Virus record (IMG/VR): IMGVR_UViG_3300044580_000067
Coordinates: 1 to 30,030 of that record
From: a virus
Lineage: Duplodnaviria > Caudoviricetes
Strand: one strand, 5' to 3'
DNA: 30,030 nucleotides
Part shown: positions 1-30,030 of the stretch, piece by piece
Layout of the letters: each line of letters opens with the position of its first letter
Numbering within the stretch: the stretch's first letter is position 1
The notes under the pieces: model-generated
What the model was told of the DNA's origin: nothing
Database searches by the model: none
Seen by the model: only the letters and a program-made list of their open reading frames with translations
Program-made: the position numbers and the translations under genes

Positions 1-38
1 TAAAGCCCGTTTACAACTTCAAAGCGGGCGGAGAATAA
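1..38 (+). CDS. rtcB: 3' end of a probable RtcB-family RNA ligase (truncated by window edge)
   Basis: Frame from nt 3 reads KPVYNFKAGGE-stop (TAA 36-38). KPVYNFKA matches the C-terminal motif I recall for a major RtcB subfamily. Only 11 codons are visible. Confidence 0.55.
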   Translation, partial: KPVYNFKAGGE

Positions 39-42
39 GAGT

Positions 43-101
43 TTCTAACAACTGCTTCAACTGGACAATCCTGACGGATGCAGGTTAAGCAAATGTTCGG
101 T
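43..101 (+). repeat. attC-like recombination site 1 (59 bp)
   Basis: R'' TTCTAAC (43-49), L'' GCTTCAAC (54-61), L' GTTAAGC (84-90), R' GTTCGGT (95-101). L'' is the reverse complement of L' plus one extra C, the extrahelical-base hallmark. The site starts 4 nt after a stop codon. Confidence 0.75.
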
Positions 102-161
102 GGACGCTCTGCGGCGTAACTGCGTTACACCGACAGCGCGCCAAGTTTTTGGCACGGATTA
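95..161 (+). repeat. Cassette 5' leader repeat, copy 1
   Basis: GTTCGGTGGACGC, then a variable hairpin, then CGCGCCAAGTTTTTGGCACGGATTA (137-161). Both blocks recur exactly at 425-437 and 474-498. Confidence 0.9.
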
Positions 162-175
162 CAGGAGGGAGGAAG

Positions 176-403
176 ATGGATCGTGAAAAGGCATTGGAAA
201 TAATTGAGAAGCTTGATAACTATGCAAGAGAAATCGACTGCTATGAATACGGGTTGCCTACTTTTCAGGACGAAAGAGAGGCAATGGTCGATATCGTGAT
301 GAGCTGTTTCGAAGGTGCCAAAAACACCGAACAAGCTAATCAACCTGACTCGCACATTATTCCGGGCAGAGTGTTGCCCTGTAACCGTACTGCATTTGTT
401 TGA
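176..403 (+). CDS. Small hypothetical protein carried on an attC-bounded cassette
   Basis: Strong RBS GGAGGGAGG before ATG 176 (MDREKALEII...). The ORF runs into the second attC-like site. Confidence 0.7.
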   Translation: MDREKALEIIEKLDNYAREIDCYEYGLPTFQDEREAMVDIVMSCFEGAKNTEQANQPDSHIIPGRVLPCNRTAFV

Positions 404-431
404 CGGCTCGCAGGTTATCAGCACGTTCGGT
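326..431 (+). repeat. attC-like recombination site 2 (106 bp)
   Basis: R'' ACCGAAC (326-332) is the exact reverse complement of R' GTTCGGT (425-431). GCTAATCAACCTG pairs with CAGGTTATCAGC with an extra C and one mismatch. Internal hairpin GGGCA/TGCCC. Confidence 0.75.
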
Positions 432-498
432 GGACGCTTTTACCGTCTAACCGCTTCGCTTATTAGACGGATACGCGCCAAGTTTTTGGCACGGATTA
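425..498 (+). repeat. Cassette 5' leader repeat, copy 2
   Basis: Same 13-bp and 25-bp blocks as 95-161, flanking a different hairpin (CCGTCTAA...TTAGACGG). Confidence 0.9.
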
Positions 499-595
499 AA
501 CGGAGCTGGTTGCTATTTCGTCAAGAACGAAACAGGAAGGATTGTTGGCCCGTATCCCGACATCACAGACTGGAAAGCGGATTTGCAGTCAATGA

Positions 596-889
596 TTGAC
601 ACATAAGACTAGACGTGATAAACTACGGCTAGTCCATATATATGATGAAAGGCTGTTTACAAGGACAGACTTGGATTTGTTAATGCAGGAAACAAGAAAC
701 AACAGGATAGCGCTTATAGCTGATTACATAATGATAAAACAGAAAAGGGATAAGAATACCGGAGGGAACAATAGCAAGAAGACAGCGAGGAAGATCGGAC
801 TCGCAGATGAAATAATGAAGCAGAAATGGGGTAAATACTACGAGTATGATAGGGAAAAGAATATACCGAAAATACTATACAAAAGATAG
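596..889 (+). pseudogene. Probable C-terminal remnant of a GREB1-like/TET-associated glycosyltransferase
   Basis: YDERL..RTDLDLLMQ, KNTGGN and KWGKY resemble the C-terminal half of phage TAGT/GREB1-like proteins. Too short for the full fold and lacks a good start or RBS. Confidence 0.45.
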
Positions 890-895
890 AAAAAT

Positions 896-926
896 ACTAG
901 ACAAATAATCCACTATGTGTTACCAT
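896..926 (+). promoter_or_regulatory. sigma70-type promoter with -35 TAGACA
   Basis: ACTAGACA (896-903), 17 nt spacer, TACCAT (921-926), upstream of RBS GGAGG. Confidence 0.7.
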
Positions 927-946
927 TGATAGTGGAGGAAAGAGAT

Positions 947-1501
947 ATGGAGCTACTTACGAAAAGCGGTTATCCTTTATTGACGATTGCTTCTTTATAT
1001 CAAAAGGCGATTAGGCGAGGGGACGCCAAACTTGCCGGGTTTGCGGCTTGCGAGATATGGGATAGATACCCGGAATACCTATGGAAGCGCACATTGGTTA
1101 TAAGCGCCGAGGACTGCGACGGCCTGGTAACTACCGAGATTGAGTCCCTATATCGATCAGACAAGATCATAAACGCAGGGAAAAAGGCATGGGAGAAAAG
1201 GACTCGAGTTTTCCTTGGGAAAGCAGTTACGATACTGCTAAAGGTTGGAAAATGCAGGGACGCCGATCATTTTACCAACTTCTTAATGACTAACCCCGAG
1301 CTAACGGCGCAGACAGTAGAGGAAATAGAATTAGAAAACAAGGCCCCAAAAACAATACCGGCCTACGTATATGACGTTCACACTGCCGAGGGAAAGAGAG
1401 CAGGAAAAACGAAAAAGGACTTTTTCAAGGAAGAGTTTGAAGCCTTGAAGAACCGCCAGCCAGGGTTATTTGATGATATGGTGGGTGAAGTATGCCGCTG
1501 A
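947..1501 (+). CDS. Phage protein with MgsA/RarA C-terminal-like helical domain
   Basis: SLYQKAIRRGD...LWKRTLVISAED resembles the RarA C-terminal SALxKSIRGSD..RRLxxxAsED motif. No Walker A. RBS GGAGG before ATG 947. Confidence 0.65.
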   Translation: MELLTKSGYPLLTIASLYQKAIRRGDAKLAGFAACEIWDRYPEYLWKRTLVISAEDCDGLVTTEIESLYRSDKIINAGKKAWEKRTRVFLGKAVTILLKVGKCRDADHFTNFLMTNPELTAQTVEEIELENKAPKTIPAYVYDVHTAEGKRAGKTKKDFFKEEFEALKNRQPGLFDDMVGEVCR

Positions 1502-1659
1502 TCAACAGGAAGGAGCAAAGGATACGGGCAGAGAAGGTCCGGGGATACATGGCACTGGGAATGCAGAGCGACGAGATCATCGAAGCCATGCAGAGGGAAT
1601 ACAAAATGAACCGATCCACGGTGTATAATTACATAAAGAAGGTGAAGAAGAATGGGTAA
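1492..1659 (+). CDS. Small helix-turn-helix DNA-binding protein (55 aa, not in ORF track)
   Basis: MPLINRKEQRIRAEKVRGYMALGMQSDEIIEAMQREYKMNRSTVYNYIKKVKKNG. STVYNYIK is a recognition-helix pattern. The gene overlaps both neighbours. Confidence 0.7.
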   Translation: MPLINRKEQRIRAEKVRGYMALGMQSDEIIEAMQREYKMNRSTVYNYIKKVKKNG

Positions 1660-2083
1660 GCATCCGGGCGGTAGGCCGACAAAATACGATTCACAGTATG
1701 CAGAACTACTGCCCGAGATGTTCAAGGACGGCCAATCAGTTGTAGAGGTCTGCGTTGCGTTAGGGATACACAAGGACACATTTTACGAATGGTGCGCCAA
1801 GCACAAAGAGTTTTCCGACGCCTACGCCCTCGGGTTGATGTATTCAGAAGCATGGTGGCAGAAGCTCGGCAGGGCGGGCGCGGCTGGCGGAAAGGTAAGC
1901 CCTCCGTTATGGCGAATGAACATGATGAACCGATTCAAATGGTCTGACAGGATAGACGTATCGGAGGATATAAGGAAGGCCGACTTTAAGGATGTAGCCG
2001 ATCCTGACCTTGCGAGTAAGAGTTACGATGAACGGGTGAAGATGGTTAAGGAATGGTTGTCACGAAACAATGATAACGAGTGA
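1652..2083 (+). CDS. terS: Terminase small subunit
   Basis: N-terminal GRPTKY, HTH-like LGIHKDTFYEW and EFSDAY. Directly upstream of TerL. Confidence 0.85.
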   Translation: MGKHPGGRPTKYDSQYAELLPEMFKDGQSVVEVCVALGIHKDTFYEWCAKHKEFSDAYALGLMYSEAWWQKLGRAGAAGGKVSPPLWRMNMMNRFKWSDRIDVSEDIRKADFKDVADPDLASKSYDERVKMVKEWLSRNNDNE

Positions 2084-3389
2084 GGAGCAATTCCTAGAAA
2101 TAACCGCCCAGCTTGCCAGGGAAGAAGTTGCGCCGAAGTTTAATGAGTGGCGCAAGCCGTATGCCTATAAGATCGCCTATGGCGGGCGCGGGGCTGGAGC
2201 CAAGACCGAATCTGCAATGTCCCTTGCGGTGCAATTCGGGGAGAATCCGCAGTATTTCGGTAATAGGGTGAATATCATAATCACCCGAGAGATACAAAAC
2301 ACCATCGATCTGTCATCCTTTGAAGCGGTAAAGAAGAAAGTCCAAACCCTTGGATATTCAGGATGGCGAATAACTAATAAGTACATCGAAAACACGAAAA
2401 ATGGCTCGCGGATTTCGTTTCGAGGTCTATCTGATCTTACCGCGGACAACTTTCGATCACTACAGGACGTAGACATTCTGGTCTGCGAGGAAGCGCACGG
2501 CATTGGATATAAGGCATGGAATACTGTCCTACCGTCGATGCGAAAGGCAAAGGCCGAGGTGTGGGTGTTGTTTAACCGCGTGCTTGAGATAGACCCATGC
2601 TATGATATATTTGTGCTAAACGAAAGGCCGAATAGTTGTATACTTGCGTTAGAGCCTGGGAATATAGACAATCCGTGGTTTGATCTTTCATCGCTACCAG
2701 AAAAGCGCGCGGCTGATTATGCCCGCGACCCAGACGAAGCCGCACATATATGGGAAGGATTGCCGAGAAAGCAGGGCGCAAATGCTGTTATGAACCGTCT
2801 TGATGTACTCGCGGCTATGGAAAGGAAAATCGAAAACCCCGAAGGAGACGATGCTATAGGAGTAGACGTAGCGCGGTTTGGAAGCGACTCGACGCAGATA
2901 TATCGGCGAAAAGGGTTAAAGGTTATTGCAGGGGAAACAATGACCGGGGTTGATACCGTACAGATAGCAAATAAGGCGTGGGAGATTGGCGGGATAGATA
3001 TAAAGTACAACATCGACGGCGGTTATAACCCAGGTTTGATAGATGTTATGCGCGGACGAGGGGCAGACGTTACGGAAATACAGTTCGGCGGTCGCCCGAG
3101 CAAGCCGGACGAATATGCAAACCTAGCGACTGAAATGTGGTTTGAGTTTCCCGTCAAGGAAGCCGACATTCCGAATGATAAAGAGCTACTGGTACAGCTA
3201 ACCGATAGGCGATATGGGTATGACAGCAAGGGGCGAAAAATAATCGAGCCGAAAGATGCGTACAAGAAGCGGAACGGAGGAAAGTCGCCCGATAAAGCCG
3301 ACGCGCTTATAATGGCCTACTATAGGCCGAAGAAAATCGTAGACGATGACATACGCGCACAAATGGCCGCGCTCCGCGCAAGGAACTGA
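2070..3389 (+). CDS. terL: Terminase large subunit (PBSX-type)
   Basis: GGRGAGAKT Walker A, LVCEEAH Walker B, GVDVARFGSD and SPDKADAL nuclease motifs. Confidence 0.95.
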   Translation: MITSEEQFLEITAQLAREEVAPKFNEWRKPYAYKIAYGGRGAGAKTESAMSLAVQFGENPQYFGNRVNIIITREIQNTIDLSSFEAVKKKVQTLGYSGWRITNKYIENTKNGSRISFRGLSDLTADNFRSLQDVDILVCEEAHGIGYKAWNTVLPSMRKAKAEVWVLFNRVLEIDPCYDIFVLNERPNSCILALEPGNIDNPWFDLSSLPEKRAADYARDPDEAAHIWEGLPRKQGANAVMNRLDVLAAMERKIENPEGDDAIGVDVARFGSDSTQIYRRKGLKVIAGETMTGVDTVQIANKAWEIGGIDIKYNIDGGYNPGLIDVMRGRGADVTEIQFGGRPSKPDEYANLATEMWFEFPVKEADIPNDKELLVQLTDRRYGYDSKGRKIIEPKDAYKKRNGGKSPDKADALIMAYYRPKKIVDDDIRAQMAALRARN

Positions 3390-3419
3390 CAGAACACCGT
3401 ATACCGTGGTATAATACCG
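3386..3419 (+). promoter_or_regulatory. Promoter for portal operon; -10 embedded in a palindrome
   Basis: CTGACA (3386-3391) then TGG-TATAAT (3410-3415). The 14-mer GTGGTATAATACCG is shared with 5874-5887. Confidence 0.6.
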
Positions 3420-3435
3420 CACGAGAGGTGAAAAG

Positions 3436-4848
3436 ATGGGACTGTATTCAAGTTTCCGCGAGTTCTTCGCCAGGCGAACCAGGGACAACGATGTATCGAG
3501 AACCCAGCCATTGCGCCCGTATGAAAGGGACAATACGGGTGGAATGCCGATAAACGAAAAGCTGATAACGGGGTTATATCGCGGAACGAATGAGGGCCTA
3601 CAGTTTGCCTCTCCGCTTGCGGTAACTCCCGTCAATGTCCCTGTAAACCTTGTTTCGATCCCAACGCCTACTGCGAATGATGAGATAACCAAGGAAAGGA
3701 TAAAACGTCTTATTGATGAGAAGAAAGAGGATTTTCCGATCATCGAGAGAACCAAGTGCGCCTATGGAACGGCCTGGCGTTGGGCCTGGTACGATAGCAA
3801 AAACATGGCGCTTGTTTGGGAGGCAATACCGGACGCTTCAATTTGCGATATAGAGGTCGATACCTTGAGCGGCGAGATAAACGCCATCTATACGCACGAT
3901 CGCTTCAAAATAGCCGTTGGAGAAAACAAGGCGGCTTATGTTGAGCGTAGGAGGAAGATAACTCGGGAACAGGTAACGGTTAAGTGGGAAGGGGACGCGA
4001 ACGCACGAGGGACGAATCTTTCGTACACTGGCAGGAACGTATTCGGGACGATGCCAATTCCGTTCGGGCGAGACTGCGGAGAGAATGAGCATCGAGGCCA
4101 TTCCGTTCTTGCGAGGAACATGAGATCATATCGCGCTCTACATGAGATCGAGCTAAAGCGGGCGCAGATACTTGCAGACTTCAACCCGAAATTAAATATA
4201 AAAACGACAAGCGTTAAGAGCTGGCTTGATAATAACGGGCTTACGGACATACTTCACGCCAACGATACGGTATTCGAGTCTCGACTTTATATCGGAGAGA
4301 AAGACGACACGATTGATATAACTTATTTGCCGTCAGACGCAACCAAGCCCCATTCGGACGCGATCAAGGAGCTTACGCATAAGATCGTGATAGGCTCCGA
4401 GGTGCCGGAGATATTCTGGGGAACCCTAGCAACCGGAAACGAGGCGTCGGTAGACTCTCACCGTGATCTGGCGAGCCAGTACATAGCCGCGCTCCGTGAT
4501 GAGGATTCGCGCCCTTACGAGCGGCTTTTCAACGACTCATTGCGGATACTCTCATTCGTAGAGCAGACAAGGTACGGCGCTGTAACGATGGGATGGGGAC
4601 GTTTCGAGATGGTTTCCACGCTTGTTAAGTCGCAGATACTGGCGAACGTTTCGGCGGCTATCTCGCAGATCGTAACCAATGCCGGAGGGACGAAAGAGGA
4701 CGTGCTGTACTTCTGGCGAATGTTCTTCCCCGATCTACCAGAGACGGACATATCAGCGTTTACGGCAGGAATCAAGGACATGGCTAAACACGCGGCCTTC
4801 GCGCGAACCGATATGTACGGGCAGACGGGAAGCAATGACGAGGAGTGA
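3436..4848 (+). CDS. Portal protein
   Basis: 470 aa, immediately after TerL, RBS GAGGTG. The VPEIFWG..ATGNEAS pattern is portal-like. Confidence 0.8.
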   Translation: MGLYSSFREFFARRTRDNDVSRTQPLRPYERDNTGGMPINEKLITGLYRGTNEGLQFASPLAVTPVNVPVNLVSIPTPTANDEITKERIKRLIDEKKEDFPIIERTKCAYGTAWRWAWYDSKNMALVWEAIPDASICDIEVDTLSGEINAIYTHDRFKIAVGENKAAYVERRRKITREQVTVKWEGDANARGTNLSYTGRNVFGTMPIPFGRDCGENEHRGHSVLARNMRSYRALHEIELKRAQILADFNPKLNIKTTSVKSWLDNNGLTDILHANDTVFESRLYIGEKDDTIDITYLPSDATKPHSDAIKELTHKIVIGSEVPEIFWGTLATGNEASVDSHRDLASQYIAALRDEDSRPYERLFNDSLRILSFVEQTRYGAVTMGWGRFEMVSTLVKSQILANVSAAISQIVTNAGGTKEDVLYFWRMFFPDLPETDISAFTAGIKDMAKHAAFARTDMYGQTGSNDEE

Positions 4849-5824
4849 GTATAGCCGAAAGAAGGCGGCGGTACGAAATGCGGGATTGAAGGAGACAATG
4901 GCAAGGATAGCCGAGGCTCGTCGTATGTATCGCCGACAGCTTGAGAAGGTGAACCGTGTCGTCGTGAAATTACCGAAGGGAAAGCTGTCGGAAGAAAGCA
5001 TCGCGCGGATTGACGGAGTGATAGACAAGCGTGAGTGCGTAGAGAAGTTGACCGCGATTGTTTCCGGGGCGAGCCTAAAGATGGCGCGACGTGTTGTATC
5101 TGTAGACGCAGACTATATTACGGACGCAGGGAAGGAAGCCGGGGTAGAGTTTAGCGGACTTAAAGAAGCATTTGACCGGATCGCGCGTAAAGCGACCGAG
5201 AGGAACAGGCGCACTGCTTTTGTTTTTAGAAACTCCACGAAGTACAATCTGTCAGAAGCGGTTTGGAACGCAGTAGAGGGGTTCAGCGACAAACTGAAAG
5301 CTGTAGTAGAAGCCGAGTTTGCGCGAGGGACAGACCCAGTGAAGATTGCAAGACTGCTGGAAGAATATCTGGAAAGCGGGGATGAAGGTATCATCCTTGG
5401 GAGATGGGGAGAGATGGAACCAGGGATGAGCGACTACCGGAAACGTATCGGGCGCGGAGGTGCAGACTTTCGCACACAGCGGCTTGTGAGAACCGAGATT
5501 TTCAATTCTATCCGTAACGCAGATATACGGTCAGGCGCGGCGAATCCAGGGACAACGGGGAAGTGGCGATGGGTGATGGTGGCTTCGCGTGGGGACTGGG
5601 ACTGCGATTGTCCAAGCCGCGCCGCAGGAGGGCCGTATACCCAGGAGCGCGTTCAAGAGCTTGTAGACACTGCACACCCAAATTGCTTTTGTCGAATCGA
5701 GCCAGAGCTAATGGAACACGACGCTTTCATCGAATCGCTACTAGACTACGTTGACGGGAAAGATACAGCAGGAGCGCGCAGAGTAGAGGAATGGTCAGGA
5801 CAATATGACGTTATAGCGGCGTAG
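4835..5824 (+). CDS. Head morphogenesis protein (MuF/SPP1 gp7-like)
   Basis: RLVRTE and C..C...HPNCFC motifs. Follows the portal gene; ATG 4835 overlaps the portal end. Confidence 0.8.
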   Translation: MTRSEYSRKKAAVRNAGLKETMARIAEARRMYRRQLEKVNRVVVKLPKGKLSEESIARIDGVIDKRECVEKLTAIVSGASLKMARRVVSVDADYITDAGKEAGVEFSGLKEAFDRIARKATERNRRTAFVFRNSTKYNLSEAVWNAVEGFSDKLKAVVEAEFARGTDPVKIARLLEEYLESGDEGIILGRWGEMEPGMSDYRKRIGRGGADFRTQRLVRTEIFNSIRNADIRSGAANPGTTGKWRWVMVASRGDWDCDCPSRAAGGPYTQERVQELVDTAHPNCFCRIEPELMEHDAFIESLLDYVDGKDTAGARRVEEWSGQYDVIAA

Positions 5825-5854
5825 GTGATATAAAAAGCGAAATAACGCTATACA

Positions 5855-5887
5855 TTGCGTGAAATGCAAAGGAGTGGTATAATACCG
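5855..5887 (+). promoter_or_regulatory. Promoter for head operon, probably leaderless transcript
   Basis: TTGCGT (5855-5860), 17 nt spacer, TATAAT (5878-5883). ATG 5890 lies 6 nt downstream, leaving no room for an SD. Confidence 0.65.
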
Positions 5888-5889
5888 AC

Positions 5890-7320
5890 ATGAACAGAAT
5901 TATGGACAAGCCGGTGTTCTTGAACCTCAAGAAACCGGAAAACAGTTCGATCGCGATGCCGAACATCGAGGACGTTCCGATTCTGTTGAACGCCAAGGCC
6001 CTACAGGAGATTCAGCGCGACGATAACGAGCCTTACTACAAGGTGGAAGCCATCGAGTTCCCTTGCGAGGGTACGGGCGGCATATACGAGAAAAGTTTTT
6101 TCAAGAGCTTCATAGATGTTACCAAAAATCGCCCGATCCCAGGAAGCAAGCGCGGCCACGAGTTCACGTCGCGCCCCTCGACCGACTTCTATATGGTTGG
6201 CGGGAGTATTGTGGAGAACGAGGACAAGAAAAGCGGCGTTGCCTATTTCAAGATGTACATACCCAAGAAGGGAGATACGACGGACAACTACGGGTTTATG
6301 CGGGACTGCCGGGCGAACATCGTTCACTTCTCGCTCGTAACCCAGCCCGAGTACAACGTCAGGCGCGACGAGGACGGGCAGGAGAGGCGGCACTTCATAC
6401 GCCATGTCGCGTATGAACGAAACGACGCGGTAGAATACGGAGCAGGGGCAATGAGCCAGGTGGTGAATGCCGCGAACGCTTCGGGCGACAAGGTTCAGGG
6501 CAAGAGCGTCGCGAAGGCAAAGCGGCTAATCGAGGCGGGCAACTACGATTCATCGTCCTCGTGGAGTTTCAGCGCGGCCGACGGCGACAAGATGCTCGGT
6601 TCAGAAAAAGACGACTGGGGCAATTACGCTTCCTGGCACATGGTCGAGGACACGACCGCGAGCGAGGAAACGAAGGCGAGATATAAGTATCCCTACGGGA
6701 AGAACGGAAAGGTGTATCGTTCCGCGCTACGCGCTATAGCGTCCCGCGCCGCGACCGCCGATCTGAACGAACTGTCGGATACGGCAACGGAGCTGATAAA
6801 GCTCATAGACGAGAAACGTAAATCAAACGGAGGACGAAAGATGGAACTGAACGAAGCCATCGAAACCGTCGGTAACGCCATCTCGAACGGTGCGGCCAAG
6901 ATAACCGACATCGCCAAGTCGTGCGGATTCGCCGACAAGATGCGTAACGAGACGGACGAGAAGAACGCAGAGATCGCCAGGTACGTCAACGAAAAGTTCG
7001 GGGACAAGTACAAGGACAAGATCGAGGGCATGATCGACGAGAACAAGAAGAACGCCGAAGCCATCGCCAGGGCCGCCGTGATCGAAGCCTACGGGAACGC
7101 CGAGGAAACCATCGGCGACAAGAAGGTGGAGAACGCCGCGCATACCTACGCGATGAAGGTATGCAACGGCAAGACGGGAGACGATCTAAAAGCGGCCATC
7201 GAATCGCTCAAGAACGATTCCGTCATGTCGGTGATTCTCGCGAGTCGCGCTGACCCTTTCAACAAGGTCAATGCGATCGAGTCGAACGGAAACGGTGATC
7301 GTAAGATCATCGAAGCGTAA
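5890..7320 (+). CDS. Prohead protease-scaffold fusion protein
   Basis: Lies between MuF and capsid genes. N-terminal domain has candidate His/Ser (RGHEF, HFSLV); C-terminus is helical and charged. Confidence 0.65.
   Translation: MNRIMDKPVFLNLKKPENSSIAMPNIEDVPILLNAKALQEIQRDDNEPYYKVEAIEFPCEGTGGIYEKSFFKSFIDVTKNRPIPGSKRGHEFTSRPSTDFYMVGGSIVENEDKKSGVAYFKMYIPKKGDTTDNYGFMRDCRANIVHFSLVTQPEYNVRRDEDGQERRHFIRHVAYERNDAVEYGAGAMSQVVNAANASGDKVQGKSVAKAKRLIEAGNYDSSSSWSFSAADGDKMLGSEKDDWGNYASWHMVEDTTASEETKARYKYPYGKNGKVYRSALRAIASRAATADLNELSDTATELIKLIDEKRKSNGGRKMELNEAIETVGNAISNGAAKITDIAKSCGFADKMRNETDEKNAEIARYVNEKFGDKYKDKIEGMIDENKKNAEAIARAAVIEAYGNAEETIGDKKVENAAHTYAMKVCNGKTGDDLKAAIESLKNDSVMSVILASRADPFNKVNAIESNGNGDRKIIEA
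6841..7320 (+). CDS. Nested in-frame scaffolding protein
   Basis: Internal RBS GGAGG (6829-6833) before in-frame ATG 6841 (MELNEAIE...). Ala/Glu/Lys-rich helical product. Confidence 0.6.
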   Translation: MELNEAIETVGNAISNGAAKITDIAKSCGFADKMRNETDEKNAEIARYVNEKFGDKYKDKIEGMIDENKKNAEAIARAAVIEAYGNAEETIGDKKVENAAHTYAMKVCNGKTGDDLKAAIESLKNDSVMSVILASRADPFNKVNAIESNGNGDRKIIEA

Positions 7321-7331
7321 GGAGGAAGAAT

Positions 7332-7856
7332 ATGGCTAAAGCCTATGTAGTCAAGGGAAAGAACGATCACGTTAGGCTGTATAACGGAACCGGTTCTGCC
7401 ATTAAGCAGGGTGACTTCGTTGTCCTGGGTGATCTGTGCGGCGTTGCCGACGAGGACATCGACAACCTTACGGTTGGTTCGGTTCACGTCGAGGAAGGTC
7501 TTATCGTCCAGGCGAGCGAGTTCGTAACTGGCGAGAATACGTTCAACACCCCGCATCAAACGGTGTACCTCGACCCGATCAGCGGGGACTTTTCGGATAC
7601 GTCCAATGCCGGGTACAAGGCGGTGGGGCAACTCATCGAGGTCAAGGATTCTGGCGGGGTGATTCGGTTCAGCAAGTACCGAAGGGCAGTTACCGTCGGT
7701 GAGCCGATAAGGATTACCCTCTCGCAGATCACCGACATCGGGAACCTCGCCCTCGGAGACCTCGCCGACGTCAATCTCGCCGGAGTCACGGACAATGATC
7801 GCTTGGCTTACGACTCTGCCACTTCCAAGTGGATTCCCGAAGCGGTCGCCGACTAA
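7332..7856 (+). CDS. DUF2190-like capsid decoration/cement protein with C-terminal extension
   Basis: AIKQGDFVVLGDLCGVADEDI...G.VHVEEG matches the DUF2190 pattern. Strong RBS GGAGG, directly before the capsid gene. Confidence 0.7.
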   Translation: MAKAYVVKGKNDHVRLYNGTGSAIKQGDFVVLGDLCGVADEDIDNLTVGSVHVEEGLIVQASEFVTGENTFNTPHQTVYLDPISGDFSDTSNAGYKAVGQLIEVKDSGGVIRFSKYRRAVTVGEPIRITLSQITDIGNLALGDLADVNLAGVTDNDRLAYDSATSKWIPEAVAD

Positions 7857-7875
7857 CGGCAAAGGAGAAAAAAGA

Positions 7876-9081
7876 ATGGATAGCATGATACTGACCAACG
7901 AAAAGCTCATCGAGCGCAGGGTGGCTAACGCCGAGAAGCGCGTGGCCCGCGTCGTACTCGGTAACGGGCGCGAGAACAAGCGGCGAACCGATCTCGAGTT
8001 TTCGCCCGGAACCGAGTTCACCACGAAAAGCCGGAACTGGGCGAACAGCGCGGCGCGCGATGAGCTGTACCGCAACATGAAGGTCTTGTCGGACAAGATC
8101 GTCGAGGCAGAGAAAAACGCCTCGCCGTCACCGGCAGACCTTATGAGGTACCTTGAGTACGTCCAGATCGACCTTGTGCGGCTTTCCGAGGACAACGCGG
8201 ACTACTCGGGGATGATTTACAACGTGTACAATCGCCCGGACGCGACCGATCCGACCAAGATTCGTGATCTCATCCCCTACGTTGGTAAGAAGGAAGTTAT
8301 CAGCGGCGAGAACGACAGCGTGCCGATGATCGAGGAGAACAACGCGCAGGGCGCGACGATCAATCTCGACTTTAAGGCGTTCGGCCACAAGTCCAGTATT
8401 CGGAACCTCGTGATGAACCCGAACGCCACGACCCAGCGAGTCCTTGAGGCCGCCGCGACCATCGACATCGACAGTCGCAACAACGACACCATCGGACACC
8501 TCGTCGGGCTGACCTATCCGGCCAAGCAGTCTGTCGCGTTCGACTCTGGCGGTTCGACCAGGGATGAGAAGCTCTACAACACGGTCGTTGCCGCGATCAA
8601 GAAGCTCGCCGCGCTCAAGCACCCGCTGACGGGCCAGCTCCTATCGGGGATCGGCGCGTTCTCTGGCGGCCTTCGTATCCTCGCACACCCCGCCGACGCG
8701 TGGGAACTGGAGCGCGTGATCCGTGGTCAGCTCGAAGGCAAGGGCGGGACGGCGGCGAATCGCTCGCGGCTCCCGATCGCTGACATCATCCCCTACGGTG
8801 GCGGCGTGATGAACGGCCTTACCTGGGCCGGGAAAACCCTGGCTCTCCCTGGCGTCACACTCGGGACGGCGTACCTGTATCTGCCGAATCGCCTCGCGGG
8901 GTTCATAATCGACAAGATCGGGCAGACGATGGAAACCGGGTCAGGCTCGGTTATCCAGCTCTCCACCGAGGAGCGCGCCTGGTACAACGTCAACGGACTC
9001 CATCACTCGTTCTTCACCGGAGGCGCGGAAACCAACACCGATTCCGGTGAAGGCTGTATCGTGAAGTTCGCCACCGCGTAA
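7876..9081 (+). CDS. Major capsid protein
   Basis: About 401 aa from ATG 7876 (RBS AAGGAG), strongly C/G-ending codons, canonical position, followed by a terminator. Confidence 0.8.
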   Translation: MDSMILTNEKLIERRVANAEKRVARVVLGNGRENKRRTDLEFSPGTEFTTKSRNWANSAARDELYRNMKVLSDKIVEAEKNASPSPADLMRYLEYVQIDLVRLSEDNADYSGMIYNVYNRPDATDPTKIRDLIPYVGKKEVISGENDSVPMIEENNAQGATINLDFKAFGHKSSIRNLVMNPNATTQRVLEAAATIDIDSRNNDTIGHLVGLTYPAKQSVAFDSGGSTRDEKLYNTVVAAIKKLAALKHPLTGQLLSGIGAFSGGLRILAHPADAWELERVIRGQLEGKGGTAANRSRLPIADIIPYGGGVMNGLTWAGKTLALPGVTLGTAYLYLPNRLAGFIIDKIGQTMETGSGSVIQLSTEERAWYNVNGLHHSFFTGGAETNTDSGEGCIVKFATA

Positions 9082-9109
9082 CAGCGGCAAAGCGAAAAGA
9101 AGATGCTAT

Positions 9110-9144
9110 GGGTGGGGTCTTGCAAACGCGGGGCCTCACCCTTT
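9110..9144 (+). terminator. Terminator-like hairpin after capsid gene
   Basis: GGGTGGGGTCTTGC-AAAC-GCGGGGCCTCACCC followed by a short TTT. Confidence 0.6.
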
Positions 9145-9162
9145 CCTGTAGAGAGGTAAAAC

Positions 9163-9654
9163 ATGGCAGAGGTATGGTCGAGTTTGAAATCTGTACGCAT
9201 GAAAATCCGCGACCCGCTCGGAGTCATTGACCTAGACCATGTTACGAACCAGGCCGCGCTTCCCGTAACCCCTAAAAGACAGACTGCGTATCGAGCTGAC
9301 GATACAGGGACGTATTGGCAGTTTGACGAAGGACTGCAGGCGTGGGGCGCGAAGGATATACGGGTCAGCGATGAAACGTTAAACGGAATTATTGACGCGA
9401 AGGGAGTTACCGGGGCTGTTGGCCCAGCGATAGACGAGATTATCGCCGGGCTTTACTCGGAGTTACCGCTTGTGCAGTCGTCGAGCGGATCAGAAAACTT
9501 TCAGTTTGTGAAACTATCGGAGGTGTTGGCTTTCTACGAACGCCTCAAGAAGATATATAAGGACGCTGTAGCAGAAGATGAGAATATGAATACCGGGAAG
9601 TTCGTATGCACTCCACAGCGTGTCGTAGGCGGTATTCGGGAAACCTTTTTTTAA
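9163..9654 (+). CDS. Head-tail connector/adaptor protein (putative)
   Basis: Synteny after the capsid gene; RBS GAGGT. Confidence 0.5.
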   Translation: MAEVWSSLKSVRMKIRDPLGVIDLDHVTNQAALPVTPKRQTAYRADDTGTYWQFDEGLQAWGAKDIRVSDETLNGIIDAKGVTGAVGPAIDEIIAGLYSELPLVQSSSGSENFQFVKLSEVLAFYERLKKIYKDAVAEDENMNTGKFVCTPQRVVGGIRETFF

Positions 9655-9713
9655 CGGAGGAACCCTGATGCGTCAACCGACACGAAGAGCCGTAGTTTTG
9701 TGTGGGAGGAGTG

Positions 9714-10364
9714 ATGATATTAGAGTCGTTACGAAAGGCGTATGAAGCGAAAATAGCAATCAATCCGACGGTCGTTGAGATACAGCGCCTCCCGCTCATC
9801 CCAAACGGATTCGGCGGATATGTACAGGACTTCTCCGGGTCGGTTACTGTTATACGGGAGCGAGTGCGAATATCGCATGAGCAAGGATCGGTTCCGGCTG
9901 GTTCGGCTTCTCCGGTAGGAATATCAACGTCATTCGGGCTTTATGCTCTCCTGCCGTGGAATAGCCAGGTAAAGCAAGGAGAGGAGATTCGCGCGGGCCT
10001 TCGCTCGTGGCGGGTTGGGGTAGTTGATAGTCTCATCGTGGAGGGGAAGGTGTATGGGAAACGTGCGCCGCTGACCGAGACCTCGCGCCCTGGAATCGAG
10101 CCGCCTACTGGATTCACCGCGACTGCGAACAGCTCGTCAACAATCGTGCTTTCATGGGCCGACTTTGTAGGAAACGCTTATAGCATCGAGCGAGAGAACG
10201 GCGAAGGCGAGTTTGAGGAAATCGCGTCGATAGCGCCCGGCGTATTCACGCATACCGATACCGGACTTACTGCGGGAACAGAATATAAATATCGTCTACG
10301 GGCCTATGATGGAACCACTTGGTCAAGGTATACTGATGTAGTAACTGCTACTACGCAGAGTTAG
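9714..10364 (+). CDS. Head-closure-like protein with C-terminal fibronectin type III domain
   Basis: N-terminal beta-rich neck-type domain (PNGFGGY...RVRIS). C-terminal FN3 signature PPTGFTATA..STIVLSW..YSIER..TGLTAGTEYKYRLRAY. Confidence 0.7.
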   Translation: MILESLRKAYEAKIAINPTVVEIQRLPLIPNGFGGYVQDFSGSVTVIRERVRISHEQGSVPAGSASPVGISTSFGLYALLPWNSQVKQGEEIRAGLRSWRVGVVDSLIVEGKVYGKRAPLTETSRPGIEPPTGFTATANSSSTIVLSWADFVGNAYSIERENGEGEFEEIASIAPGVFTHTDTGLTAGTEYKYRLRAYDGTTWSRYTDVVTATTQS

Positions 10365-10374
10365 GAGGAACGAA

Positions 10375-10566
10375 TTGAGTGGTATACCGAAAAGCGCGGC
10401 TGACGCGAAACCGAGCGATGGACAGAAAGCCAGGCTGAACGGGACGGCCGATGAGGTTCTAGTTCAGATCGGCGAGAAAGATTTTTTCGTGAGCGAAGAT
10501 GAGGCGCTTATGATTGCGTCGAAGATACTCATAACGCTCCAGGTGATTCATGCTAACCGGACTTGA
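10375..10566 (+). CDS. Small hypothetical protein
   Basis: RBS AGGAGG with TTG start; fills the gap between neck genes. Confidence 0.55.
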   Translation: MSGIPKSAADAKPSDGQKARLNGTADEVLVQIGEKDFFVSEDEALMIASKILITLQVIHANRT

Positions 10567-10918
10567 GACGGTAAAGAAGAACATCGCGGAGATATTTCGC
10601 CGGAAGCGAATCGCTACGCTTGCTTTGTGTCAGTATTACGCGGAGTTAGCGGTACAGACGTTCAGGATTAAGCAGGGATCGGTATACGGTACTGGCGGCT
10701 TTTGGGCGAACAGAACGTGGACAGCGTTTCAGTCAGTGTTCGGGAAGGCGTTCGAGGATGCAAACGCGAACGCGATGGGATTCTTCCTTTCTCACGCAGT
10801 TGAGTACGGAGTCGCGCTGGAGCTGGCGAACGATAGGAGGCACGCGGCATTATTGCCGACTGTGATTGACCTGCAAGACCAGTTCATGAAAGACCTTAGA
10901 AGGATATGGGAAAGATGA
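10550..10918 (+). CDS. HK97 gp10-like neck/tail completion protein
   Basis: W.NRT and SHAVEYGVALEL...LLPT motifs, plus synteny. Confidence 0.65.
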   Translation: MLTGLETVKKNIAEIFRRKRIATLALCQYYAELAVQTFRIKQGSVYGTGGFWANRTWTAFQSVFGKAFEDANANAMGFFLSHAVEYGVALELANDRRHAALLPTVIDLQDQFMKDLRRIWER

Positions 10919-11283
10919 TCGAACAGGTAGTGAAGAAGCTGAAAACAGGAGCTATAAAAACTGTCGTGCCGTTCGATTCTCTTTTCGGAAGCGACGGTAA
11001 TCCCGTATACCCGGCGGCTCCTTATATTGTCGTAAAAACAGAGAAGGGAGTAGGTGGCCGGAACTTTCGCATCATCGTGCATTATCCTATCGGGGCAAGA
11101 TTGCAACTTGAGAATGCAATGCGGGCGACTATGGCACTACTGAAAGGATTCGGGGCAACGTCAAGAAACGGAGCGTACAACCGGCTTGAGGGGCCGATTG
11201 ACTATACGGATGTCGATGTCGTCAACGACGACAAGACTATCAGCATGGAGGCATTGTATCTAATGCCTACCAAAACTTTCTAG
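10915..11283 (+). CDS. Tail terminator protein (putative)
   Basis: PAAPYIVV motif, about 122 aa, directly before the tail tube gene; ATGA overlap. Confidence 0.55.
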   Translation: MIEQVVKKLKTGAIKTVVPFDSLFGSDGNPVYPAAPYIVVKTEKGVGGRNFRIIVHYPIGARLQLENAMRATMALLKGFGATSRNGAYNRLEGPIDYTDVDVVNDDKTISMEALYLMPTKTF

Positions 11284-11292
11284 GAGTAGCAT

Positions 11293-12216
11293 ATGTCTCA
11301 AAGGGAAGTAAACGCGAGATACAATTTTGGCCTCTCGCGCACGAGGCTCCGGACGTTGAACGACGATCTTTCGCGCCCGGAGTATAACAACATCATCGGT
11401 GGCGTCGGCCCGTTCGACTTTTCAGGCGTAACCGCTATCGCGGCGGTGCCGATCAGTTTGAAGGTGAACAACTCGGCCGTGGTGAACGACACCATCGATC
11501 TTTCGGCGGCGCTCGTTCCCGCGGCCGTAACGGTGGATGAGTTCGTCACCGCCTTCAATGCCGTTGGGCTTACTGGGTGGACGGCCTCGAAAGACGCGAC
11601 CACGGGCCGGCTCAAGATCGTGAACTCCACGACCGGAGCCTATGTCCAGGTGTACGGCGAGGCCGCGAGGCTCGTCCGTATCGGCCAGGGCAAGGGCGTG
11701 AAGGCTATCAAGTCGGACACGATGCAGACCTTCACCGTTACGCCGACCGTGAAAGAGGACACCACGTTCACGATCACGGACGCAAACAACCTCGACACGG
11801 AACGAATCAAGGAGGGGTACAAGAAGGGGTTCACGGGGTCGCTTGTGGACACCGCCGAGGACTTCGAGATTCTCGAACTCGTCGAGAGCGGAACCCTTTC
11901 GGCCGACGGAAAAACCTACACCGACCCGACCAGCACGACCAAAAAGGTTGTGTTCGAGATTGAAACGTACAACCCGTTGTACGCGGCAGGAACGAACATG
12001 GAAGATCAGATCGTCGGGTGGGAACACAAGATACTTCGGATGTGCAAGGGATCGATCGGCGAGCAGACCAAGGAAGCTGGGTTTGGTACCAGGACGTTCA
12101 ATATCGTTGGTACCAACTATCGACCGAACGTAACCGGGGCCGTCGAGTCGGGATCGATCATCACCGAACACCTCGACTTCGAGGACTGGTCTACCGAAAT
12201 CTTCGACGCCATCTAA
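11293..12216 (+). CDS. Major tail tube protein
   Basis: RBS AGGAG, Thr/Gly-rich, codon bias like the capsid gene, located before chaperone and tape measure. Confidence 0.7.
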   Translation: MSQREVNARYNFGLSRTRLRTLNDDLSRPEYNNIIGGVGPFDFSGVTAIAAVPISLKVNNSAVVNDTIDLSAALVPAAVTVDEFVTAFNAVGLTGWTASKDATTGRLKIVNSTTGAYVQVYGEAARLVRIGQGKGVKAIKSDTMQTFTVTPTVKEDTTFTITDANNLDTERIKEGYKKGFTGSLVDTAEDFEILELVESGTLSADGKTYTDPTSTTKKVVFEIETYNPLYAAGTNMEDQIVGWEHKILRMCKGSIGEQTKEAGFGTRTFNIVGTNYRPNVTGAVESGSIITEHLDFEDWSTEIFDAI

Positions 12217-12232
12217 TTGAAGGGGAACGAGA

Positions 12233-12889
12233 ATGAACGAGAAACAGACTTTGAAGAAACTAGCGGAGAGAAACACGTCGCTCATTTTCGTTCCCTGGAA
12301 TGGCGAGAACATTCCCGTCCGAGTAAGAGAGCTGACCGATTTGCAAATACAGGCAATCGGTCAGTTCTCGCTTATTGAAACAAACGCCGCTCCTAAGTCT
12401 ACGGCGTGGGGTAGCATCGCCTCGCTCGCCGTTATGCAGAACGAAATAACAAGAGCCGCGCTTGTTTCGCCAACTTACGATGAGATATTCAAGATCGTCG
12501 GTGAGAATGATCTTACCGACAGGATGAGAGCAAAGTACATCGAAGTTCAAAAAGATTTGTTGAAGATGCCGAAAGGCCCAGAGCGGAGTGCGCTTGAGAA
12601 TCGCGCGGAAGCATTGCGCCTTCTGTTTGAAGCTGTACTACCGAATGACTTCCTGGCGGCTGTAACCGCGTGGGTTACAGGCGTAGAGAGAACAGACATT
12701 AAGTTGGTAACGAAAGACATTCTGTTGAATGCCGCAATCCTGCAAAGGAAGTACGGTGGCCGCGCATCCGATTACTGTACCGGAAATCTTTCGGACTTTA
12801 ATAAGCGAGATATTGATACTCAAGCTCTCATTGTGTTTGCAGAGTTTGAGAAGCAGATAGTAGCGAAGCAGAAGAAAGGTACAAAATGA
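12233..12889 (+). CDS. Tail assembly chaperone (putative)
   Basis: Between tail tube and tape measure; VRVRELT N-terminal motif. Confidence 0.55.
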   Translation: MNEKQTLKKLAERNTSLIFVPWNGENIPVRVRELTDLQIQAIGQFSLIETNAAPKSTAWGSIASLAVMQNEITRAALVSPTYDEIFKIVGENDLTDRMRAKYIEVQKDLLKMPKGPERSALENRAEALRLLFEAVLPNDFLAAVTAWVTGVERTDIKLVTKDILLNAAILQRKYGGRASDYCTGNLSDFNKRDIDTQALIVFAEFEKQIVAKQKKGTK

Positions 12890-15297
12890 GCGGAATAGAC
12901 GCCGGAACAGTATACGCCGCTGTACGACTCAAGATGAACGAGCTTGATAACGACGTTCGTAACGCCGCTGCGAAGTTCGAAAAGCTCGATGTGTCAGCTA
13001 AGAAGATGGCCGACGGGTTCAATAAAGTCGGAAAGACGATGAGCATAGGCGTAACCGCGCCGATCGTTGCCGCTTCTGCGGCCATGATTAAGTTCTCGAG
13101 CGACGAGGGAGAGGCGCTTAACGCGACGAATGTTGTATTCAAGGAGTCGTCGAAGGTAATAACAGATTGGGGAGACAACGCCGCAAAACAGGCGGGGCTT
13201 TCTCGGGCAGAGTTCTATCAATCGTCAGCTGTTATGGGTTCTATGTTAAAAGGAATGAATCTTTCACTAGAGGATTCAGCATCTGCTACAATAGAATTGA
13301 CAAAACGATCAGCCGACCTCGCTTCTATATTCAACACTGACGTAAAGGACGCTACAGGAGCGGTGGCCGCGTTCATCCGTGGCGAAGCTGAACCAATTCG
13401 CAGATACGGAGTTTCTATAAACGAAGCAGGAATAAAGGCTAAGGCTATGGCGATGGGCCTTTATTCTGGAACAGGTGAGCTATCAAACTATGCGAAAGCA
13501 CAGGCGCGTATAGCTGTTATTATGGAGCAAACCGCAGATATAGCAGGCGACTTTGTGAATACGTCAGATCAGCTCGCGAACTCAACCCGCGTTCTCCAGG
13601 CAGAAGTGAAGAATCAAGCGGCCGCGATGGGTAAAGACCTACTCCCCATCGTTCTCGACGTTGTAAAGGGCTTGCGGTCGATAACTGAAAAGATCGGAGA
13701 GCTAGACCCGGAACAGCGAAAGCTCATATTGACGCTGGCGGCCCTTGCCGCTGGGTTCGGCCCTGTTGCTATGGGAATAGGAAATACCATAAAGGCCGTG
13801 AATCAGCTCGGAACGGCGATGACGTTCCTTTCGGCAAACCCGATAGCGTTGACCGTTGCCGCGCTTGGGGCTGTGTATCTAGGACTCAAGGCAATCGGTG
13901 CCGAAAATAATAAGCGAATGCTCGAAGAAGTAAGCGAGCAGTTCGGCGACATGGCGAACGAGGCGAATCTATCCGCGCAGAAGATCAGCGACGTGCAAGA
14001 GGCAATCGCGAGGTCGTCGCGCGGGAATGCCTCGTTCGCAGACCTTCAGGCGCAAACCCAACAGATAGCGCAAGACCTGGGAATATCGGTAGAACAGGTT
14101 GCGCGTATCGGTTTGAAATCGGAAAAGGTTACAGCCGAAACAAAGTCGCAGTTGACCGCGCTCATGGAATTGAATAAGCAGGAGCGCATACGCCTCTCGT
14201 ACATACCTGGGACGGTCGAGTATCAAGAGCGAATGAGAAAGGCGGCCGAGGCAGTTGCCGACGCAACGAAGGCTACCAACGACGAGTCGGCAAAAACGGA
14301 CAAACAGGCCGAGGCGCGACTCAAGGCGTTTGAAGAATACGAGAAAGCCGTAAAGGAGGCTAACGATCGCGAGGCTCGCGGGTTGCTGTCGAAGGCAGAG
14401 GCAGAGGACGCAATAAACGCGGCACGCGAGAGAGAGTTACAAACGCTGTATGACATCGGCTACCTAGACGAAAGCGCGTCAACCAAGGGGCGACAGCGCA
14501 TGGATGAGCTAACTGAAAGCATCGTTGCCCATAACGAGGAGCGAGAGAGGCAAGCCGAACTGATGAGTCAGTATCAGCAGAAGATCGAAGACGTGGGAGA
14601 GCTAGAGGACGAGCGGCGCGAGATTCAGGCCGAGAGGTTAATCGAGGACATAGAGAACTCGGAGCTTGAGCTTGAGCAGAAAGACGAGTTAATAGCCAGA
14701 CTTGAGGCGATACGCGACACGACGAAAGAGATGGGAAAGATGGCGCAAATATGGAATGGCGCTATCAGTGAGGGTATCAAGAGCGGACTTTCTGGATTCC
14801 AGTCTCTAGGTGAAGCGATTGCCGACTCGTCGTTGAGTTGGGGCGTGTTCGCCAAGCTCGGACTCCAGGCGATAGGCTCGATGCTCGTCGCGCTCGGTTC
14901 AGAACTCGCGGTACAGGCCGCGAAAAACTGGGCCGCTTATATCGAGTCGCGCGGATCAGATGTCGCGGCGGCGGCGGCGGCCGTGAAATATACGGCGGCG
15001 TCCGCTCTTTCTTATTCCGGCGCTGGAATCGTAAATGGCATGGCAGAGAACTTTGCATCAGGCGGTATTGTAGAGCCGAGAGGATCAGGAACAGGTACGC
15101 TCGTAAACGTTGCGGAGAACGATGAAGGTGAGGTATTATTCAACACGAGCGAGACTGGCATGAAGTGGACAGACCAGGCCGCAGAAGCGATCGCGAAAAG
15201 GCTTGTGATACATAACCATCTCATCGTCGATGGCCGCGAGTTGTCGGAATGGGTTGTTCCAGCTGTAAACAAAGGGCTTGTGCGAATCAAGCGATAG
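12886..15297 (+). CDS. Tail tape measure protein
   Basis: 803 aa, Ala-rich helical. Contains VGKTMSIGVTAPIVA, GEAEPIRRYGV, hydrophobic stretches and FASGGIV. Confidence 0.92.
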   Translation: MSGIDAGTVYAAVRLKMNELDNDVRNAAAKFEKLDVSAKKMADGFNKVGKTMSIGVTAPIVAASAAMIKFSSDEGEALNATNVVFKESSKVITDWGDNAAKQAGLSRAEFYQSSAVMGSMLKGMNLSLEDSASATIELTKRSADLASIFNTDVKDATGAVAAFIRGEAEPIRRYGVSINEAGIKAKAMAMGLYSGTGELSNYAKAQARIAVIMEQTADIAGDFVNTSDQLANSTRVLQAEVKNQAAAMGKDLLPIVLDVVKGLRSITEKIGELDPEQRKLILTLAALAAGFGPVAMGIGNTIKAVNQLGTAMTFLSANPIALTVAALGAVYLGLKAIGAENNKRMLEEVSEQFGDMANEANLSAQKISDVQEAIARSSRGNASFADLQAQTQQIAQDLGISVEQVARIGLKSEKVTAETKSQLTALMELNKQERIRLSYIPGTVEYQERMRKAAEAVADATKATNDESAKTDKQAEARLKAFEEYEKAVKEANDREARGLLSKAEAEDAINAARERELQTLYDIGYLDESASTKGRQRMDELTESIVAHNEERERQAELMSQYQQKIEDVGELEDERREIQAERLIEDIENSELELEQKDELIARLEAIRDTTKEMGKMAQIWNGAISEGIKSGLSGFQSLGEAIADSSLSWGVFAKLGLQAIGSMLVALGSELAVQAAKNWAAYIESRGSDVAAAAAAVKYTAASALSYSGAGIVNGMAENFASGGIVEPRGSGTGTLVNVAENDEGEVLFNTSETGMKWTDQAAEAIAKRLVIHNHLIVDGRELSEWVVPAVNKGLVRIKR

Positions 15298-15309
15298 GAG
15301 CGAAATAAA

Positions 15310-16014
15310 ATGAGAGCGCTGTTTGATAATAAAGTCCTAGACGCTACGCTTTCCTCGCTCTATGGTAACGTAGACTTTCCGGCATCAAATATCAAAAGCC
15401 CGTTCCTAAATATGAAGTTCAAGAGCATGGGAATAAACGATACCGTAAGGGCGTTGTTTCCGGCGAACATAACAGCAGATTGTTTTTTCTACGGGTATAC
15501 GAATGCAGAATCAATGACAGTTCGTATTTATTCGCACGAAAGCGTGTTGCTCGATACTATAGCTGTGGATTGCACCTATCAAACCGGATCGGCGTTTTTC
15601 ACGAAGCGGAGCGGGATTCGGTGGATCGATGTCGAGGCGACTAGCCCGGCAACGGAGGATTTGTACATAGGCGGGTTTGCCTTTGGAGAGAGCGTCCTAT
15701 TTCCCGATCCAATAGCGACGTTCGAGAAGGACGTGAACGACAAATCCAATTTGGACTCAAATGACGCGGGACAGGTTTCGTATCAGTATATACGCCCGCT
15801 TCTGCAATACCAGCTCAATTTTAAGTACACGGAAATAGATCAGTGGGAGGATATATTTAATAGGTATCTTGAGATTGGAGGCGGCTTGAAGTGGATAGAT
15901 ATAACTGAAAACAACCACGAGAGGTACAGGCCAATTTATTGCACGACTGAAATGAATAAGCCGACACGCGATAGGACGATTGACTTCTCGATGGATATAA
16001 AGGAGGCGCGATAA
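15310..16014 (+). CDS. Minor tail / distal tail protein (putative)
   Basis: Immediately after tape measure; RBS AGGAG. Confidence 0.5.
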   Translation: MRALFDNKVLDATLSSLYGNVDFPASNIKSPFLNMKFKSMGINDTVRALFPANITADCFFYGYTNAESMTVRIYSHESVLLDTIAVDCTYQTGSAFFTKRSGIRWIDVEATSPATEDLYIGGFAFGESVLFPDPIATFEKDVNDKSNLDSNDAGQVSYQYIRPLLQYQLNFKYTEIDQWEDIFNRYLEIGGGLKWIDITENNHERYRPIYCTTEMNKPTRDRTIDFSMDIKEAR

Positions 16015-17015
16015 TGATAGTGCGAATAGATGGCCCGGCAGATTCTGTAACAGATACTTCCGATTGGCAGAAAATGAATAACGTGCTTGAAATCATAGCG
16101 ATGAGTACGCCATGCGGTTCGCGCGTCATGTCTGGTAACGTAACGAAGGGCGCGGTGATACGTTGTGGCGGCTCTTGGTATCTCGCGACAGAGGATACCG
16201 CAATAACTGGAACAGCCTCGCCATATGTTCAGCTCACACCGAACGTTGACGGAAGCGAGTTGAATGCCGCCTATGTGGAGACTTTGACTGGCGTTTCGTT
16301 CAATAAGATTTATAACACCTGGTCTGACGTTCAGGGCCGCGTGTATCTTTTCGACGAGGCATACGCCTATGCGTGGGGTCAGATTCCCGCGATGAACACG
16401 ATTGAAGCGTGGCGTCCGGCAAACACGAACCTTGCTAAGTTGCTCACGGCCGGAATAGGAAACGGGAAATGGCGAAGCCTCGCCGAGACCGCATACATAT
16501 CGGAGTACTTCGCATCGGGAATACCAGTCGTCAAGGCAGTAACGGGAACAGAAGATAAACCGGAATTGAACAAATACAGCGCGCAAGTAACGCAGGGAAC
16601 CAGGTTAATCGGTGGCGGCGATGAAGGCAGTCTCTATACGGTCGAGTTCACTTCATCCCAGCCTGTCGTGTTTTCCGGATTCGACATTCTGTACGAGAAC
16701 GATGCGCCAGCTGGCGGTGGCGGCGGGTGTAGAGTGAGAGTCTACAAGTACGGCAACCCAACGCCGATAGCGGACGTTGAAGACTCGGGTAGTCTTGTTA
16801 TTCCCGTTGACGCCGACGACGTTTCGCTTGGTACGACGCCGGTAGGGTTTGTATTGAAGTACAAGGAGTACGGGGCAAGTGATTGGCGCGGCCCGTGGCG
16901 CGTGAGGATCAGATACCGAGTTGCGCCAGCTACCATTCTTGAGGGAGAGATAACCCCGATGGAACTCGCTTGCGGGGACGTGATAACCGTAAATACGCAA
17001 GCAGTGGTGGGGTGA
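16014..17015 (+). CDS. Minor tail protein (putative)
   Basis: TAATG coupling within the tail module; beta-rich C-terminal domain. Confidence 0.45.
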   Translation: MIVRIDGPADSVTDTSDWQKMNNVLEIIAMSTPCGSRVMSGNVTKGAVIRCGGSWYLATEDTAITGTASPYVQLTPNVDGSELNAAYVETLTGVSFNKIYNTWSDVQGRVYLFDEAYAYAWGQIPAMNTIEAWRPANTNLAKLLTAGIGNGKWRSLAETAYISEYFASGIPVVKAVTGTEDKPELNKYSAQVTQGTRLIGGGDEGSLYTVEFTSSQPVVFSGFDILYENDAPAGGGGGCRVRVYKYGNPTPIADVEDSGSLVIPVDADDVSLGTTPVGFVLKYKEYGASDWRGPWRVRIRYRVAPATILEGEITPMELACGDVITVNTQAVVG

Positions 17016-17018
17016 TGA

Positions 17019-18845
17019 ATGACCGTTATTGAACTCGGGCTACAATCGATAATCGAAAGATGGTCTAACGTTGGCCCGTATTTATATCGTACTACGGTTA
17101 GCATACAAAAAATGGCATTCTTCTGGCTGTCGATTTTTGGGTGCAGGGATGAAAGGATCAGCGACAAGGATTACATACTTGCAGTCATCGCAAACGCCCT
17201 TGATAGATTCGGAATGGTGAATGACGAAGAAGAAGTTAGGAATACATTTGAGACGTGGTACTTCGACTTCGATAGCCAGGTGCTTCTTTTCAACTGTGGC
17301 CCTAACTATAACCCATTATACGATTCGATCGAATACCAGAGGGCGATAGGATACTGCGATACTCGCGTGGTATCTGTTGGAGGGAAGCAAATGCTCCCGG
17401 TATTGACCGAAGCTCCGACTGTTACCGCAGACCAGGACATGATAAACTACGATCAGCTCGCGTTCGGAGACGGGAACGTACAGGCGATGAACTATAACGG
17501 ACTGTTGGATAACATTACCAACATGAAGTTGTTCAGCAATGATTTGCGCGTTTATTATCTCGCGGACGAGCCAGGTAGGGATGAGTACGATAGAGATGAG
17601 CTTGTACCGATCTCGGGAATGTTGGTAGACGACATCAAGAACTCGATGCAGAGGACAACGTTTACGCTGAAAGACGCACGAGAAGCAATGAACGTGAAAG
17701 TCCCGACGCATTTATTTTCAAAAACAGATTATCCCGATATGTCAGACGATCAAGCGGGGAAGCCGATACCTCTCATGTACGGGCAATGTGCGGTTGTGCC
17801 AGGAATATGCGTGAACCAGGAAACTACATCGGGGCCAGCGACGTATCGTTTCTGCGAACTTCTTACCGTACTTGGGGACATACAGGTTGAGGAGGATGAC
17901 GCCTGGGTAAGTAAGACACCGACAAGCGTTGACCTAGCAAACGGCACGGTGACACTCGCAGAGGTAGACGCGCGGAACAGTGCCGACTCTCCACCTCGTC
18001 CTTGCCGCATGGTTGATGGCGTGGGAATATCAAACAGCAATCCTGGTGATGTTATAATCGACCTTGACCTACGAGCGAATGGGATCACCTTCACCGATTC
18101 GTTTTATGACGTGGTAGAGTTTGCAGAAGAACTTGGCACTCTATCACCAGTAGGAATACTCATAGACGAAGCAACGGAGCTGAATGAAGTAATAAGGCAG
18201 TTGCAGGAAGGATCAAGTAATCGGTTTCGGTATGAATACAACGCGGAGTTAAAGCGAACGGCGCGACTAGATAATCCAGATCGTGAAAGCATTATGTTCG
18301 TATCGAAAGAGGAGATACTTGAGAATGACCGCATAGAGCTTTACACGGACAGGGACACGATCGCGGCTTATGTAGTCGTGGAATACGGAAAAGACTACGA
18401 AGCAAACAAGGTAAAAACTGTAACCGATACGTCAAGCGTAAATAGCGTAGCGAGAAGCGTGCGCGAGAAGCCAACGATTACGTTTGAAACGTTCTTGCAG
18501 ACATCAGAGGAGGCGCAGGCAAGGGCGAGCATAGAGGCTGAACGTCTTGGAAAGATCAGATGGTTTACGAAGTTGACGTTGAGGGGTGAACGGTTTTTGA
18601 CTTTGCGAATATATGATATGCTCACTGTCGAGTTACTATCAGATACGCGCGAGTGGGCAGGAGTTTGGAAGTGCCAGGTGCTAGGGACTGATCCAGACAC
18701 TAAGGTAAAAACAAACAAGGTACGCCTTGTGCTTGAAAAGAAGGTAGTAAGACCGGACGATGACAAAACACTTCGCATCGTAGATGACGGAAGCATACGC
18801 ATTGCAGTCGTAGGAATAAATGAGTTTATCAGGGAGGTAAGATAA
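17019..18845 (+). CDS. Tail tip / baseplate hub protein (putative)
   Basis: 608 aa; GKPIPLMYG motif typical of tail-tip proteins, plus synteny. Confidence 0.6.
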   Translation: MTVIELGLQSIIERWSNVGPYLYRTTVSIQKMAFFWLSIFGCRDERISDKDYILAVIANALDRFGMVNDEEEVRNTFETWYFDFDSQVLLFNCGPNYNPLYDSIEYQRAIGYCDTRVVSVGGKQMLPVLTEAPTVTADQDMINYDQLAFGDGNVQAMNYNGLLDNITNMKLFSNDLRVYYLADEPGRDEYDRDELVPISGMLVDDIKNSMQRTTFTLKDAREAMNVKVPTHLFSKTDYPDMSDDQAGKPIPLMYGQCAVVPGICVNQETTSGPATYRFCELLTVLGDIQVEEDDAWVSKTPTSVDLANGTVTLAEVDARNSADSPPRPCRMVDGVGISNSNPGDVIIDLDLRANGITFTDSFYDVVEFAEELGTLSPVGILIDEATELNEVIRQLQEGSSNRFRYEYNAELKRTARLDNPDRESIMFVSKEEILENDRIELYTDRDTIAAYVVVEYGKDYEANKVKTVTDTSSVNSVARSVREKPTITFETFLQTSEEAQARASIEAERLGKIRWFTKLTLRGERFLTLRIYDMLTVELLSDTREWAGVWKCQVLGTDPDTKVKTNKVRLVLEKKVVRPDDDKTLRIVDDGSIRIAVVGINEFIREVR

Positions 18846-20881
18846 TGGCCGAGCGTGGATACATCAATATAGACGGGTTGCCCGATTCCGTGATACCGCT
18901 TCCTGCCGATGCGATGGTAGAGGTTGAGATAGGCGGGAAAAATTATCGCGTTCCATACGGAGAGCTTGGCGGCACTCCTGCTAGTCATGCCCCTTCGCAT
19001 CGTGATGGTGGAGCTGACGAAATAGCAAACTCAACTCCTGGCGCTGGTGTAATACCAAAGGCAGATGGAAACGGAACGCTCAACGACTGGATTGCTCCAG
19101 CCTCAACGACGCTTGCCGGAAAAGTTATGTTAGCCGAGAATGGAGAGGCAAGCGCGACAAAGGCCGTATCCGCGACTGATTCAAGGCTTACAAACACGAG
19201 ACAGCCAACCGCGCATGGTGCGAGCCATGTGAACGGAGTTGACCAAATACCAAATGCGACGCCAACCGTTTCTGGGCTTATGTCTGCGGCTGACAAGGCC
19301 GCGTTCGACGCTTATGATCCAACCAATATGCCGAGTAACAACGAGAAGGCCGCGCTCGTTGGTTCGTATGGAACTCCAGGTGCAACGAATCCTTATTTAA
19401 CAGCTACCGACCCGAGGCTTGAGGCAATAGCGTTCAACCCGTTATTCGCGTTCAAAGAGGAGACACAGCCTTTTGGTTTTCCGTTGACTGATATAGAGAA
19501 TCACGGGGGAACAATTTACGCGACTGGTTCGCCTGGTGATTTATACAAAGGCATTGGATTGACTTTGTACTCGACGGGTCAGACACAACGTGCTTATAGT
19601 TCTTTGTGTTCGCACAACGGAGAACTTTACGTTTTCGTTTATGGCGGCGATGTATACAAGCTGGACGGTTCAAATGTATTGCAACCGACCGGACAAACGG
19701 CGCGAAACTGGGCGTTTTCCTGTGTACATGATGGAGAGCTGTACGCCTTAGCAGATGGCAGACTCTACAAGATGAACAGCTCGGAGGTTTTCGAGCTTGC
19801 CTCATCGTTGAACTCAAGCTATGCGAAAGGTATCGAGTCTCACAACGGAGAGCTATTACTGGCGACATCGGATGCAACGGCTGGTTACGGCATTTGGAGA
19901 TATACAGAGGACTTGTCGTTCGAGCTTTATATAGATACAGCGATAAAGATCGTGAATATGTACGATCTTGACGGTACGCTTTATCTGAATGATGCCAGCG
20001 GAAATGTTTATATGCTTGACGAGGCGAACATAATACACGTCAGCATCGAAACAGGCCAGCATATATACGGAATGACTGAATACGAAAGCCGATTGATAGC
20101 TTGCTCGAATCTCGTATCGCCGAGCGTTGGAAGCATCTATGTTTTTGAAAATATATCGGCAAGATCAGTTGGCATTGCGGACGGAGAATACACGTTGCCA
20201 GGTGTATTTCCGTTAGGTGTTGAAAAAACATTTTATAATACCGGATCGGGTACGCTTACGTTGAATCTGCCAAGCGGCGGAACGCTTGATGGATGGGCGG
20301 CGTATTGCGAAATATGGGGCGGCGATTATTTAACGATAGAACGAGTTAGCGAAACAGCGTGGGAGGTTCGAGGTGGATCGCGAGTTGCAGGACGCGGAAC
20401 AGTTATAGAACACGCTGGAGCGACTGTTCCTTGGGGATGGGGTGAATGTGATGGCCACGCGTTGAGCAGGACTACTCACGCCCGCCTTTTTTTAATTATT
20501 GGGACTACGTTTGGCGTTGGCGATGGAAGTACGACCTTTAACGTGCCGGACAAGCGGGAAGTTGTTTCCGTCGGAATAGGTGAGCGGGCTTCTGGCGTTG
20601 TAGACCATGATACATTCACCCAGGGGCAATTTAAGGACGACCAGTTTGCAGACCACGGACACGAGATGGGTCTTGGTGGGCAATCTGGTTCGGAAACATG
20701 GAACGCCACAAACTACCCGAATACCACCCCGCAGGGTGGTTTTTATACAGGTGATACGGACAAGACAAAAACAAACACTGTGGTGGTAGAAAAGGCGAGG
20801 ACTATCACCGAAAACCCTGTGAGGTCAGGGACAGTAACGCGCGGAAAATCGATAGGTGCGCGTTTCTTGATTAAGTATTAG
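18845..20881 (+). CDS. Tail fibre / receptor-binding protein with tail collar domain
   Basis: HxxSHxxGxDxI and DxRL fibre motifs, central repeats (SHNGEL, VHDGEL) suggesting a beta-propeller, and C-terminal collar GTVIEHAG..PWGWGECDG..SRT..RLF..IGTTFG.GDGSTTFNVPD. Confidence 0.85.
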   Translation: MAERGYINIDGLPDSVIPLPADAMVEVEIGGKNYRVPYGELGGTPASHAPSHRDGGADEIANSTPGAGVIPKADGNGTLNDWIAPASTTLAGKVMLAENGEASATKAVSATDSRLTNTRQPTAHGASHVNGVDQIPNATPTVSGLMSAADKAAFDAYDPTNMPSNNEKAALVGSYGTPGATNPYLTATDPRLEAIAFNPLFAFKEETQPFGFPLTDIENHGGTIYATGSPGDLYKGIGLTLYSTGQTQRAYSSLCSHNGELYVFVYGGDVYKLDGSNVLQPTGQTARNWAFSCVHDGELYALADGRLYKMNSSEVFELASSLNSSYAKGIESHNGELLLATSDATAGYGIWRYTEDLSFELYIDTAIKIVNMYDLDGTLYLNDASGNVYMLDEANIIHVSIETGQHIYGMTEYESRLIACSNLVSPSVGSIYVFENISARSVGIADGEYTLPGVFPLGVEKTFYNTGSGTLTLNLPSGGTLDGWAAYCEIWGGDYLTIERVSETAWEVRGGSRVAGRGTVIEHAGATVPWGWGECDGHALSRTTHARLFLIIGTTFGVGDGSTTFNVPDKREVVSVGIGERASGVVDHDTFTQGQFKDDQFADHGHEMGLGGQSGSETWNATNYPNTTPQGGFYTGDTDKTKTNTVVVEKARTITENPVRSGTVTRGKSIGARFLIKY

Positions 20882-20917
20882 TTGATCGGCAATGACAATT
20901 TCTGTAAGGGGAACAAA

Positions 20918-21265
20918 ATGAATGTCGAAGCTATGCAGAGTTTTTTTGAGGTTGTTGGCGGGCCTTTGATTGTCGCAATACTGCTGTGGCTCGCCGCGAA
21001 AACGAGAAAGCTATTGAGGAAAATAGCGGAACTCGCGGCGATCATGTCAGACGTGTACGACTTGAAAACTATCGCGTGTGCGACGCTGTGCAGACTCGAC
21101 GCGCAGGACGAGGCGATGAAGCAGATATTCCACGCGATGGAAATGGGAAGGGTGAATGGCGAGGCAAAGGCCGCGATAGGAGCTATGGGAACGGCGAGGA
21201 ATAACACGGACGAAATTATTCGGCAAATGTCTCTCAAAAAAGAAAGACCAGAGCCGATATGGTGA
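20918..21265 (+). CDS. Holin-like membrane protein (one N-terminal TM helix)
   Basis: VVGGPLIVAILLWLAA followed by basic residues; first gene of the lysis region. Confidence 0.45.
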   Translation: MNVEAMQSFFEVVGGPLIVAILLWLAAKTRKLLRKIAELAAIMSDVYDLKTIACATLCRLDAQDEAMKQIFHAMEMGRVNGEAKAAIGAMGTARNNTDEIIRQMSLKKERPEPIW

Positions 21266-21273
21266 GGTGAAGA

Positions 21274-21720
21274 ATGAAGTACACGGTACGATACGCGCAT
21301 CTTGCCAAAAAACCCGATCTCAAGGTTGGCGACAAGGTGTACGAGGGCGACAAGATCGGCGTAATGGGGAACACTGGAGCGAGCCACGGGGCGCATCTGC
21401 ACATTGATTGCGTCGTTGGTCGAGTCGCCAGGAAATACACGCTTGAGGAAATCGAGAACGGCAACCCGACTGCTGCGATTAGGCAGTTAAATATGTTTAT
21501 CGACAACGGGCTTTTCAAAGCTCCGTATCAAATAACGACGTACTACGGTTGCCCAGATTATCAGCAGAGATTCAAAAAGGTGCATACCGGATACGATGTG
21601 ATACCTGAATCTGGCGACTGGTCGATATACTGGAATCGGTCGAAAGAAGGCGAGGTTGTTTCCGTCGTGTCCGCTGATCCAGGGTACGGGAACTACATAC
21701 TGATTAGTTTCGACGCATAG
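21274..21720 (+). CDS. M23-family peptidoglycan peptidase (endolysin), circularly permuted
   Basis: YAHL..KVGD.V..G..IG.MGNTG.S.GAHLH occupies aa 7-43. ITTYYG, HTGYD and GYGNY occupy aa 87-141. Confidence 0.85.
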   Translation: MKYTVRYAHLAKKPDLKVGDKVYEGDKIGVMGNTGASHGAHLHIDCVVGRVARKYTLEEIENGNPTAAIRQLNMFIDNGLFKAPYQITTYYGCPDYQQRFKKVHTGYDVIPESGDWSIYWNRSKEGEVVSVVSADPGYGNYILISFDA

Positions 21721-21730
21721 GAGTGGTAAC

Positions 21731-21940
21731 ATGGCAGATTTTTTAGCTTTCATAGGTGGGCGTTCTCTCGTAGAGCTGTGCCTGTTCGCGCTCATGGTTG
21801 TGTTTTCCGTGAGCATGATCCTTGTCGCAGTCTACTTGTTCATCAGCTTCCTGCTTCGCCGCATGAAACAAGAAGGGGTAGACAAAGCGAGCATCGGGAT
21901 CGCAAGTGTAGACTTCAATGACGAGGAGGGAAAGAAGTGA
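21731..21940 (+). CDS. Small membrane protein (holin/antiholin-like)
   Basis: Long hydrophobic stretch with charged C-tail; RBS AGGAG; inside the lysis cassette. Confidence 0.55.
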   Translation: MADFLAFIGGRSLVELCLFALMVVFSVSMILVAVYLFISFLLRRMKQEGVDKASIGIASVDFNDEEGKK

Positions 21941-22527
21941 AAGTACTAAGCCATGAGTTTCGAGAGGTAACGCGCGGGCCGTGGATCACTGCAGGAAGGG
22001 ACGTTCAGTTCAAGCTCATCGGCAGAACGTTGTACGTCGAATGTTCGGACGGGAAAAGCGACTGGCGCTACAACCTCGCGTTCGGAAAGAAAACTTACGA
22101 TGGCGGTGATGTTAAGTTTCGTGCGCATCGCGGTTTTAGAAAACTGTGGCTATCGATCAAGGACGAGATCGAAAAACTCGACTTTGAAATTGTCGTTTGC
22201 TACTCCCAGGGCGCGGGAATTGGCGTTTTCATTCACGAGAACTTTTACCATCGCAAAGGGTACGAGCCGACAACCTACGCTTTCGGAGCGCCGCGTGTGG
22301 TTTGGATGCCGTCGAAGGAGTTGCGAACTCGATTCACCCAATTCTACCGAATCAAAAACAAGGAGGACATCGTAACGCGAGTCCCGCCCGCAATTCTTGG
22401 CTATAAGCACGTCGGGCAGGAAATCATATTAGATCGAAAGGTGAAGCGGCCAAAGGGCTGTAACATTTTCCGTTGGCTCTCGGGACACGCGCCCGAGATG
22501 TATAACTTGCGATTGGAGGGACTTTGA
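21937..22527 (+). CDS. Class-3 lipase-like alpha/beta hydrolase
   Basis: AHRGF, nucleophile elbow CYSQGAG (Ser90), FGAPRV, EDIVTRVPP..GYKHVG and a C-terminal His (GHAP..Y). Confidence 0.85.
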   Translation: MKVLSHEFREVTRGPWITAGRDVQFKLIGRTLYVECSDGKSDWRYNLAFGKKTYDGGDVKFRAHRGFRKLWLSIKDEIEKLDFEIVVCYSQGAGIGVFIHENFYHRKGYEPTTYAFGAPRVVWMPSKELRTRFTQFYRIKNKEDIVTRVPPAILGYKHVGQEIILDRKVKRPKGCNIFRWLSGHAPEMYNLRLEGL

Positions 22528-23027
22528 AAAAAGTAATCACGTTCTTTGTCGCGGCCTTTTTGATACTCATTCTCGGAGGCTGTGAGACCGTTCCTGTTGT
22601 CGTTGACACGTCGGGAGTTGTTGAAACGCAAAGCAACCTGGCCGCGACTGGTGCCACGATTGACGCAGGAGTAGGCGTCGTCGTAGATCATAGCCAGGAG
22701 CTTGCGGACGCTCTCGCGAAGCTCGCGGCCAACGACGTTAAACTAAAAACTGAAGCGGAGAAAGCGGCCAGAATTGCGAAAGAAGCCGTCGAACTGAAAG
22801 CCCAAGCGGAAAAATTAAATAAGGACATCGAAACCGCCAGGGAAGAAGTAACCGCGTCAATCTCGCGCGAGGCAGAAACAAGCAAAAAAATACTAAAGTT
22901 AAATCTGGAGAAGGCAGACCTGGAAAAACAGGTTTGGCCGCTAAGGATAGCTCTTGTATCGCTCGTGGCTCTCGTGCTGTTGTTTATATTTTTGAAGATC
23001 AAAGGGCTGTTTACTGGGTTCCCCTAA
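22524..23027 (+). CDS. Unimolecular-spanin-like lipoprotein
   Basis: Signal peptide with lipobox LGGC (Cys20), coiled-coil middle, C-terminal TM helix followed by KIK. Last gene of the lysis cassette. Confidence 0.7.
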   Translation: MKKVITFFVAAFLILILGGCETVPVVVDTSGVVETQSNLAATGATIDAGVGVVVDHSQELADALAKLAANDVKLKTEAEKAARIAKEAVELKAQAEKLNKDIETAREEVTASISREAETSKKILKLNLEKADLEKQVWPLRIALVSLVALVLLFIFLKIKGLFTGFP

Positions 23028-23127
23028 AAACGCTCTATAACGCATCAGGAGGCCCTTTATAGAGGACTTCTGGGCATTTTTATGAATATACCCATAATAG
23101 GGAAAAACACCCATTAAAAGGCGTTTT

Positions 23128-23167
23128 CCACCCCTGGGCTAACCAAGACCCCCAGGGGTGGTTTTTT
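23128..23167 (+). terminator. Intrinsic terminator ending the late operon
   Basis: CCACCCCTGGG / CCCAGGGGTGG perfect 11-bp stem followed by TTTTTT. Confidence 0.9.
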
Positions 23168-23178
23168 CTGAAAAAATA

Positions 23179-23209
23179 ACTAGACAGATAAAAAAAAACG
23201 TGCTAGACT
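23179..23209 (+). promoter_or_regulatory. Early promoter with -35 TAGACA
   Basis: A-rich UP tract, ACTAGACA, 17 nt spacer, TG-C-TAGACT (23204-23209). Confidence 0.7.
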
Positions 23210-23292
23210 AACCTTATTAAAGACTCCATTGGAGGTTAGTTTGAAAAACACTTTACGTCGCGCCATGCCTATAGCTGGAAAACCTCTAAACT

Positions 23293-23388
23293 ATGATTGA
23301 AATAATGGGATACACGCCGGATATGATAGACGTTGGTTTAATCATATTTGCGGGTCTCATGTTGTTTCTTTATCAGGCTATTAAGTAA
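23293..23388 (+). CDS. 31-aa single-TM peptide (not in ORF track)
   Basis: MIEIMGYTPDMIDVGLIIFAGLMLFLYQAIK. Overlaps the stop of a 19-codon uORF (23241-23300) that has RBS GGAGG. Confidence 0.5.
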   Translation: MIEIMGYTPDMIDVGLIIFAGLMLFLYQAIK

Positions 23389-23399
23389 GGAGGGAGGCA

Positions 23400-23507
23400 T
23401 TGAAGAATCCATTTACATCCTGGGTCTGTGAGATTGCGTTAGGCGTTCTCATGGCAATCATTATCGTAGCGATGATAATTTTCGTCGTCAAAATGATGGG
23501 GGAGTGA
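23400..23507 (+). CDS. 35-aa single-TM peptide (not in ORF track)
   Basis: RBS AAGGAGGGAGG with TTG start; MKNPFTSWVCEIALGVLMAIIIVAMIIFVVKMMGE; TGATG coupling to the next gene. Confidence 0.6.
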   Translation: MKNPFTSWVCEIALGVLMAIIIVAMIIFVVKMMGE

Positions 23508-23710
23508 TGAAGCGGACGCAGTTCATTTATTCAGGGGTTCGAGGGGAGAGAACCGAAAGCGGGCTGTTGTTTCGAGTAAACGACATCGGCTATCTATGCT
23601 CGAACTTGAACGATGTTAAAGACATCGTACACTCTGTAAGAAAGGAGGTGAGAAAGCGGTATAGGACGAACGCCGATGGAGTAGTTACGACTCTATTCGT
23701 ACAAAACTAA
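23507..23710 (+). CDS. Hypothetical protein
   Basis: Coupled start, 67 aa, fills the gap before the ATPase gene. Confidence 0.6.
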   Translation: MKRTQFIYSGVRGERTESGLLFRVNDIGYLCSNLNDVKDIVHSVRKEVRKRYRTNADGVVTTLFVQN

Positions 23711-23727
23711 TTTACAAGGAGCTTATT

Positions 23728-24651
23728 ATGATTCGCAAAGCAACGGAAATTAACCCTTCGCGGAAGTACCGCATACTGCTGTACGGAGTTCCCGGCGTCA
23801 GGAAAACGTCGGTAGCCATCTCCGCGCCGCGAACGCTACTCATCGACACAGAAGGCGGTTACGACCGTGTTGACGCCAGGTTCCGCAGGGCCGCGTACAT
23901 TCAGCCGAAAACCTACGACGAACTTCTTTCCGACCTCACCCCCGAGAACGTGAAGGACTTCGACACTATCGCAATCGATACGGGCGGCGCGTTGCTCGAA
24001 ATGATGAAGTCATACGTCATCTCGCAGAACGCCAAGAACGGCCAGAAGGACGGCACGACGCTTTCCATTCAGGGGTACGGGGCAATCGGGCGCGAGTTCG
24101 CCAGGATCATTGATCGTTGCTATCGAGTTCTCGACAAGAACGTTGTCTTGGTTTTCCACGCGAAGGAGGACAAGGACGGCGACCAGCTCATCTACCGGAT
24201 CGACGTCGAGGGAGGCACGAAAAATGCCATCTGGAAGTCGATGGATTTGGCCGGGTTCATGGAAGTAAGGGGACAGCGGTACTTCGTGTCGTTCTCTCCG
24301 ACCGAGCGCGTGTACGCGAAATCGACGCGCGGCATATCCGGCGAAATCGAAATCCCGACGATAAACGGTAACGAGAAGAACGACATCCTTTCGCGTCTGT
24401 TCGATCGGCTACGCGAGGCAGGAAGGAAGGACGCCGAGCTTGTCGCGCAATACGACGCAGTTATCGGCAACGCCAGGGAAATCGTGGACGGCGTAACCGA
24501 CAAGGAGACTGCGAGCGACGCCATGAAGAAACTTGGGGAACTTCCCGAGATTTTCGAGTCGAAGCGAGAGGCGTGGGAAATGCTCAAGACGAAGGCGTCA
24601 AGTCTCGGACTGGCGTATACCAAGGATGGATTCGTCGAGGCGGCGGTATGA
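23728..24651 (+). CDS. AAA_24/Sak4-like ssDNA-annealing ATPase
   Basis: ILLYGVPGVRKT Walker A variant, LLIDTEGG, IAIDT, VFHAKE. Confidence 0.85.
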   Translation: MIRKATEINPSRKYRILLYGVPGVRKTSVAISAPRTLLIDTEGGYDRVDARFRRAAYIQPKTYDELLSDLTPENVKDFDTIAIDTGGALLEMMKSYVISQNAKNGQKDGTTLSIQGYGAIGREFARIIDRCYRVLDKNVVLVFHAKEDKDGDQLIYRIDVEGGTKNAIWKSMDLAGFMEVRGQRYFVSFSPTERVYAKSTRGISGEIEIPTINGNEKNDILSRLFDRLREAGRKDAELVAQYDAVIGNAREIVDGVTDKETASDAMKKLGELPEIFESKREAWEMLKTKASSLGLAYTKDGFVEAAV

Positions 24652-25298
24652 AACCGCTACTCATAACCGCTTCGCTTCTCGGGTCGTGGCGATACGCATT
24701 TGAGGCGTGGGAAGATCGAGAAGCCGAGGCGCTGGAGGAACTCGCCAAGACAATTCGGCGCGAACCGCTAACGGACAACGAGGCGATGAAGGCTGGGCGC
24801 GTGTTCGAGAACCGCGTGAGGATGGAGACAACGGAAGATCGATCATGGTTAACGAAAGACGACCTGAAAGACCTACTGGAATCGCCCGACCCGATGGAAG
24901 GCGACTACCTCGCGTGCGTCAAAGAGATCGCCGCAGAGGTTATTGACGGAACATGGCAGGTTAAGTTAAGCCGCGAGGAAGAGATCGACGGACAGCGTTT
25001 TCTGTTATACGGCAGGCTTGACGTTTTGCGTGGGCCGGAAGTAATTGACCTAAAGTTTTCTCGGACGTTCGAGGTAGGGAAGTATCGCGACGCGCCGCAA
25101 ACAAAGATGTATCTGTACCTCGCGGAAAAATGCTTGAGGATGCGGTATCTCATATCTGACGGGCGAGAGACATACGAGGACGTTTACAACCGTGCGGACG
25201 TTGCGCCGATTCAGTCGGAAGTCGCCGAGTTCTGGTCGTGGCTACAAACCAAACCGGAATTACTGGCGACATATATCGAGAAGTGGCAGTCAAAGTAA
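24648..25298 (+). CDS. PD-(D/E)XK nuclease-like protein
   Basis: YGRLDVL...VIDLKFS and Q..MY motifs; ATGA overlap with the Sak4-like gene. Confidence 0.7.
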   Translation: MKPLLITASLLGSWRYAFEAWEDREAEALEELAKTIRREPLTDNEAMKAGRVFENRVRMETTEDRSWLTKDDLKDLLESPDPMEGDYLACVKEIAAEVIDGTWQVKLSREEEIDGQRFLLYGRLDVLRGPEVIDLKFSRTFEVGKYRDAPQTKMYLYLAEKCLRMRYLISDGRETYEDVYNRADVAPIQSEVAEFWSWLQTKPELLATYIEKWQSK

Positions 25299-25315
25299 CT
25301 GCGAGGAGGAAGTAA

Positions 25316-25780
25316 ATGTACGGAAGCGGATACGAGGAGAGGGAATACACGAGGATTGTTCCCGAGGGTGATTACGAAGTCGTGCTGGGGTATCCCCAAG
25401 ACACGACGACGAAAAACGGTTATCCGATACGGAAAATCCCGGTGAAGATCGTTGGGTACGAAGGATACTACCCGAACGAGTGGACGTGGTTTGACCGTCC
25501 TACTGACGACGTAGAGAAGATGGCGCGATGGAACTCCGACAGGACGAGAGACGCCGACGTATTCGGGGTAGCCCGTGGAGATTTCCGGCCCGAGGCGTGG
25601 CAGGGGAAGCGCGGGTGGGTACGAATCGCAAAGGACAGGGAGGGCTTTACGAAAGTTTTGTGGTCAGTTACAGCTCCGCAGAAAAACCGTCAAGCTCCAG
25701 TTTCGCAAAAAGAAGAAAGCGAACCGCCCGTGAACACCTACGAAGGCGAGCGAGAGCCAGGCGTCGACATTCCATTCTAA
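25316..25780 (+). CDS. Phage single-stranded DNA-binding protein (DUF669-like)
   Basis: VPEGDYEV N-terminal motif, acidic tail ending DIPF, in the recombination module. Confidence 0.75.
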   Translation: MYGSGYEEREYTRIVPEGDYEVVLGYPQDTTTKNGYPIRKIPVKIVGYEGYYPNEWTWFDRPTDDVEKMARWNSDRTRDADVFGVARGDFRPEAWQGKRGWVRIAKDREGFTKVLWSVTAPQKNRQAPVSQKEESEPPVNTYEGEREPGVDIPF

Positions 25781-25787
25781 GCAATCG

Positions 25788-25817
25788 CCCCGCCGTGTAA
25801 AAAGCGGCGGGGTTTCT
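25788..25817 (+). terminator. Intrinsic terminator
   Basis: CCCCGCCG / CGGCGGGG stem followed by TTTCT. Confidence 0.7.
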
Positions 25818-25830
25818 CGAGGAGAGCATA

Positions 25831-26454
25831 ATGAAATTACGTGCAAGGTGCTGGTTAGATATAAACGAGTACAGAAAGCGCGGTGTCATGCGATACGATA
25901 ATCTAATTATTTTGAAGCATGATGACGACTCGCGCGAAAGAATACAGAAAGAGCTTTATAAAATAAATGACAAAAACCTCGTGAGAATCGCAGAAGGAAA
26001 AGAGCCAGTCGAACTAGACGTTGTTATTGATATACATTATTCGGAAAGGTCTTTATCTCAAAATGCTTTAATGTGGAAGTTATACGATGTTCTCGCCGAG
26101 GCATTGAATCGAGAGGCCGGAACGCGCTATAGGGTATCGCCAGAAAGTCTCTATGAAGAGGATATGAAGGAGTGGGCACCCAGGCACCGCTTGTACTGCG
26201 ATAAAGAAAGCCTGCCATTTTTCAAGATCGTTCTTGAAGAGGAGCGAGGGAAGATTCGGGCCGTGCGAGAGTTGCCAGACGGAAAATACGAGATCGAAGT
26301 CTGGCGAACATCGTCGTATTGGAATACTGTCGAGATGAATAATCAAATCGACCGACTGTTAAACACATTAGAGCAAATGGGAGTTATCGCGGAGAACAAC
26401 GGAAAGTTGGATGCGATAATGAGGGACATCGAAAAATGGAGGGCTACTTTATGA
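25831..26454 (+). CDS. NinB/Orf-like recombination mediator
   Basis: RSLSQNALMW and RTSS..T.EM...ID motifs. Confidence 0.65.
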   Translation: MKLRARCWLDINEYRKRGVMRYDNLIILKHDDDSRERIQKELYKINDKNLVRIAEGKEPVELDVVIDIHYSERSLSQNALMWKLYDVLAEALNREAGTRYRVSPESLYEEDMKEWAPRHRLYCDKESLPFFKIVLEEERGKIRAVRELPDGKYEIEVWRTSSYWNTVEMNNQIDRLLNTLEQMGVIAENNGKLDAIMRDIEKWRATL

Positions 26455-26789
26455 ACAAGGGATTAAAGCGGGCTGTCTATTCCGTCCTCGACGCGCGCAA
26501 AGAGAAGGCAATGATCGGTGGATGGGAACTAACAATGCAAGTTCAGCGAGTTGCAGGCCAGAAAGTTTATCCAAACGTTGTACTGAAGATAGCGAAATGG
26601 TGGGCCTATCTTTCCGGCGGGATGTTCGAGTGTAAGGACTTCAAGCGATCTGTTTACCAATTCGAGCCTGGTGCTAGAAAGATTTTCGGGACGTATTACG
26701 AGACGCTTCCTGTTCAGGCGAAGGCGCGGGAGTATCGGAACGCGTTACGGAAAGCGGGAAGATTGAGACTAGACAAACTGGCGAAATAG
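26451..26789 (+). CDS. Hypothetical basic protein (possible DNA-binding)
   Basis: RBS GGAGG, ATGA overlap, 112 aa. Confidence 0.6.
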   Translation: MNKGLKRAVYSVLDARKEKAMIGGWELTMQVQRVAGQKVYPNVVLKIAKWWAYLSGGMFECKDFKRSVYQFEPGARKIFGTYYETLPVQAKAREYRNALRKAGRLRLDKLAK

Positions 26790-26798
26790 GGATATGAT
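26768..26798 (+). promoter_or_regulatory. Promoter for replication operon with -35 TAGACA
   Basis: ACTAGACA, 17 nt spacer, TATGAT (26793-26798). Confidence 0.75.
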
Positions 26799-26805
26799 AC
26801 TTGAA

Positions 26806-26946
26806 GTCAATTAGTTCTGGCCGACTGATTGACGGTTGCCCTATCAGGGGCGATAATACTAGAAACCTTTATTCGAGCAGGGAAACGATGCTGATACATC
26901 GTCCCGCAAGGCCGGCCAGCCGCTCGAGTAAAGGTTTTTTTTATTT
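26806..26946 (+). ncRNA. Structured cis-regulatory leader RNA with two loop-loop pairings and a terminator-like stem
   Basis: Hairpin 26806-26833 (loop CTGGCC) and hairpin 26835-26854 (loop TATCAG). A 16-bp stem 26863-26878/26922-26937 with U-tract encloses the complements CTGATA and GGCCAG. Confidence 0.7.
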
Positions 26947-26952
26947 GCAAGG

Positions 26953-27765
26953 ATGCAAAGAATGAGTTCGATACCTAAACCTAATTACACGCAAATACCG
27001 AACGTTTATTTTGATGAAATTATGTGCAGTCTAAACGGGTCGGAAAATCTTGTTTTCCTTGCGATAATGCGAAAGACGTTTGGTTGGCATAAGATGAAGG
27101 ATAAAATATCGTATGCACAAATACGAAAAATGTCCGGGTTAGCATCTAACACGACTATACAAAAAGCACTAGACAGTCTAATTGAAAAGAAACTTGTGCT
27201 ACAGGAGAAGGAAAAAGCAGGCATAAGCTACGAAGTAAACGTGGAGACCTTTACAGAAAATGTAAAGGGTACAGATGATGACCTTTACAGAAAATGTAAA
27301 GCTACCTTTACAGAAAATGTAAAGGGTAAGGTTGAAACCTTTACAGAAAATGTAAACACAAAAGAAAGTAATATAAATAAAATTAAAAAAAATATAGACT
27401 TTTCAAAAATTGAAAAGTCGTATGCGGAAGAATATGAAAAACTAAAAGGACATAAACCAACACTCATCTTCGCTGCTCTTCGCTCTCGTATAAAAAAACT
27501 GGCCGCCCAGGGAATAGACGAATCGTTAATCTTGAATGTGATACGCGCCGCGACGAAGGACGAATGGATTGTGGCGAACGGATTCGAGATACTAACGATT
27601 CTGTCAGATAAAATGATAATGCGATTAGCAAATGAGACGCAATCATCGAGAACGTCCTCTCCGAAAAAAGGCGTGACTTGCCCACGTTGCGGCTCGGAAG
27701 TAATAGCAGGCATCTGTACGAAATGTCGAGCGCTTATAGATTCTGAAGGGAAGGAACTGACATGA
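26953..27765 (+). CDS. Replication initiator (lambda O-like N-terminus, C-terminal Zn ribbon)
   Basis: PNYTQIPN...IMRKTFGW.K..D.IS, internal iterons, CPRC..CTKC. Start may be 26962. Confidence 0.85.
   Translation: MQRMSSIPKPNYTQIPNVYFDEIMCSLNGSENLVFLAIMRKTFGWHKMKDKISYAQIRKMSGLASNTTIQKALDSLIEKKLVLQEKEKAGISYEVNVETFTENVKGTDDDLYRKCKATFTENVKGKVETFTENVNTKESNINKIKKNIDFSKIEKSYAEEYEKLKGHKPTLIFAALRSRIKKLAAQGIDESLILNVIRAATKDEWIVANGFEILTILSDKMIMRLANETQSSRTSSPKKGVTCPRCGSEVIAGICTKCRALIDSEGKELT
27247..27420. repeat. Replication origin: four 20-bp iterons plus AT-rich tract
   Basis: ACCTTTACAGAAAATGTAAA at 27247, 27281, 27304 and 27337. Each has the inverted repeat TTTACA-N5-TGTAAA. A/T-rich segment follows. 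Confidence 0.9.
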
Positions 27766-29045
27766 ACTTTATAAACGACGAAGCGGAGCGATGCTTACTT
27801 GCCTCGATGGTTATGGACAACTCAATCATCGAAAATGTTTTTATGGACATCGCGGAGAATGATTTAGCGATCCAGAGCAATCGAGATATTTACAGAGCAA
27901 TACAGAAGCTAAACTCGCAACGTATTGGAGTAGATATAATTACTCTTTCCGAAGAAACAAAAAAGACTGTTGCTCCGGTTGTAGTGGCAGAACTAACTAA
28001 CGTAGTATCGACAGGAGCGAATTGGGAGTACTACGTGAAGTTAGTTAAAAAACATTCGCTGTATCGAGGTTATTACGCGCTCATAGAAAACGCAAAGGCG
28101 TATAATCCAGATAGCGATAGGGATATAACCGAGCAGATAACGGATATGAGCAAGAGCCTCGCGAAACTACAAGAGTCTGCTGGAGCGGAGAGGCTAGAGA
28201 AAACAATGTATCAGGTAATGCTCGCAACGGAAAAGAAGATTCAGTACTACATAAAAAACAAAGGAAACCTAACCGGGTATAAAAGCGGATTTGGACGGTT
28301 GGATTATTATACCGACGGAATACAGCATAATCTAATTATAATTGGCGCACGGCCAAGCATCGGTAAAACTGCATTGCTCGAAACGTTATTGCTGAATATA
28401 GCAAAAAACAACGATGTGCCTGTCGCGCTGTTTGAAATCGAAATGACCGAGGAACAGATAGGGTTAAGGGCAATATCCGGGCAAGCAAATATAAATGTAC
28501 GGCACATTAAGAGCGGAAGAATAAACCCCGTTGACAACAAGGACACGCATTGGCGCATGAGCAATGCGATGGTCGAGCTGTCGGGACTCAAGTTTTATCT
28601 TGACGATAAAACGAATGAGATACATAAAATCGCTTCGCGGATTAGGTACATGGCCCGATGTCTAGGTGTTAAGGTTTTCGGGATCGATCACCTATCAATA
28701 ATCGACAATAGCAATAACAAAAAGCAACGACATGAGCAGATGGCAGAGATAATTGAAATACTACGCGCGTTGAAAAAAGAACTCAACGTTACGATTATTC
28801 TTCTCGCACAGCTTGTGCGTGGAGCGGAGGGAGAGAAGCCGAAACTCTCCGATCTACGGGAGACTGGAGTAGCAGAGCAGAGTGCGGAGGATGTTTGGAT
28901 GCTTTACCGTGAACGCCAGGTGAGCATCGAACAAAAGATGATCCCGACAAAGTTGATGATAATGAAACAGCGTGAAGGGCCGTGTGGCGATATTGATTTG
29001 ATGTTCAATACCGAAATTGTTAAGTATTTTGAATCGGAGGCGTGA
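27762..29045 (+). CDS. dnaB: Replicative DNA helicase, DnaB family
   Basis: GARPSIGKT, IDHL, LAQLVR, SDLRETG..EQ and KQREGP motifs. Confidence 0.95.
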   Translation: MNFINDEAERCLLASMVMDNSIIENVFMDIAENDLAIQSNRDIYRAIQKLNSQRIGVDIITLSEETKKTVAPVVVAELTNVVSTGANWEYYVKLVKKHSLYRGYYALIENAKAYNPDSDRDITEQITDMSKSLAKLQESAGAERLEKTMYQVMLATEKKIQYYIKNKGNLTGYKSGFGRLDYYTDGIQHNLIIIGARPSIGKTALLETLLLNIAKNNDVPVALFEIEMTEEQIGLRAISGQANINVRHIKSGRINPVDNKDTHWRMSNAMVELSGLKFYLDDKTNEIHKIASRIRYMARCLGVKVFGIDHLSIIDNSNNKKQRHEQMAEIIEILRALKKELNVTIILLAQLVRGAEGEKPKLSDLRETGVAEQSAEDVWMLYRERQVSIEQKMIPTKLMIMKQREGPCGDIDLMFNTEIVKYFESEA

Positions 29046-29284
29046 AGATGAAAAAGCAAACAATCGCAGGAAGTCATCTACGCGAACACTCGGTAAAACT
29101 AATGAATGATTACTGTTGGGAGCGATGGACGGCAGACAAAGGGTGTGCGAAGCTCATGTACGTTTTGACCGAATATCTCGATCCGAACATGACCGATAGA
29201 CAGTTTTTCGAGTTGCATGGGAAATTGCGTCGAGTTGTGCAGGAAATAGAAAAGCAAATCAAAGCGAAGGAGAGTGGGAAATGA
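29042..29284 (+). CDS. Hypothetical protein
   Basis: GGAGG RBS; start at GTG 29042 or ATG 29048; coupled to dnaB. Confidence 0.6.
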   Translation: MKMKKQTIAGSHLREHSVKLMNDYCWERWTADKGCAKLMYVLTEYLDPNMTDRQFFELHGKLRRVVQEIEKQIKAKESGK

Positions 29285-29442
29285 AAGATGTAATCGTAAC
29301 ACTACGGTATAAGAGCAATGGAAAGGTGTGCGAGGGAACGATAAAGACCCCAGAGATTAGCGACAAAGAGATCGTAAAGCGGTTCGCGTATATGAATAAG
29401 GCTAAAGATGTAGAGATAATCGGGATGCGCTCGGTAAGATAA
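29281..29442 (+). CDS. 53-aa hypothetical protein (not in ORF track)
   Basis: MKDVIVTLRYKSNGKVCEGTIKTPEISDKEIVKRFAYMNKAKDVEIIGMRSVR; ATGA overlap. Confidence 0.6.
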   Translation: MKDVIVTLRYKSNGKVCEGTIKTPEISDKEIVKRFAYMNKAKDVEIIGMRSVR

Positions 29443-29456
29443 AAATAAAAAAATAG

Positions 29457-29487
29457 ACTAGACAGAAAAGAAAAAGCGTAATAAACT
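29457..29487 (+). promoter_or_regulatory. Promoter with -35 TAGACA
   Basis: A-tract UP element, ACTAGACA, 17 nt spacer, TAAACT (29482-29487). Confidence 0.7.
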
Positions 29488-29514
29488 ACAAGACATGAAA
29501 AGGAGAAACGGGAT

Positions 29515-29988
29515 ATGGATGCACGAATAAAAGCAGAGATCGACGATAAGGAAAGGGACGACAACCCGAAAGCAGTAGATGAGGTCAGCTATAATGATAA
29601 TGGCGAGCTGATTGCTTTTTACTGGGATCGTTCGAGCGCGTGGGATCGTAGCCATAAGTTTGCAAACTGGCTCGTGCGAGGAGTTGGGGAACTGCTCATT
29701 AGGCATTTGATACAGCCCCGGAAGTATGATGACATATTCGAGCTTCGCGATTTTTACCTCGACGATTTTTTACACAGCGACCGCGTTGCCGCCGCGTCTT
29801 TCCTCGCGTGGATGTTCGCGCGAGAGACAAAGTGCGAGGCCGCAAGAGAGGCGTTATCCGAGTTCGGCGACGCCATATTTGGAATAATCGGAAATCTCCC
29901 CGAGAGCGTGAATAGGCACAGCGAAGATGATGTGCGGATCGGAGAATTATTGCTTCGCGGGATACTCCAGTCGGTATACGGTTGGTAA
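29515..29988 (+). CDS. Hypothetical protein with own promoter (moron-like)
   Basis: RBS AAGGAG, 157 aa, flanked by a promoter and a GC hairpin. Confidence 0.65.
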   Translation: MDARIKAEIDDKERDDNPKAVDEVSYNDNGELIAFYWDRSSAWDRSHKFANWLVRGVGELLIRHLIQPRKYDDIFELRDFYLDDFLHSDRVAAASFLAWMFARETKCEAAREALSEFGDAIFGIIGNLPESVNRHSEDDVRIGELLLRGILQSVYGW

Positions 29989-29992
29989 ACTC

Positions 29993-30015
29993 ACGGCGGG
30001 GGGAACCCCCCCTGT
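29993..30015 (+). terminator. GC-rich hairpin after last ORF
   Basis: ACGGCGGGGGGAACCCCCCCTGT; no clear U-tract. Confidence 0.35.
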
Positions 30016-30030
30016 AATAAAGGGTCAAAA

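Follow-up and report, generated by a model that had tools for sequence, protein, structure and literature searches.

The start of this phage genome raises the question of whether a virus carries gene cassettes of the integron type and, if so, which enzyme moves them. In the window (the whole stretch analysed, a virus record of 30,030 bp), an attC-bearing stretch lies at the start, upstream of the terminase genes, and the 41 ORFs that were scanned include terminase, head, tail, lysis, Sak4-like, NinB-like, O-like and DnaB genes. Our results support a model, to which we give a probability of about 80%, in which the window holds the tail of a cassette array, the phage possesses an attI-like site but lacks an integrase, and the IntI of the host, probably a spirochaete, moves the cassettes at G/TT. 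As read from sequence, the array, its head site, the gain or loss of one cassette, an exchange boundary at R' and the absence of an enzyme gene are established; the array is real and apparently active.

The tail of a larger array

The earlier note on this DNA had described two attC sites with the extra C, and both were recovered on the plus strand: site 1 at 43-101 (R'' 43-49, extra C 58, L' 83-89, R' 95-101, crossover G95/T96) and site 2 at 326-431 (R'' 326-332, extra C 341, L' 413-419, R' 425-431, crossover G425/T426). Each has the arrangement R''-L''-loop-L'-R', AAC/GTT, an unpaired spacer and extrahelical bases, the defining anatomy that we took as our criterion of membership from the available text of PMC5371416. 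A strict generic attC grammar missed both sites, and family patterns and attC models built here from family members were used instead. In 36 members of the family, 98% of cells were paired, with two-sided changes at 7 of 14 pairs, a level of pairing reached by none of 500 shuffles. The covariance check that had been proposed for the sites gave matches with the family models: site 1 scored 56.8 bits, a value that is not independent because this site is in the training set, and the long site 2 was matched only in part in the window (E 0.2), while its identical copy in the sister phage described below scored 42.7 bits. Rfam gave no match for the window elements. Site 1 is slightly degenerate (two L-arm mismatches; T62 and G63 deviate from the consensus of the family), and its top strand gives the more stable fold (-8.5 versus -5.9 kcal/mol on the bottom strand); site 2, whose loop is long, branched and protein-coding, folds better on the bottom strand (z -2.46 versus -1.54).

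Between the two crossover points lies a single-gene cassette of 330 bp (96-425, plus strand) whose own ends are complementary over 8 nt. Its boundaries, and an ORF that reads into the attC, had been proposed before and were confirmed: the 75-aa ORF at 176-403 (plus strand) has its stop codon inside site 2. This ORF consists of about 46 codons of its own followed by an in-frame fusion to a tail encoded by the frame and the attC. The tail is common to two unrelated proteins, and the ORF belongs to no known family, with no match in PHROG or Pfam. Overlapping ORFs at 149-403, 315-599 and 125-424 (minus strand) were set aside as by-products. As proposed, R'' of site 2 is complementary to R' of site 1, over 8 nt, but it is equally so to the R' of site 2, because the two downstream arms are identical. 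Beyond site 2 stands the stub of a further cassette (425-505, plus strand), with an arm a, a second leader hairpin (433-482), an arm b (483-492) and a cut ribosome-binding site, and with neither a start codon nor an attC. The 5' end of this stub also heads complete cassettes at two other loci, L001 and L020, and the homology of L001 to the window begins exactly at nucleotide 425. On the other side, positions 1-38 (plus strand) hold the 3' end of an RtcB RNA-ligase gene (matching 6516-6553 of the sister phage; PF01139, E 1e-61), the cargo of a preceding cassette of 1,241 bp. The previous description of the region was thus sound as far as it went, but the end of the RtcB gene, a second hairpin and the longer pairing between cassette ends had escaped it.

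The array is laid out whole in a sister phage (L006, record G001), which is 99.6% identical to the window over 2109-11386 (9.3 kb) and extends further upstream. The far end of L006 overlaps the last 33 bases of the window, and joined in this way the two records make a closed circle of about 38.6 kb. A search upstream had been suggested, and L006 supplied five more attC sites and an attI-like head; its array consists of this head and seven cassettes of 201-1,241 bp, six of which have a 5' end that complements their own R'' over 7-8 nt. The 330-bp cassette is identical there, and window positions 43-431 are the tail of this array. Comparison with a related phage, likewise suggested, showed that L006 differs by exactly one cassette, an extra one of 302 bp at site 1, with one base different from the window over 1-97 and none over 95-640. 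The sites flanking this cassette have 18 nt in common, which leaves an 18-nt crossover window; because of this shared stretch, the pair alone cannot fix the crossover and also fits homologous recombination. With two attC sites in the window and seven in L006, the array is a CALIN by the definition in the available text of PMC4889954, and no intI gene, the mark of a complete integron, is present in the window or in L006, which together close the composite circle. The claim that the phage carries a cassette array for accessory genes is therefore borne out, for an array larger than had been reported.

Several other features of these records were observed. A predicted sigma-70-like promoter at 596-624 (plus strand; consensus match, identical stretch in L006) closes the array region. 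A promoter-like repeat (TAGACA/TTGACA, 17 nt, TAAACT/TAGACT) has copies at 596-626, 23171-23210 and 29449-29488 of the window and two more in L006 950-1700. Next to the array, L006 7458-7990 and window 647-2083 differ by an unrelated small terminase subunit swapped in between 99.6%-identical flanks, the window side comprising an ATPase-like gene, small ORFs and a small terminase subunit. Four iteron-like repeats within the O-like replication gene (27247-27368) mark a likely origin, and a long inverted repeat followed by a T run precedes that gene (26855-26945; no Rfam match), possibly a terminator or a regulatory RNA. No INPHARED phage had a DNA match to window 40-520, terminase relatives in that collection are only about 30% identical, and none of the sequencing runs screened contained more than 13% of the array's words; the contigs compared from four runs covered mostly frames.

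Array heads and the exchange boundary

A model of the sequence after G/TT gave 147 matches in 67 loci, of which 145 were examined after two cut-off matches were dropped; 141 of these start with GTT. The strict attC right-arm pattern is absent in 64, and inspection by eye showed 40 of them to be array heads rather than attC variants. In unrelated flanks, 28 of the 40 heads have one anatomy: a box, four bases, the inverted box, a spacer of 5-6 nt and GTT. The other 12 lack it and may be attG-type insertions. A head-only pattern had 17 viral matches, 11 with an R box and a leader and one with an R box only, the remaining five being copies of one unrelated sequence. A profile of 27 heads scores 33.7 bits at L006 4205-4231 (L006 is in the training set) and at most 3.9 bits in the window's other DNA, so that L006 carries a predicted attI-like site at its array head, beyond the start of the window. 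The same profile reaches 25.4 bits in L223, a Spirochaetales genome, at a point 137 nt downstream of intI; 23.5 bits in Treponema parvum (L130), where the distance from the intI match is about 150 nt; and 20.9 bits past an intI fragment (L134). In a comparison of seven intI loci, it matched clearly at only one, the 9.7 bits at L228 being noise. No Pc promoter was found near the attI-like site of L006, where the nearest consensus promoters lie 2.5 kb upstream; a promoter-like pair, seen by eye, precedes the head of L001.

Some heads are unusual in their setting. At 13100-14900 of L449 (G012), an AT-rich phage-like contig (about 30% GC) contains a GC-richer patch in which the attI, together with one and the same gene end upstream of it, is present twice, with cassettes after each copy; it seems that the platform as a whole can pass from one phage to another, unrelated one. 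Two pairs of loci (L004/L244 and L043/L243) represent single phage records with attI-headed arrays at two distant places. In L051 and L029, the 6-nt spacers of the heads are identical to attC right-hand spacers, which suggests attI/attC hybrids made at the common TAA.

One exact attC pattern occurs at 74 viral and 138 genome loci, and among the 80 genome loci listed Treponema and other Spirochaetota are the largest group. The attC halves are fully complementary in 87 of 103 distinct phage sites (shuffled mean 47.5, maximum 57), while the arm after the G is independent of the preceding attC type (p 0.83; 103 phage sites), and 10 of 12 recurring cassette starts are preceded by two or more different attC spacers right up to the G. 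Cassettes also tend to complement their own ends, over at least 7 nt in 28/41 phage cassettes compared with 127/1,640 non-cognate pairs, although such a 7-nt match is absent in 26 of 109. All of these counts refer to sequences, not to independent events. Halves that travel together, with the downstream cassette swapped at G/TT, form the pattern that would be expected of integrase exchange. We considered whether the same module had been inserted twice in tandem and rejected this, since self-complementary (8 nt) in-array sites (6/102) are in no excess over non-cognate pairs (90/1,640). At the L054 methyltransferase pair, an attC and its leader have been deleted between two AAC copies, leaving a plain operon that, by its layout, is a case of cassette domestication.

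The strongest rival explanation is that the sites are mere repeats between which a Sak4-like protein shuffles genes by homologous recombination, with no integrase involved. The phage does encode a Sak4-like single-strand annealing protein (23728-24651, plus strand; phrog_124, E 6e-44), a candidate helper of such exchange, and the 18 nt shared at the window/L006 indel would suit it. Moreover, chimeric attC sites and chimeric leaders exist, and the attI block is duplicated in L449 together with the upstream gene end; from the chimeras it follows that homologous recombination also acts. However, homologous crossing would mix attC halves and keep the upstream spacer linked to the downstream arm, the opposite of what is seen, and it does not predict a homology that begins exactly at nucleotide 425, as in L001. 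It also leaves unexplained the extrahelical bases, the own-end complementarity and an attI common to chromosomal integrons. As the sole explanation of the array, we therefore regard it as improbable.

Leader hairpins, paired ends and reusable frames

Downstream of the crossover point, each of the window's two cassette starts carries a leader hairpin. Leader 1 (103-145, minus strand) has a bulged base at its foot, an outer stem, an internal loop and a 9-bp inner stem. GA continues the 8-nt arm in 80/102 phage sites and 72/127 genome sites, and phage leaders form a two-stem hairpin with two-sided changes at all 10 predicted pairs. G9 is paired and A10 bulged in 42 of the 48 leaders with an exact outer stem; the other 48 of 96, without an exact 4-bp outer stem, lie outside this count. 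On the top strand, inner-stem mismatches are C.A in 44 cases and G.T in 6, a bias whose p value is overstated because the sequences are related. Such mismatches wobble only on the bottom strand, so the leader works on the bottom strand, like attC, and the window leaders indeed fold better there. The motif NTTANNCNGA occurs in the attC L'' arm, the R' arm, the leader inner arm and the attI outer box, although its presence in the R' arm is not free evidence, GA having been selected for there; in the L'' arm, its bulged A is the second extrahelical base. The leader hairpin is thus a likely accessory site for the integrase. At about even odds, we propose that it extends the bottom-strand recombination site, offering an extrahelical T and a second box to the R-bound integrase.

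The cassettes of Treponema chromosomes carry just a short hairpin, whose foot is that of the phage leader; strand counts for these chromosomal leaders (2 versus 4) do not single out either strand. Three Treponema loci (L174, L103 and L190) contain mini-cassettes without an ORF, whose arm a, tiny hairpin and R'' together fold into a single hairpin, and long attC loops in two genome bins (L152 and L093) contain branch hairpins that end in CGCCAA, like the phage leader.

The ends of the 330-bp cassette pair further than R'' and R'. Arm a (95-102, plus strand) is R' plus one base and the complement of 325-332, and arm b (146-155, plus strand) is the exact complement of 315-324; the partners b' (315-324) and a' (325-332, which includes R'') form the 3' half of a reusable frame (315-332, plus strand). 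With leader 1 looped out, the cassette ends pair over 18 bp, and the bottom strand of 310-497 is predicted to fold as a three-way junction (z -4.3). Arms b/b' of at least 7 nt occur in 35/109 cassettes, 32 of them in one leader class, compared with 11/3,180 shifted windows. The 26 distinct pairs are free in sequence, with seven internal mismatches in total; because they share pairing and no sequence core, we rejected the idea that b/b' is a second, nested recombination site. The pairing is tied to an R'' lacking TAAC (29/38 versus 6/71 cassettes; 7/10 versus 2/20 types, p 0.002). Strand counts for a/a' (7 versus 7) do not single out either strand. We tentatively suggest, at somewhat less than even odds, that where the R box lacks the consensus fourth base, b/b' adds about 10 bp that would keep the attC of the circle and a junction-like intermediate folded.

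These structures bear on two further rivals. The first, that the cassettes are inert pieces of a host chromosomal integron no longer moved in phages, would account for the occurrence of the same attC type in Treponema chromosomal arrays and for decayed cassettes, which are common and include the stub at 425-505 and a single remnant in G002. Against it are the gain or loss of a cassette between 99.6%-identical phages, a cargo in phage arrays that is of phage type (methyltransferases, RtcB), and a single contig that joins the L006-type attI region to a different first cassette (with 22 nt on one side). In addition, a long leader was found in only one of 150 Spiro_09-order genomes, there on a phage contig, and b/b' of at least 7 nt in none of 19 genome-bin cassettes. 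We consider this rival highly improbable. The second takes leader, b/b' and attC for RNA elements that serve small expression modules by stabilising mRNA, as processing stems or by controlling translation. In its favour, arm b abuts or includes the ribosome-binding site, and the mismatches in b/b' (G.T 2, C.A 1) favour neither strand; but leader mismatches that wobble on the bottom strand only, the lack of an Rfam match and the exchange at G/TT would all go unexplained, and its probability is smaller still. Arms b/b' may have an RNA role beside a DNA role.

The paired ends enclose a frame that has been used repeatedly. A ribosome-binding site and start codon supplied by the frame (156-178, plus strand) are conserved in the 50 cassettes of this frame, with the start codon 11-15 nt past the conserved stretch. 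The window's 3' frame end had 98 metagenome matches with 81 different upstream sequences, and a matching 5' frame end was present in 34 of the 55 stretches with enough upstream DNA. Nearly all distinct two-ended genes (48/50) start at the first ATG or GTG after the frame's ribosome-binding site and run in frame to the 3' end; they fall into 33 families (27 at a loose threshold) and have 33-96 codons. Other frames are alike, for example one of 8 cassettes in which 0/28 gene pairs are homologous. One frame with 27-33 unrelated families, a fixed start and an in-frame end implies that cargo is replaced inside a constant frame.

A captured GNAT meets the frame at its natural C-terminus. Searches of the relatives of frame cargo found no near-identical non-cassette donor gene. 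Among 62 methyltransferase relatives scored as not attC-linked (at least two of which carry an attC or its remnant that the pattern missed), the next gene was called for 22, and in only 6 of these its ribosome-binding site lies at or just before the junction; being 52-65% identical, these 62 relatives are not donors. The idea that cargo is taken up as a piece reaching between two successive ribosome-binding sites is not supported by these counts. In cassettes without b/b', AAGA stands just before R'' in 31/74 compared with 6/74 one window further up, a hint of purine-rich microhomology. New cassettes may be made by the substitution of a small phage gene for the cargo of an existing frame, most likely through short-homology recombination at purine-rich ends and possibly aided by the Sak4-like protein, a proposal that we rate slightly below an even chance.

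Enzyme, host and known systems

IntI scored above the cut-off in none of the 46 phage records, of which nine are at least 90% complete, compared with 6 of the 12 cellular genomes that carry the same attC type. The earlier note had allowed either a host IntI or a recombinase of the phage; no tyrosine recombinase (PF00589) is present in the window or in the L006 record, which leaves the host enzyme, and we infer from this absence that a host IntI acts in trans. Although most phage records are incomplete, a phage-encoded enzyme of the tyrosine, HUH or reverse transcriptase type is largely refuted and has a negligible probability, since PF00589 occurs in only 1 of 10 records that are at least 90% complete, where it marks an ordinary integrase that lies 9 kb away from the cassette and scores far under the IntI cut-off, and RVT_1 (reverse transcriptase) and Y1_Tnp (Y1 transposase) in 0/17 each. 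According to the available text of PMC9892861, IntI1 recombined 5 of 6 attC sites from virulent phages.

The suggestion of spirochaete (Treponema-type) sites fits both the attC and the attI types, and from these site types the host itself is probably a spirochaete. The window's structural protein (5890-7320) had no match in 401 genomes of the Spiro_09 phylum. With 37 candidates scored in each genome, the leader model matched nothing beyond the centre genome, either among 150 Spiro_09-order genomes or among 150 genomes of the phylum of G012. Genome bins labelled with several phyla do contain the long leader; the contigs concerned are either very short or, in the two that were checked, phage-like. 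Four contigs with the phage cassette type (L094, L102, L116 and L191) lie in bins, the first three labelled Saccharibacteria, Gammaproteobacteria and Vulcanibacillus; they are probably mis-binned phage DNA, or else reflect a wider host range. At L224, an oppositely oriented second tyrosine recombinase sits between a spirochaete intI and the first cassette.

In the model that we favour, phage replication would expose bottom strands, and the host IntI would excise cassettes between folded attC sites and insert them at the phage attI, so that accessory genes are reordered and sampled. The leader and b/b' would stabilise or tune the folded substrate, new cargo would be taken into frames by exchange over short homologies at the foot of the paired ends, and old cassettes would decay to ordinary operon genes, as the stub at 425-505 may illustrate.

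Phages are known to shuffle accessory genes by homology-based exchange between repeats, such as the promoter stem-loop elements of T4-type phages and lambdoid linker sequences. As in those systems, repeated intergenic elements here bound swappable small accessory genes; unlike them, the array's exchange maps to R' and its repeats keep the attC structure. Phage attC clusters have already been published (17 CALINs in 10,705 genomes; PMC9892861), so the mere presence of attC in a phage is not new. The present arrays resemble those CALINs, as described in the available text, in being integrase-less clusters of same-orientation attC sites with methyltransferase cargo, the published ones being usable by IntI1 in trans, and a Shewanella prophage CALIN there also begins with an attI. 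They differ from those descriptions in cassette gain or loss between sister phages, in a recurrent attI head, and in the hairpin after R', the end-pairing and the reuse of frames, and a single exact pattern gave 74 viral loci here compared with those 17 CALINs. The words 'Spirochaet' and 'Treponema' do not appear in the available part of the PMC9892861 supplement. Going by the available text, what lies beyond the published phage CALINs is the conserved attI-like head, the covarying bottom-strand second hairpin and the reusable frames. The literature that we could draw on, in part and without querying these exact terms (including PMC8352920, PMC8876359 and 10.1101/2024.07.02.601686), contained no account of attI heads that recur in phages, of a hairpin following R' or of reused frames.

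Chromosomal integrons of Treponema and other spirochaetes have, from the available text of PMC3607928 and PMC4909258, the same attC type as the phage. Some of their attI sites, following a co-oriented intI, match the phage head profile, and many of their cassettes have GA at +9/+10 (in the 72/127 genome sites above) and a short hairpin. In contrast to the phage arrays, they carry intI, have a single short leader hairpin and lack b/b' of at least 7 nt (0/19), and their cassettes are longer, with cellular cargo. IntI also places cassettes at non-integron attG sites (10.1101/2022.09.11.507474), and delta-attI cassettes (PMC12901181) indicate that attI-like ends can belong to mobile units. As far as the attG source describes it, attG is a short GWT motif, whereas the phage heads are a 24-nt conserved two-box site in unrelated phage contexts.

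The origin of new integron cassettes is stated to be unknown in the available text of PMC4889954 and PMC5371416. The frames suggest the swapping of genes into frames as a means of cassette genesis, a question that could be tested with the 330-bp substrate. It is conceivable, if a little doubtful, that such arrays are cassette factories, in which a frame takes up whole small phage genes, each from its start codon almost to its stop, and makes them mobile by the host IntI, so that they dock at the phage attI and could reach chromosomal integrons. If true, a route by which cassettes form de novo would be open to view, and attC would have a longer form with a three-way junction. Our results suggest that in this phage lineage about 50 nt of the following cassette belong to the recombination site, and that the shuffling of accessory genes such as methyltransferases and RtcB by phages with a borrowed host integrase is far more frequent than surveys of isolates imply.

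Follow-up and report, generated by a model that had tools for sequence, protein, structure and literature searches.

The cassettes of an attC array carried by a phage contig were found to contain, directly downstream of the R′ box, a hairpin module whose geometry is retained while its sequence changes. This module is a real structural element, present throughout a family of related arrays, and is not a local duplication. There is about an even chance that it acts as an accessory arm, bound by integrase, of an extended attC site in single-stranded form, used by the IntI of a host that is likely to be a spirochaete.

The stretch of DNA analysed here, termed the window, is the whole of virus record IMGVR_UViG_3300044580_000067, with a length of 30,030 bases and an estimated completeness of 44%. 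Terminase, head, tail and replication genes are present on the window, while the cassettes occupy its left edge, which is the tail of an attC cassette array. The features of this edge are as follows.

3 to 38, plus strand: 3′ end of an RtcB-family cassette gene, the contig starting within the gene (the translation is the C terminus of an ORF of viral stretch L002 that matches Pfam RtcB)
43 to 101, plus strand: attC1 (R″ 43-49, R′ 95-101), the attC of the RtcB cassette, with an imperfect L stem
96 to 425, plus strand: complete cassette of 330 bp, from G/TT to G/TT, with its own R″ and R′ fully complementary; identical in L002
103 to 141, minus strand: module 1, a side hairpin (left arm 103-112, right arm 132-141, inner stem 112-132)
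142 to 155, plus strand: linker of 3 nt (142-144) and then the X′ tag (145-155), the reverse complement of 315-325
162 to 168, plus strand: Shine-Dalgarno (SD)-like sequence of the cassette gene, assigned from sequence
176 to 403, plus strand: ORF of 75 amino acids, of no known family, running through X into attC2
315 to 325, plus strand: X tag, which adjoins R″ and, with X′, closes a predicted three-way junction
326 to 431, plus strand: attC2 (R″ 326-332, L″ about 338-349, L′ about 410-419, R′ 425-431), with a branched terminal structure
433 to 478, minus strand: module 2, a variant with spacers of 6 and 4 (inner stem 443-470; A434 and A471 unpaired)
479 to 505, plus strand: linker, second copy of X′ (482-492) and the degenerate SD that belongs to a truncated cassette stub

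The attC2 site exhibits the canonical R″-L″-L′-R′ palindrome, with an extrahelical C and A on the left arm of the top strand, and a bottom-strand bias in folding (z of −2.46 for the bottom strand versus −1.54 for the top). The imperfect attC1 had z values of −1.33 for the bottom and −2.24 for the top strand and was missed by the attC detector. With two attC sites (43-101 and 326-431) and no intI found on the record, this region is a CALIN. Elsewhere in the window, four iteron-like repeats with internal palindromes are located at 27247-27368 within an O-like replication initiator gene and are likely to be an origin. A loosely repeated A-rich motif was observed at three distant places (598-626, 23171-23211 and 29449-29489), the first copy overlapping a promoter-like match at 596-624.

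A first-pass annotation, made from the letters of the window, had described two cassettes that share a 5′ module of fixed flanks around a sequence-variable hairpin. The elements themselves were all recovered: the common start GTTCGGTGGACGC is present at 95-107 and 425-437 (14 nt are actually shared), an identical 25-mer is located at 137-161 and 474-498, and hairpins of differing sequence occupy 112-132 and 443-470. The 25-mer had no further match along the rest of the window at up to 3 mismatches (0 in 100 shuffles). Only the first of the two cassettes is complete, the second being a stub with no attC detected after 431 and no start codon after its degenerate SD; the leader of this stub is also found ahead of intact ORFs in L001, L073 and L104. 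The description of the flanks as fixed did not survive, as the 13-mer consists of the attC R′ core plus the module start, while the 25-mer serves to tag one lineage and complements the 3′ end of its own cassette. What is conserved is a geometry, G[A]Y-N5-RC twice around a stem, rather than flank sequence. In module 1, both arms read GAY-N5-RC on the top strand, leaving A104 and A133 unpaired (T on the bottom strand). In the first hairpin, a top-strand C·A mismatch becomes a G·T pair on the bottom strand, and the z values of the two hairpins were −3.19 and −2.72 for the bottom strand but −1.62 and −1.77 for the top.

Homologous arrays were collected by exact scans for the leader (5 and 14 viral stretches), exact scans for the 3′ tag (18 viral and 120 metagenome stretches) and an attC arm pattern that is independent of the leader (102 viral stretches). 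A module could be parsed in 119 of 195 distinct sequences following a called attC, a set that includes false attC calls and array ends, compared to 0.8 on average and 3 at most in shuffles; a GA at positions 9 and 10 was present in 164 of the same 195. Among the attC-selected loci, from which 38 of 102 rows were left out for lack of a detectable L′ or of a full leader, 37 of 64 had the module, 14 had GA only and 13 had neither. A free scan yielded 221 distinct modules in 114 loci, some of which overlap. These counts do not represent independent events, the parser having been built from the same sequences, many of which are related. In top-strand terms the module has the form G[A]Y-N(4-6)-R, then 7 to 9 pairs of inner stem with a variable loop, and then [A]Y-N(4-5)-RC, and its start is fixed at base 9 after G/TT.

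The suggestion that structure is kept while sequence changes was borne out by compensatory changes. In an MI-APC analysis of 81 distinct stem sets, all 11 variable pairs had the predicted partner as the best one; the closing G:C of the module is invariant and, hence, uninformative for covariation. In 30 hand-picked diverse modules, 12 of 13 pairs vary on both sides, and 90% of cells pair as compared to 66% in shuffles and 25 to 36% in slid registers, these being controls that leave relatedness in and a model derived from the same data. The pair flanking the inner bulge covaries. The two-copy decayed duplication lacking compensatory change that had been named as the refuting outcome was not what was found, as the module is family-wide and covaries. 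Rfam searches gave no real match to the module loci.

Several observations distinguish the strands. Read on the top strand, inner stem pairs comprised 778 Watson-Crick pairs, 49 A·C and 3 G·T combinations, and outer pairs included 18 A·C versus 8 G·T. The consensus energy was −15.0 for the bottom strand versus −10.3 for the top, where only the inner stem was retained. The bottom strand folded better in 138 of 183 modules with DNA parameters (the top strand in 42) and in 175 of 183 with RNA parameters. Loops of the cGNAg type, which are extra stable in DNA, were present in 19 of 67 cases on the bottom strand and in 6 of 67 on the top, so that the loop types lean towards DNA over RNA as the folding molecule. 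The module is thus predicted to fold on the bottom strand, a bias which by itself would fit single-stranded DNA and antisense RNA alike.

The first-pass annotation had overlooked that both 145-155 and 482-492 are exactly complementary, in reverse, to 315-325, which immediately precedes R″ in attC2. The hairpin that it had assigned to the 25-mer does exist, but it belongs to one lineage and, in the predicted fold of the whole junction, yields to pairing with 315-325; as a conserved element it was, therefore, rejected. From its sequence, the 25-mer is the tag of one lineage, pairing with the 3′ end of its own cassette. A predicted three-way junction of X stem, module and attC was obtained both for the circle junction of the window's cassette and for window positions 300-500 as they stand. 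The start of a complete cassette matched its own R″ at all 7 bases in 95 of 137 cases, while the start of the next cassette did so in 7 of 137. A distal X/X′ stem was detected in 54 of the 137 (permutation mean, 8.5; maximum, 18) and, outside the lineage used for searching, in 25 of 104 (permutation mean, 1.5; maximum, 6). In 47 of the 54 cassettes with an X stem, X′ begins exactly 3 nt past the module. The X tags have many different sequences, constituting lineage-private inverted repeats that covary across lineages. The X stem is, then, optional, most cassettes lacking it, and the module is general. An AAGA-type purine-rich motif is common directly before R″ in cassettes without an X stem.

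Two other candidates were discarded. The sigma-54 promoter consensus has a −12 GC element at a fixed distance from a TGGCAC −24 element; here the bases at the −12 position are those of the SD region and vary, and TGGCAC belongs to one X tag only. In eight runs of contigs no circle junction was seen, and a joint of 437 to 125 that might have been one has a different hairpin between and was read as a neighbouring cassette of the same lineage.

The nearly identical stretch L002 contains an attI-like site and eight cassette starts, ending in the window's cassette and the same stub. One extra cassette, of 302 bp, separates the RtcB cassette from the window's cassette in L002, and the break between the two versions falls within about 18 shared bases that include G/TT. 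Integrase excision fits the break, with homology-driven loss as a possible alternative. In 129 of 137 cassettes, the module is followed by an SD and start codon no more than 60 nt away. The cargo matched phage families in 20 of 83 clusters and included five DNA methyltransferases, a Mom-like protein and a Lar-like protein. The frame of the window's cassette, consisting of the same leader and tail, is common to 54 distinct cassettes; 51 of the 54 ORFs enter X in one fixed reading frame, and the 53 protein bodies fall into 38 clusters. Digester and wastewater contigs also exhibited the same leader joined to the same tail with other sequence between.

In order to place the heads of the arrays, 161 distinct upstream contexts were classified, comprising 69 attC, 23 relaxed attC, 41 copies of a conserved 24-nt site and 28 unclassified contexts, many of which resemble a decayed attC or a decayed 24-nt site. 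In the 24-nt site, two tail-to-tail arms are succeeded by TAA, a 6-bp spacer and the TT of the cassette. Its pattern matched 52 of 17,039 GTT contexts, 49 of which continue with GA versus a background of 7%. This site has no bottom-strand bias (19 G·T and 4 A·C), as expected by analogy of a double-stranded attI. Such attI-like sites, three-armed in all, head the arrays in L002 and L010 and, in independent contigs (loose ends), lie directly before the window's leaders. A sigma-70-like promoter with at most 2 mismatches to consensus was located upstream of 4 of 43 head sites (shuffle mean, 0.85; maximum, 2). Some phages (G007, G140 and G142) have two separate attI-like sites with arrays. The 24-nt unit is sometimes found directly after an attC or attC remnant, starting from its own G/TT as if inserted as a cassette (L101 at about 510-535, plus strand; L217 at about 878-902, plus strand; L114 at 1219-1244, minus strand). 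At the end of many arrays there is a half attC, consisting of R″-L″, which passes into either an SD with a phage gene or promoter-like sequence (L171, L173, L181, L187 and L201, at about 2000).

An integrase for these sites was sought in the phages. The IntI model TIGR02249 scored above cutoff in 0 of 70 viral records, and one record among 36, or one among the 10 that were near complete, had a tyrosine recombinase of any kind, this single example being an Arm-binding phage-type integrase. No phage-encoded recombinase common to the module phages was found, and no protein family was common to all 10 phage sequences compared. As neither IntI nor a shared recombinase was found in the phages, we infer that the integrase acting on the arrays is that of the host. 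From the SSB of one phage (not the window's own), for which all 7 organism-named homologues among 120 listed were Spirochaetota, the module phages are likely to infect spirochaete bacteria. The window's terminase, with named homologues from mixed hosts at 43 to 45% identity, was not used for this call. The SSB of phage TJE1, whose listed host is Tetrasphaera, groups with those of five further phages that bear modules, and for one of these five the named homologues are all Spirochaetota (cluster genes include L269 1846-2196 and L293 5957-6502). A search of a genome collection with the leader tag produced 8 matches, none with a module or an X-R″ end, which were read as chance, and the attC-plus-GA pattern was present in 0 of 101 genomes of the phylum of G022 and 0 of 301 of the phylum of G024, the searches centring on Phycisphaerae and Eggerthellaceae.

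The proposal of an accessory arm derives from a motif, TT-N5-G-A-Y, that recurs in the R′ arm, the inner right arm of the module, the L″ arm of attC (minus its bulged C) and the repeat of the head site; TT and GA had been used in selecting the sets of modules and head sites, but not that of L″, whose profile was built from 188 arms. The conserved extrahelical T of attC is reported to be bound by integrase (PMC2727003). Since the A of TT-N5-GAY is the complement of this T, the inner stem resembles an L-box arm without the extrahelical G, and by the same correspondence the R arm would gain from the outer stem an extrahelical T of its own, equivalent to that of the L arm. Whenever the bottom strand became single stranded, in an excised circle or a replicating array, attC and module would fold as abutting hairpins, which X/X′ would close into a three-way junction in about 40% of cassettes, and the inner stem would supply one further integrase arm. 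The extra integrase occupancy could then assist assembly of the attC × attI synapse, as DR1/DR2 do for attI1, and cassettes would thereby enter behind the attI-like site of the phage, with sequence just downstream of the module also providing the ribosome-binding site.

Some leaders bear on this proposal. Of 45 GA-positive leaders without a full module, 4 begin at the TT of the inner arm, and in two of these 4, L129 and L155, the retained R″ points to another start; such a pattern would be expected if integrase sometimes cuts at the inner TT, though the leaders could alternatively be slippage deletions. Stabilisation of the R box by the module was not supported, as shuffling of the module left the predicted R-box pairing unchanged (0.99 versus 0.99). 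The outer G:C pair beyond the bulge had a mean probability of only 0.27, and the outer extrahelical T is uncertain because RNAalifold pairs this G with T (G·T) instead.

The closest characterised relative is the CALIN of the cultured phage TJE1, which has three modules, the same attC arms and, within the first of its cassettes, X/X′ pairing. Recombination of the TJE1 attC sites with IntI1 has been shown (Qi et al. 2023, PMC9892861). The attC1 oligonucleotide used was the bare attC lacking the module, and, as it recombined like the control, the module is not required for IntI1. The available part of the article makes no mention of a hairpin or leader on TJE1 and names an upstream palindrome as a terminator, which fits the attI-like head site described here (NC_019930, L269; 49197-49219 and 1-4, with the spacer one base short at the junction of the record).

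All of the features of a canonical attC are present in attC2 (R″, L″, L′, R′, unpaired spacer, extrahelical G and T, and a variable terminal structure), together with the bottom-strand bias and R-box complementarity within the cassette itself. The difference lies in a second structured hairpin directly after R′ and in a distal X stem that can close a three-way junction. The head site resembles attI1 in its presumably double-stranded state, in the 6-bp spacing of its L and R arms and in having the core directly repeated upstream. The accessory repeats DR1/DR2 of attI1 favour attI × attC recombination (PMC8946536). These repeats lie at 32 and 51 nt, whereas the head site has a single repeat, 24 nt upstream and tail-to-tail with the L arm. 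Furthermore, no intI adjoins the head site, and a strong sigma-70-like promoter is upstream in only 4 of 43; in attI1 the accessory sites are on the platform, while here one is also proposed on each cassette. A conceptual precedent for the module is the DUF1874 motif, a multistem structure in consecutive intergenic regions, 5′ of genes and lacking an integrase, for which the status of an atypical attC has been suggested (Weinberg et al. 2017, PMC5737381). Its model, RF02953, had no match in two module-rich phage records at E values of up to 10 and none in 12 loci.

A link to class 1 integrons was provided by a long attC with the same arms in L273, which matches attC sites carried by class 1 integrons, including that of aacA1:gcuG, listed as a Spirochaetes-type attC by Ghaly et al. 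2021 (PMC8352920). Three distinct class 1 cassettes reached through L273, in integrons borne on plasmids, start with R′-N-G[A]C, a short stem-loop and GC, and a fourth, fetched afterwards as a test, also has this short form (aphA16, aacA1:gcuG, aac(6′)-F72 and one hypothetical gene; L294 about 3170-3200, L295 about 2949-2985, L296 about 3404-3430 and L298 1278-1305). None of the 11 other cassettes in those integrons has it, the one GA among them being derived from its SD. The earlier remark that classical cassettes do not usually share a 5′ module was, hence, correct for 11 of 11 cassettes in class 1 integrons whose attC is of another type, though not for the present attC family, in which 4 of 4 carry the short form. 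Spirochaetes-type class 1 cassettes have a long attC terminal structure and the outer stem only, while the phage cassettes mostly have a short attC and an added inner arm. On this small sample of sequences, the outer stem would go with the attC family and the inner arm would be a phage elaboration.

The four roles offered at the outset (cassette genesis, processing, translation control and recombinase recognition) did not fare equally: recombinase recognition on single-stranded DNA is the best supported, and structure in the top-strand mRNA is disfavoured by the mismatch bias. That the hairpin and X/X′ act in the top-strand transcript, controlling translation or stability of the cassette gene, would accord with the proximity of the SD and start codon in 129 of 137 cassettes, with Watson-Crick pairs that are possible on either strand and with loops that include 7 of 67 cUNCGg and 4 cGNRAg on the top strand. 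The top-strand excess of A·C over G·T (49 versus 3), the retention of the inner stem only in the top-strand consensus, a position tied to the crossover point rather than the start codon and the lack of any Rfam match all oppose it, and we regard this role as quite improbable. Equally improbable is an inhibitory role, in which the module binds integrase and either the extrahelical T of the R arm disables the attacking monomer or the module soaks up integrase, with the consequence that cassettes stay in the phage genome. The bulge is at a position equivalent to that of the L-arm T, whose binding is reported to disorganise the catalytic site (PMC2727003), and the module forms beside every attC of an array, whichever cassette comes next; arrays that differ by whole cassettes (window versus L002), short-form cassettes having moved into class 1 integrons and the weak prediction of the outer bulge speak against inhibition.

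A somewhat better, though still unlikely, alternative is that leader, X tags and attC are a reusable frame, of single-stranded DNA or antisense RNA, that takes up new ORF bodies by copying or recombination, the hairpin being read by the ORF-capture process and not at each shuffling event. Its main support is the 54 cassettes with one frame, with 51 in fixed phase into X and 38 body clusters, to which can be added the digester and wastewater contigs with the same leader and tail around other sequence, the lineage-private inverted repeats of the X tags and the preference for the bottom strand in 175 of 183 modules with RNA parameters. Against it, the 10 phage sequences compared have no protein family in common, short proteins may be unrecognised homologues, selection for a C-terminal tail and stop could fix the reading frame, and the match of the inner arm to the L-box arm is left unexplained. 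Neutral descent, as a decayed local duplication or the remains of old recombination sites, is very improbable; the window's second copy is a stub and several leaders have partial deletions, but 221 distinct modules in 114 loci of phages without a shared gene set, and above all the pair-specific covariation, have already largely refuted it. The accessory-arm reading can also be joined to that of a reusable frame: spirochaete integrons and phages would use three integrase arms on both partners (a folded arm per cassette and a tail-to-tail repeat in a portable 24-bp attI), and the cassette ends would be a frame capturing unrelated phage ORFs in one reading frame. This combination is unlikely.

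No description of a hairpin after R′, or of an accessory arm on attC, was found in the literature searched, which was largely that outside subscription. We infer that the module is a new structural addition to integron cassette architecture, for which the role of accessory integrase arm is testable. An attC site is usually treated as a self-contained hairpin ending at R′, whereas the present arrays have a conserved structure just beyond that boundary, one that covaries, moves along with each cassette and reiterates the arm of the L box. Should the module bind integrase, the cassettes would bring an accessory site of their own, and models of attC in this lineage would be incomplete; the cultured phage TJE1, with its proven attC sites, makes a direct test possible. 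The short form marks cassettes of the present attC family that have reached class 1 integrons, and attI-like heads without an integrase in unrelated phages suggest the borrowing of a host enzyme. A common frame around dozens of unrelated ORFs bears on the origin of cassettes, a long-open question. If the joint reading were true, these arrays would present a visible route of cassette making and a gene-shuffling platform, driven by host integrase, that is common to unrelated phages.
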